A program made the translations under genes and the position numbers. The notes beneath the pieces were generated by a model, which was not told the DNA's origin, ran no database searches, and was given only the letters and a program-made list of their open reading frames with translations. Positions 1-64,000 of a DNA stretch of 64,000 bases are shown here, piece after piece. The DNA comes from Eledone cirrhosa (lineage: Eukaryota). The first letter of the stretch is position 1. Every line of letters starts with the position of its first letter. The stretch covers positions 2,418,001-2,482,000 of the forward strand of contig OZ024758.1 in assembly GCA_964016885.1 (NCBI GenBank). The letters run 5' to 3'.

Positions 1-190
1 GGAGATAAAGAGGGAGATGGAGAGATAAAGAGGAAGATAGAGAGATAAAGAGGGATACATAGAGATAAAGAGGGAGATGGAGAGATAAAGAGGGAGATGA
101 AGAGATAAAGAGGAAGATCGAGAGATAAAGAGGGATATAGAGAGATAAAGAGGGAGATGGAGAGATAAAGAGGAAGATAGAGAGATAAAG
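1..190. repeat. Purine-rich minisatellite, 20-bp unit (AGAGATAAAGAGGGAGATGG-like)
   Basis: About 9.5 tandem copies visible. Confidence 0.9.
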
Positions 191-409
191 AGCAATATAT
201 AACACTGCTTGTTTGTAAATAATTAGATTCCAAGTCATAGAATCAACAATCGTGATTCTGCATCAGTTTATTTTGACTAATAAATCTTTTGAGGTGAGCA
301 AGGAACAGTTGAAATCTTAGCTTCCATTGATTCACTATCATTCTTTGTTTCGTGACTCTCATTGTCTCTAATTCAGTGGTTTGGTGTTATATATCAGATA
401 TTTAGTCTT

Positions 410-1045
410 CTTCGCCCACTTATTCCTGAGAGAGTCGTGGGGGCAGCAGAATCCTCAAACACTTCTTCCAGTGGATCCTGTCAGAAGCAACCATTTCCAA
501 CTGATCCGGTTGGATCTCCAAACAAGACCAGCCAAGCTCATGGATGTTATTCAACCATCTTGCTCGGTGTCTACTCATGTGTCTCTTGCCGCTTGGTTTT
601 GCCTATAATCTCTTTCCTGAGACATTCTAACCACATGTCCATAGCATCGAAGTTGTGATCTCTCAATTCGGAGAAGTAACAGCTCTACCGTGAGTGCATC
701 TCTGATCTCTGAGCTACAAACATCTCCAGCAATTCTTTCCTGAGACATTCTAACCACATGCCCACCATTGTATCAGAGTTGTGATCTCTCAATTCGGGGA
801 AGTAGCGGCTCTACCCGGAGTGACTCACTGATCTCCGAGCTACAAATCTGTCAAGTAATTCTTCCCTGAGAGATTCTAACCACATATCCATAGTATCAGA
901 GCTGTGATCTCTCAATTCAGTGAAGTAGCGGCTCTACCCGGAGTGACTCACTGATCTCTGAACTACGCACTTTATCTAGAAACGTAACTTCAAAGACTCT
1001 TCGGAGAAATCCCATTGTAGATCGCGAATACAAACCATTTCTGAT
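410..1045 (-). mobile_element. Degenerate RTE-clade LINE 3' end with internal ~118-bp triplication
   Basis: Minus-strand translation MGFLRRV...VRSSEI...VEPLL.RIERSQL..YGHVVRM repeated three times, with stops; related pieces at 25480-25800 (-) and 56320-56680 (+). Confidence 0.75.
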
Positions 1046-1484
1046 AAATCTAAATATGCAGTCTATTTTTGTCAATAATTTGCCTCCTGCCGACAGTGCT
1101 GAGATCTAAATAAAATCGAGTTGGATGAAAGCCTGTCACATCTCCCACACTCAGTGGGACCTGCTCTTCGAAAGTGTTAATGGAGGAGTCTCTACCAGGT
1201 CAAAATAACAGCCAAATGATCCTCAAATCACATCATGCGGCTTTAAAACAGTAAAGATGCGCAAATGAGATGCTAGATATTATATTATGACTGAATCACA
1301 GACACGATGGTCATGGTGAGAATGCTATGGATGATTAGAATAATGAGATGCTAGAGCAGAGTATAAGTTTTCCTCTTGTGACGCTAAACTCCGCCAGCTG
1401 CAGACTGCGCATTAAATCATCAGGAAGCCCCTGATGATTTCTCACGAATGAAACAGTTCTAGTCCTGTAGAAGCTTTTCTATAT

Positions 1485-1562
<78 letters not shown>

Positions 1563-1781
1563 AGATAGACAATGGTTTTTTTTCCTTTCGAAACCTTATA
1601 AAGGGACATAACTAACATATCCCAGGTAACAATGTCTGGTGATTTCTAACTTTTTATTTATTCTATTTATTTATTTATTTGGCTCTAATCTGTTGCTATC
1701 AATGGACTCTTCCATAACATCTAGCATGTGTAACAAGAATGGACCGACCTAAATTCTCTATTACGAGTAAAGTACTTAGGA

Positions 1782-1813
<32 letters not shown>

Positions 1814-1832
1814 TTATATATATATGTATATA

Positions 1833-1877
<45 letters not shown>

Positions 1878-1914
1878 GTACGTATGTATATATGTATATA
1901 TATATATATATTAT

Positions 1915-1991
<77 letters not shown>

Positions 1992-2323
1992 GTACGTAGG
2001 TATATATATATATATACATTACATACATACTTCCATGCATGCACATATATAAATGTGAGTGTGCGTTTGTGTATGTATTTGTGTATGCATGTATATGTAT
2101 GTAAATGTGTAAGTAAGTGTGTATGTGTATGTATGTAATGTTATTGTAATTAACAAAGCTAAGCTGTCAGGTATCACAGCTCTCACTAAGACAGTTACAT
2201 CGTGACAAGTGAACTAATTATCTTGTCCCTCTTGAAATGGGACGAATCTCGTGTCAAAGGTTACCCTTACAATATACGAAAACGACGGAAGAGACCTAGC
2301 TTGACGAAAAGTATCCCATAACA

Positions 2324-2410
2324 TAGGGGTGGGAAAACTATGGCCAGCGGGCCAAGTGCGGCCCGCCAAAGAGTTTTGTGCGGCCCGTGGAAGCACTCGG
2401 CGAATTAATA
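2324..2410 (+). mobile_element. hAT-type MITE left end
   Basis: AGGGGTGGGAAAACTATGGCCAGCGGGCCAAGTGCGGCCCGC resembles hAT/Charlie termini with GGCCCG subterminal motifs. Confidence 0.55.
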
Positions 2411-2440
2411 AAAATCAACACATTTTCGTATATAATAACA

Positions 2441-3195
2441 TTTACACTACTCTATATAAACTATTGTATTTTCACGGTAAAGGCTTTACCTCACATAATA
2501 TCTCACATAATATTTACATTACTCTATATAAACTATTGTATTTTCACGGTAAAGGCTTTACCTCACATAATATCTCACATAATATTTACATTACTCTATA
2601 TAAACTATTGTATTTTCACGGTAAAGGCTTTACCTCTCATAATATCTCACATAATATTTACATTACTCTATATAAACTATTGTATTTTCACGGTAAAGGC
2701 TTTACCTCATATAATATCTCACATAACATTTACATTACTCTATATAAACTATTGTATTTTCACGGTAAAAGCTTTACCTCACATAATATCTCACATAACA
2801 TTTACATTACTCTATATATACTATTGTATTTTCACAGTAAAGGCTTTACCTCACATAATATCTCACATAACATTTACATTACTCTATATATACTATTGTA
2901 TTTTCACGGTAAAGGCTTTACCTCATATAATATCTCACATAATATTTACATTACTCTATATATACTATTGTATTTTCACGGTAAAGGCTTTACCTCATAT
3001 AATATCTCACATAATATTTACATTACTCTATATTTACTATTGTATTTTCACGGTAAAGGCTTTACCTCACATAATATCTCACATAATATTTACATTACTC
3101 TATATATACTATTGTATTTTCACGGTAAAGGCTTTACCTCACATAGTATCTCACATAACATTTACATTACTCTATATATACTATTGTATTTTCAT
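2441..3195. repeat. 72-bp tandem array (~10.5 copies) derived from the piggyBac-like MITE
   Basis: Unit TTTACATTACTCTATATAAACTATTGTATTTTCACGGTAAAGGCTTTACCTCACATAATATCTCACATAATA = reverse complement of the MITE right part. Confidence 0.9.
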
Positions 3196-3332
3196 GATAA
3201 AGTCTCATGATGTGGTTCTGGAATGTAGAGAGCTCCTGAAGTGACCTTGACGTCCAACTAACACAGTCAAGACCATATAACACACTGGTAGGATGTAAGT
3301 ACCAAATATCTTAAGCTTAGCCTAGTGTGTCA

Positions 3333-3401
<69 letters not shown>

Positions 3402-4082
3402 TATATATATAATTATCGGGGTTAACCAAACAGTGATGCTACCGAGAGGAACGTTGGTAAGTTACATATCAAAAAGGTTCTTCGTATAAAAAGACATCAG
3501 CTAAAAATTTCAACAAACCTCAGCTACAAGGAGCAGAGTATGGATGTATATAGAGCGTACTGATCATATTTTATAAAAAGAATACACTCTTAACAGGTGC
3601 AATGTGTCCGAACACGGAAGGGCCGAACTCCCACTGTCTCGCCCTCCCATCTCTCTCGCCCTCCCCATCTCTCTGTATAGTTAGCAAATATGATTCCACG
3701 TGCTGGTTTCCCCACTCCTCGGCGGAGAGATTGGAGAAGGCTTTTCCCCGGAGGATGTTATGGAAGATGTGCTGTGGACCACATTATTGTTCTGACCTGT
3801 ACAAATGATACAAGCCGGAGCTATCAGAACGGACAGTCCCCAGCGAAATATATATAACAGATTTTATATAAAGCTGAACCAACCGAATATGTATGATTGT
3901 ATTTGTGTAAGTATATATATTCACAGTAATATACATATACAGAAATACGTGTGTTTGTGTATGTGTAAGTATGAGTTTTGTAGATACATGTGTAGGCACG
4001 TGATATGACCACGTGATATGACGGGAACTAGTTTAAAAAAGTCAGAATGGACAAGATGGATGTAGATGTCAGATTTATGGTG

Positions 4083-4118
<36 letters not shown>

Positions 4119-4169
4119 GTATGTATATATACATGTATATATATGTATGTGTATATATATATGTGTGTG

Positions 4170-4251
<82 letters not shown>

Positions 4252-4654
4252 ACATGTACAACGTAACTAAGTCAAGGTAATCAGTTTTTTATTTTATTTT
4301 ATTTTTTTTTGTATTTCCGTTTGTCTCCAACACCACAACCAGCACCACCAAAACCATCACCACCACCACTACGACCACCACAGCGCCACCAACACCAAAA
4401 TAACCAGCAACAGCACCACCACCACACCTAGTACAACCACCTGATTCTATGCTCTGTGCACAGGACCATTCCATCACCTGCTTCTCTCTTTAAAACACCA
4501 TAAAACCCTCGATTGCAGCAGGAGTCGACATCAAATTAAAGCTAAATAAAGAGTTGTTCGCCATGTTCAGATACAAACATATCTTGTTTTATTACATTTT
4601 ACTGTTCAACACTTTGTTTGCCACAATATAGGCTTGGCGGCCATTTTGTTGTCA

Positions 4655-5190
4655 TCTTGTTACCGTTGTTGTTACTGTTGTTATTGTTGTTGTTGTTGTT
4701 GTTGTTACTGTTGGTGTTGTTGTTTTGTCTGGTGTTGTTACCGTTGGTGTTGTTTTGTGTTGTTGCTGTTGTTGTTACTGTTGGTGTTGTTGTTTTGTCT
4801 GGTGTTGTTACCGTTGGTGTTGTTTTGTGTTGTTGCTGTTGTTGTTACTGTTGGCGTTGTTGGTGTTTTGTCTGTTGTTGTTTCTGTTATTGTTACTGTT
4901 GTTGTAGTTGTTAGTACCGTTTTTTGTTGTTACTGTTGTTACCTACGAGATCAGATCTAGGTCTCTGAAATGTTGCTGTTGTTTTTGTTTTTATGTTGTT
5001 GGTGTTGTTACTACTGTTGTTGTTACTGTTGGTGTTGTTGGTGATGTTACTACTGTTGTTGCTACTGTTGTTGTTACTGTTGGTGTTGTTGGTGTTGTTA
5101 CTACTGTTGTTGCTACTGTTGGTGTTGTTACTGTTGTCACCTGCGAGATCAGATCTAGGTGTTTGATGTAAGCTATGTCGTTACTGTTGC
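4655..5190. repeat. Degenerate (GTT)n low-complexity tract
   Basis: Direct inspection. Confidence 0.9.
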
Positions 5191-5273
5191 CTACAAGACC
5201 TGATGTAAACTATACATATGTAGAGAGGATATATCTTGTATGTATACACACATTATATATAGGTACGTGTGTG

Positions 5274-5460
5274 AAAAGATTCAGGATCCCGACGGCTGAG
5301 CTCCGGCCGTTTCGACAGCTATTTTGGATCTAGCTGTCGAAACGGCCGGAACTCCGCCATCATCGGGGTCCTGAATCTTTTCTTATTACCCACTCTACTA
5401 CCCCAAGTATCGAGTACTCTGGTGGGTTATGGTCTGCCTGGTTTTTACCACACCCTATCT
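5274..5460. mobile_element. Fold-back palindromic element family A (Penelope-like terminal repeat derivative); other copies 6730-6929, 12640-12820, 21555-21758, 22404-22586, 23002-23148, 23672-23860, 53578-53775
   Basis: ~50-bp inverted arms containing GAAACGGC..GAGCTC..GCCGTCGGGGTC plus an ~80-bp unique tail; mostly flanked by (TA)n. Confidence 0.75.
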
Positions 5461-5508
5461 AGTATATATATATATACATACATATATATCTGCTTACTTT
5501 ATCTCATT

Positions 5509-5589
<81 letters not shown>

Positions 5590-5835
5590 TGGTCAATTCA
5601 AAACCTGTTCCCAAACAGACCTATTATATTAAATCTTTGTTGGTTTTTTTCAATAAACAAATCTCATTACTTCTGAAGACACCATATATATGTGAAGGTA
5701 TGTATATTTCCTCTGATAATTTGTAATATTTTTACATAGATATATATGATATACATACCAACACACATATATCTTAGAAACGATCGTAAAATGATGAATT
5801 TTTTAATATAAGGAACTTGTTCTTTGTTTTTATTA

Positions 5836-5918
<83 letters not shown>

Positions 5919-6673
5919 TTACATATCTTATATATGTATATACTACATATCTTATATATGTATATACTACATATCTTATATATATATATATATATATTAC
6001 ATATCTTATATATACTACCTCGTAGTATTTTTCTATCCTCTGAATTATTTTTATTACTATCGTTTTTTTTTAAATTTAATTTATTAATTTATTTATTTAT
6101 TACACTCCCTTTTATTTCAGTTTTTCACTTCATGCTGCAATAGTTAGCTAATATCGTTGATCCGAACTGTTTAGGTCGGTTGCGGCGTAGTAGGTTTTAG
6201 ACAGTTCAATTTCTAGCTGAAGCAAACTTCTTTGAAAGGGATGTAAAGTAATTAGTAGTAAATTAACCAAAATGAAGACACTTTCAATAGCTGACGCGGG
6301 ACCTCGTATTTTCACGCCCTGGCTCGAGATTTAAGTTTGGCTGTACTTAAAGTGGTTTACTTGTCACATATATTACTCCAATTTAAAGTTCTCTTTTCTC
6401 TATTTCTCTCGTTAGAAGCAGGAATGGGAAGTGTAAAATGTCTGATATACTTATATATATGTGGGGTCGCTGTGTATGTTCAACGTGTGTTAAGAGAACT
6501 CTCTAATTATGGAGGGACAAAGATAGTTAGCTTATAACAAGTATACATATATAGCTAGGCAAACAACGAGCCCGATGGTTCAATGTAAGTTAGGATTCTG
6601 GTGTAATTCAGATAATATCTAATATCTACTTCACAGGCGAGATTGGTTGTCACCCTGTTACCTTGTGTTACTC

Positions 6674-6730
<57 letters not shown>

Positions 6731-6925
6731 AGGAAAGTGTGGTAAGGAACCAGGTGGACCATAACGCACGAGTACTCGATACTTAGGGTAGTAGAGTGGG
6801 TAATAGGAAAAAAGTCAGGACCCTGACGGCTGAGCTTCGGCCGTTTTGACAGCTTGATACGAACTAGCTGTTCGGATCTAGCTGTCGAAACGGCCGGAGC
6901 TCAGCCGTCGGGGCCCTGACCCTTT

Positions 6926-6975
<50 letters not shown>

Positions 6976-7074
6976 GTAGAACACTGGAATGTAATATCCG
7001 CAGTGGTAGAGCACTAAGTCAATGGGACGAGTTTGGTAGAAGTATTAACACAACAGTTAGTACACCATACCGAG

Positions 7075-7120
<46 letters not shown>

Positions 7121-7447
7121 ATTGGAAGATCCCGTTAAGGGTGAAAGCAGCGACTCTTTGCTTAAACTTTAATCTGTTCTTATAATATATATATATATAT
7201 ATATATACACATACACTATTTCTAACAACTGGTACAACCACCCATTAGAAATTATAGAGCTGATAACCCTCAAGACGATCCGGGTTTCTTCACCTTTTTT
7301 GGAGTTGTTTATCTTTACATATAGGTTTAAAATGTATTTATGAACTTCTTTTGTATGATATATACCGGGACTAAGTCCGGTGTATATTATCCCCCAAAAT
7401 ATTTTACCATAACGTCATATGTATCCCTAAACCCTAAGTCATCCTTA

Positions 7448-7580
7448 CATACCAGTTTGAGTCCTGAATCCTAGGTCATCTCTACTTACCAGTTTGAGTC
7501 CTGAATCCTAGGTCATCTCTTCTTACCAGTTTGAGTCCTGAATCCTAGGTCATCTCTACTTACAAGTTTGAGTCCTGAAA
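7448..7580. repeat. 38-bp minisatellite (~3.5 copies)
   Basis: TACCAGTTTGAGTCCTGAATCCTAGGTCATCTCTACTT. Confidence 0.85.
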
Positions 7581-7789
7581 ACAAATACACATTTTTTTAT
7601 TAACTAATTTTGTGGTATTTATCGTTATATAAGGTTCTTGGTTTTCGTCATTTTTATATGCTCTAAAATATTAACGATTTAATTAAGTTAAAAGAGCTTG
7701 GTAACGATTCTGTACAAAATCCAGTTATGAAATAGACATAAAAATAAAACACGGGAATAGTTTAGATAAAGGTAAGACTAAGAAATACT

Positions 7790-8010
7790 CCAGATCAGTG
7801 TGAAATAAAAAGCGACAATAGTAGCATCTATTTAAATACACAGTGCTAATGTCCCTGTAAGTATACGATATATTAAGTCTCTACTTACAAGGGCAGATTT
7901 AATATCTTCTGTCGCAGCACTTTTTCAGAAAGAAGTAACACAAAATCTAATTAACAATGGCTGCACTAACAAACTTTTAGACGAAACCATATATAATTTC
8001 AACCAACACA
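7790..8010 (+). mobile_element. Degenerate Penelope-like element RT C-terminal fragment
   Basis: Frameshifted translation YLNTQC*CP...IKSLLTRADLISS...FQKEV...LINNG..NKLLD resembles the PLE thumb motif YLnf.S.cP...ksLl.RA..isS...f..E.....L.nNGY. Confidence 0.55.
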
Positions 8011-8155
8011 ATACCAACTACAAATAAAGGGAACAATAAATAGACTCGGGGCATGCTACAACCAAATGAATAGACAGCATAAAATAGATGAAAGGATATT
8101 TTGAATATATATATATATATATATATACATATATGTATATACATATATATATATA

Positions 8156-8284
<129 letters not shown>

Positions 8285-8504
8285 ATTGTTTCTACTTTTG
8301 GCACAAGGCCAGCAATTACCCAGTGCATTACTGGTACTTTATTTTATCGACCCCGTAAGGATGAAAGGCAAAGTTAACCTCGATAATATAATATAATATA
8401 ATTTGCACCAAAGTTAATCCCAGACTACCATGAGGGGAGTCACTTCTCTCAATGAAAACCCCACTATGTAGTCGCTTAACCTGCAAGAAATAGCAACCCT
8501 AAAT

Positions 8505-8812
8505 GTAATATCTAACACCTTAATTTAATACCTAACATCTTAATTTAATATTTAACGTCTTAGTTTAATATCTAACATCTAGATTTAATACCTAACATCT
8601 AGATTTAATACCTAACATCTAGATTTAATACCTAACATCTAGATTTAATACCTAACATCTCAGTTTAATATGTAACATCTTAATTTAATATCTAACATCT
8701 TAGTTTAATATGTAACATCTTAATTTAATATCTAACATTTTAGTTTAATATATATGTAACATCTTAATTTAATATCTAACAGCTTAGTTTAATACCTAAC
8801 ATCTTAGTTTAA
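8505..8812. repeat. 20-bp minisatellite (TTTAATACCTAACATCTAGA-like)
   Basis: About 15 tandem copies. Confidence 0.88.
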
Positions 8813-10054
8813 ATTACAAGTACAATCCATTAATGGAACAGTAAAAATATGTAAAACATTCCAAAAATGTTGCATTTAATAACTGCATATACACATGTAC
8901 AGATACAAAGCATATACACATGCACACATACAACTCAAAACATACAATAACATCCATATCTACACATGCAGGCATACATAATCTACCTAGTTGATGTGTA
9001 AATTCCAATGAGAGAGTCTTGTGTCTATGTTAGAAACTGACTCTTGGTAAAACCAGAAGAACATACATACATTCGTGATTATAAAAAATACATATACATA
9101 CATCACATATATACGTGATTATAAAAAATATATCGATATATATGTATACATACATATAAATCTTCGTGATTAGAAAAAAAAAATATCGATATATATGTAC
9201 ACATACATACATATAAATCCTCATGATTAGAAAGAATATACATAGATACATACATACATACATACACACACACATATATATATATACTTGATTAGAAGAA
9301 ACATATCAATATATATGTACACATATTTACCATGTTTTAGTCTACCGTTTGTCATATAATACTCACATAACATATTTATATTTGATGTATGTACGTTCAA
9401 ATGCCATATATTTATTTCTAATTAACTACCACTCAGTCATAGTAATTAGTATAACTTTAATTATTGTTTTATAGCGGGGAAACTGCCAAAACCTCTAATT
9501 CTTTATAACACGTCAGTAATATATTACGAGGAATATAATGTATCATGAAGCAAGATGTTACCTTTACGTAATTATATTTATATTTACACCTGTAATAACA
9601 TTAATATTTACACCTGTATATTTTCCACAAACTAATTACCAGTAATTCCCACAATAAAGGCGATCTTCGGCGAGTGATTCTCTGCTGTGGATGATAATCA
9701 ATAGCTATTTTCTCAATATATATATATATATGTGACGACTCCAGCATAAAGTCTACTCGGGCGTAGCAGCTTTCAAGTCTGTCTATTCAAACCAATAAGT
9801 AATCAACATTTACTTCAGAACACTATATTCGTTCTTGGACCCTAATATTTACTCAGAGAGAGTCATGCAATGTAGTTGATTAATTCTGTATAAAAGACTT
9901 GATTTTTTTCAACACCAAGTGATTAGTTATCAATAAAATCAGATTTAAAATATAGATTATATTAGATAGAAGAATATTTAAATAAGTAAGCATGCATTTA
10001 ATATTCCTATTATAGAGAAACAATGCTTTAAGAATCATTTGTATTATTCATCTA

Positions 10055-10320
10055 AGAAGGATGGGTTTTGCGAGACATTGTTGCAGGGCAAACAACGAGT
10101 GTGTCAGCCATGTTGTTTTATGGAAGCCTGCACATGGTCATAGATGTTGAGATCGTCCTGCAACAACGTATCTGGATATGGTATATGTTGACAAGGGAGG
10201 AAATTTAACGGATCTTGGAGTGATAATACTAGATCAAGACAAACGGAAAGAGTACTGTTTATTAGACCTAAGAAACTCGACTCGTGAGTGGCGTTAATTC
10301 AGGTATGCAAACGGTGTTGC
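10055..10320 (+). mobile_element. Old RTE-like LINE 3' fragment
   Basis: MGFARHCCRANNECVSHVVLWKPAHGHRC*DRPATTYLDM resembles FAGHc.R.......vlLW.P.HG.r.rGRP..TY.D. Confidence 0.6.
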
Positions 10321-11118
10321 ATAACAAATGATATTATACGTCGGTATTATAATCTATTACGTTTCTCTATGAAAATATATCCAAAAATTACTCCGGAGAA
10401 AAATAATATTCTTCTTTTAAAAAACAGAAACTCTTCAAAAAACCTCTTCATTTCTTGTTGTTGAAAAAATTCTGGTTTATTTAGCACAATTAACCCTTTA
10501 TCATTTATATTACTTTATATATACTATTACATTTTCATGGTAAAGGCTTTACCTCATGTAATTATCTCACATAATATTGAATCTATGATATTTATTTTGA
10601 ATATATTATTTATTTTGAGAACAATACCTTAATATAATTATGAGCAGCTAGTTATGGCTGGTTTGAACAGAAAGAGGTGAGAAAATGCTGACCGGATATA
10701 GCCAGTTTGAATGCTAAAGGGTCAAGGAACTGTTTTGTTTGTGCGTCCCTTGAGTTAAAATAACTTTCTATGTATTTCTTTAAAAACATGAAAAAAAAAT
10801 CTATTTAATTTCTTTACTATATTGACTATACTTTTATATTATATGTTAATATTAAAGTTGAAATACAAGTAGACATTAATAAAATTATTTGAAGTACCTC
10901 TTTAGTTGTTGATTTAAAAGATTTTATGCTCTGTATTTTGTATTATTTCATTTAAATCTTAAAATATGCTATTCATATTCAGCAAATATCTGTAACAGAG
11001 ATATCATTTCTGGTCCGTTTAGGTACTTTTTCTGGGCAACTCCCGGTGTTCTGCTAGTATGAATACATGTGTGTGTGTGTATATATGAGTATATTGCCTG
11101 TTTATATTTACACATGCG

Positions 11119-11149
<31 letters not shown>

Positions 11150-11475
11150 GCATATACGCATATAAATACACACAATCGCATATATATATACGTATATATA
11201 TACATATATACACATATATATATATGTGTATATATATATATACATATATGTACATATATACACATATATATACATGTATATATGTATATACATATATATA
11301 CACACATATACACACATATACACATAATATATGTATATATATATATACATATATATACATATATACACACACACATATATATATATACACATATATATAT
11401 ATATACACACATATATATACATATATATATACACACACATACACATATATATACATATATACATACATATATATA

Positions 11476-11602
<127 letters not shown>

Positions 11603-12171
11603 GAGTGAAATGCAATGCACAGCAGGGCGCTATTTGAAGCGTCTGTAGGTTGTGAATATCAAAATTACTTTCAGATGTGAAAGTCAAGCTTTGAATTAAG
11701 TAAGGTATCACAAACAATCAGTGATAAACCAATTTGTTTCTCTGGAAATATCAGATGACACACACAATTCGATTAAATACCGAGCTTTGTTATAATTGTT
11801 TTCTTACCAGGTATGCATTAGCCGTGTTTTGTTTTGCTTTTTGTCTTTTATTTCGGTGACTTTGATTGTCGATTTGTCAGTATATGGCATGTTTAACCAT
11901 TGGCCTTTTCATAGCTTTACTGCAACCTCTTAAGATCTGTGGAGGTCATATAAGTCGGCGCTAGAATCTTGGCAGAGATAAAATAGTCAAAATCTTTCAA
12001 TATGTTAACCTATGGTAGCGTGTTACCTGAGTAATTGGACAGAGGTAAATAATTTACTGCCCTTCACATCAATCAGTATCATTTCAGACAAGGGTTATCC
12101 CAATCATAGGACCTTTACCTTCTTGCCATATGTTGGACGTTATAGTATCTTCCGACAATCATTTCTAGATC

Positions 12172-12212
<41 letters not shown>

Positions 12213-12217
12213 CTGTG

Positions 12218-12265
<48 letters not shown>

Positions 12266-12340
12266 CATATATATATTTATATATAGTATTGATATATAAG
12301 GGAACAAAGAATCAGTGTTGTATCATATACATATTTAATT

Positions 12341-12432
12341 ACATATTACATATGTTTCATTGTCGATCAGCTCGAGGAAAGATCTATTAATGATCGAGCC
12401 TGACTCTGGAATCGGAAGCTCCTCAGATATGT
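12341..12432 (-). ncRNA. Complete type I hammerhead ribozyme motif
   Basis: ACATAT-CTGAGGA-[~61-nt structured stem II]-GAAAC-ATAT-GTA-ATATGT; 6-bp stem I, palindromic stem III ACATATGT. Confidence 0.7.
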
Positions 12433-12463
12433 TTTAACATGTAGACTCCCGTCTGATTACACA

Positions 12464-12546
<83 letters not shown>

Positions 12547-13454
12547 GGTAAACAGAAATAACAACACAATCGGTACAGTATATGGAAGGTATATATTAGG
12601 TTAACGCTTGATATAGCAGGAAGAGGGTCTTAACGTTTGGGACCCCGACGGCTGAGCTCCGGCCGTTTCAACAGCTAGATCCGAGTTAGGATCAAGCTGT
12701 TGAAACGACCGGAGTTCAGTCGTTGGGGTCCCGAATTTTTCACATTACCCATTCTACTACTCCAAGTATCGAGTACTCTGGTGAGTAATAGTCTAACTGG
12801 TTTTTACTGCTTCCATTCTGACACACACCCACACACACACGTATATATATATAACATTTGGCTATTATCTATTTTTCTAAGATCGATGAGGAGTACATTT
12901 CAACATCATGTTTACCCTTGTGTCACACATACAGTCCTACTTTGGTTGAAACAATTATTTGTATTTTCTCGAGTTGACAAAAAGCTTTGTGAGTGAAATT
13001 AAATAAATTCTAAACTGTGTGGAAGTCCGCCAAAAGAATCCTTTTGAAGTGAAACATTTAATCCCTCACCCAGGTTAACACAATCAACACACACTTAGGT
13101 ATCTTTAGTAGAATCTATGTTGCAAGCTTTCGGGCGAGTTTTCCGGTCTGTGGATAACTTCCTCTCTTCATTCCACTAATAATGGAATTCTTGAAAAGGA
13201 GTCTTAGGCACTGCGATTGAACCTTTTTCAATATAAACTGAAATCATTTCTGATCGAACAGACCTGCGATCAGAAGATTTCCTGTTGTGACTATCCAGTC
13301 TTTTTTCTTTCTTTTGTAATGTCTACTTCTAGCTTATCCAATGCCATCTTTCTTTTTTCTGACACCATTCGGCTGTTGTTTCTAGTAGGTCGAGCAACTA
13401 CGTATAGGTTTCCTCAATTGGATCTCCCGTCTATGAAGTTATTATTAAGCCAAT

Positions 13455-13657
13455 GCCAGTATCGGTAGAGGGTCGGACGCCATGCTTTCTAGCATAGTTA
13501 CGTCTCTTTACGGTCTGAGTTCAAATCCCGCCGAAGTTGACTTTGCCTTTCATCCTTAAGGGCTCGATAAAATAAAGTACCAGGTAGGCACTGGGGTCGA
13601 TTTAATCGACTTTCCCCTCTCCCAAAATTCCTGGCCTTGTGCTTATATAAGAAACCA
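13455..13657 (+). mobile_element. tRNA-headed SINE (octopod Nin-domain type), 5'-truncated with TSD ATTATTAAGCCAATGC
   Basis: B-box GAGTTCAAATCCC then TTTGCCTTTCATCCTT..GG..CGATAAAATAAAGTACC; other copies approx. 8284-8382, 20075-20280, 24354-24472, 26341-26445, 32800-32990, 39953-40383 (x2), 43370-43586, 46655-46843, 47587-47776, 54665-54805, 55412-55586, 58620-59003 (x3), 59229-59321, 62888-63038. Confidence 0.85.
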
Positions 13658-14257
13658 TTATTAAGCCAATGCACGGTGACATATTAATATAATTTCTAAA
13701 TTCAAAAACAAAAAAACTCACAACAAACAGAAACCTTATTATGGGGGGTAATTTAGAAGTGGTTTCTTACAAGTTCTCTAACCACTGACAATTCATGTAG
13801 CTCTCACTCTATGCTCATTCCTTTAGAGAGGCTGGTAATATTTCCTTGGCAATATATTTTGTTTCTCTTTCAATTTTTCTAGCTTTTAGTAATGGCAAAT
13901 TTCCCTTTGATAATTGCTTCTTTGTTTTTGTCACAGCTAGCTTCAAGATTTTACCTCCCCTATTAAAAAGTCGGAATCCCACTTCCGTGGGCCATTATCA
14001 GTTTAACCTTCAACACAAATCAATCTAAATCATAGCTCTGAAAGTAATTAATGTTAATATATAGTTTCAGTTAATAATTTGTTGTTTTCTTATTGTCAAC
14101 AGCAATAGCTGATAATGAAATAAATGGTGATAAATAGTTATTTAATAAGTTTCAGAACTTTCACTGACATAAATTATAGAAGTTTATTGTTAGGATTCAT
14201 GGGACTGTTTGTAGAAATATGTCAGTTATTGATATAACAGACGAAGGAATCTCAACA

Positions 14258-15505
14258 CTGCTGTTGTTGTTGCTGTTGTTGATGTTGTAGTTGTTGTAGT
14301 TGGTGCTGTTGTAGTTGTTGTAGTTGTTGTAGTTGGTGTTGTTGATGTTGTTGCTGTTGTTGATGTTGTTGCTGTTGTAGTTGTTGTAGTTGTTGTAGTT
14401 GATGTTGTTGATGTTGTTGATGTTGTTGCTGTTGTAGTTGATGACGAGAAGGAGGAGGAGGAGGTGGTGGTGGTGGTGGTCGGGGTGATGGTGGCAGTAG
14501 TGGTGTGTGGTGGTGGTGGTGGCGATGGCGGCGATAGCGATGGCGGCGATAGTGGTGGCGACGATAGCGGTGGAGGCGTCAGTGGTGGTGTGTGGTGATG
14601 GTGGTGGTGGTGGTAGTGGTGGTGTGTGGTGGTGGTGGTGGTGGGGATAGTGGTGGTGGTGGTGTGTGGTGGTGGTGGTGGTGGTGTGTGGTGGTGGTGG
14701 TGTGTGGTGATAGTGGTGGTGATAGTGGTGGTGATAGTGGTGGTGGTGGTGTGCGGTGGTGGTGGTGGTGATAGTGGTGGTGATGGTAGTGGTGGTGTGT
14801 GGTGGTGGTAGTGGTGATGGTAGTGGTGGTGTGTGGTGGTGGTGGTGGTGATGGTAGTGGTGGTGGTGGTGTGCGGTGGTGGTGGTGGTGATAGTGGTGG
14901 TGATGGTAGTGGTGGCGGTGATGATAGTGGTGGTGATGGTAGTGGTGGTGTGTGGTGGTGGTGGTGGTGATAGTGGTGGTGATAGTAGTGGTGGTGGTGG
15001 TGATAGTGGTGGGGATGGTAATGGTGGTGGTGGTGATGATAGTTGTGGTGATGGTAGTGGTGGTGTGTGGTGGTGGTGGTGGTGGTGATGGTAGTGGTGG
15101 TGGTGGTGATAGTGGTGGGGATGGTAATGGTGGTGGTGGTGATGATAGTTGTGGTGATGGTAGTGGTGGTGTGTGGTGGTGGTGGTGATGATAGTTGTGG
15201 TGATGGTAGTGGTGGTGTGTGGTGGTAGTGGTGGTGATGGTAGTGGTGGTGGTGGTGATAGTTGTGGTGATGGTAGTGGTGGTGTGTGGTGGTAGTGGTG
15301 GTGATAGTGGTGGTGGTGGTGTGTGGTGGTGGTAGTGGTGGTGGTGGTGTGTGGTGTTGGTGGTGGTAGTGGTGGTGTGTGGTGGTAGTGGTAGTGATAG
15401 TGGTGGTGGTGGTGTGTGGTGTTGGTGGTGGTAGTGGTGGTGTGTGGTGGTAATGGTAGTGATAGTGGTGGTGGTGGTGTGTGGTGTTGGTGGTGGTAGT
15501 GTTGT
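14258..15505. repeat. (GTT/GAT)n then (GGT)n degenerate trinucleotide block
   Basis: Direct inspection; source of the spurious 448-aa ORF. Confidence 0.92.
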
Positions 15506-15828
15506 TTAGCGCCAAGCTTGCCCTGGTGTTTCCATTAGTCTTTCCACTGCTGATACAATCTAACAGTCGCAACTGCTGGTAGAAGGAGCAACGTGAAATA
15601 AAGTGTCTTGCTCAAGGACATAACACATCACCCTGCCTAGAAATCGAACTCGCAACCTCACGACTGTGGATCCAATTCTATAACCATTAAGCCACACGGT
15701 TTCATTAGATTGAATTATGGTGAGAAAATAACTATTACAGTACTATATGTATTTAATAAAATATATATCTACACAGAAACAATACAGCATTTGAGTGAAA
15801 GTACGTATGTAAACATATATACACTGAC

Positions 15829-16022
15829 GAATGGCTTAGTGGTTAGAACATTGGACTTGCAATCGGAAGGTTGTGAGTTCGATTCTCGGACCGGGCTTTG
15901 CGTTGTATCCTTGAGCAAGACACTTTATTTCACGTTGCTCCAGTTTACTCAGCTGTAGAAATGAGTTGCGATGTCACTGGTGCCAAGATATATCAGCCAT
16001 TACCTTTCTCTTGGACAACACT
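15829..16022 (+). mobile_element. CORE-like tRNA SINE; other copies 15573-15700 (-), 36847-36960 (+), 48404-48590 (+), 50700-50815 (-)
   Basis: A-box TGGCTTAGTGG, B-box GAGTTCGATTC, CORE-like GTATCCTTGAGCAAGACACTTTATTTCAC. Confidence 0.78.
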
Positions 16023-16415
16023 ATATATGGTATATATATATAATATATATACAGTGTATATATGAGTTGCGATGTCACTTGTGCCAAGCTGTATCAGCCA
16101 TTACCTTTCTCTTGGACAACACCATATATAGTATATATATATAATATATATGTTTGTTGGTTCACCACTGGATAGAACTGGTCATTCCGTATAGTCAACC
16201 TTGATGTAATATTAGGGAGAGCACTCGACGTAATGCAACTCACCCGTCTTCGTTTGTATTGTTGGTGGTGCGAGTACGGAGTTAATTATTATAATATATA
16301 TATTTAATTATAAATTGAACAACACAAAATATAACTACTCCATTACCAAAGGTTTCAGGAACACAGACGATAATAATATACGCCTGGAGTTTGGATCGGT
16401 CGTCAATCAGAGATG

Positions 16416-16479
16416 CCATCTGACGAACGATCTAGACGTATATTATTACCGTCTGTAATCCAGAAACATTTGGTAATGG
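16416..16479 (+). ncRNA. Type I hammerhead motif, right arm of an inverted pair spanning 16321-16500
   Basis: CCAT-CTGACGA-[AGACG..CGTCT stem II]-GAAAC-ATTTG-GTA-ATGG; related copy at 35190-35280. Confidence 0.6.
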
Positions 16480-16577
16480 AGTAGTTATATTTTCTGTTGT
16501 TCAATTTCTAATTAAATATCTCTGTTCTATATAGAGAGCCCTCTTTTTATCCTTTGCTTTTCCTTCGGAATTACCTA

Positions 16578-16731
<154 letters not shown>

Positions 16732-19150
16732 GGTATATGAATGTGTGTGTGTATTTGTACACATGCATGTGTGTGAAATGATATTCTAAGTGAAGATTTC
16801 ACCCATCGTATGAGATCAAATGTAAAAGACCTGGCATTAGAATTTCTTAGGCCGTTGTGGTTCGATGTGAATGATTGGAATGAGACATATTAGATAAATC
16901 TCAAGATGTAAACTAGACTAAACTGTACTTATTTCCTACCTGGCAGTGGCATGGCGAAGATACTTTCAAGAAATTCCTACCTTTCCCCTACTGTCCCGGA
17001 GTAAAGTCCATTGTGATTAAATTTCAGCTCAAAGATTCGTAAACCAAAATTGCCAGACATTGTTCAAGTTATTTGTGTGACGATGGGCGTGTTGTCCACA
17101 CGTCCGACAATGAATGTGGTTTGATCGAAGTCTTTTCAGTGTTAACGCCGTTAAGGATTTATTACGATTTTAAATCTACATTTCAGAGTTTACTCTTTCA
17201 TGAAACCTAACGTACAAATGATTTATATAACGTATTTTCTTTCTTCTATCTGCTTCTTACCATCTGATGTCATTGGTTAGTTGTCCCCAAAGAAAAAAAG
17301 AAATGCAAACGGTATTTTTGTTTAGTTGTTTGTATTTTTTGTGTTTTCGTTCGTTTCCCGAGAGTTGGATACAGCTCATATCACCTGTCTGTTTTATTCA
17401 TGGGTGGTTTATTTGATTCCATACGTTGGTTGCTTGCTGTCAAGGCCCATAAACCTCCTGAAAATACCAGCCATCAGTTTGGGTACGAAAAACAACAGCG
17501 CCATAAATATACAATTGCACAAGATATTTAGCTTTGTCTGGTTTACCACAAAGTGACTGTTATTGGTCATGACCACTCTTTTATTCCACCATATGGTTGT
17601 TACTGTTGTTACTGTCACTGAGTGTGATTACTGTTAGTATCGCTATAACTGTACTTCAGTCGACATAACATACATACACACTAGATGACAGAATTTAAAT
17701 AAAATTTCGATCAATATCTTACAGCATTTATACCCGGAGTGCTCCAACCAAAGATCTGCAGTTGACATCAACAATATAAGTCAAATTTAAAGAACACTTG
17801 TCAAATTTCCTTTTATTTTTCTTCCTTGTCTGAATATTTGCTGACATTAAAGGGAACTTATTGAACTAAAGGACTTATCGTAATTTTCTCACCATTGCCT
17901 AATTTGAATTTAATGATTCTAATGTAAATAGAGAACAATTTTCGAATTACAATTAGAAAGGTTAGATTTTTAGCAATATATTCAACAAACTCCAAGTTCG
18001 AAATTCTATGTTATGAGTTTAATATGATATTTTGACATATAAAATACATAATTCAATATCATTAACCCTCAAAGGTTGAGTATGTTACCCTAGTCACAAA
18101 AACAAAAACAAATTCAAATTCAAATTCTATTTTTTATATAAATTTTATGGCTTTTTGAAGACCTTCCCTCTCTCACAAAACTTTCAGTAAATTGTTCATT
18201 AGCCAATCCTGAACTTAAAGACAAATGTTCTCTTTCGTATGATTCAATATCAATAATTATTTCTAAAAAAAACATGGCAGCGATTTGGCCGAGTTGAGAA
18301 AGCGTCGGATAGAATAGGACCTGTGTTCAAAACTTACTGGAGTCAATTTTGTTTTTCATCCTTTGAAGGTTGATAATATAGCAAACCAGTGAAGAGGATT
18401 TCATCGGACATGATGCCTTTTGATATCTGTTCCTGTTCTTTGCATTCTGGGTTCAAATTCTGCCAAAATGCTGGTGACCAGAGCTAATCACCCAACCAGA
18501 GAAGTAACCTATTCGTCTTGTACTTAGCCAGCAGTGACATATGGGCCTAAAACTAGCAGAGTTACAGAGGCTCAACAAAATAAAAAATTGACCTGTTTAC
18601 TGATATTTTCACTCGCTAAATTAACAACATTGCTAGAAAAACTAATAAAATCAAAGAGATATCAACTAAAATCTTTCACGGATCTCTTTTCAAAGAACAT
18701 TAGATAACTTTACTCATCACGATAACAAAATTAAAAATTGGCCTGTTCACTGAAAATTTCGTAGATTGGCACTTGAAACAAAACAAACACCGTTGGAGGA
18801 ATAAACAACTCCAAAAGACAAAAATGGAACATCAATAAGTTTATAGAATTTCACAGTGAAGGTTAGTTCCAAGAAATCTAGAAGCAGGAAGTTCCCATTA
18901 AGTACCTTCTAAACATAATACAGAAAGCTTCAATTAACAATACACATAGGCCGTACAAAACCATAACTGAACACATTCGCTGCATTATTGTTAATTTTGT
19001 AAATGATACCGAAGCAAACAGGACACTACTTTATTTAAATATATATTTTCTATTTTTTAATATATCTTTTCTATACAATCTAGCCGCCAAGTAGTATGTA
19101 GCTGGTTAAAAATTCCAGGCAGGGGGAGAAGCCATTCATATATGCATGAA

Positions 19151-19251
<101 letters not shown>

Positions 19252-19489
19252 TATAAAGAGTCGGGATCCCAACGGCTGAGCTGTTGCAGTTTCAACTGCT
19301 AGTTTCAGACTATATTTATATATATGTGTTTGGTCGTTCACCACTGGATAGAACTGGTCATTCCGTGTAGTCAATCGTGATGTATTAGGAAAAGCACACG
19401 ACGTTATGCAACTCATCCATTTTTGATGTTGAATCTTTGAAGGAATTTCACCAGACCGGCCTCCTGTCATTTTACACAATTATAAATGT

Positions 19490-19573
<84 letters not shown>

Positions 19574-20614
19574 GTATATATATATATATATATACACATA
19601 TATATATACCGACAGAGATCTAAATACATAGAAGGAACTTGGCGTATGCAATGATCAACTTGATATTTGGACATAATTTAATGGCCGCTTATATGAAGAC
19701 AACAGATCATATGGAAAAGATGATCTACAGATGCAGGTAACATTACCTATATGTATTTCTATAAAAATATCTAAAAGTTACATAAACAAATTAGTTAAAC
19801 AACACTTCATACACACGCACCACGTATTAGCCAATAATTAAGTATGTGGCAGTGCCCCAGTATGGCCTCAGAACGCGGATAAATAAATAAATAAATAAAT
19901 AAATAAATATCTATGCTCACATATATTGTAAAATTAAGCAAACATTCAGAAAATAAATCTTAAACGGAGAATATCTTTGAATTCAATTACGACTCAGATT
20001 GATCGAGATATTTCAGAGAATATTTAATGAACTTAATAAAATTACTACCATTAAAAATATAATGAGCTGGGGGGAGGGGTAGAAGAGTGCTGGACGCCAT
20101 GCTTTGCGGCAGGTAGTTACGGCTCTTTACATTCTGAGTTCAAATCCCGCCGAGGTTAACTTTGCCTTTCATCCTTACGGTGGTGATAAAATAAAGTACC
20201 AGTAATATACTGGGGTCGATTTAATCGACTTTCCCCCCTCTCCCTCAAATTGCTGGCCTTGTGTCTATATCAGAAACCGTAATTAAGGCAGACTTCAGAG
20301 TTGTTAGTATGATAAAATAAAGTACCAGTGATAAAATAAAGTACCAGTAACGCACTTTCCCTTTCCATTGAAATCGACGGTTCTGCGCCAAATGTAGAAA
20401 CAATTAAAAGTAGAACCATCCTCATTACTATACTCTCAGTATAACAGGGAGATACTATCTTAATAAAGAGTTATACGAGACATGTATATATAATTTGAGT
20501 CGAAATATTTTAGTTTTATACATAGACTGAAATATTAAAGGTCAGTATTATAATGTAATTATATATAACTAAACTGTTTAGAGTTAGCAACGTCTCAAAG
20601 AAGTTGTTTTGCTA

Positions 20615-20860
20615 TGGCCTTGAGCGCGTCGCCGTGGACTTGAGCGCGTCTTCGCGGCCTTGAGCGCGTCGCCGTGGACTTGAGCGCGTCGTCGTGAACT
20701 TGAGCGCGCCGCCGTGGACTTGAGCGCGTCGCCGTGGACTTGAGCGCGTCGCCGTAGACTTGAGCGCGTCGCCGTCGACTTGAGCGCGTCGCCGTGGACT
20801 TGAGCGCGTCGTCGCGGCCTTGAGCGCGTCGCCGTGGACTTGAGCGCCTCGCCGTGGTCT
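20615..20860. repeat. CpG-rich 20-bp minisatellite (TGAGCGCGTCGCCGTGGACT x12)
   Basis: Direct inspection; units abut without spacers. Confidence 0.95.
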
Positions 20861-21237
20861 AAATACATGGTGAGTATTTAAATATATTTTATTCTACTGA
20901 CTATTATAACTACCAATATATGGTAGAAGTTGTGTTGCTATGGAACTATGTGACTCATACTACTTCATTACATATATCTGCGCAATAAAATTAATTATAT
21001 TATACATTATTAACTATTAATGCTACGATGATATTAAAAATATTGTATTTCTTTGTACCTATGAACCTGATCGAATATTTACGGCAAATCGTTCCTCGTC
21101 TGATTGAATTCAGGTTAAACTTACATAAACCCAGTACATATCTATATACATACATACATCTATATATATATATTGGGTCGTCAAGTAGGAAATTTGTAGA
21201 AATTTGTATTTTTCTACAAATTTACATACTTGACGAC

Positions 21238-21345
<108 letters not shown>

Positions 21346-21496
21346 ATATATATATATATATAGTTTTGCGAGGTTTTTTATATGAAATCGTGTGTTGAAA
21401 CAAATATTGTTATACTTGGGGAGGGTCATATTTATGTAATAATATTGCCAGAATTATTGGCAATATTATTACACAAATATGACCCTCCCCAAGTAT

Positions 21497-21556
<60 letters not shown>

Positions 21557-21754
21557 CGAAGGAAATGTGGTAAGGAACCAGGTGGACCATAACGCACCAA
21601 AGTACTCAATACTTAGGGTAGTAGAGTGGGTAATAGGAACGAGTAGGACCCCGACGGCTGAGCTCAAGCCGTTTCGACGGCTAATTCTGGACATAATTAG
21701 TCCAGAATTAGCCGTCGAAACGGCTTGAGATCAGCCGTCGGGGTCCTACTCGTT

Positions 21755-21797
<43 letters not shown>

Positions 21798-22015
21798 AAG
21801 GTATTTTATAGACAAAGGTATTAATGGAAAATTATAATTCTTTCATAAAAAAAAACCATATTTATTCTTTTACAATCGTTTGAGATATGACTTCTTCAAA
21901 CGCTTATATATTATATAAACAGATTAATCCATTCCTTTTTCTTAATTACATACTATCATTTTATTTTTTTACTTTCCTTTAAGAATTGTTAATATATAAT
22001 ATAATTCTACCTTTT

Positions 22016-22051
<36 letters not shown>

Positions 22052-22328
22052 TTATAGGGAGTTTAACCTGGAGTGACGGATTATTGATCGGGTAAGATCG
22101 ATGCAGATCGAACCGTGAGCTGATCAGTGGCGAAACGTGCGTCACCTACCAATAAATGTAACGAAGGAGTAACCAATCGTCCTTGTTATCTTTTCAATAT
22201 ATATATGTATATATATATATAAAGTGTCGGGACCCCAACTTTCATATTACCCACTCTACTATCCCAAGTAATGGTCTCAACATTTTTTTACTGCCTCCAT
22301 ATTGATATATATATACACACAAACACAC

Positions 22329-22407
<79 letters not shown>

Positions 22408-22958
22408 AACGAGTAGGACCCCGACGGCTGAGCTCAAGCCGTTTCGACGGCTAGAATTAGCCGTCGAAACGGCTTGAGCTCAGCCGTCGGGATCCTACTC
22501 GTTCCTATTACCCACTCTACTACCCTAAGTATTGAGTACTTTGGTGCGTTATGGTCCACCTGGTTCCTTACCACATTTCCTCCGTTATATATATATATAA
22601 GCCACCGAGACAGCTACAAAAGTATAAATAAAATTAATAATTATAAAACTACTTTCAAAATCAAAGTTAAAAAGAAGCGATGTCGTTCATGGCTTTCCTA
22701 GAGTTATTAGTCATATTTAGGGGCGACTTGTCAATATCTATATATCTACTATAAAGTTATATCTGTATAAATACAGAGTGTATAATCGCGACTACATCAA
22801 TATGTATATATACACATATATACACACATATACATCAATGTATATACACATAATTGATATGTAAGGTTGAAAACAAACCAAAAAATACGAATTTCCCTGT
22901 AAAATGAAAAAAAAAATAAAAAGACATCTTTAATTGACTTTTTTGGATCTTATTGGAC

Positions 22959-23005
<47 letters not shown>

Positions 23006-23198
23006 AAAAGAGTCAGGACAGGTGTCGAAACGGCCGGAGCTCAGCCGTCGGGGTCCTAACTCTTTTCCTATTACCCACTTTACAACCCTATGTATCGAAT
23101 ACTCCGATGCGTTATGGCCCACCTGGTTTCTTACCTCACACTCTCTCTCTATACATACATATATATATATATATACGAGATATATATATATATATACA

Positions 23199-23261
<63 letters not shown>

Positions 23262-23361
23262 AGGACGTACTGTTGAACTTAATTCAGTACCTCTGAAATA
23301 TGTATAATAAAATTTAATTGATCGCAAGAATATCTATTTTGTTAATATTTGAATTAATATA

Positions 23362-23433
<72 letters not shown>

Positions 23434-23554
23434 TATATATATATACATTTATATATACACAGGACAATCTGACTCGATTTGAGAATCTGTTAGGTGAAAC
23501 GCGCGTCCTCGAGTATGGTTTGCTAATTGGCTGTGGAACTAACTTTATACATAC

Positions 23555-23611
<57 letters not shown>

Positions 23612-24081
23612 TGTGTGCGCGTGTGTGTGAGTGTGTATACACACATGTATATATATATATATATATATATATAGGAACAAGTAAGACCCCGACGGCTGAG
23701 CTCAAGCCGTTTCGACGGCTAATTCCAGAATTAGCCGTCGAAACGGCTTGAGCTCAGCCGTCGGGGTCTTACTTGTTCCTATTACCCACTCTACTACCCT
23801 AAGTATTGAGTACTTTGGTGCGTTATGGTCCACCTGGTTCCTTACCACATTTCCTTCGTTATATATATATATATATAAATATCACCAAACATCGTATATA
23901 TCGAAGCAAGCCGAACTCTCGGACTTTTACGAAGCGCTGAGAGAATGAAGTTAATTCAAAATATATTGTACTCAAGCAAGGAGATGCCTTAGAATAGCTT
24001 ATAACTTATAAAATATATGGGTTCGATTCCTCCTAGTGGTCGATGAAAACTTCTCTTTCCGTCCTTAAGGGTCATCACTCT

Positions 24082-24161
<80 letters not shown>

Positions 24162-24863
24162 GGATGAACACCTATACAATTATACATGTGTTCGAATTGC
24201 AAATGACCAAGTTAGCTAGGTTGAAAAATACTAATTTAACATAATATGGTTTGCCTGTAAAAGACTATTTCGAGTTTATAACTCAATATTTGATATATAT
24301 ATATGTATGTATATATATAATATGTATGTATGTATGTATGTATATATATATATAATTGTTTCTACTTTTGGCACAAAGCCAGCAATTACCCAGTGCATTA
24401 CTGGTACTTAATTTTATCGACCCCGTAAGGATGAAAGGCAAAGTTAACCTCAGCGGGATTTGAACTCAGAATGGCAAGATATTATACGAAAGATATATTC
24501 TTTATATCATCAGTATTTATTTCATTATATATATATGACGAAGATGTAAACTTTTACGTATAACATAAAGCAAAACATGTTCTCCTCAGATAAAATACAT
24601 AGAAAATGTATAATTGTTTTCCTGATATGCTGGTAGACAAACGAACTGGACAGATCGATGACCACCATATATGTATGCGAATATATATATATATATATAT
24701 ATAGTAATAATAATAATAAATGTCAAGACTAAAATCCGAAGAGGGCTCGACAATGATAATATATATATATAAAAATAAAATATATATATTATTATTTATA
24801 TATATATATTATTATTTATATATATATTATTATTTATATATATATATATATTATTATTATAAT

Positions 24864-24933
<70 letters not shown>

Positions 24934-25872
24934 TTAGGGATACTATTTATGGTTATGTATATATTAAAACTTTTTATAGTTATGTATATTTTAAACCCTA
25001 AACAGTGAAGTCAGTAATTTATTACTACCTTATTACCAGTAAGATAAACACCTCAATGTAATAACATCAGTTGTTCTACAGAGCAGTTATATAGAATTCA
25101 CAAGAATCAAAGCTATGTTCAAAGCATTTATTCACTTACAATTGTTTCATCCAAACCTAGGGTTGTGGTCTTCGGAGCATTTTTCAATGTTTGTACACAT
25201 AATTGACCTCCTTTCCAACGCAAGAGACATACAGATACATATATATATATTGATGTACAGTGGAGTGACATATATTATACTATACTATTTTTGTACAGCA
25301 ATTCAAATTCAAAATCAAAATCAAAATCAAAATTAAAATCAAAATCAAAATTAAAATACATTCGGCAGATAACAGATAATGCAAGAGGATAGTTTGATAG
25401 TCAGATCTAGTAGGTAGTGTATGCGTTAGTTACACATGGAGCATGCAAGTGTGTCTCATTTTTATACTGGAGTAACCCTCTCATCTCTGAGCTACATCCA
25501 GCGATTCTTTTCTGAGATATTCTAACAAAATGCCCTTAGTATCAAAGCTGTGATCTCTCAATTGGAAAATACAGCGGTTCTACCTGGAGTAACTCTCCAG
25601 CGATTATTTCCTGAGACATTCTAACCACATACCCACCAGAGTACCGGAGCTCTGATCTCTCAATTGGAAAATGTAGCGGCTCTACCTGGAGTGACTCTCT
25701 AGAGATTTTCCCCCGAGATATTCTAACCACATGTCCATAGTACCGGAGTTGTGATCTCTCAATTCGGAGAAGTAGCGACCCTACCCGAAATTTGTCCATA
25801 CTCTGCGGTATTATACCTTCATTGTTGAATGTTTGATTCCGTCTCCTTCACAGACATCTCGATCTTCATAAG

Positions 25873-25925
<53 letters not shown>

Positions 25926-26498
25926 CATACATATGCAGTTAGATGTATATATTCTCATTTTCCAGTCTCCTTCTCAATTTTCAATCTTAATTTTTAAATA
26001 TTTAAACTTTAGTTTTCAATTCATTTTAATTGTAATACTCAACATGTGATAAGATGAATTTTACTAATACATCGACACCGGTTATACTTTATATACATTA
26101 TATACTTTATATACATTACATATTTTATATACTTTATATACCTTATAAAACTCTTTTTTAAAAGAACTATCCCTCTCATTTTTTTAAATAATGTCACTTT
26201 GACAAATCAAAGAAAGAAAAACAAAAAAACATAACCAACTCTAAAATATATTTTCACCTTTTCTCTCTCTATATATATATGTATATACGTAATATCTATA
26301 TATGTATATATGTATATATATATATTATATAAATATATAATCCCGCCGAGGTTCACTTTGCATTTCATCCTTACGGGGTCGATAAAATAAAGTACCAGTA
26401 ATGCACTGGGTAATTGCTGGCCTTGTGCCTAAAGTAGAAACAATTGTATAAATATATATATATATATATATATATACAACGTAATATGTATATATATA

Positions 26499-26569
<71 letters not shown>

Positions 26570-26728
26570 GTAATACGTATGTATAAATATATTACGTATA
26601 TATATATGCATATATAAATATTACTTATATATATATATATATATATATATAAATATATACATATTACGAATATATATATATACGCATATTACGTATATAT
26701 ATATATATACATATATACATATTACGTA

Positions 26729-26766
<38 letters not shown>

Positions 26767-26822
26767 TACATATATATGTATATATATATATACATATATA
26801 CATATATACATATACATATTAC

Positions 26823-26887
<65 letters not shown>

Positions 26888-26906
26888 TACATATATAAAT
26901 ATAACG

Positions 26907-26972
<66 letters not shown>

Positions 26973-27041
26973 TAACGTATATATATATATAAATATTACG
27001 TATATATATATATAGTTATACATAAATACATATATATGTAT

Positions 27042-27089
<48 letters not shown>

Positions 27090-27090
27090 C

Positions 27091-27384
27091 AAAAATACGG
27101 CACAATTATTTCACCTCAATTGGCCCTGCACTCTTTAACATTACACCAAAACACATCAAAGCAGAGACAGACCCCATCAAGTTCAAGAAGTCTTTGGATG
27201 AATTCCTTCAAGAAATCCCGGATAAGTCTCCTACACCCGGATATGCCTCCGTAAACAATAACTCTCTGCCCGAGGGGGCCATGGTGCCCAAACACTGATT
27301 TGTAAGACTTCGCAAGGTGGTGCTATTAAGTTAGACATGGCCTGGGCCAATACTGGCCGAAACCTATCAAAGTTATGAAAGTTA
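27091..27384 (+). mobile_element. CR1/L2-group LINE 3' end
   Basis: [51 protein letters not shown]...NNSL, then 3' hairpin GGCCA-ATAC-TGGCC and AAAGTTAT tail repeats. Confidence 0.78.
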
Positions 27385-27658
27385 TATATATATATATATA
27401 TATTTATGTGTGTACTATGTATTTTTGTGTACTATGTATTTATGTGTAAATGTATATATATATATACGTAATATGTATATATACGTTATATTTATATATA
27501 TATATATATATATATTATATTTATATATATATATATTTATGTATATATATACACATATATATATATATGTATATATATATTACGTATATATAAATATATA
27601 TATACATATTATGTATATATATGTATATATATACATATTATGTATATATATGTATATA

Positions 27659-27707
<49 letters not shown>

Positions 27708-27930
27708 TAAGTATATATATATATATATATACATATTATACATATTACGCATATATATATATATACATATTACGCATATATATATATATACATATTACGT
27801 ATATATATATAAATAAATATTACATATATAAATATATAATATATATATATATAACTTTAATCTGTTATTTTAATAAATATATATATATGTATATACATAT
27901 ATGCATATTACGTATATATATATATACATA

Positions 27931-28054
<124 letters not shown>

Positions 28055-28331
28055 TTATATATATATATTTACATATGTAATATCTATCTATATATACGTA
28101 ATATATATATATATACACATATATATATATGTGCATTATATATATATATATACGCATATATATACATACATATGTAATATGCTTATATATATATGTATGC
28201 ATGCATTATAAATATACATATATACATATACATACATATCTAAAATGTATATATATGAATGCATTATATATATATGTATAATAGTAATATTTATATATCT
28301 ATATATATACACTATGTATAAATAGATATGC

Positions 28332-28383
<52 letters not shown>

Positions 28384-28387
28384 TATT

Positions 28388-28593
<206 letters not shown>

Positions 28594-28693
28594 TAAGTGA
28601 TATAGTCACTACTCTAAATCTGATACCGAATTGTCTTCTAAGCATTTTTATTTAAACATACGGTATATTGCCAAATATACTATTCATACATTC

Positions 28694-28750
<57 letters not shown>

Positions 28751-28797
28751 TATAGATATATATAAAGATATATATATATACATATATATATATATAC

Positions 28798-28885
<88 letters not shown>

Positions 28886-29127
28886 CTTTATATATATCTA
28901 TATGTTTATATATATCTATATCTATACATATATATATATATATCTATATATATATATATATATATATTCTTCTTCAGAAGATCCCGTTAAGGGTGAAAGC
29001 ACCGATTCTTTGCTTAAACTTTAAACTGTTATTTTAATAAATATTTGCTCTACGGTTCTTATATATTTGATATATATTTATCCTTATCGAGCCCTCTTTG
29101 GATTTTAGTCTTCAAATTTATTATTAT

Positions 29128-29208
<81 letters not shown>

Positions 29209-29544
29209 TTAAATATATATATATACATACATATGTAATATATATATATTTATATATATATATATATATAATATATATATATATACATACATATGTAATA
29301 TGAATATATATATATCGTATATTTATATGCATTATATAATATATATATATATATACATTAAATACATATATATATATCATATATATATGCATTAAATATA
29401 TATATACACATGTAATATGTATATATATTATATATATATATGCGTTAAATATATATATATATATATACATACAAATGTAATATGTATATATATATATATA
29501 TGCATTGTATATATATATATATACATATGTAATATGTATGTATA

Positions 29545-29589
<45 letters not shown>

Positions 29590-29882
29590 TAAATTATACA
29601 TACATATTACATATAATATATAAATATATATATTAGTTTTGCAAGGTCTTTGATATGAAATCGTGTGTCGAAACAAATATTGTTATACTTGGGGAGGGTC
29701 ATATTGTTGTAATAATATTGCCAGAATTAAAAACAGAAGACACTCAATGTTTGGTTAGTTTTCGCTTCTGTGTCTTTTACATCGGTTAATTTTATTTATC
29801 CGGTCCTCAATGTTTACCATTGACTGACCAACGGTCAAAAATACAGATATATTATAGACACAAACACAAATATATAGTCTAA

Positions 29883-29920
29883 CAAAGTTCTTTCGTTGCA
29901 CATCTGCAACATCGTCAGTG
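29883..29920 (-). ncRNA. Minimal hammerhead motif, same family as 53162-53204
   Basis: CA-CTGACGA-T-GTTGCA-GATG-TGCAAC-GAAA-GAAC-TT-TG. Confidence 0.55.
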
Positions 29921-30273
29921 GTGCCTTTATGTTTCCTCCTTTTGTATTGTATGTCTACGCTATCTTTCAAAGATGGCGTAGAAATACATACAATATATAT
30001 ATATATATACATATTACATAAGTATATATATATATATATGCATTAAATATATATATATATACATACGTAATATGTGTATATATATATATGTATTTTACAT
30101 ATATATTATATATATGCATTAAATATCTATATATACGTAATATATGTGTATATATATACATACATATTATATATATGCATTTAATATCTATAGATACGTA
30201 ATATGTATATATATATATATGTTATATATATATATACATTAAATATATATATACATATATATTAATACATATG

Positions 30274-30344
<71 letters not shown>

Positions 30345-30377
30345 GCATATATATATATATATATATATATATACATG

Positions 30378-30422
<45 letters not shown>

Positions 30423-30785
30423 GCATACATATATATATATATATATATAATATAAAACGAAAATTAGTGATGCATCTGAACTCACTTTATTGTGTGTTAC
30501 AATTGTTTCGCCGTCGGACAGCTCGAGACGCGATCATTGTGTGGATCTGTCTGATTCTGGACCCGCAGGTTCGACGGACACGTCTAATGATATCGGAGCA
30601 TATTCTTCCGCCGTGGTATCTGACCAGTTTTATATTATATCATACTCTGCTCTGTAAGAGCATAGAGTGCTCAACCGGCATATCGCCTATGGAAGCATCT
30701 CAGCTACCATCCGACACACATATATATATGTATATATATATAATATATATATGCATTAAATATATAAATACATATGTAATATGTG

Positions 30786-30820
<35 letters not shown>

Positions 30821-30831
30821 ATATACATATA

Positions 30832-30864
<33 letters not shown>

Positions 30865-30890
30865 GCATTAAATATATAAATACATATGTA

Positions 30891-31007
<117 letters not shown>

Positions 31008-31587
31008 CATATATGTGTGTGTGTATATATATATATATATATAACTCTTTTACCTGTTTCAGCCATCCGGCTGAGGCCATGCTGGGGCACCGCCCTTGTT
31101 GCTACACATTTTATCTCCAGCCTGCATTGGTTGGCCACTGGTGCACAACAAAATTGATAATATTCAGATCAATAAAATAAATATTGATTGTTATCGATTA
31201 GATGCCCATGAAGGCGGAACCTCAGTAATTGAAATTAATTTGAAATTAAATATAATTAACATGAATTAATAAAAGTATGCATTTACATATTATATTTAAA
31301 TTATTAGATATACAGTTCATTAAAATATCAAATATTTTGTAATTTTGTTAAATTAATTGAGAGTTTGTAATTTTGAAATTTTTTCAAAACTTATTAAGAA
31401 ACCATTCACTTACTGTTGTTAAAATGTATTGTCAATTTAATTTTTACAGTTTTTTCTCCGTTGTGGTCATCTTGTGCTTGGCGTTGTAGAGACATATATG
31501 AAAGTTTCGTTTGTCCAATCTTTAAAACGAGATCAACTTTGGCACTAAAATTACTGGCCACGTTTTTTAATATATAGGTTGTTGGTT

Positions 31588-31975
31588 TTGTAGTTTAACT
31601 CCAGCTCTCTATGGTTGAGTCGGTCTGCAGTTGAAGATGTCTGTTGTAGTTTAACTCCAGATATCTATGGTTGAGTCGGTCTACAGTTGAAGATGTATGT
31701 TGTAGTTTTACTCCAGATATCTATGGTTGACTCGGTCTACAGTTGAAGATGTCTGTTGTAGTTTAACTCCAGATATCTTTGGTTAAGTTGGTCTATAATC
31801 GAGGATGTCTGTTGTAGTTTAACTCCAGATATATTTGGTTGAGTCGGTCTATAGTTGAGGAAATCTGCTTAAGTTCAACTCGAGATATCTTTGGTTGTCG
31901 GACTATAGTTAAATGTGTTTTTGTAGTTTAACTTCAGATAGGTTTGGTTGAATAGGTCCTTAGTTAAGGGCGTTT
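31588..31975. repeat. 56-bp minisatellite (~7 copies, decaying rightwards)
   Basis: TTGTAGTTTAACTCCAGATATCTATGGTTGAGTCGGTCTACAGTTGAAGATGTCTG at 31588, 31644, 31700... Confidence 0.88.
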
Positions 31976-33346
31976 TTGTCCTGTTAATCCTGTCTTTTCC
32001 TTCAGATATAGTGTATTTAGCACAGCTTATTCAATATGCCGTTTTCCTATCTTCCTTTTTATGCCTATAGAGTGTGATTTGAAGTAGATTCAGCATCTAT
32101 TTCTAACAGATCTAACGACCATATAGACGCTACATCGTTGTCTACCCAGTTGGTTTCCTCGTTTATCTCATCACATAATGGTTAACCAGATTTCAGCTAC
32201 ATTATGTCATCTCACGTTGAGCTTAAACTCAGCTAAGTTAAAACCTAATTAATCGGTGAACGCATTCAGTCCAAATGAAGAAAGGGCTGCCTGTTAAGTG
32301 ATTTAGACTCGTAAAGGGGGAATAAAAACCGTGAGATGAAAAAGATGCTTTGAAATAGGTATGAAACTACCTCACAAAAACGCCCTCCGACAGAGGTTAT
32401 ATGTTTGTACCAAATCATGCTTGGTAATAGAATGCCTTGAAGAACATCCACAAGAAAGTATTGGGACGAAGCAGACATATTTTAAAGAAAATTATGAGGA
32501 GATACGCAGCTTTTCTTTTCTTTCTTACCTCTCCTTTTCTTTATTTTTTAATTTCTTTTCCTACTTGACGAAGTTCATGTTTTGTAGAAGGGACGAATAA
32601 AGGAATGCAGATATGTCGACATAAAAAACGAACAGGATACTTTGTGGAGAATACATCTTTGGTCACGATTCTCAGGCGTTCATGTTAGAGTCATATATTA
32701 TAAAAAGTAATTACATTCTGTACTTTAGCCACAGGTATTTTAATACGTGTCTTCCTTAACGATAATTAAATTTCATAGAATGTTCGTAGAACGGTAATTA
32801 ATTGTTTCTACTTTTGGCACAAGGCCAGTAATTACCCAGTACATTACTGGTACTCTATTTTATCGACCCCCGTAAGGATGAAAGGCAAAGTTGACCTCGA
32901 CGGCACTTGAACTCAGAACGTAAAGGGATATAACTATGCTGGAAAGCATGGTATCTGACTCTCTATCGATACTAACAATTCACCGCCCTATGGTAGATCG
33001 GTAATTAATATCATGAGGCATCAATCTGGAGAGGCAGGTTCGGTTTGCACCGCCGTGTAATGAATTATTGACCTTCCTTTCGTATCATTACACACACGTA
33101 CGTGCGCATATATTTGTATATGGCTATTCTATGGCATAGTGTTACCGCTTATGTATATATATATAAGTTTATCCCGGGTTCAATCAGGGGTAAGCACAGT
33201 AAGTAAGGAACTCAATACATAGAGTATAAATATTTAGTATAGAAATGGCTTCTACAGGACTAGAACTGTTTCATTCGGGAGAAATTATCAGGAAGTCCGC
33301 TTTCTGAAGATTTCTCCCAAATGAAACAGCTCTAGTCCCGTAGAAG

Positions 33347-33468
<122 letters not shown>

Positions 33469-33552
33469 GAAATCGTGTGTCGAAACAAAGTGAGTGTGTT
33501 CTGTTATTAATTCTGGCAATATTATTAAACAAATATGACCCTCCCCAAGTAT

Positions 33553-33596
<44 letters not shown>

Positions 33597-34068
33597 CAAA
33601 GAGGGTGTGGTAAGATTTGAAATCAGAATGTAAAGGGCCGTAACTCTATACCGCAAAGTATGGTGTCCAACGCTCTACCGATTACATCCAATCCACCGCC
33701 CTAACGTTCTTAATAATGAATGTTTTTAATGAAATGTAGATTACGTTTATTGCGATGACAATTGTTTTGGTAATTCCTAGTTGTTGTCAGGATATTAGGT
33801 TCTATAGTTATGTTCGGTAGCTCATGTTAGCCAACATTTTCAAAATACCAAATAGTTTTACAATAAACTAAATTGACGAGTGATCACTAAATGAAAATAA
33901 CCAACAAACCTGAGATTTTAAACAAAATACCAGCTATGATACTTGTTCTGTCTGGTTTACCCAGACGCCTTCTTTTCACCCACATTACCGAAAATGCAGT
34001 GATTGGCCTCTTGGAAGCCGCAGATAAATGGATAGATAGTTAAATACCTAATTAAATGAATGATCAAA

Positions 34069-34114
<46 letters not shown>

Positions 34115-34151
34115 GATGTGAGAAAAACCACAAACCCTCCATCTCAACTCA

Positions 34152-34189
34152 CCTTTTGAAAAGCAGATGAACTGCGAAACCGGTAAAGG
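34152..34189 (+). ncRNA. 38-nt minimal hammerhead motif with U3-A8 core variant
   Basis: CCTT-TTGAAAA-GCAG-ATGAA-CTGC-GAAA-CCGG-TA-AAGG; palindromic stem III ACCGGT. Confidence 0.6.
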
Positions 34190-34322
34190 AAACAAATAAA
34201 TATATATATTTAAAAAAAAAAAATAAGACTCCAGTTGCATTTACGATTTCATCTCTTTTTCTTTATACTTTCACTCGTGTAGGACACCTCGGTTATTTTT
34301 CATTTTGTAAAAAAAACCTCAC

Positions 34323-34388
<66 letters not shown>

Positions 34389-34540
34389 GTATATATATAT
34401 ATAGTTTTAATATAGATGAGATTCTACAGGTCTAGTTCTGTAGAATCTCATCTATATTAAAGCTTTTATACTATGCAAGGTATTGAGTACCTTACTTACT
34501 GTGGTTACCTTCGATTCAACCCGGAATAACTTACCTATAA

Positions 34541-34571
<31 letters not shown>

Positions 34572-34817
34572 GTTATACTTTGGGAGGGTCATGCTGCCAA
34601 TAAAAACACACGCACCTGTTGGTTTTCACTTCAATTTATTATAAATTTCCGGTTGGTTGGTTCAATAACCGGATGGTTTTTTATATATTGTCAAAGCTTT
34701 TTCGTCACACATTCTGGGACCTTCTCAGTGACTAGGTTTTTATTTAGTATAGTATAACAATATGTTTCAACACACGTTTTCAAATAAGAAATCTTGCAAA
34801 ACAAATTCAAAAACGAA

Positions 34818-34867
<50 letters not shown>

Positions 34868-34912
34868 GAGAGGTATAGAGATTGTTTTAGCAAGAAGCTA
34901 ATAGTATTCTAT

Positions 34913-34953
<41 letters not shown>

Positions 34954-35282
34954 TGGTACAATGTAACCCAGTACAACCTTCACTGTTGAGTGACATGTGA
35001 CTAAATGAGCTCCTCCTCCAGACCCCGGTCATCTCTCAAACGTTTTTGTGACCTAATCTTTAGTAAACTCGAATACTTGGTCAATGTCAGACTATTTCCA
35101 TAGTCCTGTGACCCAGTGGCATTGCCTTAAACGATTTGGAGCTATAAATCTACTTAAATGCTTGTCTTATATCTTAGATATAATTATTCTGTCTGACGAA
35201 CGAACTGGATGTTCCTTGCAAGAATCATCTAGTCTTTTGAAACCTTCAGTAATGAAATAATTATATTGTGTTGTTTATTATG

Positions 35283-35355
<73 letters not shown>

Positions 35356-35758
35356 TTAATCATTGGTCTTTTCATAGGTTTACTGCAACCTCTTAAGATC
35401 TGTGGAGGTCATATAAGTCGGTGCTAAAATCTTGGCAGATATAAAATAGTCAAAAGCTTTCGATATGTTAACCTATTGTAGCGTGTTACCTGAGTAATTG
35501 GACAGAGGTAAATAATTTACTGCCCTTCACATCAATCAGTATCATTTCAGAGAAGAGTTATCCCAATCATAGGACCTTTACCTTCTTGCCATATGTTGGA
35601 CGTTATAGTATCTTCCGACAATCACTTCTAGATCCAATTACACACACACACACATATATATATATATTAAAATAACAGATTGAAGTTTCGCTGCTTTCAC
35701 CCTTAACGGGATCTACTGAAACTAAAAAAAAATCAAACTGTATATATATATAGATATA

Positions 35759-35943
35759 CAGGGTAGGCCAGAATTCATGACTCGCTTGTTAGTTATATTT
35801 CTTAACATGCTTATTTTGTTATTGTATTGTTTTAATTTATTATTTTATTTCTTAATATGCCTCAGTGGTTTTTTTTTAAATTTATTTTATCTAAATTTAA
35901 TAGATCTATAAATAAAGTGAGTCATGAATTCTGGCCCACCCTG
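35759..35943. mobile_element. Tc1/mariner-type MITE; related CAGGGTGTCC-ended MITEs at 38961-39030 and 58069-58168
   Basis: TIRs CAGGGTAGGCCAGAATTCATGACTC / GAGTCATGAATTCTGGCCCACCCTG flanked by TA. Confidence 0.75.
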
Positions 35944-36008
<65 letters not shown>

Positions 36009-36225
36009 CCATATATGAGAAAAGGAAAGAAGATAAGGAAAAAATCTTTACTTGATTTAATGTCCCTACTGCAGTTTCATTGAGAAAATAACGATACTCC
36101 GAGTAGAGCATCGTGAGAAATGTCAAATAATCAGGAGGCTTTCATCAGAAAGAAAATTCAAGACAAGAATTCCTAGCCGTATCTATACTTGTGTAAATAT
36201 ATATATATATATACTTCTTCATTTA

Positions 36226-36260
<35 letters not shown>

Positions 36261-37675
36261 GAGAGAGAGAGAGAAGAAGAACACTGGAAGGTAATATCCG
36301 TAGTGGTAGAGCACTCAGTCCATGGGACGAGTTTGGTAGAAGTGGTAACACAACAGTTGGTTCACCATACCGAGAACAATTGTTTCACCTTAGAGGATCT
36401 TTGAAGATCCGCACAAGGTGAAACAATTGTTCTCGGTATGGTGAACCAACTGTTGTGTTACCACTTTATACACATATATATATATATACACATACACACA
36501 CACACATATATATATAGTCACTCCGAATAATACCAATATTTCTGATTCGGTGAAATTCGCCAACACTACACCTGATATCCCCCTCCATACACACGCACAC
36601 ATGTATATCGTGACTCATACACTGTTCACTTTCCTGACATTTGTACATTATTCTATGTATTACACATACACCTTTGATGAGTTGTAGTGTACCCGAGCAC
36701 TGTACACAATAATTTCATTATTATTATTATATATCAGTTTTGTTAATTTGAAATTTCCTTACATCTTTTCATATGATTCATTACAGAGAATTGGTAAAGT
36801 ACCTTAAACAATAGTATTTCACAATAGTTTACTCCTGGTTAGAGAAGGCGCGTGGCTGAGTGGTTAGAGAATTGGATTCCCAAGCGTGAGGTTGTGAGTT
36901 CGATTCCCGGACCGGGTGGTGCGTTATGTCCTTCAGCAAGACATTTATTTCACGCTGCTCCTTCTACCTGGAGTTGCGACCGATAGAGAGTATTAACAAT
37001 TAGAAATACCAATGGAAACATAGTTTCCTCGGTCCGATTTGGCGAAAGTCGACCGACTGCCTTACTCCTGGTTACAACGAGATACCGTTGCTTTCATCTA
37101 CAATTGATAATATCTCGAGAATTCATATTTTATAAGGAACTTCTCTACCTTTCATAATTTACCATTTAACTTAAAGATGTTATCACGGCTAGTTTCATTC
37201 ATCCCTAATCTTTTAGTTTCAATTTACCTTATTTTTCTCAAGATCCTTATATTTTATTTACTATTCAAGTGACATTCTGCCATTAAAATGTGAAGTGCTC
37301 TTTAGAATGCTTCTAGAAGAGACTTCTAACGAAAGATATGACACAGAAAAGCATTATCCATGGAAAGAAAATAAATTTCTTTTCTATCTCTTATTTTCTT
37401 TCGTTTAAAAACCTAGAAATGACTTTCCTGGTCGTCAAACAGTTCCCCACTTGTGTGATGAAGGCGGAAGACTAACATAAATCTTTAAATAATATCTTAA
37501 CTTCGTCCAACAAACTGCCTTTATTTTATTTTATTTATCTTCAATGGGAGGGTTTATATATATATATATTATATATATATATACAGTATATATGTATATA
37601 TATATATTATATATGTATATAGATATACACACATATAATATATATATATACATATATACATATATGTACATATAC

Positions 37676-37708
<33 letters not shown>

Positions 37709-37937
37709 CATATACACATATATATACATATACACATATATATATATATACATATACACATATATATATATATATACATATACACATATATATATACACA
37801 TATATATATATATATATACATATATACATATATATACATATATATATATATACATATATATACACATATATATATACATATATATACACATATATATACA
37901 CATATATATATACATATATATACACATATATATATAT

Positions 37938-37968
<31 letters not shown>

Positions 37969-38211
37969 CGTATATATATACATATATATACATGTATATA
38001 TACATATATATACATATATATACATGTATATATACATGTATATATACATGTATATATACATGTATATATACATGTATATATACATATATATATACATGTA
38101 TATATACATGTATATATACATATATATATACATATATATATATATACATATATATACACATATATATACATACATATATATATACATACATACATATATA
38201 CATACATACAT

Positions 38212-38780
38212 AGCGGCTGCCAACTCGTTTTCGAGTACGGCCACTACTTTATATCCATGTAGGAGAACCCCTACCGATGCGCTGAACGAGTGTGACTTTT
38301 TAGTTCAGCCAGCGACTTGAAAACTCTGGTACAAACACTACACTTGTGACAATTATTGACACATAGTGCTGGGCCCATGGTACCATGTGATGACAAGTGC
38401 AGAGAGATCTCCAGATATAAAGCAATGCCTGTGCCATGAAGCTTTTATAGTGAGCAAAGGCACTGCACAAAGCCAGTCCCACTCTCTTAACCAAGATGAT
38501 ATTTACCAAAAAGAAGAACAAGTCAACATCATTGGATACCATCAGGGTTGCAGGTGTTATATCAGAGTTTTCCTTCTCCTAGAATTCTGCCTTGACAAAG
38601 GCTAAGGGGTCATCTCTCCCAGTGATTTTCGATGGCCATTGACTCTTAAGAGCTCCTTTGCCCTTTGACAGGTTTTGTTTTTAGTCCTGCAGGATGTCCA
38701 AAGTCACCCTCCTCACCAAGAAACCTTGGTGGGGTTGCCAGTTTAGTCGCCAACGACCCGACCATGGGACAGGTTGTACA
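38212..38780 (-). mobile_element. Probable LINE (RTE-like) 5' UTR fragment
   Basis: GC-richer island between TA tracts with CTAGGAGAAGGAAAACTCTGA, a motif I associate with RTE 5' regions; no ORF support. Confidence 0.35.
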
Positions 38781-38876
38781 TATATATATATATATGTGAA
38801 TATATATACATACGTGTGTATATATATATATATACATACGTGCATATGTATACATACATGCATATATATATGCATG

Positions 38877-38910
<34 letters not shown>

Positions 38911-40583
38911 TGTATATATATGTATAAATGTACATGTATACATGTAGATATATATATACACAGGGTGTCCCCCAAAATGTATACATATATTTACTAGAAT
39001 GATGTGTATACATTTTTTAGGGACATCCTGTATTTTTTTATTATTACGTTAGCAAGGGACCGGAAGTGTGTCTCTTTAAAAAGAAAGGAAGAGTCGCTGC
39101 TTTAGAAGTGGAATATCCTGTGTAGACAGGCGTTAAAAACACATTAGGGACATTAGAAATATGATAAAAATGGTGACAAGGTGACTATTCGAGTTAGTTT
39201 ACCTGTTGATGAGATAGAACACCACTGAATTCTTCATATTCATGTAAATCAGTCTGGCAGAGATAAATCCAACAGATAGATTGTTCAACATAAGTTCGGT
39301 TATTTTACAGCACACCCACTGCGAAAAGGGGAGCCGCTAAGTGAGAGGTTCCCAAACGTTTAGGAGACCGCTCCCTCACGGCCACGTAATACCCCCAGCG
39401 CCCCCAAACCTATTACCAGAGACACCTCTCTGCATGCAAATTGTAAATAATATATAATAAATAAAGTCGTTAATTTATATATAATAATATAATATATACT
39501 ATGTATAAATAAATATATTTTTTATTTTACTATATTTATATATAATATATATCATTTGATATTTAATATACTGTTATATCATCTCTACCGACACACCCCT
39601 CTCACCGATCTTTTAGGCCCCAGCGCCCTCCGTCCATTGGGCCTTCTAAACTCCCAGTTTTATACAAATTCGTATAATTACGTTAAATATATAATTTCCT
39701 GCGATTAATAAATACATTTCTATGCATCTTTGCTACATATCAGCGTTGTGGAAATATTTAAAGAGGTGGAGAGGGTTGTATGGTGTTATGACCTGCCACA
39801 AGATTACTTTATTCTATCGACCACGGAAGGATAACAGGTAAATTTGCGCCTGGCGTCATTTAAACTCAGAACATTAAGTGTTGTAAACTAAATAAAGCAA
39901 AGCATTGTCAAATATTCTACCATCCTTCCAATCAAACCCTGCATATAAATAATGGTTTCTGATTTAGGCACAAGGCCAACAGCTTGGAGGGTGGGGGGGA
40001 AGTCGATTAAATCGACTCCAGTACATTACTGGTACTTTATTGTATCGACCCCGTGAGGATGAAAGGCAAAGTGAACCTCGGCGGGATTTGAACTCAGATC
40101 AGAAAAGGCCGTAACTATGCTACAAAGCATGGCGTCTGACCCTCTAGCAATACTGCCAATCTACCGCCCTGTTTCTTATATAGGCACAAGGCCAACGACT
40201 TAAAGGGTGGGGGAGTCGATTAAATCGACACCAGTGTATTACTGGTACTTTAGTTTATCAAGACCAGTAAGGGTGAAAGACAAAGCTAACCTAGGTGGGA
40301 CTTGAACTCAAAACGTAAAGGGCTGTAACTATGCCACGAAGGATGGAGTCCGACGCTCTACCGATTCTACCAATCTACTGCCCTACCCTGCATATCAATA
40401 ATGTAATGTGGATCGATAGTTAGAGGTCTAAAGCTATTCTAGCAGAGACTTCTTTTTAGAACTGCTAAAGATAACATGTCATTCGACTGCTATTTCTAGC
40501 AATTTTTAAAGAACCTACAAAGGCTGCCTTATTAGTTTGTAGTAGAACAGTTGTGTAAGGTGGTTACACATACATACAGACAC

Positions 40584-40644
<61 letters not shown>

Positions 40645-40667
40645 GGTACATATATGTATATATACGC

Positions 40668-40700
<33 letters not shown>

Positions 40701-41547
40701 CACACACACATACATTCACATGGAATGGCCATATCTCGATTTCGAAAATTGCTACTACAGTAAGGTGGTAATTAAGGGAGATGTGGTTGCTATTTTTAGA
40801 AGATCAAGCGACCATGTAGAAGCTCTCTTGATATTAGCTAAATACAGTCTGTTCGCTTTTTACGCGAATTCGATTTAACGCCTCTTGGAAAAATATCAAA
40901 TATTCACGTTACGCGAAGCGTTAATGAACGCATCTTCGCGTAAAAAGCGAACGCAATATTTTGTTCGAAATAAAAGTACCAGTAATGAACTGGGTTATTG
41001 CTGGCCTTGTGCCTAAAGTAGAAACATTTTGTTCAGCTAGCGATACAGAGAAACAGTCCAAGTCCGATAACTCAGCTAACTTATTCTGAATGAAACAAAA
41101 AAAAAAAAAAAAAAGAGAAACGTTAATTTAACATTTTAAAAATAATTCACTGTTGTTATGTTAATTTACAGCCATTTAAAAATAATTAGCATAGCTGAGA
41201 TTGTTCTTGGCAATTTTATCTGTCATTTAGTTGACTTTAAATCTATAAAAATGGAATTTAGCTGATAAAATACGATTTGTCAAGTTGAGTTATGTCCCTT
41301 GTTTTAGCAGCATCAACGGATGGTGACGGGGGCATTAAATTCACCCACTACGTGACTTATTTTATTTTATCGACCCTGGAAAGATAAAAGGCAAAGTTGA
41401 CTTCGGCGAGATTTAAAACCCGACTGTAGATCAAACAGTGCAGACTATATTATCGATTTCTCTCTCTTCCATAAAAGTACCAGCTCATAGATTCAATATT
41501 ATGTGAGGTAATGCCTTTACTACAAAAATATAAAAGAGTAATTTAAA

Positions 41548-41860
41548 GGGTCAAGCCAGAAAACAGCACAGCTCCCATGACTTTCGGAAACATTTTCCAC
41601 GCTCAGAGTTGCTGAAGCATGGAACAAACTAGCTGCATCAGTTGTTAGCTGCCGAGACACTGCATCCTTTAAAACCTCTATGCTTCCTGAGATTCGCCAC
41701 TACACCTAATATTCCACCTCCATATACACGCACACATGTATATCATGACTCATATACTATTCACTTCCCTGACATTTGTATATTATTCTATGTACTATAC
41801 ATGCACCTTTGATGAGTTGTAGTGCATATGAGCACTGTACACAATAATTTCACTATTATT
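41548..41860 (+). mobile_element. CR1-type LINE 3' end; other copies 36550-36730 (+), 46245-46435 (-), 52600-53070 (+)
   Basis: FRKHF/TLRVAEAWNKLAASVVSCRDTASFK matches the CR1 ORF2 C-terminus; shared 3' UTR ending (ATT)n. Confidence 0.75.
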
Positions 41861-42950
41861 ATATTCAAGAAACAAGAAAAATATCCACCTTTTATTACAC
41901 CATTTTAAATGTATCTTACAGAAAGATATCTTTATTTTTGATTATTTAAAAAAAATTCAAAAACAAAATAAAACATTGTCAATGACCAATATAAAGTTAT
42001 ATAAATGTATATTAATATATAATCAAAGCAAAATAGTTTCTCTGATTCATTAGAAAAAGTTTTCCATTTAAATTATAAACATTTTAGGTTGATAAATGAA
42101 GAGAAATAAGATGAACCTTTTAGTATTTAGACTGGCCGTATCTGGCCAGAATCCTCACCTCTGTTCAAGCTGGCCATAACCGACTGTTTATTAATACCTT
42201 ACATTAAGGTATTGTTCTCAAAATAAATATCAAAATCTCAGATTCGATATTACGTAAGCCTTTACCGTGAAAGCACAATAGTAAATATAGAGTAATGTAA
42301 ATACTAAAGGGTTAATCCTTTAGTATTTAAACTGGTCGTATCTGGCCAGAATTCTCTCACCTCTTTCTGTTCAAACTGGTCACTTATACTTACATTAAGG
42401 TTTTTTTCTCAAAATAAATAATATCAAAATGTCATATATTATATTCGACATTATGTGAGGTAAAGCCTTTACCATGAAAATACAATAGTATTTATAGGGT
42501 GATGTAATTACTAAAGGGTTAACTTTGAAATCCCTAATATCACCCAATTGCTGAAAATATCCAACATAGTAAGTTATGATGCCCATAAAGTAGTTAAGAG
42601 TGAGTGAAAATAACAAATGCAAAAAAAATTAAATAAAAGATATATAAGATAAATGTGTATCGAGATGTGTTTATGTACAGATCTTGTGTTTAAGAGATCA
42701 TATATGCAGGACCAAGACTAAACATCACCCATTGCTGGTTAAATCACCACAAAGAACTAAGACTTTCATCATTCCCTGTATCAGTCAAAGAACTTTTGGT
42801 TATCTTATAACAAGCCACTTAATTTGCATAGTTAACTTGGCAATACAGAAGGTATTGAACAGTTCAAAATGACAATCAATAAACTGACTTTTTACATTAT
42901 ATTACTTATAGAACTTTCAGTATCAAATCACTTCTCAAAGGAATAAGGTT

Positions 42951-43002
42951 TTTATTTAAATTTTGGCAGCGCCTAATTTAATGAATAAAGTGAAATTTTA
43001 TT
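42951..43002 (-). promoter_or_regulatory. Candidate polyadenylation signals (AATAAA at 42997-43002 and 42951-42956) for the P450
   Basis: Two AATAAA hexamers 70-125 nt past the stop; weak evidence in AT-rich DNA. Confidence 0.4.
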
Positions 43003-43074
43003 CTTATTAAGAAAAAAAAACAGAAAAAAAACAAAACTCGTTTACGGTTTCTTACATAAATAGAGTCATTAAGA

Positions 43075-43324
43075 TTACTGGCTGCGTTCCTGTGCTGTAA
43101 TCCAGATTTCATCATCTGGTTTAGTAACCAGCCCATAAACAGGAGTAACTACTTGACCTTTGACGAGACCTAAACGAAAATTTCTTAGAATCTTTGTAAT
43201 ACAAATACTAGCACATATATACGAGAGCTTACGCTTTGGGTTTCTATTATGACCATATACATCAAATGGTTGAAAAACTAAATTAGATTTCAAATTGTCT
43301 TTAGCAAATCTTTCTGGATCAAAC
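43075..43324 (-). CDS. CYP20A1: CYP20A1-like exon 11 (FDPERF...PFDVYGHNRNPKRKLSY...YGLVTKPDDEIWITAQERSQ*)
   Basis: PERF motif and CYP20-type C-terminus (GQV....Y.LVT....E.WIT...R); TAA stop at 43075-43077; summed exons = 1401 nt. Confidence 0.93.
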
Positions 43325-44297
43325 CTGAAATAGAAGTTAAAATTATCAAGTCAGAATATCTATAAAATGATTTCAGATTTAGGCACAAGGCCAACAATTT
43401 GGGAGAGGGGGGAGGGGGTCGATTAAATCGACCCAAGTAAATTATTGGTGCTTATTTTATCGACCCCGTAAGGATGAAAGACAAAGCTAACCTTGATGGA
43501 ATTTGAACTCAAAATGCAAATGGCTGCCACTCTTTGCTGCGAAGCAGGGAGTCTGACGTTCTACCGGTACTATCAATCCACTGCCCAGGATCTTTATATG
43601 TTTATATCTACCATTCAAACACCACCGTAATGTGAATATCACCTTTAGATATAAAACCTACCACAATGGGATCTTTAACAAAACTATAGGGATACAGAGT
43701 CCTTGGTTTACTAACCAACTAGACAGAAATCTTTCCAGTTTTATAGCCACAGGTCAGCCTTCATTGAGATCTGTGGTCAAAGACAGTGATACTGTGATTG
43801 TATCATTGGAGAAATAAAGTATAGTGAAGACTTTCAGGATAGACATCACCATCTATTTCTAACATGATAAGGGGTCATTTGGTAGCTAGTACTAGCAAAT
43901 CAAAACACTGTATAGGGACTTCTTCAGTTTTGGTTTTATTTAGTTTTTTCTTGGTTATGATCCAAGAAGTCTGGTTCTAACATTTGACTATTTAGTTCAC
44001 TCCAATGTCTTTAACTCTTTCATTAGCATATTGCTAACTAATGAAAGACAATGCCTAGGATTTTTCAAATAATTTGGAAAATAAAAATTAAGCAATTCAA
44101 CAAAATAACTAAAATTTCATTTGTAGGTTGATATCTAAAACATCACTTAACATGTCCTAATATAAAATGATGATGAAAGGTTTTAATAAACATTTAAAAA
44201 TAAATAGTTTTGTATCTCCCTCGGACAGGCAGAGTTGACAACTAACTTTTTTATCAACTTTGATTTTCTAAGATGAAATTCATTAAATACAAATAAT

Positions 44298-44481
44298 TGT
44301 TTCTACTTTTGGCACAAGGCCAGCAATTACACAGTACATTACTGGTACTTTATTTTATCGACCCCATAAGGATGAAAGGTAAAGTTAACCTCAGCGGGAT
44401 TTGAACTCAGATCATAAAGGGCTTTAACTATGCTGCAAAGCATGGCGTCCGACCCTCTACTGATACTGCCAATCCACCGCC
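44298..44481 (-). mobile_element. Full-length tRNA-headed SINE in P450 intron 10 with 16-17-bp TSD
   Basis: CATTAAATACAAATAAT at 44281-44297 and 44481-44497. Confidence 0.9.
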
Positions 44482-44530
44482 ATTAAATACAAATAATGGT
44501 AATTAAAAAAAATATATTCTTTAAACATAC

Positions 44531-44595
44531 TGTGTCGGAAGAGGCCAGTGTTTGTCTTCTTGCATGAGAACCCCAATAGCATGAAGAATAGGAGT
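44531..44595 (-). CDS. CYP20A1: CYP20A1-like exon 10 (TPILHAIGVLMQEDKHWPLPT)
   Basis: A.GV..Q....WP.P as in CYP20A1; ctacag acceptor, GTATGT donor. Confidence 0.92.
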
Positions 44596-44703
44596 CTGTA
44601 GAGAGAAAATATATATTGAACAATCAGTTATACAAGTGTTAACACAAGAAAAACATTTTCAGTGTAAAACAATTGTGTTGAGAAGGTTTTAATAGTAAAA
44701 ATG

Positions 44704-45057
44704 GATGTCAGTCATGATCCTATAGTAAGAGCTCTCCAGATGTCAGCCATTACCCAATAGTAAGAGCTCTCCAGATGTCAGCCATTACCCAATAGTAAGA
44801 GCTCTCCAGATGTCAGCCATGATCCTATAGTAAGAGCGCTCTAGATGTCAGCCATGATCCTATAGTAAGAGCTCTCTAGATGTCAGCCATTATCCTATAG
44901 TAAGAGCTCTCCAGATGTCAGCCATTAAACTATAAGAGCTCTCTAGATGTCAGCCATTATCCTATAGTACCAGCTCTCCAGAGATCAGCCATTATCCTAT
45001 AGTTCCAGATGTCAGCCATTGTCCTATAGTAAGAGCACTCCAGATGTCAGCCATTAC
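44704..45057. repeat. 35-bp minisatellite (~10 copies), P450 intron 9
   Basis: GATGTCAGCCATTATCCTATAGTAAGAGCTCTCCA. Confidence 0.9.
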
Positions 45058-45713
45058 ATCTTCTATTTAGATATATTGCCTCCAGAATAAAATTATCCAA
45101 TGTGTTCTTCCTCTTAAGAGAATATGGCAATATTTGAGAAAGATTAGGTTGCTATTTCTAGTAAGTGACGTGACCACGAAGAAGTGTCATCGTTTCTTCT
45201 TTCTAGAGTGCTCAATACTAGAAACTTTGGTCGAATATTCGTATTGTCATTTATATAGATCTTACTGGACACTGTCTGTTATGACAATGAGTGTTCCATT
45301 TGATCCGATCAATGGAACAGCCTGCTCCTGAAATTAACGTGCTAGTGGCTGAGCATTCCACAGACACGCGTACCCTTAACCTTTTAGCATTTAAGCCGGC
45401 CATATTTGGCCAGAATTCTCACCTTTCTCTTCAAACTGATCGTAACTGGCTACTCATACTGATGTTAAGGTATTGTTCTTAAAATAAATAATATCAAAAT
45501 CTCATAGATTTAAAAAAAAAAAATAAAAAAAAAAAACCTTCGCCCTCCAGGACGCATGGTAGATTTTTGAGACTTATTTCAGGAAAAAAGTAGCCTCTTC
45601 AACACTGGGAAATATGGTACACAAAATAATGAATAAACTATCATTTAGTTAGGAGAGAGGGCAGTGGCCTTAGCCCTTTTTAGGTCCTCCAAGATGAAGG
45701 AAATTATTCTTAC

Positions 45714-45825
45714 ATTTTTGGGAATTTTATGTCCTTCAATTTCCCCATCAAAACTCTGGGTGTAGGCAGACCATTGTATTAATACAGCACACCGATGAGT
45801 TTCATCCAACACTTGCTTCAGATAT
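45714..45825 (-). CDS. CYP20A1: CYP20A1-like exon 9 (YLKQVLDETHR...IEGHKIPKN; K-helix ExxR)
   Basis: ExxR = ETHR, G..IPK motif; cag acceptor, GTAAGA donor. Confidence 0.94.
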
Positions 45826-45914
45826 CTGAGTAAATGATAAAATATAATAAAATCAAGAATTTATTTAAATCTTTTGTGAACATACTTTTAACAAAATACT
45901 AGTTTTAATAATAA

Positions 45915-46230
45915 TCATCATTTTACGTCCGCTTTTCCCTGCTTGTAAGGGTGGGACGGGTCCTATTTAGCACAGCATCTCTCCATTTGTCACGGTCCTT
46001 TGTCATCTCTGAGGTTCAGCGATCTGAGATCTGCTCTCACCACCTCCGCCCATGTTTTTCGTGGTCTTCCTCTACTGCATCTTCCTTCTACTGGGATTTC
46101 TTGGCACTTCTTTACCCAGCGGTCATCCTCCATGCGCATCACATGTCCATACCATCTCAGTCTTCTCTCCCACACACCACAACTTATCCCTCTTATACAC
46201 AGTTTCTCCCTCAACTCATCTATGCTTTTT
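45915..46230 (-). mobile_element. RTE-clade LINE 3' end in P450 intron 8; older copy 63440-63690 (-)
   Basis: ERRLRWYGHVMRMEDDRWVKKC...VEG...RGRPRKTW.EVV..DL; tail GGACGTAAAATGATGAT. Confidence 0.88.
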
Positions 46231-46925
46231 AATAATATAATAATAATAATGAAATTATTGTGTAGTGCTCAGGTGCACTACAACTCATCAAAGGTGCATG
46301 TATAGTACATAGATAATGTACAAACATCAGAAAAATTAACAATGAGTCATGATATACATGTGTGCGTGTGTATGAGGGGGGATATCAGGTGTAGTGTTGG
46401 CAAATTTCAGGAAGCATGGAGGTTTTAAAGGATGCATTGAAAATATTCAAAAATTGAGATGTTAAGTGATCTAACATTTTTTAAAAACTTATGGAAATCC
46501 AGTATATTCCATGTAATAAGATTTCAGTCCAAAATTTCCAGTTAAACCTATGAAACAGCTTTAAAAGCGTTAATAAGTTGGGTTGAATATGGAACCTGTG
46601 CCAATATATCTATACATAAATTTGAGCAACTTCCGTCTGTGTTTGTGCGTCTATAATTGTTTCTTCTTTTGCCACAAGACCAGCAATTATCCAGTGTATT
46701 ACTGGTATTTTATTATATCGACCCTGTAAGCATGAAAGGCAAAGTTAACCTCCGCGGGATTTGAACTCAGACCGCAAAGGGCCGTAACTCTGTGCTGCAA
46801 GGCATGGCGTCTGACCCTCAACCGATACTGTCAATCCACCGCCTTGTGCGTATATAATATATGTGTTAGCGTGTTGAAAAAATTTATTCCAAATTTCGAG
46901 AAAATAATTGATAAATATTCCTTAC

Positions 46926-47043
46926 TTCAATTTTTTAAGATGGGATGGAGTAATTTCTTCGTCTTTTAGACTCTGAACTTCTTTTGTAAGTCTAGTTTGT
47001 ACATCACTATGGGTAGCAAGGAAGTACAATAACCAGGTTAACA
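46926..47043 (-). CDS. CYP20A1: CYP20A1-like exon 8 (LTWLLYFLATHSDVQTRLTKEV...LKKL)
   Basis: P450 I/J-helix pattern TW..YFLA.H..VQ..L..E; cag acceptor, GTAAGG donor. Confidence 0.93.
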
Positions 47044-47089
47044 CTGAAATAAACGTTTCACAAGTATTAGAGCAAATTTGGGGGCACAA

Positions 47090-47447
47090 ACAGAATACTT
47101 ATTACTACACATTCATTTACACAGAATACTTGGTACTACACATTCATATACACAGAATACTTGGTACTACACATTCATTTACACAGAATGTCTGTTACTA
47201 CACATCCATTTACACAGAATGTCTGCTACCACACATCCATTTACACAGAATGTCTGTTACTACACATTTATTTACACAGTATACCCGTTACTACACATTT
47301 ATTTACACAGTATACCCGTTACTACACATCCATTTACACACAGTGCCAGGTACTACACATCCATTTACACAGAATGTCTATTACTACACATCCATTTACG
47401 CAGAATGTCTATTACTACACATTCATTTACACAATGTCTATTACTAC
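47090..47447. repeat. 31-bp minisatellite (~11 copies), P450 intron 7
   Basis: CACAGAATGTCTATTACTACACATCCATTTA-like unit. Confidence 0.9.
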
Positions 47448-47822
47448 AAACGTAAAGCCATGGCTATGCTAATACAGATATCTGCCAGCCCTTCTGAGAC
47501 TAGACAAGAGATCCCCACCACCACCCAACCAGTACAATAGTGATGACAGACAGACAGGCACAAAATATTGAGACTAGAAATAAAATAATTGTTTCTACTT
47601 TTGGCACAAGGCCAGCAATTACCCCAATACATTACTGGTACTTTATTTTATCGACCCCATAAGGATGAAAGGCAAAATTAACCTCGGCGGGATTTGAACT
47701 CAGATCATAAAGGGCCGTAACTCTATGCTGCAAGGCATGGCATCCGACCCTCTACTGATAATGCCAATCAACCGCCTTTATAAAACATAAATAATGGTAA
47801 AAGACGAGAAATGTGACATTAC

Positions 47823-48002
47823 AGCAGCCTAGAGTATGAAAACCAAACATCATTGTGGTGAAGAGATCAACAACTATTTCATTATCAGACGCATCAGACG
47901 ACAGCAGGAAGTCAATTAACAAAGGATCCTTTTTCGCGTCAGGAGGTTGGCTACGGCGTTTTGTCACAGCATCTTGTAGATATTTCTTAAGAAAATCTTG
48001 GG
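47823..48002 (-). CDS. CYP20A1: CYP20A1-like exon 7 (QDFLKKYL...LLIDFLL...MMFGFHTLGC; I-helix)
   Basis: ttttcag acceptor, GTAATG donor; FGFHT at the A/G-G-x-x-T position. Confidence 0.9.
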
Positions 48003-48244
48003 CTGAAAAATAAATAAAAAGTAACTATAAATGTTTTGTTTGTAAGAACTTTTAACCCTTTAGCATTTAAACTGGCCAGAATTCTCTCACCTCTTTCTGT
48101 TCAAACTAGCCGTAACTGGTCACTCATACTGATGTTAAGGTATTGTTCTCAAAATAAATAACATTAAAATTTCATAGATTCGATAATATGTGAGATAAAG
48201 CCTTTACCACAAAAATACAATAGTATATATAAGTGTTAAACGGG

Positions 48245-48277
<33 letters not shown>

Positions 48278-49375
48278 ACAAACAAAAACAGGACAGCTCA
48301 TCTAGATTCACATTAGAAGAGGCTCTAATTTACTGGTTACTATAGTTACTAAAGTAAAAAGTGGAGGTAGAGTAGAAGCTACGACTTACTGGTTACTACA
48401 GTTTACTCAGCTGTAGAAATGACTTGTAATGTCACTGGTGCCAAGCTGTATCAGCCATTACCTTTCCCTTGGATATCATCAGTGCCATGGAGAGAGGAGG
48501 CTGGTATGCATGGGTGACTGCTGGTCTTCCACGGAGGCAAACTTTCTAGGTGCAAATCCCATGGTCATGCGTGACCAAAGGGAGTCTTTATTTTTACAAT
48601 AAAAAGTGGAGAGAGGTAGGGCAGAAGCTACAACTTACTGTTTACTACAGTAAAAAGTCCCACATTAAAATATCAAGTTATCTAACCTCAACTTGAACCA
48701 TCTTCTCTAATTATTGAGATGCTCAAAAGACAGAGCACAATTCTTGCAACTTAGTCTACTTCCCAGTTTCACACAAACACCACTTAACACTAAAGCATTC
48801 AATGGTGGTGTTAAACAGGGCAACATATTAAGTCCTCCACTAAAGAATTGATGTAGTACATCAAATGGGTTGCTACATACCCAGTTTCTGTCTTAATCTC
48901 CCTAATTTCAGTCACGACTAAGGTCAACATATAAGCACATGATTGCAAGTTAACCTTTTTAACCCTTTAGCATTTGAACTGGCCAGAATTCTCTCACCTC
49001 TTTCTGTTCAAACCGGCTGTAACCAGCCAGAATTCTCTCACCTCTTTCTCTTCAAACCGGCCGTATCTGGCCAGAATTGTCTCACCACTTTCTCTTCAAA
49101 CTGGCTGTAACCGGCCGCTCTTACTAATCTTAAGGTATTGTTCTCAAAATAAATAATATCAAAATCTCAGATTTGATATTATGTGAGGTAAAGCCTTTAC
49201 TGTGAAAATACAATAGTAAATATATAGTAATGTAAATGTTATGAGAGATAATTATGTGAAATAAAGCCTTTACCATGAAAATACAATAGTAAATATAGAG
49301 GGTAAATGATAAAGGGCTAACTGATCAGTTATGCCTACAAACAAATACAAAAATTAAATATGGAAAACATTGTAC

Positions 49376-49451
49376 CCTCTTTAAAAGCGTGTATTCTGTG
49401 AGCTTCTGGTTCAGCAAGATCTTGTAAACATCTCTGTAATTCATACCAACA
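49376..49451 (-). CDS. CYP20A1: CYP20A1-like exon 6 (CWYELQRCLQDLAEPEAHRIHAFKE)
   Basis: ctacag acceptor, GTACAA donor, 76 nt; W.E motif; phase fits exon 7. Confidence 0.82.
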
Positions 49452-49506
49452 CTGTAGAAATGGAAACATATATAAAACATCTACAACAAAAGAACCACTC
49501 TGTACA

Positions 49507-49716
49507 TATTAACATATTTCACAGTTGAATAACTAATGACCACTACATTAACATATTTCATGGCTAAATAACTGTAGTGACCACTACATTAACATATTTC
49601 ATGGCTAAATAACTGTAGTGATCACCACATTAACATATTTCATGGCTAAATAACTGTAGTGACCACTACATTAACATATTTCATGGCTAAATAACTGTAG
49701 TGACCACTACATTAAC
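49507..49716. repeat. 41-bp minisatellite (~5 copies), P450 intron 5
   Basis: CATTAACATATTTCATGGCTAAATAACTGTAGTGACCACTA. Confidence 0.88.
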
Positions 49717-49739
49717 CGTTTTGTTTTATGATCACTTAC

Positions 49740-49904
49740 TGTATCAAAATTCCTCCGCAGTGTAAAAATCTCCATGTTGTCTTTGAAGGTATCTCCAATT
49801 GTGCTAAGGACTTGATATTTCAAAGCTAAAGCCATCATGTGTTCTTCTGTTGGAATATGTTGATCATTCATTGTCGACCATTTCATCAGTAATTCATTAG
49901 TTAT
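49740..49904 (-). CDS. CYP20A1: CYP20A1-like exon 5 (ITNELLMKWSTMNDQHIPTEEHMMALALK...NFDT)
   Basis: ELL.KW....QH.P...HM...A.K motif as in CYP20A1; poly-T+tag acceptor, GTAAGT donor. Confidence 0.92.
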
Positions 49905-49969
49905 CTATAAAAAAAAAAAAAGTCTTGATTGGTTTATTCAACATTTTCTTTTCTTTCACCAAGAAGTTA

Positions 49970-50262
49970 AAAGAGAGAGAGAGAGAAGAGGGAGAGAAGA
50001 GGGAGAGAAGAGAGAGAGAAGAGAGAGAGAAGAGAGAGAGAAGAGAGAGAGAAGAGAAGAGAGAGAGTAGAGAGAGAGTAGAGAGAGAGTAGAGAGAGAG
50101 TAGAGAGAGAGTAGAGAGAGAGTAGAGAGAGAGAAGAGAGAGAGAAGAGAGAGAGAAGAGAGAGAGAAGAGAGAGAGAAGAGAGAGAGAAGAGAGACAGT
50201 AGAGAGACAGTAGAGAGACAGTAGAGAGACAGTAGAGAGACAGTAGAGAGACAGTAGAGAGA
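49970..50262. repeat. ~290-bp (GA)-based polypurine tract, P450 intron 4
   Basis: AGAGAGAGA(A/GT/CAGT) units. Confidence 0.92.
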
Positions 50263-50298
50263 CTTGGGTCATGAAACTCATTAAGTAGGAGGGAGTAC

Positions 50299-50441
50299 CT
50301 TTCCTATAATTCTAGAATGGATTTTGATGGAATCTTCATCCAAGGACTTCGCAAAGCTGATTCTACGTTGCTTTCCTGAGTCAGTGTTCTCAAAGAGACC
50401 TTCTGATGTCAAAAGTGGTTTAAACAGCAGGTAAACCTCAC
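50299..50441 (-). CDS. CYP20A1: CYP20A1-like exon 4 (EVYLLFKPLL...HSRIIGK)
   Basis: tttcag acceptor, GTACTC donor, 143 nt, open and phase-consistent. Confidence 0.85.
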
Positions 50442-50833
50442 CTGAAATATTAAAAACATCACAATAAAAACTGATGTCTTCATTAAGAGAAAGACAAAAT
50501 TGTAAACAGAAATATTTTAAAATTAAAAAGAAATATAGAGAGAGCATTGAAAATATTGTTTTAAAAGATATATATCGGTTGACAAGACCCCAGACCTCAC
50601 TCACTTAACAAGTGGGGTGGAGCTTGTCAAATCAGACCAAGGAAACAATGTTTCCGTTGGTCTTTTCAATTGTTAGTACTATCTACAGGTTGCAAATCCA
50701 GGCAGAAGGAGCAACATGAAATAAAGAGTCTTGCTGAAAGACATAACACATCACCCCATCTGGGAATCGAACTCACAACCTCACTATTGCAAATCTAATT
50801 ATCTAACCACTCAGCAAAATCTGTAATCCTTGT

Positions 50834-51055
50834 TTAACCCTTTAGCATTTAAGCTGGCTGTATCTGGCCAGAATTCCCTCACCTCTTTCTGTTCAAACCA
50901 GCTGTAACTGGCCACTTAAACTGATGTTATGGTATTGTTCTCAAAATAAATAATACCAAAATCTCGGATTCGATATCATGTGAGATAAAGCCTTTACCAT
51001 GAAAATACAATAGTTATATATATATATATAGAGTATTGTGAATGCTAAAGGGTTA
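50834..51055. mobile_element. piggyBac-like MITE (~220 bp); other copies 10489-10725, 42112-42522 (tandem pair), 45375-45510, 48053-48240, 48950-49320, 51766-51958, 59378-59605, 62090-62480, 63977-64000
   Basis: TTAA-CCCTTTAGCATT ... AATGCTAAAGGG-TTAA: TIRs with TTAA target site. Confidence 0.85.
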
Positions 51056-51459
51056 AAGCTAAACTTAATTTAAAAACAAATAAATTTATTCAGTAGAGAT
51101 CTAAGTCCAATTGAAACTAAAACCATGAACTATCACAGTATAATTTTTGAAAGACTTTGGCTAGGGTGACAACCACCTCTCAGTCTCCAACACTAGTATC
51201 ACTAATAGTATTTTGGAGGGTTAAAAGATATGTAGATCATCTTTGAGGACCAATTGACACTTTAGTCCTTATGTACATGTGCATATACACACAAGATACT
51301 TTGTTTTACAGGTTGACCATTTGAAAGAAGAACAGTCTCCCAACAGGGAAAATGCCCTGAAGGAGTTACACAGAAACAGAGACCAAACAATAACATGAAT
51401 TTATCACAAATCTAAGAAGAAAATGTGGAATTTTTAAAGAAAACTTCGGAAATTCTTAC

Positions 51460-51629
51460 TTGATCGATCAACTATTTTCTTTTGATTCTTGAAAATTTCC
51501 GGAGATGACAGACTAATAACTTGGTAATTTGATATCCAAAATGAAGTGATGGAACCATATTGTTTATGTATATTGATTAAGAATTCATGAAGACTTCCAG
51601 AACGAATAATATCGGCCAAATTTCCATCT
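51460..51629 (-). CDS. CYP20A1: CYP20A1-like exon 3 (DGNLADIIRSGSLHEFLINIHKQYGSITSFW...VDRS)
   Basis: DGNL..I..SGSLHEFL..H..YG...SFW is the CYP20 signature; cag acceptor, GTAAGA donor. Confidence 0.95.
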
Positions 51630-52300
51630 CTGAAAAATAAGACATGGATATTGAATATTAAAAACATTACAATTGATATGTAATCTTTCAATTATTGATT
51701 TGAAATTGGAAAAGAGAAACTTAAAACATGACATACATGCTAAGAAATAAAAAGAACTCATATGTTTAACCATTTAGCATTTAAACTGGCCATATCAGGC
51801 CAGAATTCTCCCACCTCTTCCTGTTCAAACTAGCTGTAACTGGTCACTCATACTGTCAAAATAAATAATATCAAAATCTCATAGATTAGATATTATGTGA
51901 GATAAAGCCTTTACCTTGAAAATATAATAGTAGAGTAATGTAAACGTTAAAGGGTTAAGGTAGTAAATTGGTAGAGTGATGAGAGCAGTGGCTTTGTTCT
52001 GGCTCACTGAGCCTTGGATTAAATGTCTCTTCTGGCTCATTGAACAGTGGATCAAATGTCTCTTCTGGTTCACTGAGTATTGGATTAGTAATCAAGCCAA
52101 TAAAGAAACTTCTACAGAGGCTAAATGGAATATTTTCCCCGACATCAGGTCTTAACAGAGGTTGTAGGCTTTACAGATGTCATTTTAGGCTTAAGGTTTA
52201 AATAAATTACTTTCTAAATACAAATTATCACATAACACAATCATCTTTCTTTCAGACATGAGTTTTCTAGAATATTTTAATAAAACAAAAACAAACATAC

Positions 52301-52350
52301 TGTTTAGAAGATGGTTCAAGTCCCAGGATTGTAGTTGGTCGTTTTGAGCC
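52301..52350 (-). CDS. CYP20A1: CYP20A1-like exon 2 (GSKRPTTILGLEPSSK)
   Basis: ttttcag acceptor, GTATGT donor, 50 nt; phase fits exons 1 and 3; corresponds to the hinge region. Confidence 0.85.
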
Positions 52351-52778
52351 CTGAAAAGAGAATTAAAAAAAATATAAATATACTCATGACAGTGTGGAAA
52401 ATTGGACGTTAAACAGTGATGATGATGATGATGGTAGTCCAACCCTTGCTAGCAGAGAAAACAGACTGTTCTGCTAGCAAAGGTTTGAAGGATTTTTACA
52501 GACCAAGTGAGTACTCAAGTAAAACTACAAACCTCTCAGATAAGCTGGGAGTGAAAAATACCAGCTCATCAATAAAAAAATGTTTGAATTGTTTTTTTAA
52601 TAGATACATGAAACAAACTACCTGCATCAGTTATTAGCTGTCAGAACACTGCATCCTTCAAAACTTCCATGCTTCCTGAAATTCGCCAACACTACACCTG
52701 ATATTCCCTCCCCACACATACACATGCATGAATGTGTGTGCGTATACAAATATATATATTGTGTGTGTATATATATAT

Positions 52779-52809
<31 letters not shown>

Positions 52810-52926
52810 TGTGTGCGTGTGTGTGTGTATATATATATGTATGTATCCCACCCGACCAACCTTGCCTCAAGTGGGAAAACTCCCGTCTAACCCATGCTAG
52901 CGTGGAAGATAGACAGTAAACAATGA

Positions 52927-52964
<38 letters not shown>

Positions 52965-53161
52965 GATATCCCCTCTCCATACACAAGCATATATCTGTGT
53001 GTATATCATGACTCAGACTTCACTTTTCTGATATTTGTACATTATTCTACGTACTATAAATGCACATTTGATGCCTCTCCTTTGTTCTGTCCTACGCCCA
53101 AAACAAGATGGCGTAGGACAGAACAAAGGAGAGGCACAAAAAACAAAGAAAAGAATCCCCA

Positions 53162-53204
53162 GTCACTGAAGAGGTCACAGAATGTGTGACGAAAGAACTT
53201 TGAC
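53162..53204 (+). ncRNA. Minimal hammerhead motif in P450 intron 1 (antisense to the gene); family copies 34690-34733 (-), 56113-56155 (-), 54997-55372 (interrupted)
   Basis: GTCA-CTGAAGA-G-GTCAC-AGAATGT-GTGAC-GAAA-GAAC-TT-TGAC. Confidence 0.62.
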
Positions 53205-53376
53205 AATATATAAACAACCATTTGGTTGTGGAACCAACCAACCAACCGGAAATTTATAAATTCCTAAATTTATAAATTTATTATAATAAATTGAAGTGAA
53301 AGCAAATGGTGCGTGTGTTTCTTATTGGCAACATGACCTTCCCAAAGTATAACAATATATATATATATATAGAGAG

Positions 53377-53560
53377 AGAAATGGCTTCTACAGGACTAGA
53401 ACTGTTTCATTCGGAAGAAATCATCAGGAACCCTGATGATTTCTCCTGAATGAAACAATTCTAGTCCTGTAGAAGCCATTTCTATATTAAATACTTACAC
53501 TCTGCTATATATTGAGTACCTTACTTACTATAGTTACCCCCGATTGAACCCGGGATAAAC
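53377..53560. mobile_element. Fold-back element family B: two head-to-head hammerhead cores; other copies 1414-1485, 33177-33347, 34420-34535
   Basis: Each arm reads CTGATGA-TTTC....GAAT-GAAA-CA(G)TTCTAGTCCTG-TA-GAAGC. Confidence 0.68.
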
Positions 53561-54333
53561 ATATATATATATATACATAACGGAGGAGGTGTGGTAAGGA
53601 AACAGATGGACCATAACGCACCAAAGTATTCAATACTTAGGGTAGTAGAGTGGGTAATAGGAGAAAGTATGACCCCGACGGCAGAGCTCAAGCCATTTCG
53701 ACGGCTATTTCTGGAGTCCAGAAATAGCCGTCGAAACGGCTTGAGCTCTGCCGTCAGGGTCATACTTTCTCCTATCATATATATATATATATTTACCGAT
53801 TAATCTACACGTATAATAGAATTGATGTAGTTTTTAGAAACTAATTAACGTACAGTAGTTCTTTTTAAATCTTATCTTAGACTCGTGTTGAAACTATGAC
53901 ACTTTTCAATTTGACAAATCATTTAACAAGAAAGAGAGATAAATAAACGAATAATTCAGACTTTGGTTGAAATAAAATGACAAAGAGTTGTTGTGGAGAC
54001 GAACAAGTTAGATTAATAAGATATGAAACATATTTAAATGGTGGTCTAACACAGAATATATATTAATCATTAATTGGAAAACATCGACCGACTAAAACAA
54101 TTACCAACAATTAAACAATTAAAAAATGACGAAGTTGGCGAAAAGTATATATATAGTAAATTGCGTGGGGGTTGTTTTAGTTATATCAAATATTTTCTCA
54201 CTTAGTCAACAAAAACAAACCACCACACATAAAATAATACAGCTTACAGAATTATAATTCTTATGGTAATTAATTTACAAGAAGGATATATATATATATA
54301 TCTGGAGAGCAGGAAATTATATATAATACTTAC

Positions 54334-54405
54334 GGGATAAAGGTAGATTATTGAAACTATTAAGGTAACAACGAAAAAAACGGCGAATATTACGAAGTCG
54401 AGCAT
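54334..54405 (-). CDS. CYP20A1: CYP20A1-like cytochrome P450, exon 1 (signal anchor MLDFVIFAVFFVVTLIVSIIYLYP)
   Basis: ATG at 54405; 24 codons closely matching the remembered vertebrate CYP20A1 N-terminus (MLDFAIFAVTF...LYLYP); GTAAGT donor, phase 0. Confidence 0.93.
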
Positions 54406-55030
54406 GGTTACGGGAAGTCTTCTAGGGTTGCATTCATAAATGTCAATAACAGAAAGAGTTTGAAATATGAAAAACTATCAATATATTTATGGTTAATATA
54501 AGGAGGAATTTTTTGCTTCCTTGCAGCTCTTGTATTAACTTGGTTACTGCTATCAAGTCTTCCCACGGAATTCTGCAACGTATCAATGGGATGCAGCCAA
54601 TGCTGCGTGGACAATATAATATACAGCTACCGGTGTAAACCAAACAAACTCCCTCATATGAAATAATTGTTTCTACTTTAGACACAAGGCCAACAATTTT
54701 GATGGAATGGGAAAGTCGATTAAATCGACTCAGTTCATTACTGTTACTTTATTTTATCGACCCCGTAAGGATGATAGACAAAGCTAACCTTGGTGGGATT
54801 TGAAAGCGTCAAAACTATCTATATTCGAAGAATCGTTGTGAATTCCTGCCCTTAAAATGTATTCTTACAAAACTATTTGCTTTAATTTCTATTTTTTATA
54901 ACAAACATGTATGATTTTTAATTTTATTACCTTTCTATAAATATAACAAGGTGGTGTAGGACTGAACAAAGGAGAGACACAAAATAACAACAAAAGTAAT
55001 CACGGAGGAGTTCACAGAATGTGTGACGAA

Positions 55031-55355
55031 CAGTGACGGATTTAGGACAAATGAGGCCCTGTGCTAGTTACCGTATTTCCCGGCGTCGAAGACACTACTT
55101 TTTCTCTAAAATAAGTCTCAAAAATCTACAATGCGTCCTGGAGGCCCAAGGTTGTTTACTATTTTTTTCCAAATTTTTGGTTGTCAAAATTAGGGTGCGT
55201 CCTCGAGGACGAAGAGACTTCGGCGCCGGGAAACACGATAAGTTATGAAGCTTAAATTCATCGTTAGATGGTAGGATGGTGCGACCCCCCCTCCCCATTG
55301 GCCAACGGGGCCCTGTGCTTAAGCATACCTAAGCACAATGGTAAATCCGGCACTG
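55031..55355. mobile_element. hAT-type MITE containing a nested Tc1/mariner-type MITE (55071-55238)
   Basis: Outer TIRs CAGTGACGGATTTA / TAAATCCGGCACTG with 8-bp TSD GTGACGAA/GTGGCAAA; inner TIRs CCGTATTTCCCGGCG / CGCCGGGAAACACGA with TA TSD. Confidence 0.75.
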
Positions 55356-56231
55356 GTGGCAAAAGAGCTTTGTAAACAACCATCTGGTTATTCAACTAAC
55401 CAACTAGGAAATAATTGTTTCTATTTTTGGCACAAGGCCAGCAATTACCTCAGTGCATTATTTATTTTATCGACCCCGTAAGGATGAATGGCAAAGCTAC
55501 CCTTGGCAGGATTTGAACTCAGAACATAAAGAGCCATCATTCTATGCTGCAAAGCATGGTGTCTGACGCTCTACCGATTCTGCCAAACAAACTAGGAAAT
55601 AATAATAATAAATGTGCACTCGCTGCCATTAACTGGGTACCTTGCTGCCTATTTAAGATGTGTAAATATGAAAATACACTCTTGACAGGTGCAATGTGTC
55701 CCAATACGGAAGAGCACCCCCCACCCGTCATTGCATCTCCTCTCTCGCCCTCCCATCTCTCTGTATAGTGAGCAGACGGGGTTTCATGTGCTGGCCGCCT
55801 CACAACCCCGGCGAACAGAATGGAGAAGGCGTTTTGCCGGAGGATGGTGAGGGAGATGCGCTGGAAGAACCATTCCATCTCGCGATTCTCTCACACCTAC
55901 GGCTGGGCAGCTCAGCACCAATGGTGGTGAGTAGGGAGGTAGCCCTAGGGTCAAGGACACCAGAAGTTTCCACTGCCAAGGGCACGACCGCACTGGAAAC
56001 CAACAGGTGCGCGTGCCAATAATAACACACGAACCTGTTGGTTTTCACTCATTTTCACTTTATTACAAATTTCCGGTTGGCTGGTTCAATAACCGGATGG
56101 TTGTTTATTTATTGTCAGAGCTCTTTCATCACACATTCTGTGACCTCCTCAGTGAATGATTTGAACTCAGAGTGCACAGAGCCGGAACGAATACTGAAAA
56201 GTCTAATGACTGCCAATCCCCCCCCCCCACG

Positions 56232-56311
<80 letters not shown>

Positions 56312-57745
56312 CTTAATAGAGTGCGTAGCTCAGAGATCAGAAAGTCACTCCAGGTAGAGCTGCTTCTTTTTTTTTCCGAATTGAGCGATCACAGCTCTGG
56401 TACTACAGACATGTGGTTAGAATATTTCAGAAAAGAATCGCTGGACAGATTTTATGGACAAAACCAACCGGCAAGAGAGTCAGGGGGTAGACCACGAGCA
56501 AGATGGTTGGATAACATCCATGAGTTGGAGACAGGTGCTTCTGATAGACCCCTCTGGAAGGAGTGTTTGAGGACTCTTCCCCCATGACGCTCTCTTGAAT
56601 ATGTGAAGTTAATTCCTTAACCACACAGTTACAAGAGTGTTTGAGGACTCTGCCCTCACGGCCCTCTCAGGAATAAGTGGACGAAAAAAAAGACGACGAC
56701 AAAGAAGAAGGTTTATCATTTATTAAATTTCATTCAAGAGGTATCTCAAAAGAAATAAAGAAGAGATATTACTACTACCGCATATTGGAATTGAACTTAA
56801 AACACTATGGATGATAACTTAGTTGTTTAACCACACAGCTACACTAGAAAATACTCTAGCGTCATTGGTGAAACGCTCTGATCATTGGTATGTTTGACCA
56901 TCGGAGACCCAGGGCTAAACAACATAATTTTAAAAAAAGCAAAAAAATAACAAAAAAAAAAACACATCCACCCTAATTTTTCGATGCTCATCCATTGTTT
57001 TCTTTTTATTCACTGTAGAAAAATCAATTTAAAAAAAATCAATATATATATATATATAGAAAAACTCATCGATGAAAGATTATAAATATATAAATGTTTC
57101 TCAGACCAGGAAAAAAATTATTAACGCTAACTTAATTATAAATAACTTAACCGGCGTTAAATATTTCAATAAGGAAATAAAATATAATTGCCTTACATAA
57201 TTTGAAGGATATAAAAAAATAATATCTTTATTTATTCCATGTAAAAAAAAAATATTATAAATAAGTAATTCTAGAAGTTTCTATAAAATGTGACTTCTCT
57301 CTTTCCAGAATATTCTATTTTATCAATGATCGCGCGGCATTAATATTCACTGCTGAACTGTTGTAGTTAATATTATCCACTAAAATACCTCCTTATTTTA
57401 TATCTCTCATTAAACTTATTATAACATATATATTATATATAAAATATATATATTTGACATTATACTAATTATTATATATTTTTTATTGGATATTTTAACT
57501 TGTAATATTTAACAAAAATTCAGTGCTGAACAGTTCTAGTTAACAATATCACTATCAAACATATATATTTCTTTCATTAGACATTTTTCACTTGTAACAT
57601 TAAATAATTTATATCTGCCTTAGTTCCACACCCATCTATATTATTGTATATATTTAGTAACTAACTGAACTACATTATATTATATCTGAGTGAGGAAAAA
57701 GGTGAAGACATTGTCAATAGATCGGTTTAAAGGAAGGAAGGAAAA

Positions 57746-57781
57746 ATGAGTATAAACTATAGCAAATGGGATCATATCGAG
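57746..57781 (+). CDS. CDC37: Hsp90 co-chaperone Cdc37, coding exon 1 (MSINYSKWDHIE)
   Basis: Matches the conserved Cdc37 start (DYS.WDHIE); GAG|GTGAGT donor, phase 0. Confidence 0.93.
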
Positions 57782-59196
57782 GTGAGTAAATAATATTTTA
57801 TGTCACTTTTAGGATCACACACTAAAATATGTCCCCAATACTTTACAACCAATAAAATATATGTTGTATCGATTACACCTTTATTTGTCTATTGTCTACT
57901 TCCAAACGCGTGTATACACATTACATACATAAATACATATACATACATTACATATATACATACATATATATATATATATATACATACATTCACACACTTA
58001 AATACATATACATACATACACATATTTCATACATATATACATACACACACATCTCTCTCTCTCTCTCTAGGGTGTCCACCAAAAATGTATATATACTTCA
58101 ACATCATTCTTATAAATATTGTCACTACAGGTAATCAAAGTGTATATACATTTTTAGGGGACACCCTGTGTATATATATAATAAACATCTAATCACAGTC
58201 ACCCTGTTGTGTGTAGAAAAAATAAGCTATGGGCCGGTGCCTGTCTTTTTAAGATTATTTTTTTTTACTGATCAGGAGTTGCTCAGTGTGCTAGAAATAA
58301 CAGCCAAATTCCAGTGCGAGTCACACCCTTTAATATGTAAGGGAAAAATAAAAAAAAAAGTAATCTGGTTTTATGATCACATTCTATGATAGTTTATTAA
58401 GGAATATTAATTGTCTAGTATTTTATTTTATCGATCCCAGCTATCCTAGATAGTCTGTAACCCACTTGATGGTCACAGTTGGAACGCCTTTGACAGTTCT
58501 ATTGGATTTAGGTTGAGCTGACAGTAAAAATATAAAACTCTGGCCGACAAACAAAGCAAATCCATTCAGTATTACGCATTGGAATTTCCACAATATATTT
58601 ATAAACCATGGATTATATTAGTTTCTAATATTGGTCTGTAATATTTAAGGGAAGGGCAAGTCGATTAAATCTGCACCAGGGCATTACTGGTACTTTATTT
58701 TATCGACCTCCGTAAGGATGAAAAGGTGAAGCTAACCTTATTAATATTGATTTCTGATTTAGGCACGAGGCCTGTAATATATAGGGGAAGGTAAGGAGAA
58801 TTCGATTAAATCGACTTCAGTGCATTACTGGTACTTTATTTTGTCGATCCCGTAAGGATGAAAGGTGAAGCTAACCTCATAAATTATATTGGTTTCTGAT
58901 TAAGACAAGGCCAACCATTTTGAAGGAAGGGAGGGTAGGGGAAAGACCATTAAATGGATCCAGTGTATAACTGGTACTTTATTTTGTCGACTCCGTAAGG
59001 ATGATTGGTGAATGACAGTTAATATATTGGAAAGTAAAGTCTGTTTTATTTTTAGTTGATTTAAAAACAACCTTTAAATATCCTCTTCCTCTTTCCCACG
59101 AGGTTTTTAGATAACCGCTTTAAGTTTTACATTTTCACTGTCATTTGATAAATAGATAAGGCTTTTACAATTTTTCTCCCCAAATCTGTTTATATA

Positions 59197-59228
<32 letters not shown>

Positions 59229-60395
59229 ATTGTTTCTACTTTAGGCACAAGGCCAGCAAAATAACCAGTGCATTACTGGTACTTTATTTTATCGACCCCG
59301 TAAGGATGAAAGGCAAAGTGAATTAAAGATTCGGGACCCCGACGGCTCAGTGGTCACCAACCTTTCCGACCTAACCCTAACCCATTAGCATTTAAATCGG
59401 CAATATCCGACCACAATTCTCTCACCATTTTCTGTTCATACCAGCCATAACCGGCCACTCATACCGACGTTAAGGTACTGTTCTCAAAGTAAATAATATC
59501 AAAATGTCATAGATTCGATATTATATGAGATAATTATGTGAGGTAAAGCCTTTACCATGAAAATACAATAGTATATATAGAATAATGTAAATGTTAATGG
59601 GTTAAAGATGGCAGGGTGTGATTTGAGGGAACACAGAATACTATGTGTGACCTTTTTAAAGATGGCTGGAGTGATTTGAGAGACGTCCTCGTTGAGGCTC
59701 CATCGTTGTGTTGATAGCTCTGATTATATATACATCTATAACAGTTCAGATATACCTTGCTCTCCATATATCTATCTCTGTGGCCTCCAACCTTTCTTTA
59801 TACCTCGGACCGGCCTTAATGTCGGACAATCTTTCCGTGGACCGGTAGTTGCATATATGTGTTATTTAAGTACATTTCGATAAAAAGAGGAATTTGTTAA
59901 AAGGAAGAAAGTGTATTGAGTACATGGATATTGAATATTTAAACAAATCTTTTTAAATTAAAGTCCAATATTCAATTTATTTATTATATAATTTTAAACA
60001 AGTTAATTATTTCTTTGCGGTCCGGTAGCAAATGATCCACGGACCGATACCGGTAGTTGGTGATCTCTGAACCATCAGACATACTGTGGGTCACTCGTGG
60101 TGTTTATGGTGTAGTCAGGTCATGTATTCTACTCCACTGTCCACTACATTTCTAGTATTTCTAGACGGCTAATGTCGCTCTCCCAGGTCAGTCTGTATTC
60201 AACAGATATATGGTTAATGGCGTTTCTCATTCGGAATCGTGGCGTTGTTGGTTGTTTTACTTCTACTTCTTCTTAAGTTGTGATATGAGGGAGATTGGGC
60301 TGCTATTTCTAGCAGGTCTAGCAACCAGACAGATATAGTCCGAGCTGGATTCGAGCACAGGTTCTAGTCTTGTGTTCTTTACATTAAACCTGTGC

Positions 60396-60832
60396 ACCAG
60401 AGGGTCTGAAACCTTTGTCCCTCCCCCTATTACCAGCGAGATCTGTCTACATACAAATTGTAAACAATATATAATAAATAAAATCGTTAATTTATATATA
60501 ATAAATTATATACTATGTACACACACACGTATATATATATATACACACACACGCATGAAGAATGTGTGTGTGTGATATGTATGTATATATTTCTTCATGC
60601 GTGTGTGTGTTTTATATATATATATATATATGTATGCATGTATGTATGTGTATATGTGTATGCATGATATATACTATGTATAAATAAATATTTTTTATTT
60701 TGCTATATTTACTTATAATATATATCATTTGATATTTATTTAATATACTATTATATCATCTATACCCCCCCCCCCCACCTATTAGCCCGCCCCCTCAGGG
60801 GTGAGGCAGTAGCACCCAATTTGAGAACCTCT
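60396..60832. mobile_element. hAT-like MITE; related copy 39342-39660
   Basis: Ends CAGAGGGTCTGAAAC / TTTGAGAACCTCT; shared AT-rich interior between both copies. Confidence 0.55.
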
Positions 60833-61339
60833 AGTTTACACCCTGGTATCAGTACTGCAGCTATTTTTGTGTATAGGTGTTCTTATGGCCCTCTCATCTG
60901 AATGAAAGATGTTTTATTAAGGATGGTGTTGTTCCACGCTAGCATGGGTTAGACGAGTTGACCTGTTGTGGGCAATGCTTTCCCTTTTTTAAGATGGTAA
61001 TCTATGGTTTAAGGGAGTTTAAGCTGCTTATTCTAGTAGGTTAAATAACTACACGGACTCCTTTGTCAGCTCCTGCAGGTTTTATACTCATCATCATCAT
61101 TATTTAACGTCCATCTTCACACTAGCATGGGTTATTCTATGATGAACATTCACTAACCATAACAAATCCTAGCTCTTCTCAAGCATTGCACATGTAGGAA
61201 TAAATTACTCACTCTCTCTCTCGCTTTCTTTTCGGGATGTGTATCTTGTATTTTGTGTTTCTGTCTTCCTTATGAGGGTTTTGATAATGAAGCATCCAGC
61301 CCACTCTGTAAATAGGATGTGTAAAAGACACAGCAAAAA

Positions 61340-61526
61340 GCACCCAGCTCACACTGTCAATGTGGTTGGCATTAGGAAGGGCATCCAACCATAGAAAACC
61401 AGCCTAAAACACTCCTATATGAATGAGACACGGTCACCCAACCCAACTTACCACTAAATGGTACAAACCTGTCTAACCCATGCTAGCATGGAAGATAGAT
61501 GTTAATCGATGATGATGATGATGATG
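61340..61526 (+). mobile_element. SINE 3' part with RTE-type tail (probably Meta-domain type)
   Basis: GTGGTTGGCATTAGGAAGGGCATCCAACCATAGAAAACC ... AACCCATGCTAGCATGGAAGATAGATGTTAA(TGA)n. Confidence 0.6.
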
Positions 61527-62187
61527 AAGGGAGATTTAGCTGCTATTTCTAGCAGATTGAGCTCCTTTATTAACTTGTGCAGTGTTTGACTGTGGTACTT
61601 TGTGGAAGTAGTGTTTGTTTTTCTGCTTGTGAAAATATATTTGTCCATTGATATGTAAGTCTAGTGTTCACCAGAGGATAACTGTTAAGAGTGTGTTCCA
61701 TCTGGTTGTGATAAGTGTGGAGTAGAAAGTAATGCCTGGAAACTGACTTGTGGATAGTCTAGTGAGAGATAAGTGGGTGGCTTGTTTTAGGATATAAATA
61801 GTTCAGTTGTGATGCTGTTGTGAGTGTCCCCCCTCTCTTGTATCATTGCTATTGTTTTTGTAGCAGGATGTGTTATGGTCATGGGGATTTTTACATAGCC
61901 TAGTGGGACTGTTGGTGAGGTTGTGGCAGGTATTATAGTGTTTCTGATATATATATATATATAATATATATATAATATATACACACATATACATAGAGAT
62001 ATAGATATTATTTTCTTTTTTTTTTTTACTTGGACTACCTTTTATTTTCTGTGCCTATCCTTTGTGATCCTGTCTTTATTTTTGTACTCTTAACCCTTTA
62101 GCATTTACATTACTCTATATTTACTATTGTATTTTCATGGTAAAGGCTTTATTTCACATACTTATCTCACATTATATCAGATCTACA

Positions 62188-62370
62188 TGGTGGTGGATTG
62201 GCAGTATTGGTAAAAGGTCGGATGTCATATTTTTCAGTGTAGTTACGTCCCTTTAGTCCGAGTTCAAATCGTGCCGAGGTTAACTTTGCCTTTCATCCTT
62301 ACGGGGTTGATAAAATACAGTACCAGTAATGTACTGGGTAATTGCTGGCCTTGTGCCAAAAGTAGAATCA
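62188..62370 (+). mobile_element. Full-length tRNA-headed SINE inserted into a piggyBac-like MITE in CDC37 intron 1
   Basis: Exact 17-bp TSD ATTATATCAGATCTACA at 62171-62187 and 62371-62387. Confidence 0.9.
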
Positions 62371-63823
62371 ATTATATCAGATCTACAAGATTTTGATATT
62401 ATTTATTTTGAGAACAACACCTTAACATAAGTATGAGCAGCCAGTTACAGCTGGTTTGGAGAGAAAGAGGTGAATGAATTCTGACCATTTTTCTGTGACC
62501 CCAGAATCTTTGCACTTCCCTTTATCTTTCATTTTTAGATATCTGTAGTGTTGCTGTTATTTGAAATAGATTTGTTTTTCATTTTATAAAGTCAGAGGAA
62601 TAAATTAAAACAGTTTGAACTTTTTACAGGACCTCTGAGACTGGTGAGGGTGGGAGGCTATGGCTGGTGGAGGGTGGAGGGTGGGAAGTGAGGCTGAGGC
62701 TGGTGGAGGGTGGGAAGTGAGGCTGGTGGAGGGTGGGAAGCTGAGATTGGTATGTGGGAGAAAGGGAGGGAGAAAGATAACTGCAGTGCAGAGACTTGTC
62801 TGGAATGTTTACAACAGAGTGGGCTCTATTTTTTGTAGGAAAAGGGTTTATATTATTATTGGAACTTATTTTATCCCATTTCCTTCAGCGGTGGATTGGC
62901 AGTATAGAGTTACGGCCCTTTATGGTCAGTTCAAATCCCGCCAAAGTTAAATTTGCCTTTCATCCTTACGGGGTCGATAAAATAAAGTACCAGTGATGCA
63001 CTGGGGTAATTGCTGGCCTTGTACCAAAAGTAGAAACAGTTATTCTTGTATATTTATTTAGTGATTTTTCCATCTCTATTTTGACAATTGCTGAGAAGTC
63101 TGTTATAATCAGACATATTTTAAGTTGTCTTCTACTTAATCTTGGGAGGGTTGTTGGGGGCAGAGCCCACAAACACTTCTTCCAGCATGTCTTGTCAGAA
63201 GCAACCACCTGCAACTGATCTGGCTGGATCTGCAAGCAAGACCAGCCGAGCTCATGGTTGTCTTCTGCTATAATTAAACAATAGCAGTCTTCCATTACTG
63301 CACAATTATTTGTAGTTAACATTTTAATACTCCTTGTATTCTAAATGAACTGTTGACAAAATAACAGATTGATAGTTTTGTCATTGACTGCTAAGTTAAT
63401 GGTTATTTTAGTTATTTACCTACTGACTTGGGTTGTTACAGTGTTTGATACCCAGCATTCTGACCACTTTGACCCAGGTCTTCCTTCGTCTACCTCTAGC
63501 TTCCTTGCACAAGAATTTCCTGGCACTTCTTCACCCAGTTGATCATCATCCATGTGCATCACATGTCTGTATTCATGCAGCCACCTCTCTTGCATGCCAC
63601 TTCAGGTTTCTCTTAAACTCAGTTTCTTCCTCAGTTCATCCAAGCTCTGTCTTTCTCTCACATTTACATTACACGTCGTCCAACGAAGTATAGCTACTAA
63701 CATCTAAATACTATTTAAGTATTAACATTTTTTTTCATATTGACTGAAAAATTTAATTTTCTTATAGAATCATATTGTAACTTGAATTATTTTTTTTAAT
63801 GTTTTTAAATTCTTTAAATTCAG

Positions 63824-63957
63824 ATATCTGACGATGAAGATGACACCCATCCTAATATCGACACAGCGAGTCTTTTCCGCTGGCGTCACCAAGCCCGTAT
63901 TGACAAGATGGAACAGGCAAAGATGGAAAGAGAAACATTTGAAGAAAATGTCAAGTC
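63824..63957 (+). CDS. CDC37: Cdc37 coding exon 2 ([44 protein letters not shown]); gene continues beyond window
   Basis: [23 protein letters not shown] is the Cdc37 N-terminal signature incl. the CK2-site Ser; ttcag acceptor, GTATGT donor. Confidence 0.96.
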
Positions 63958-64000
63958 GTATGTACACTGTTGTTCTTAATCCCTTTAGTATTTACATTAC

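Follow-up and report, generated by a model that had tools for sequence, protein, structure and literature searches.

The CYP20A1 orthologue of Eledone cirrhosa and other cephalopods lacks the axial cysteine of cytochromes P450

The window analysed here, the whole stretch of 64,000 nucleotides from Eledone cirrhosa, carries an intact CYP20A1 orthologue. By alignment, the residue that defines a heme-thiolate monooxygenase, the axial Cys of the FxxGxRxCxG motif, is replaced in it by Asn (Asn412). The loss is common to every cephalopod-clade relative that covers the site, and is not peculiar to one genome. It is neither an error nor the mark of a pseudogene, and the product is probably a heme-free, reductase-uncoupled P450-fold protein, which would bind a lipid or a partner on its distal, membrane-facing side. 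A Cys-less cephalopod CYP20 is apparently unreported: no literature on it was found in openly readable papers, and curated P450 databases may already note it.

Gene structure

The gene lies on the minus strand (54405-43075), and its eleven exons join into a frame of 1401 nt encoding 466 amino acids, with one terminal stop and none internal. The exon borders were placed by hand with the O. vulgaris orthologue (P0001) as guide, and AG acceptors and GT donors bound all ten introns, in agreement with the eleven open exons and canonical splice sites noted in the preliminary description of this DNA. The features, in window positions, are as follows.

54334..54405, minus strand: exon 1, ATG and N-terminal membrane anchor, aa 1-24
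52301..52350, minus strand: exon 2, aa 25-41
51460..51629, minus strand: exon 3, aa 41-98, R96 kept, derived S97; one genomic match
50299..50441, minus strand: exon 4, aa 98-145, B-C loop and C helix, both relaxed in cephalopods; R123/R124 kept
49740..49904, minus strand: exon 5, aa 146-200
49376..49451, minus strand: exon 6, aa 201-226, F-G loop, where conservation among cephalopods exceeds that in matched mollusc pairs
47823..48002, minus strand: exon 7, aa 226-286, helices G and H, and the I-helix FGFHT, in which F278 (47847-47845) is derived
46926..47043, minus strand: exon 8, aa 286-325
45714..45825, minus strand: exon 9, aa 325-362, ExxR kept; beta1-4 Pro342 to Gln; putative heme-propionate Arg346 to Tyr (TAC, 45764-45762)
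44531..44595, minus strand: exon 10, aa 363-384
43075..43324, minus strand: exon 11, aa 384-466 with the TAA stop; holds the meander, the degenerate Cys pocket, helix L and the strongly conserved beta3/beta4
43261..43263, minus strand: codon 405, GAT (Asp), where 60/60 other CYP20 have the pocket Gly
43240..43242, minus strand: codon 412, AAC (Asn), axial-Cys column by alignment
43096..43176, minus strand: beta3/beta4 segment, aa 434-460, most conserved stretch among the cephalopods
42951..43002, minus strand: candidate polyadenylation signals (AATAAA at 43002 and 42956), from sequence only, in AT-rich DNA

Intron 10 contains very high-copy short interspersed repeats at 43370-43500 and 44240-44480 (summed contig depth up to millions), and stretches resembling them recur in other introns. 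Intronic minisatellites are found at 44704-45056, 47090-47448, 49508-49716 and 49972-50262, with periods of 35, 31, 41 and 11, respectively. No neighbour of the gene in the window carries an annotation. About 4.6 kb downstream of the gene, an isolated single C2H2 zinc-finger match (38274-38444, minus strand; E 2.8e-5, just below the Pfam cut-off; 57-aa frame) may represent an exon of a neighbour or a fragment, while the GC-rich CAC-type simple repeat of about 1.4 kb at 14200-15611, with minus-strand open frames of 445-461 codons, is likely non-coding.

The axial cysteine site across CYP20

The degenerate pocket (43272-43219, minus strand) reads QPFDVYGHNRNPKRKLSY. Aligned with MAFFT L-INS-i, Asn412 occupies the axial-Cys column, and the pocket around it contains no gaps; codon 412 (AAC, 43242-43240) is the same codon to which the preliminary description had assigned the Asn by anchoring on a human CYP20A1 motif. 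That anchor was correct, as the axial column is Cys in the mammalian CYP20A1s, P0296 among them. Cys occupies this column in 60/60 non-cephalopod CYP20 hits and in 46/46 further ones, from sponges to mammals (106/106). The cephalopod-clade relatives comprise 24 sequences (seven clusters at 90 % identity and their members), two of which are fragments while 22 cover the axial site. None of these 22 has Cys, with Asp in five, Arg in sixteen and His in one, and the comparison with orthologues that had been proposed for the Asn thus gave a non-Cys residue throughout the cephalopod clade. The species represented are O. vulgaris, O. sinensis, O. bimaculoides, Argonauta hians and Sepia pharaonis, the remaining sequences being placed by tree or identity; the named CYP20 relatives include none from Nautilus or Vampyroteuthis, which limits the dating of the loss.

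The occurrence of four different residues (Asn, Asp, Arg and His) in the axial column indicates that the site is unconstrained, and 0/16 of columns 405-420 are invariant among the seven cephalopod representatives. Single-base changes link the codons for Cys, Arg, His and Asn/Asp. The derived S97, in a column with Pro in 98 % of other CYP20, is shared, as is F278, and together with a long common stem (0.52-0.59 changes per column in a quick tree and in FastTree) these favour one event of Cys loss over two.

Two individual sequences differ from their neighbours. P0004, a decapodiform-like fragment of the last exon, has His at the axial position where its close relatives have Arg, the two codons being one A-to-G edit apart. 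P0068, an annotated O. vulgaris isoform of 426 aa, takes a different tail soon after the degenerate pocket, and is without helix L and beta3/beta4.

Orthology and copy number

The E. cirrhosa protein is 84 % identical to the CYP20A1 of O. vulgaris and O. bimaculoides, 79 % to that of Argonauta hians and 59 % to decapodiform-like sequences, while identity falls to 44-45 % with Mytilus and Solemya CYP20 and to 32 % with a vertebrate-type one. In a FastTree phylogeny of 133 rows, with the heme columns dropped and rows below 400 or above 560 aa left out, the seven cephalopod rows group together (support 100) among the 41 rows of a mollusc CYP20 clade (99), and no Cys-bearing row is sister to the cephalopod clade. 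An earlier quick tree, with five short rows left out, did not resolve the place of this clade among animals. Identity of at least 40 % and the nested position identify the gene as a CYP20A1 orthologue, a member of CYP20 by descent. The O. vulgaris orthologue scores 130.5 bits against PF00067 (cut-off 22.8), while single exons of the window match weakly (E 0.016-0.22). Public annotations label the cephalopod proteins plainly as 'cytochrome P450 20A1'.

CYP20 is single copy among the best candidates scored in the 3.0-Gb genome, the assembly of which may be incomplete. Exon 11, like exon 3, has one genomic match, and the Mytilus CYP20 search (best 50 candidates) returned twelve matches, four of which are the CYP20 gene itself while eight resemble other P450 families. 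Five of these eight places reach the Cys and have ordinary FxxGxRxCxG pockets, and the genome thus also carries ordinary P450s. The strongest other hit is an intronless 513-aa single-frame P450 with a normal Cys motif (L002:1445-2986, G000:C3), which served as outgroup; it lies far outside CYP20 in the tree, is 33 % identical to Mytilus CYP20 over the C-terminal part, and was rejected as a CYP20. Three near-identical P450 exons ending in PFSAGPRNCIG (L003, L005 and L006; G000:C1, 293.7-296.9 Mb) form a local cluster of another family.

Predicted structure and regional constraint

The O. vulgaris protein P0001 (84 % identical) was modelled with AlphaFold2 from 58 sequences as a stand-in for the E. 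cirrhosa protein, giving a full P450 fold with a helix at its N-terminus and a pLDDT of 88, a measure that partly reflects distance from the alignment. The model, which carries no heme, has a TM of about 0.8 to P450 structures (2ve3_A: Z 41.9, rmsd 2.6, 418 aligned). Confidence is low at residues 91-130 (70-80) and 401-410 (61), and the strands of the Cys pocket are not formed, while the Mytilus model, also heme-less and based on the same 58 sequences, reaches 91-95 and 92 at those stretches with the pocket strands present. The cephalopod protein is thus predicted to adopt a complete P450 fold with the Cys-pocket bulge unformed. The anchor encoded by exon 1 forms a helix at residues 2-22 of the O. 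vulgaris model, and 15 of the first 20 residues are invariant among the seven cephalopod representatives.

Invariance across these representatives extends to 241/462 columns, including 58/75 of the columns conserved elsewhere against 79/192 of the variable ones (p 8e-8) and 19/20 at residues 441-460. As a matched control, six octopod-decapodiform pairs (mean identity 0.60) were compared over twenty regions with the 227/496 mollusc pairs at 0.56-0.66 identity; the pairs are non-independent, with essentially one independent split (octopod against decapodiform), and the region figures are descriptive. Identity in the Cys pocket is 0.31 among the cephalopods against 0.85 in the control, below all 227 control pairs. 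The L helix (0.32 against 0.61), beta1-4 (0.61 against 0.85), the B-C loop (0.53 against 0.72) and the C helix (0.33 against 0.54) follow the same trend, and all five regions lie at or below the 1.3rd percentile of the controls. In the opposite direction, the F-G loop (0.82 against 0.45) and beta3/beta4 (0.93 against a control mean of 0.65, above all 227 control pairs) lie at or above the 99.6th percentile. The E region is at the 95th percentile, and the other twelve regions fall between the 5th and 92nd, among them the anchor, which is unexceptional in this test (0.78 against 0.66; 86th percentile). This pattern is specific, in that segments touching the heme or facing the reductase have been relaxed and the membrane-side lining of the substrate channel has been tightened. 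Conservation of the fold alone could account for much of the constraint.

Other heme contacts and candidate ligands

Among the 84 columns that are at least 85 % conserved outside the cephalopods, 57 are kept in all seven representatives, 20 in some and seven in none. Two of the seven total losses are conservative swaps, and the five non-conservative ones are P97, P342, R346, G405 and C412. Columns of the heme region, a region chosen after seeing the data, are kept in 1/9 cases against 56/75 for the others (Fisher p 0.0004). A HMMER alignment to CYP3A4 pairs position 346 with the beta1-4 arginine and position 278 with the I-helix alanine; these we take to be R375, the beta1-4 heme Arg, and A305, which presumably lies over the heme, the numbering and roles of T309/T310 being assumed likewise. 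Position 278 is Gly in 64 % of other CYP20 and Phe in 2 %, while F273, F278 and L283 are fixed in the cephalopods. The triad of ExxR and meander core (E333, R336 and R389) is kept in 7/7 cephalopod representatives. The preliminary description had listed several motifs as retained, which holds for the anchor, ExxR (E333, R336), FDPERF and the C-terminus, but only with a reservation for FGFHT, the F278 of which is derived.

It is rather unlikely that the protein retains heme, or some other porphyrin, with no fixed axial ligand and serves as a heme buffer, chaperone or sensor and not as an enzyme. The P450 fold is predicted to be intact, R96, R123, R124 and the I-helix H281 are invariant in 7/7 representatives, and natural non-Cys P450s with heme exist according to the available text of PMC11703216. 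Among the basic heme-propionate contacts, R346 is lost in all, R410 is lost in the octopods and kept in three decapodiform-like sequences, and R96 and R124 are kept; with two such arginines remaining (R96 and R123/R124 are the likely contacts), weak heme binding would be possible. However, the beta1-4 Arg, the pocket Gly and the Cys have been lost together, a Phe is placed over the heme, and all five heme-lining segments are relaxed. H281 is equally found in 41/60 Cys-bearing CYP20s, and its retention thus needs no new role.

Far less probable is that His409, Asn412 or a Ser created by A-to-I editing has taken over as axial ligand, and that the enzyme isomerises an oxygenated substrate or performs some other chemistry than monooxygenation. 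Ser- and Sec-ligated bacterial P450s have been characterised (PMC11703216) and CYP20A1 has been proposed to use substrates that bring their own oxygen (PMC8669017), as far as the accessible text of both papers goes; an edited AAC could become AGC, and the His of P0004 stands at the axial site itself. A catalytic ligand should, however, be fixed, whereas the axial residue is Asn, Asp, Arg or His amid a pocket in which no column from 405 to 420 is invariant. His409 (43249-43251), which had been put forward as a ligand in the preliminary description, falls in a column with Lys in the six other cephalopod representatives and in 50/60 non-cephalopods. The downstream Cys (ICASIC) that might have been the true ligand fared no better, as Cys421 and Cys425 lie inside helix L (413-432 in the P0001 model), and the decapodiform-like sequences have Tyr and Phe/His in their place. 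With these columns variable and the Asp codons of other octopods not editable to Ser, His409, Cys421/425 and editing to Ser were all rejected as axial ligands.

Relic or artefact

A dispensable relic, under weak constraint and in slow decay, is hardly credible either. The long stem branch and the few defects of cyp20a1-null zebrafish, which grow and breed (PMC8669017, available text), would fit such a gene. Against it stand the invariance of 241/462 columns and two regions that are more conserved than in functional mollusc pairs, as well as frames that are open where neutral drift predicts 5-14 stops; in neutral simulations that ignore indels, the frame stays open in 4/2000 runs at 15.7 % divergence and in 0/2000 at 41 %. 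Contigs of 1.7-3.4 kb carry full-length decapodiform-like frames (101 contigs in the case of P0077), and P0004 and P0005 read into the intron before the last exon, which suggests that these relatives are likely spliced and expressed.

Matches of read contigs to the window were dominated by repeats, and read cover at the codon is thin. Contigs of runs X1 and X2, from one sample that is possibly the source of the assembly, cover two bins (43169-43302) at a mean depth of 2.3-4.2 with no other letter listed, no listed piece being shown to span codon 412, and the read contigs of X4 and X5 leave the region of codon 412 uncovered. Base-call error is ruled out more by the agreement across species on the missing Cys than by the reads; the preliminary description had argued that a single base-call error cannot explain the Asn, AAC and TGC differing at two bases. 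The alternative last exon and the Cys-bearing paralogue that could have overturned the finding did not turn up: a profile built from Cys-bearing CYP20s detects a single last exon in the 64-kb window, no Cys-bearing CYP20 paralogue was found among the best candidates in the genome, and no Cys-bearing cephalopod-clade CYP20 occurs among the protein relatives collected. That the gene model is artefactual or incomplete, whether through sequencing error, recent pseudogenisation, an alternative last exon or a paralogue doing the real work, is thus largely refuted and the least probable account, thin cover and genome searches that score best candidates only being outweighed by the five species named above and by transcript-like contigs that also lack the Cys.

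A probable heme-free P450 fold under selection

The maintained pseudo-enzyme suggested in the preliminary description is the reading that fits best, as the loss is clade-wide, other heme contacts have gone too and the rest of the protein is conserved. Without the thiolate, the Compound I monooxygenase chemistry of P450s is unavailable, and the absence of the axial thiolate thus places this chemistry beyond the cephalopod protein. The reductase docks on the face of a P450 formed by helices C and L and the Cys loop, while the F-G loop and beta4 border the membrane end of the substrate channel. Heme and electron supply would have been dropped on the long stem branch leading to octopods and decapodiforms, and the larger I-helix side chains F273, F278 and L283 may fill the empty heme cavity. 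What selection would now maintain is a binding role, exerted by way of the anchor, F-G loop and beta4. The anchor is predicted to hold the protein in the ER membrane, where a lipid-like ligand or a partner protein would bind on the distal face, and its favoured form would be a ligand-holding or ligand-presenting adaptor, similar in kind to the bacterial PDGAFs.

Octopods and decapodiforms separated about 270-300 million years ago. A whole animal group that since that split has maintained its sole CYP20 copy under selection without the heme ligand amounts to a natural separation-of-function experiment, which shifts the question from what CYP20A1 oxidises to whether oxidation is needed at all, and singles out the F-G loop and beta4 as surfaces that matter. 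It also adds a clade-wide animal case to a list of P450 pseudoenzymes that is otherwise bacterial in the readable literature.

Possible further losses outside the cephalopods

Among 141 new 50 %-cluster representatives, the 128 of at most 620 aa were aligned and 111 cover the pocket, the weaker hits possibly belonging to other P450 families; Cys is present in 106 of the 111. Two of the exceptions, P0168 (Cys two columns off) and P0192 (unrelated tail), were rejected as true losses. The other three look like real and possibly independent losses: P0111 has a pocket deletion and has lost the beta1-4 Arg, P0115 has Asn, and in P0162 the pocket is gone. In the tree the three are placed apart from one another, one of them next to cnidarian-type sequences, and each is a single contig.

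It is conceivable, though we hold this only tentatively, that CYP20 has an ancient non-catalytic function, residing in the anchor and distal face, that suffices to keep the gene, with the heme dropped by coleoids and independently by a few lineages (P0111, P0115 and P0162). Retention of the Cys in 106/106 other CYP20s suggests that catalysis or heme binding still matters outside the cephalopods, and this makes the idea doubtful. If it were true, the behavioural role of vertebrate CYP20A1 would need no catalysis, and decades of failed substrate hunting would be explained.

Comparison with known systems

Among human P450s, CYP20A1 has been called the last orphan, and no biological substrate is known for it; the human enzyme is weakly active with artificial substrates and inhibited by azoles; the mammalian N-terminus is near-invariant, and null zebrafish show behavioural changes (PMC8669017, available text). 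In CYP20 the I-helix is atypical, as is the heme loop, and exceptions to the Cys rule are documented (PMC8110760, PMC4229089, in the parts accessible). The cephalopod gene shares with the CYP20A1/CYP20 clan (PF00067) the anchor, the degenerate I-helix, ExxR, the meander, the C-terminus and the single copy, but is without the axial Cys, beta1-4 Arg and pocket Gly that nearly all other CYP20 hits have.

Among arthropods, Cys-less P450s (CYP408 and others) that are intact though the Cys ligand is lost have reportedly been described by Sezutsu in 2013 and Dermauw in 2020. Like the cephalopod CYP20 these are animal proteins, but they belong to different clans within large families. CYP408A3 has a normal Cys motif (PMC8389683, available text).

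Cys is present in more than 99.5 % of P450 hits, the exceptions including 20 bacterial non-canonical families and heme-less PDGAF chaperones (PMC11703216, available text); CYP20, octopus and cephalopods are unmentioned in the main text of that paper. The non-canonical CYPs that Nguy et al. reported carry Glu, Arg, Ser, Sec or another residue at the axial position. They resemble the cephalopod CYP20 in combining a non-Cys axial residue with a full P450 fold, but are all bacterial as far as reported in the accessible text. The cephalopod axial residue, in contrast, varies within the clade, with no fixed alternative ligand.

The PDGAFs, or P450-derived glycosyltransferase activating factors, include members of the EryCII/DesVII-partner type. 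They have a P450 fold without Cys or heme and act as non-catalytic helpers (PMC11703216, available text), and the cephalopod CYP20 is likewise Cys-less. The likeness is one of analogy only and not of descent: PDGAFs are bacterial, soluble and tied to glycosyltransferases in biosynthetic clusters, whereas the cephalopod CYP20 is an animal, intron-containing and putatively membrane-anchored protein that appears to have arisen independently inside CYP20.
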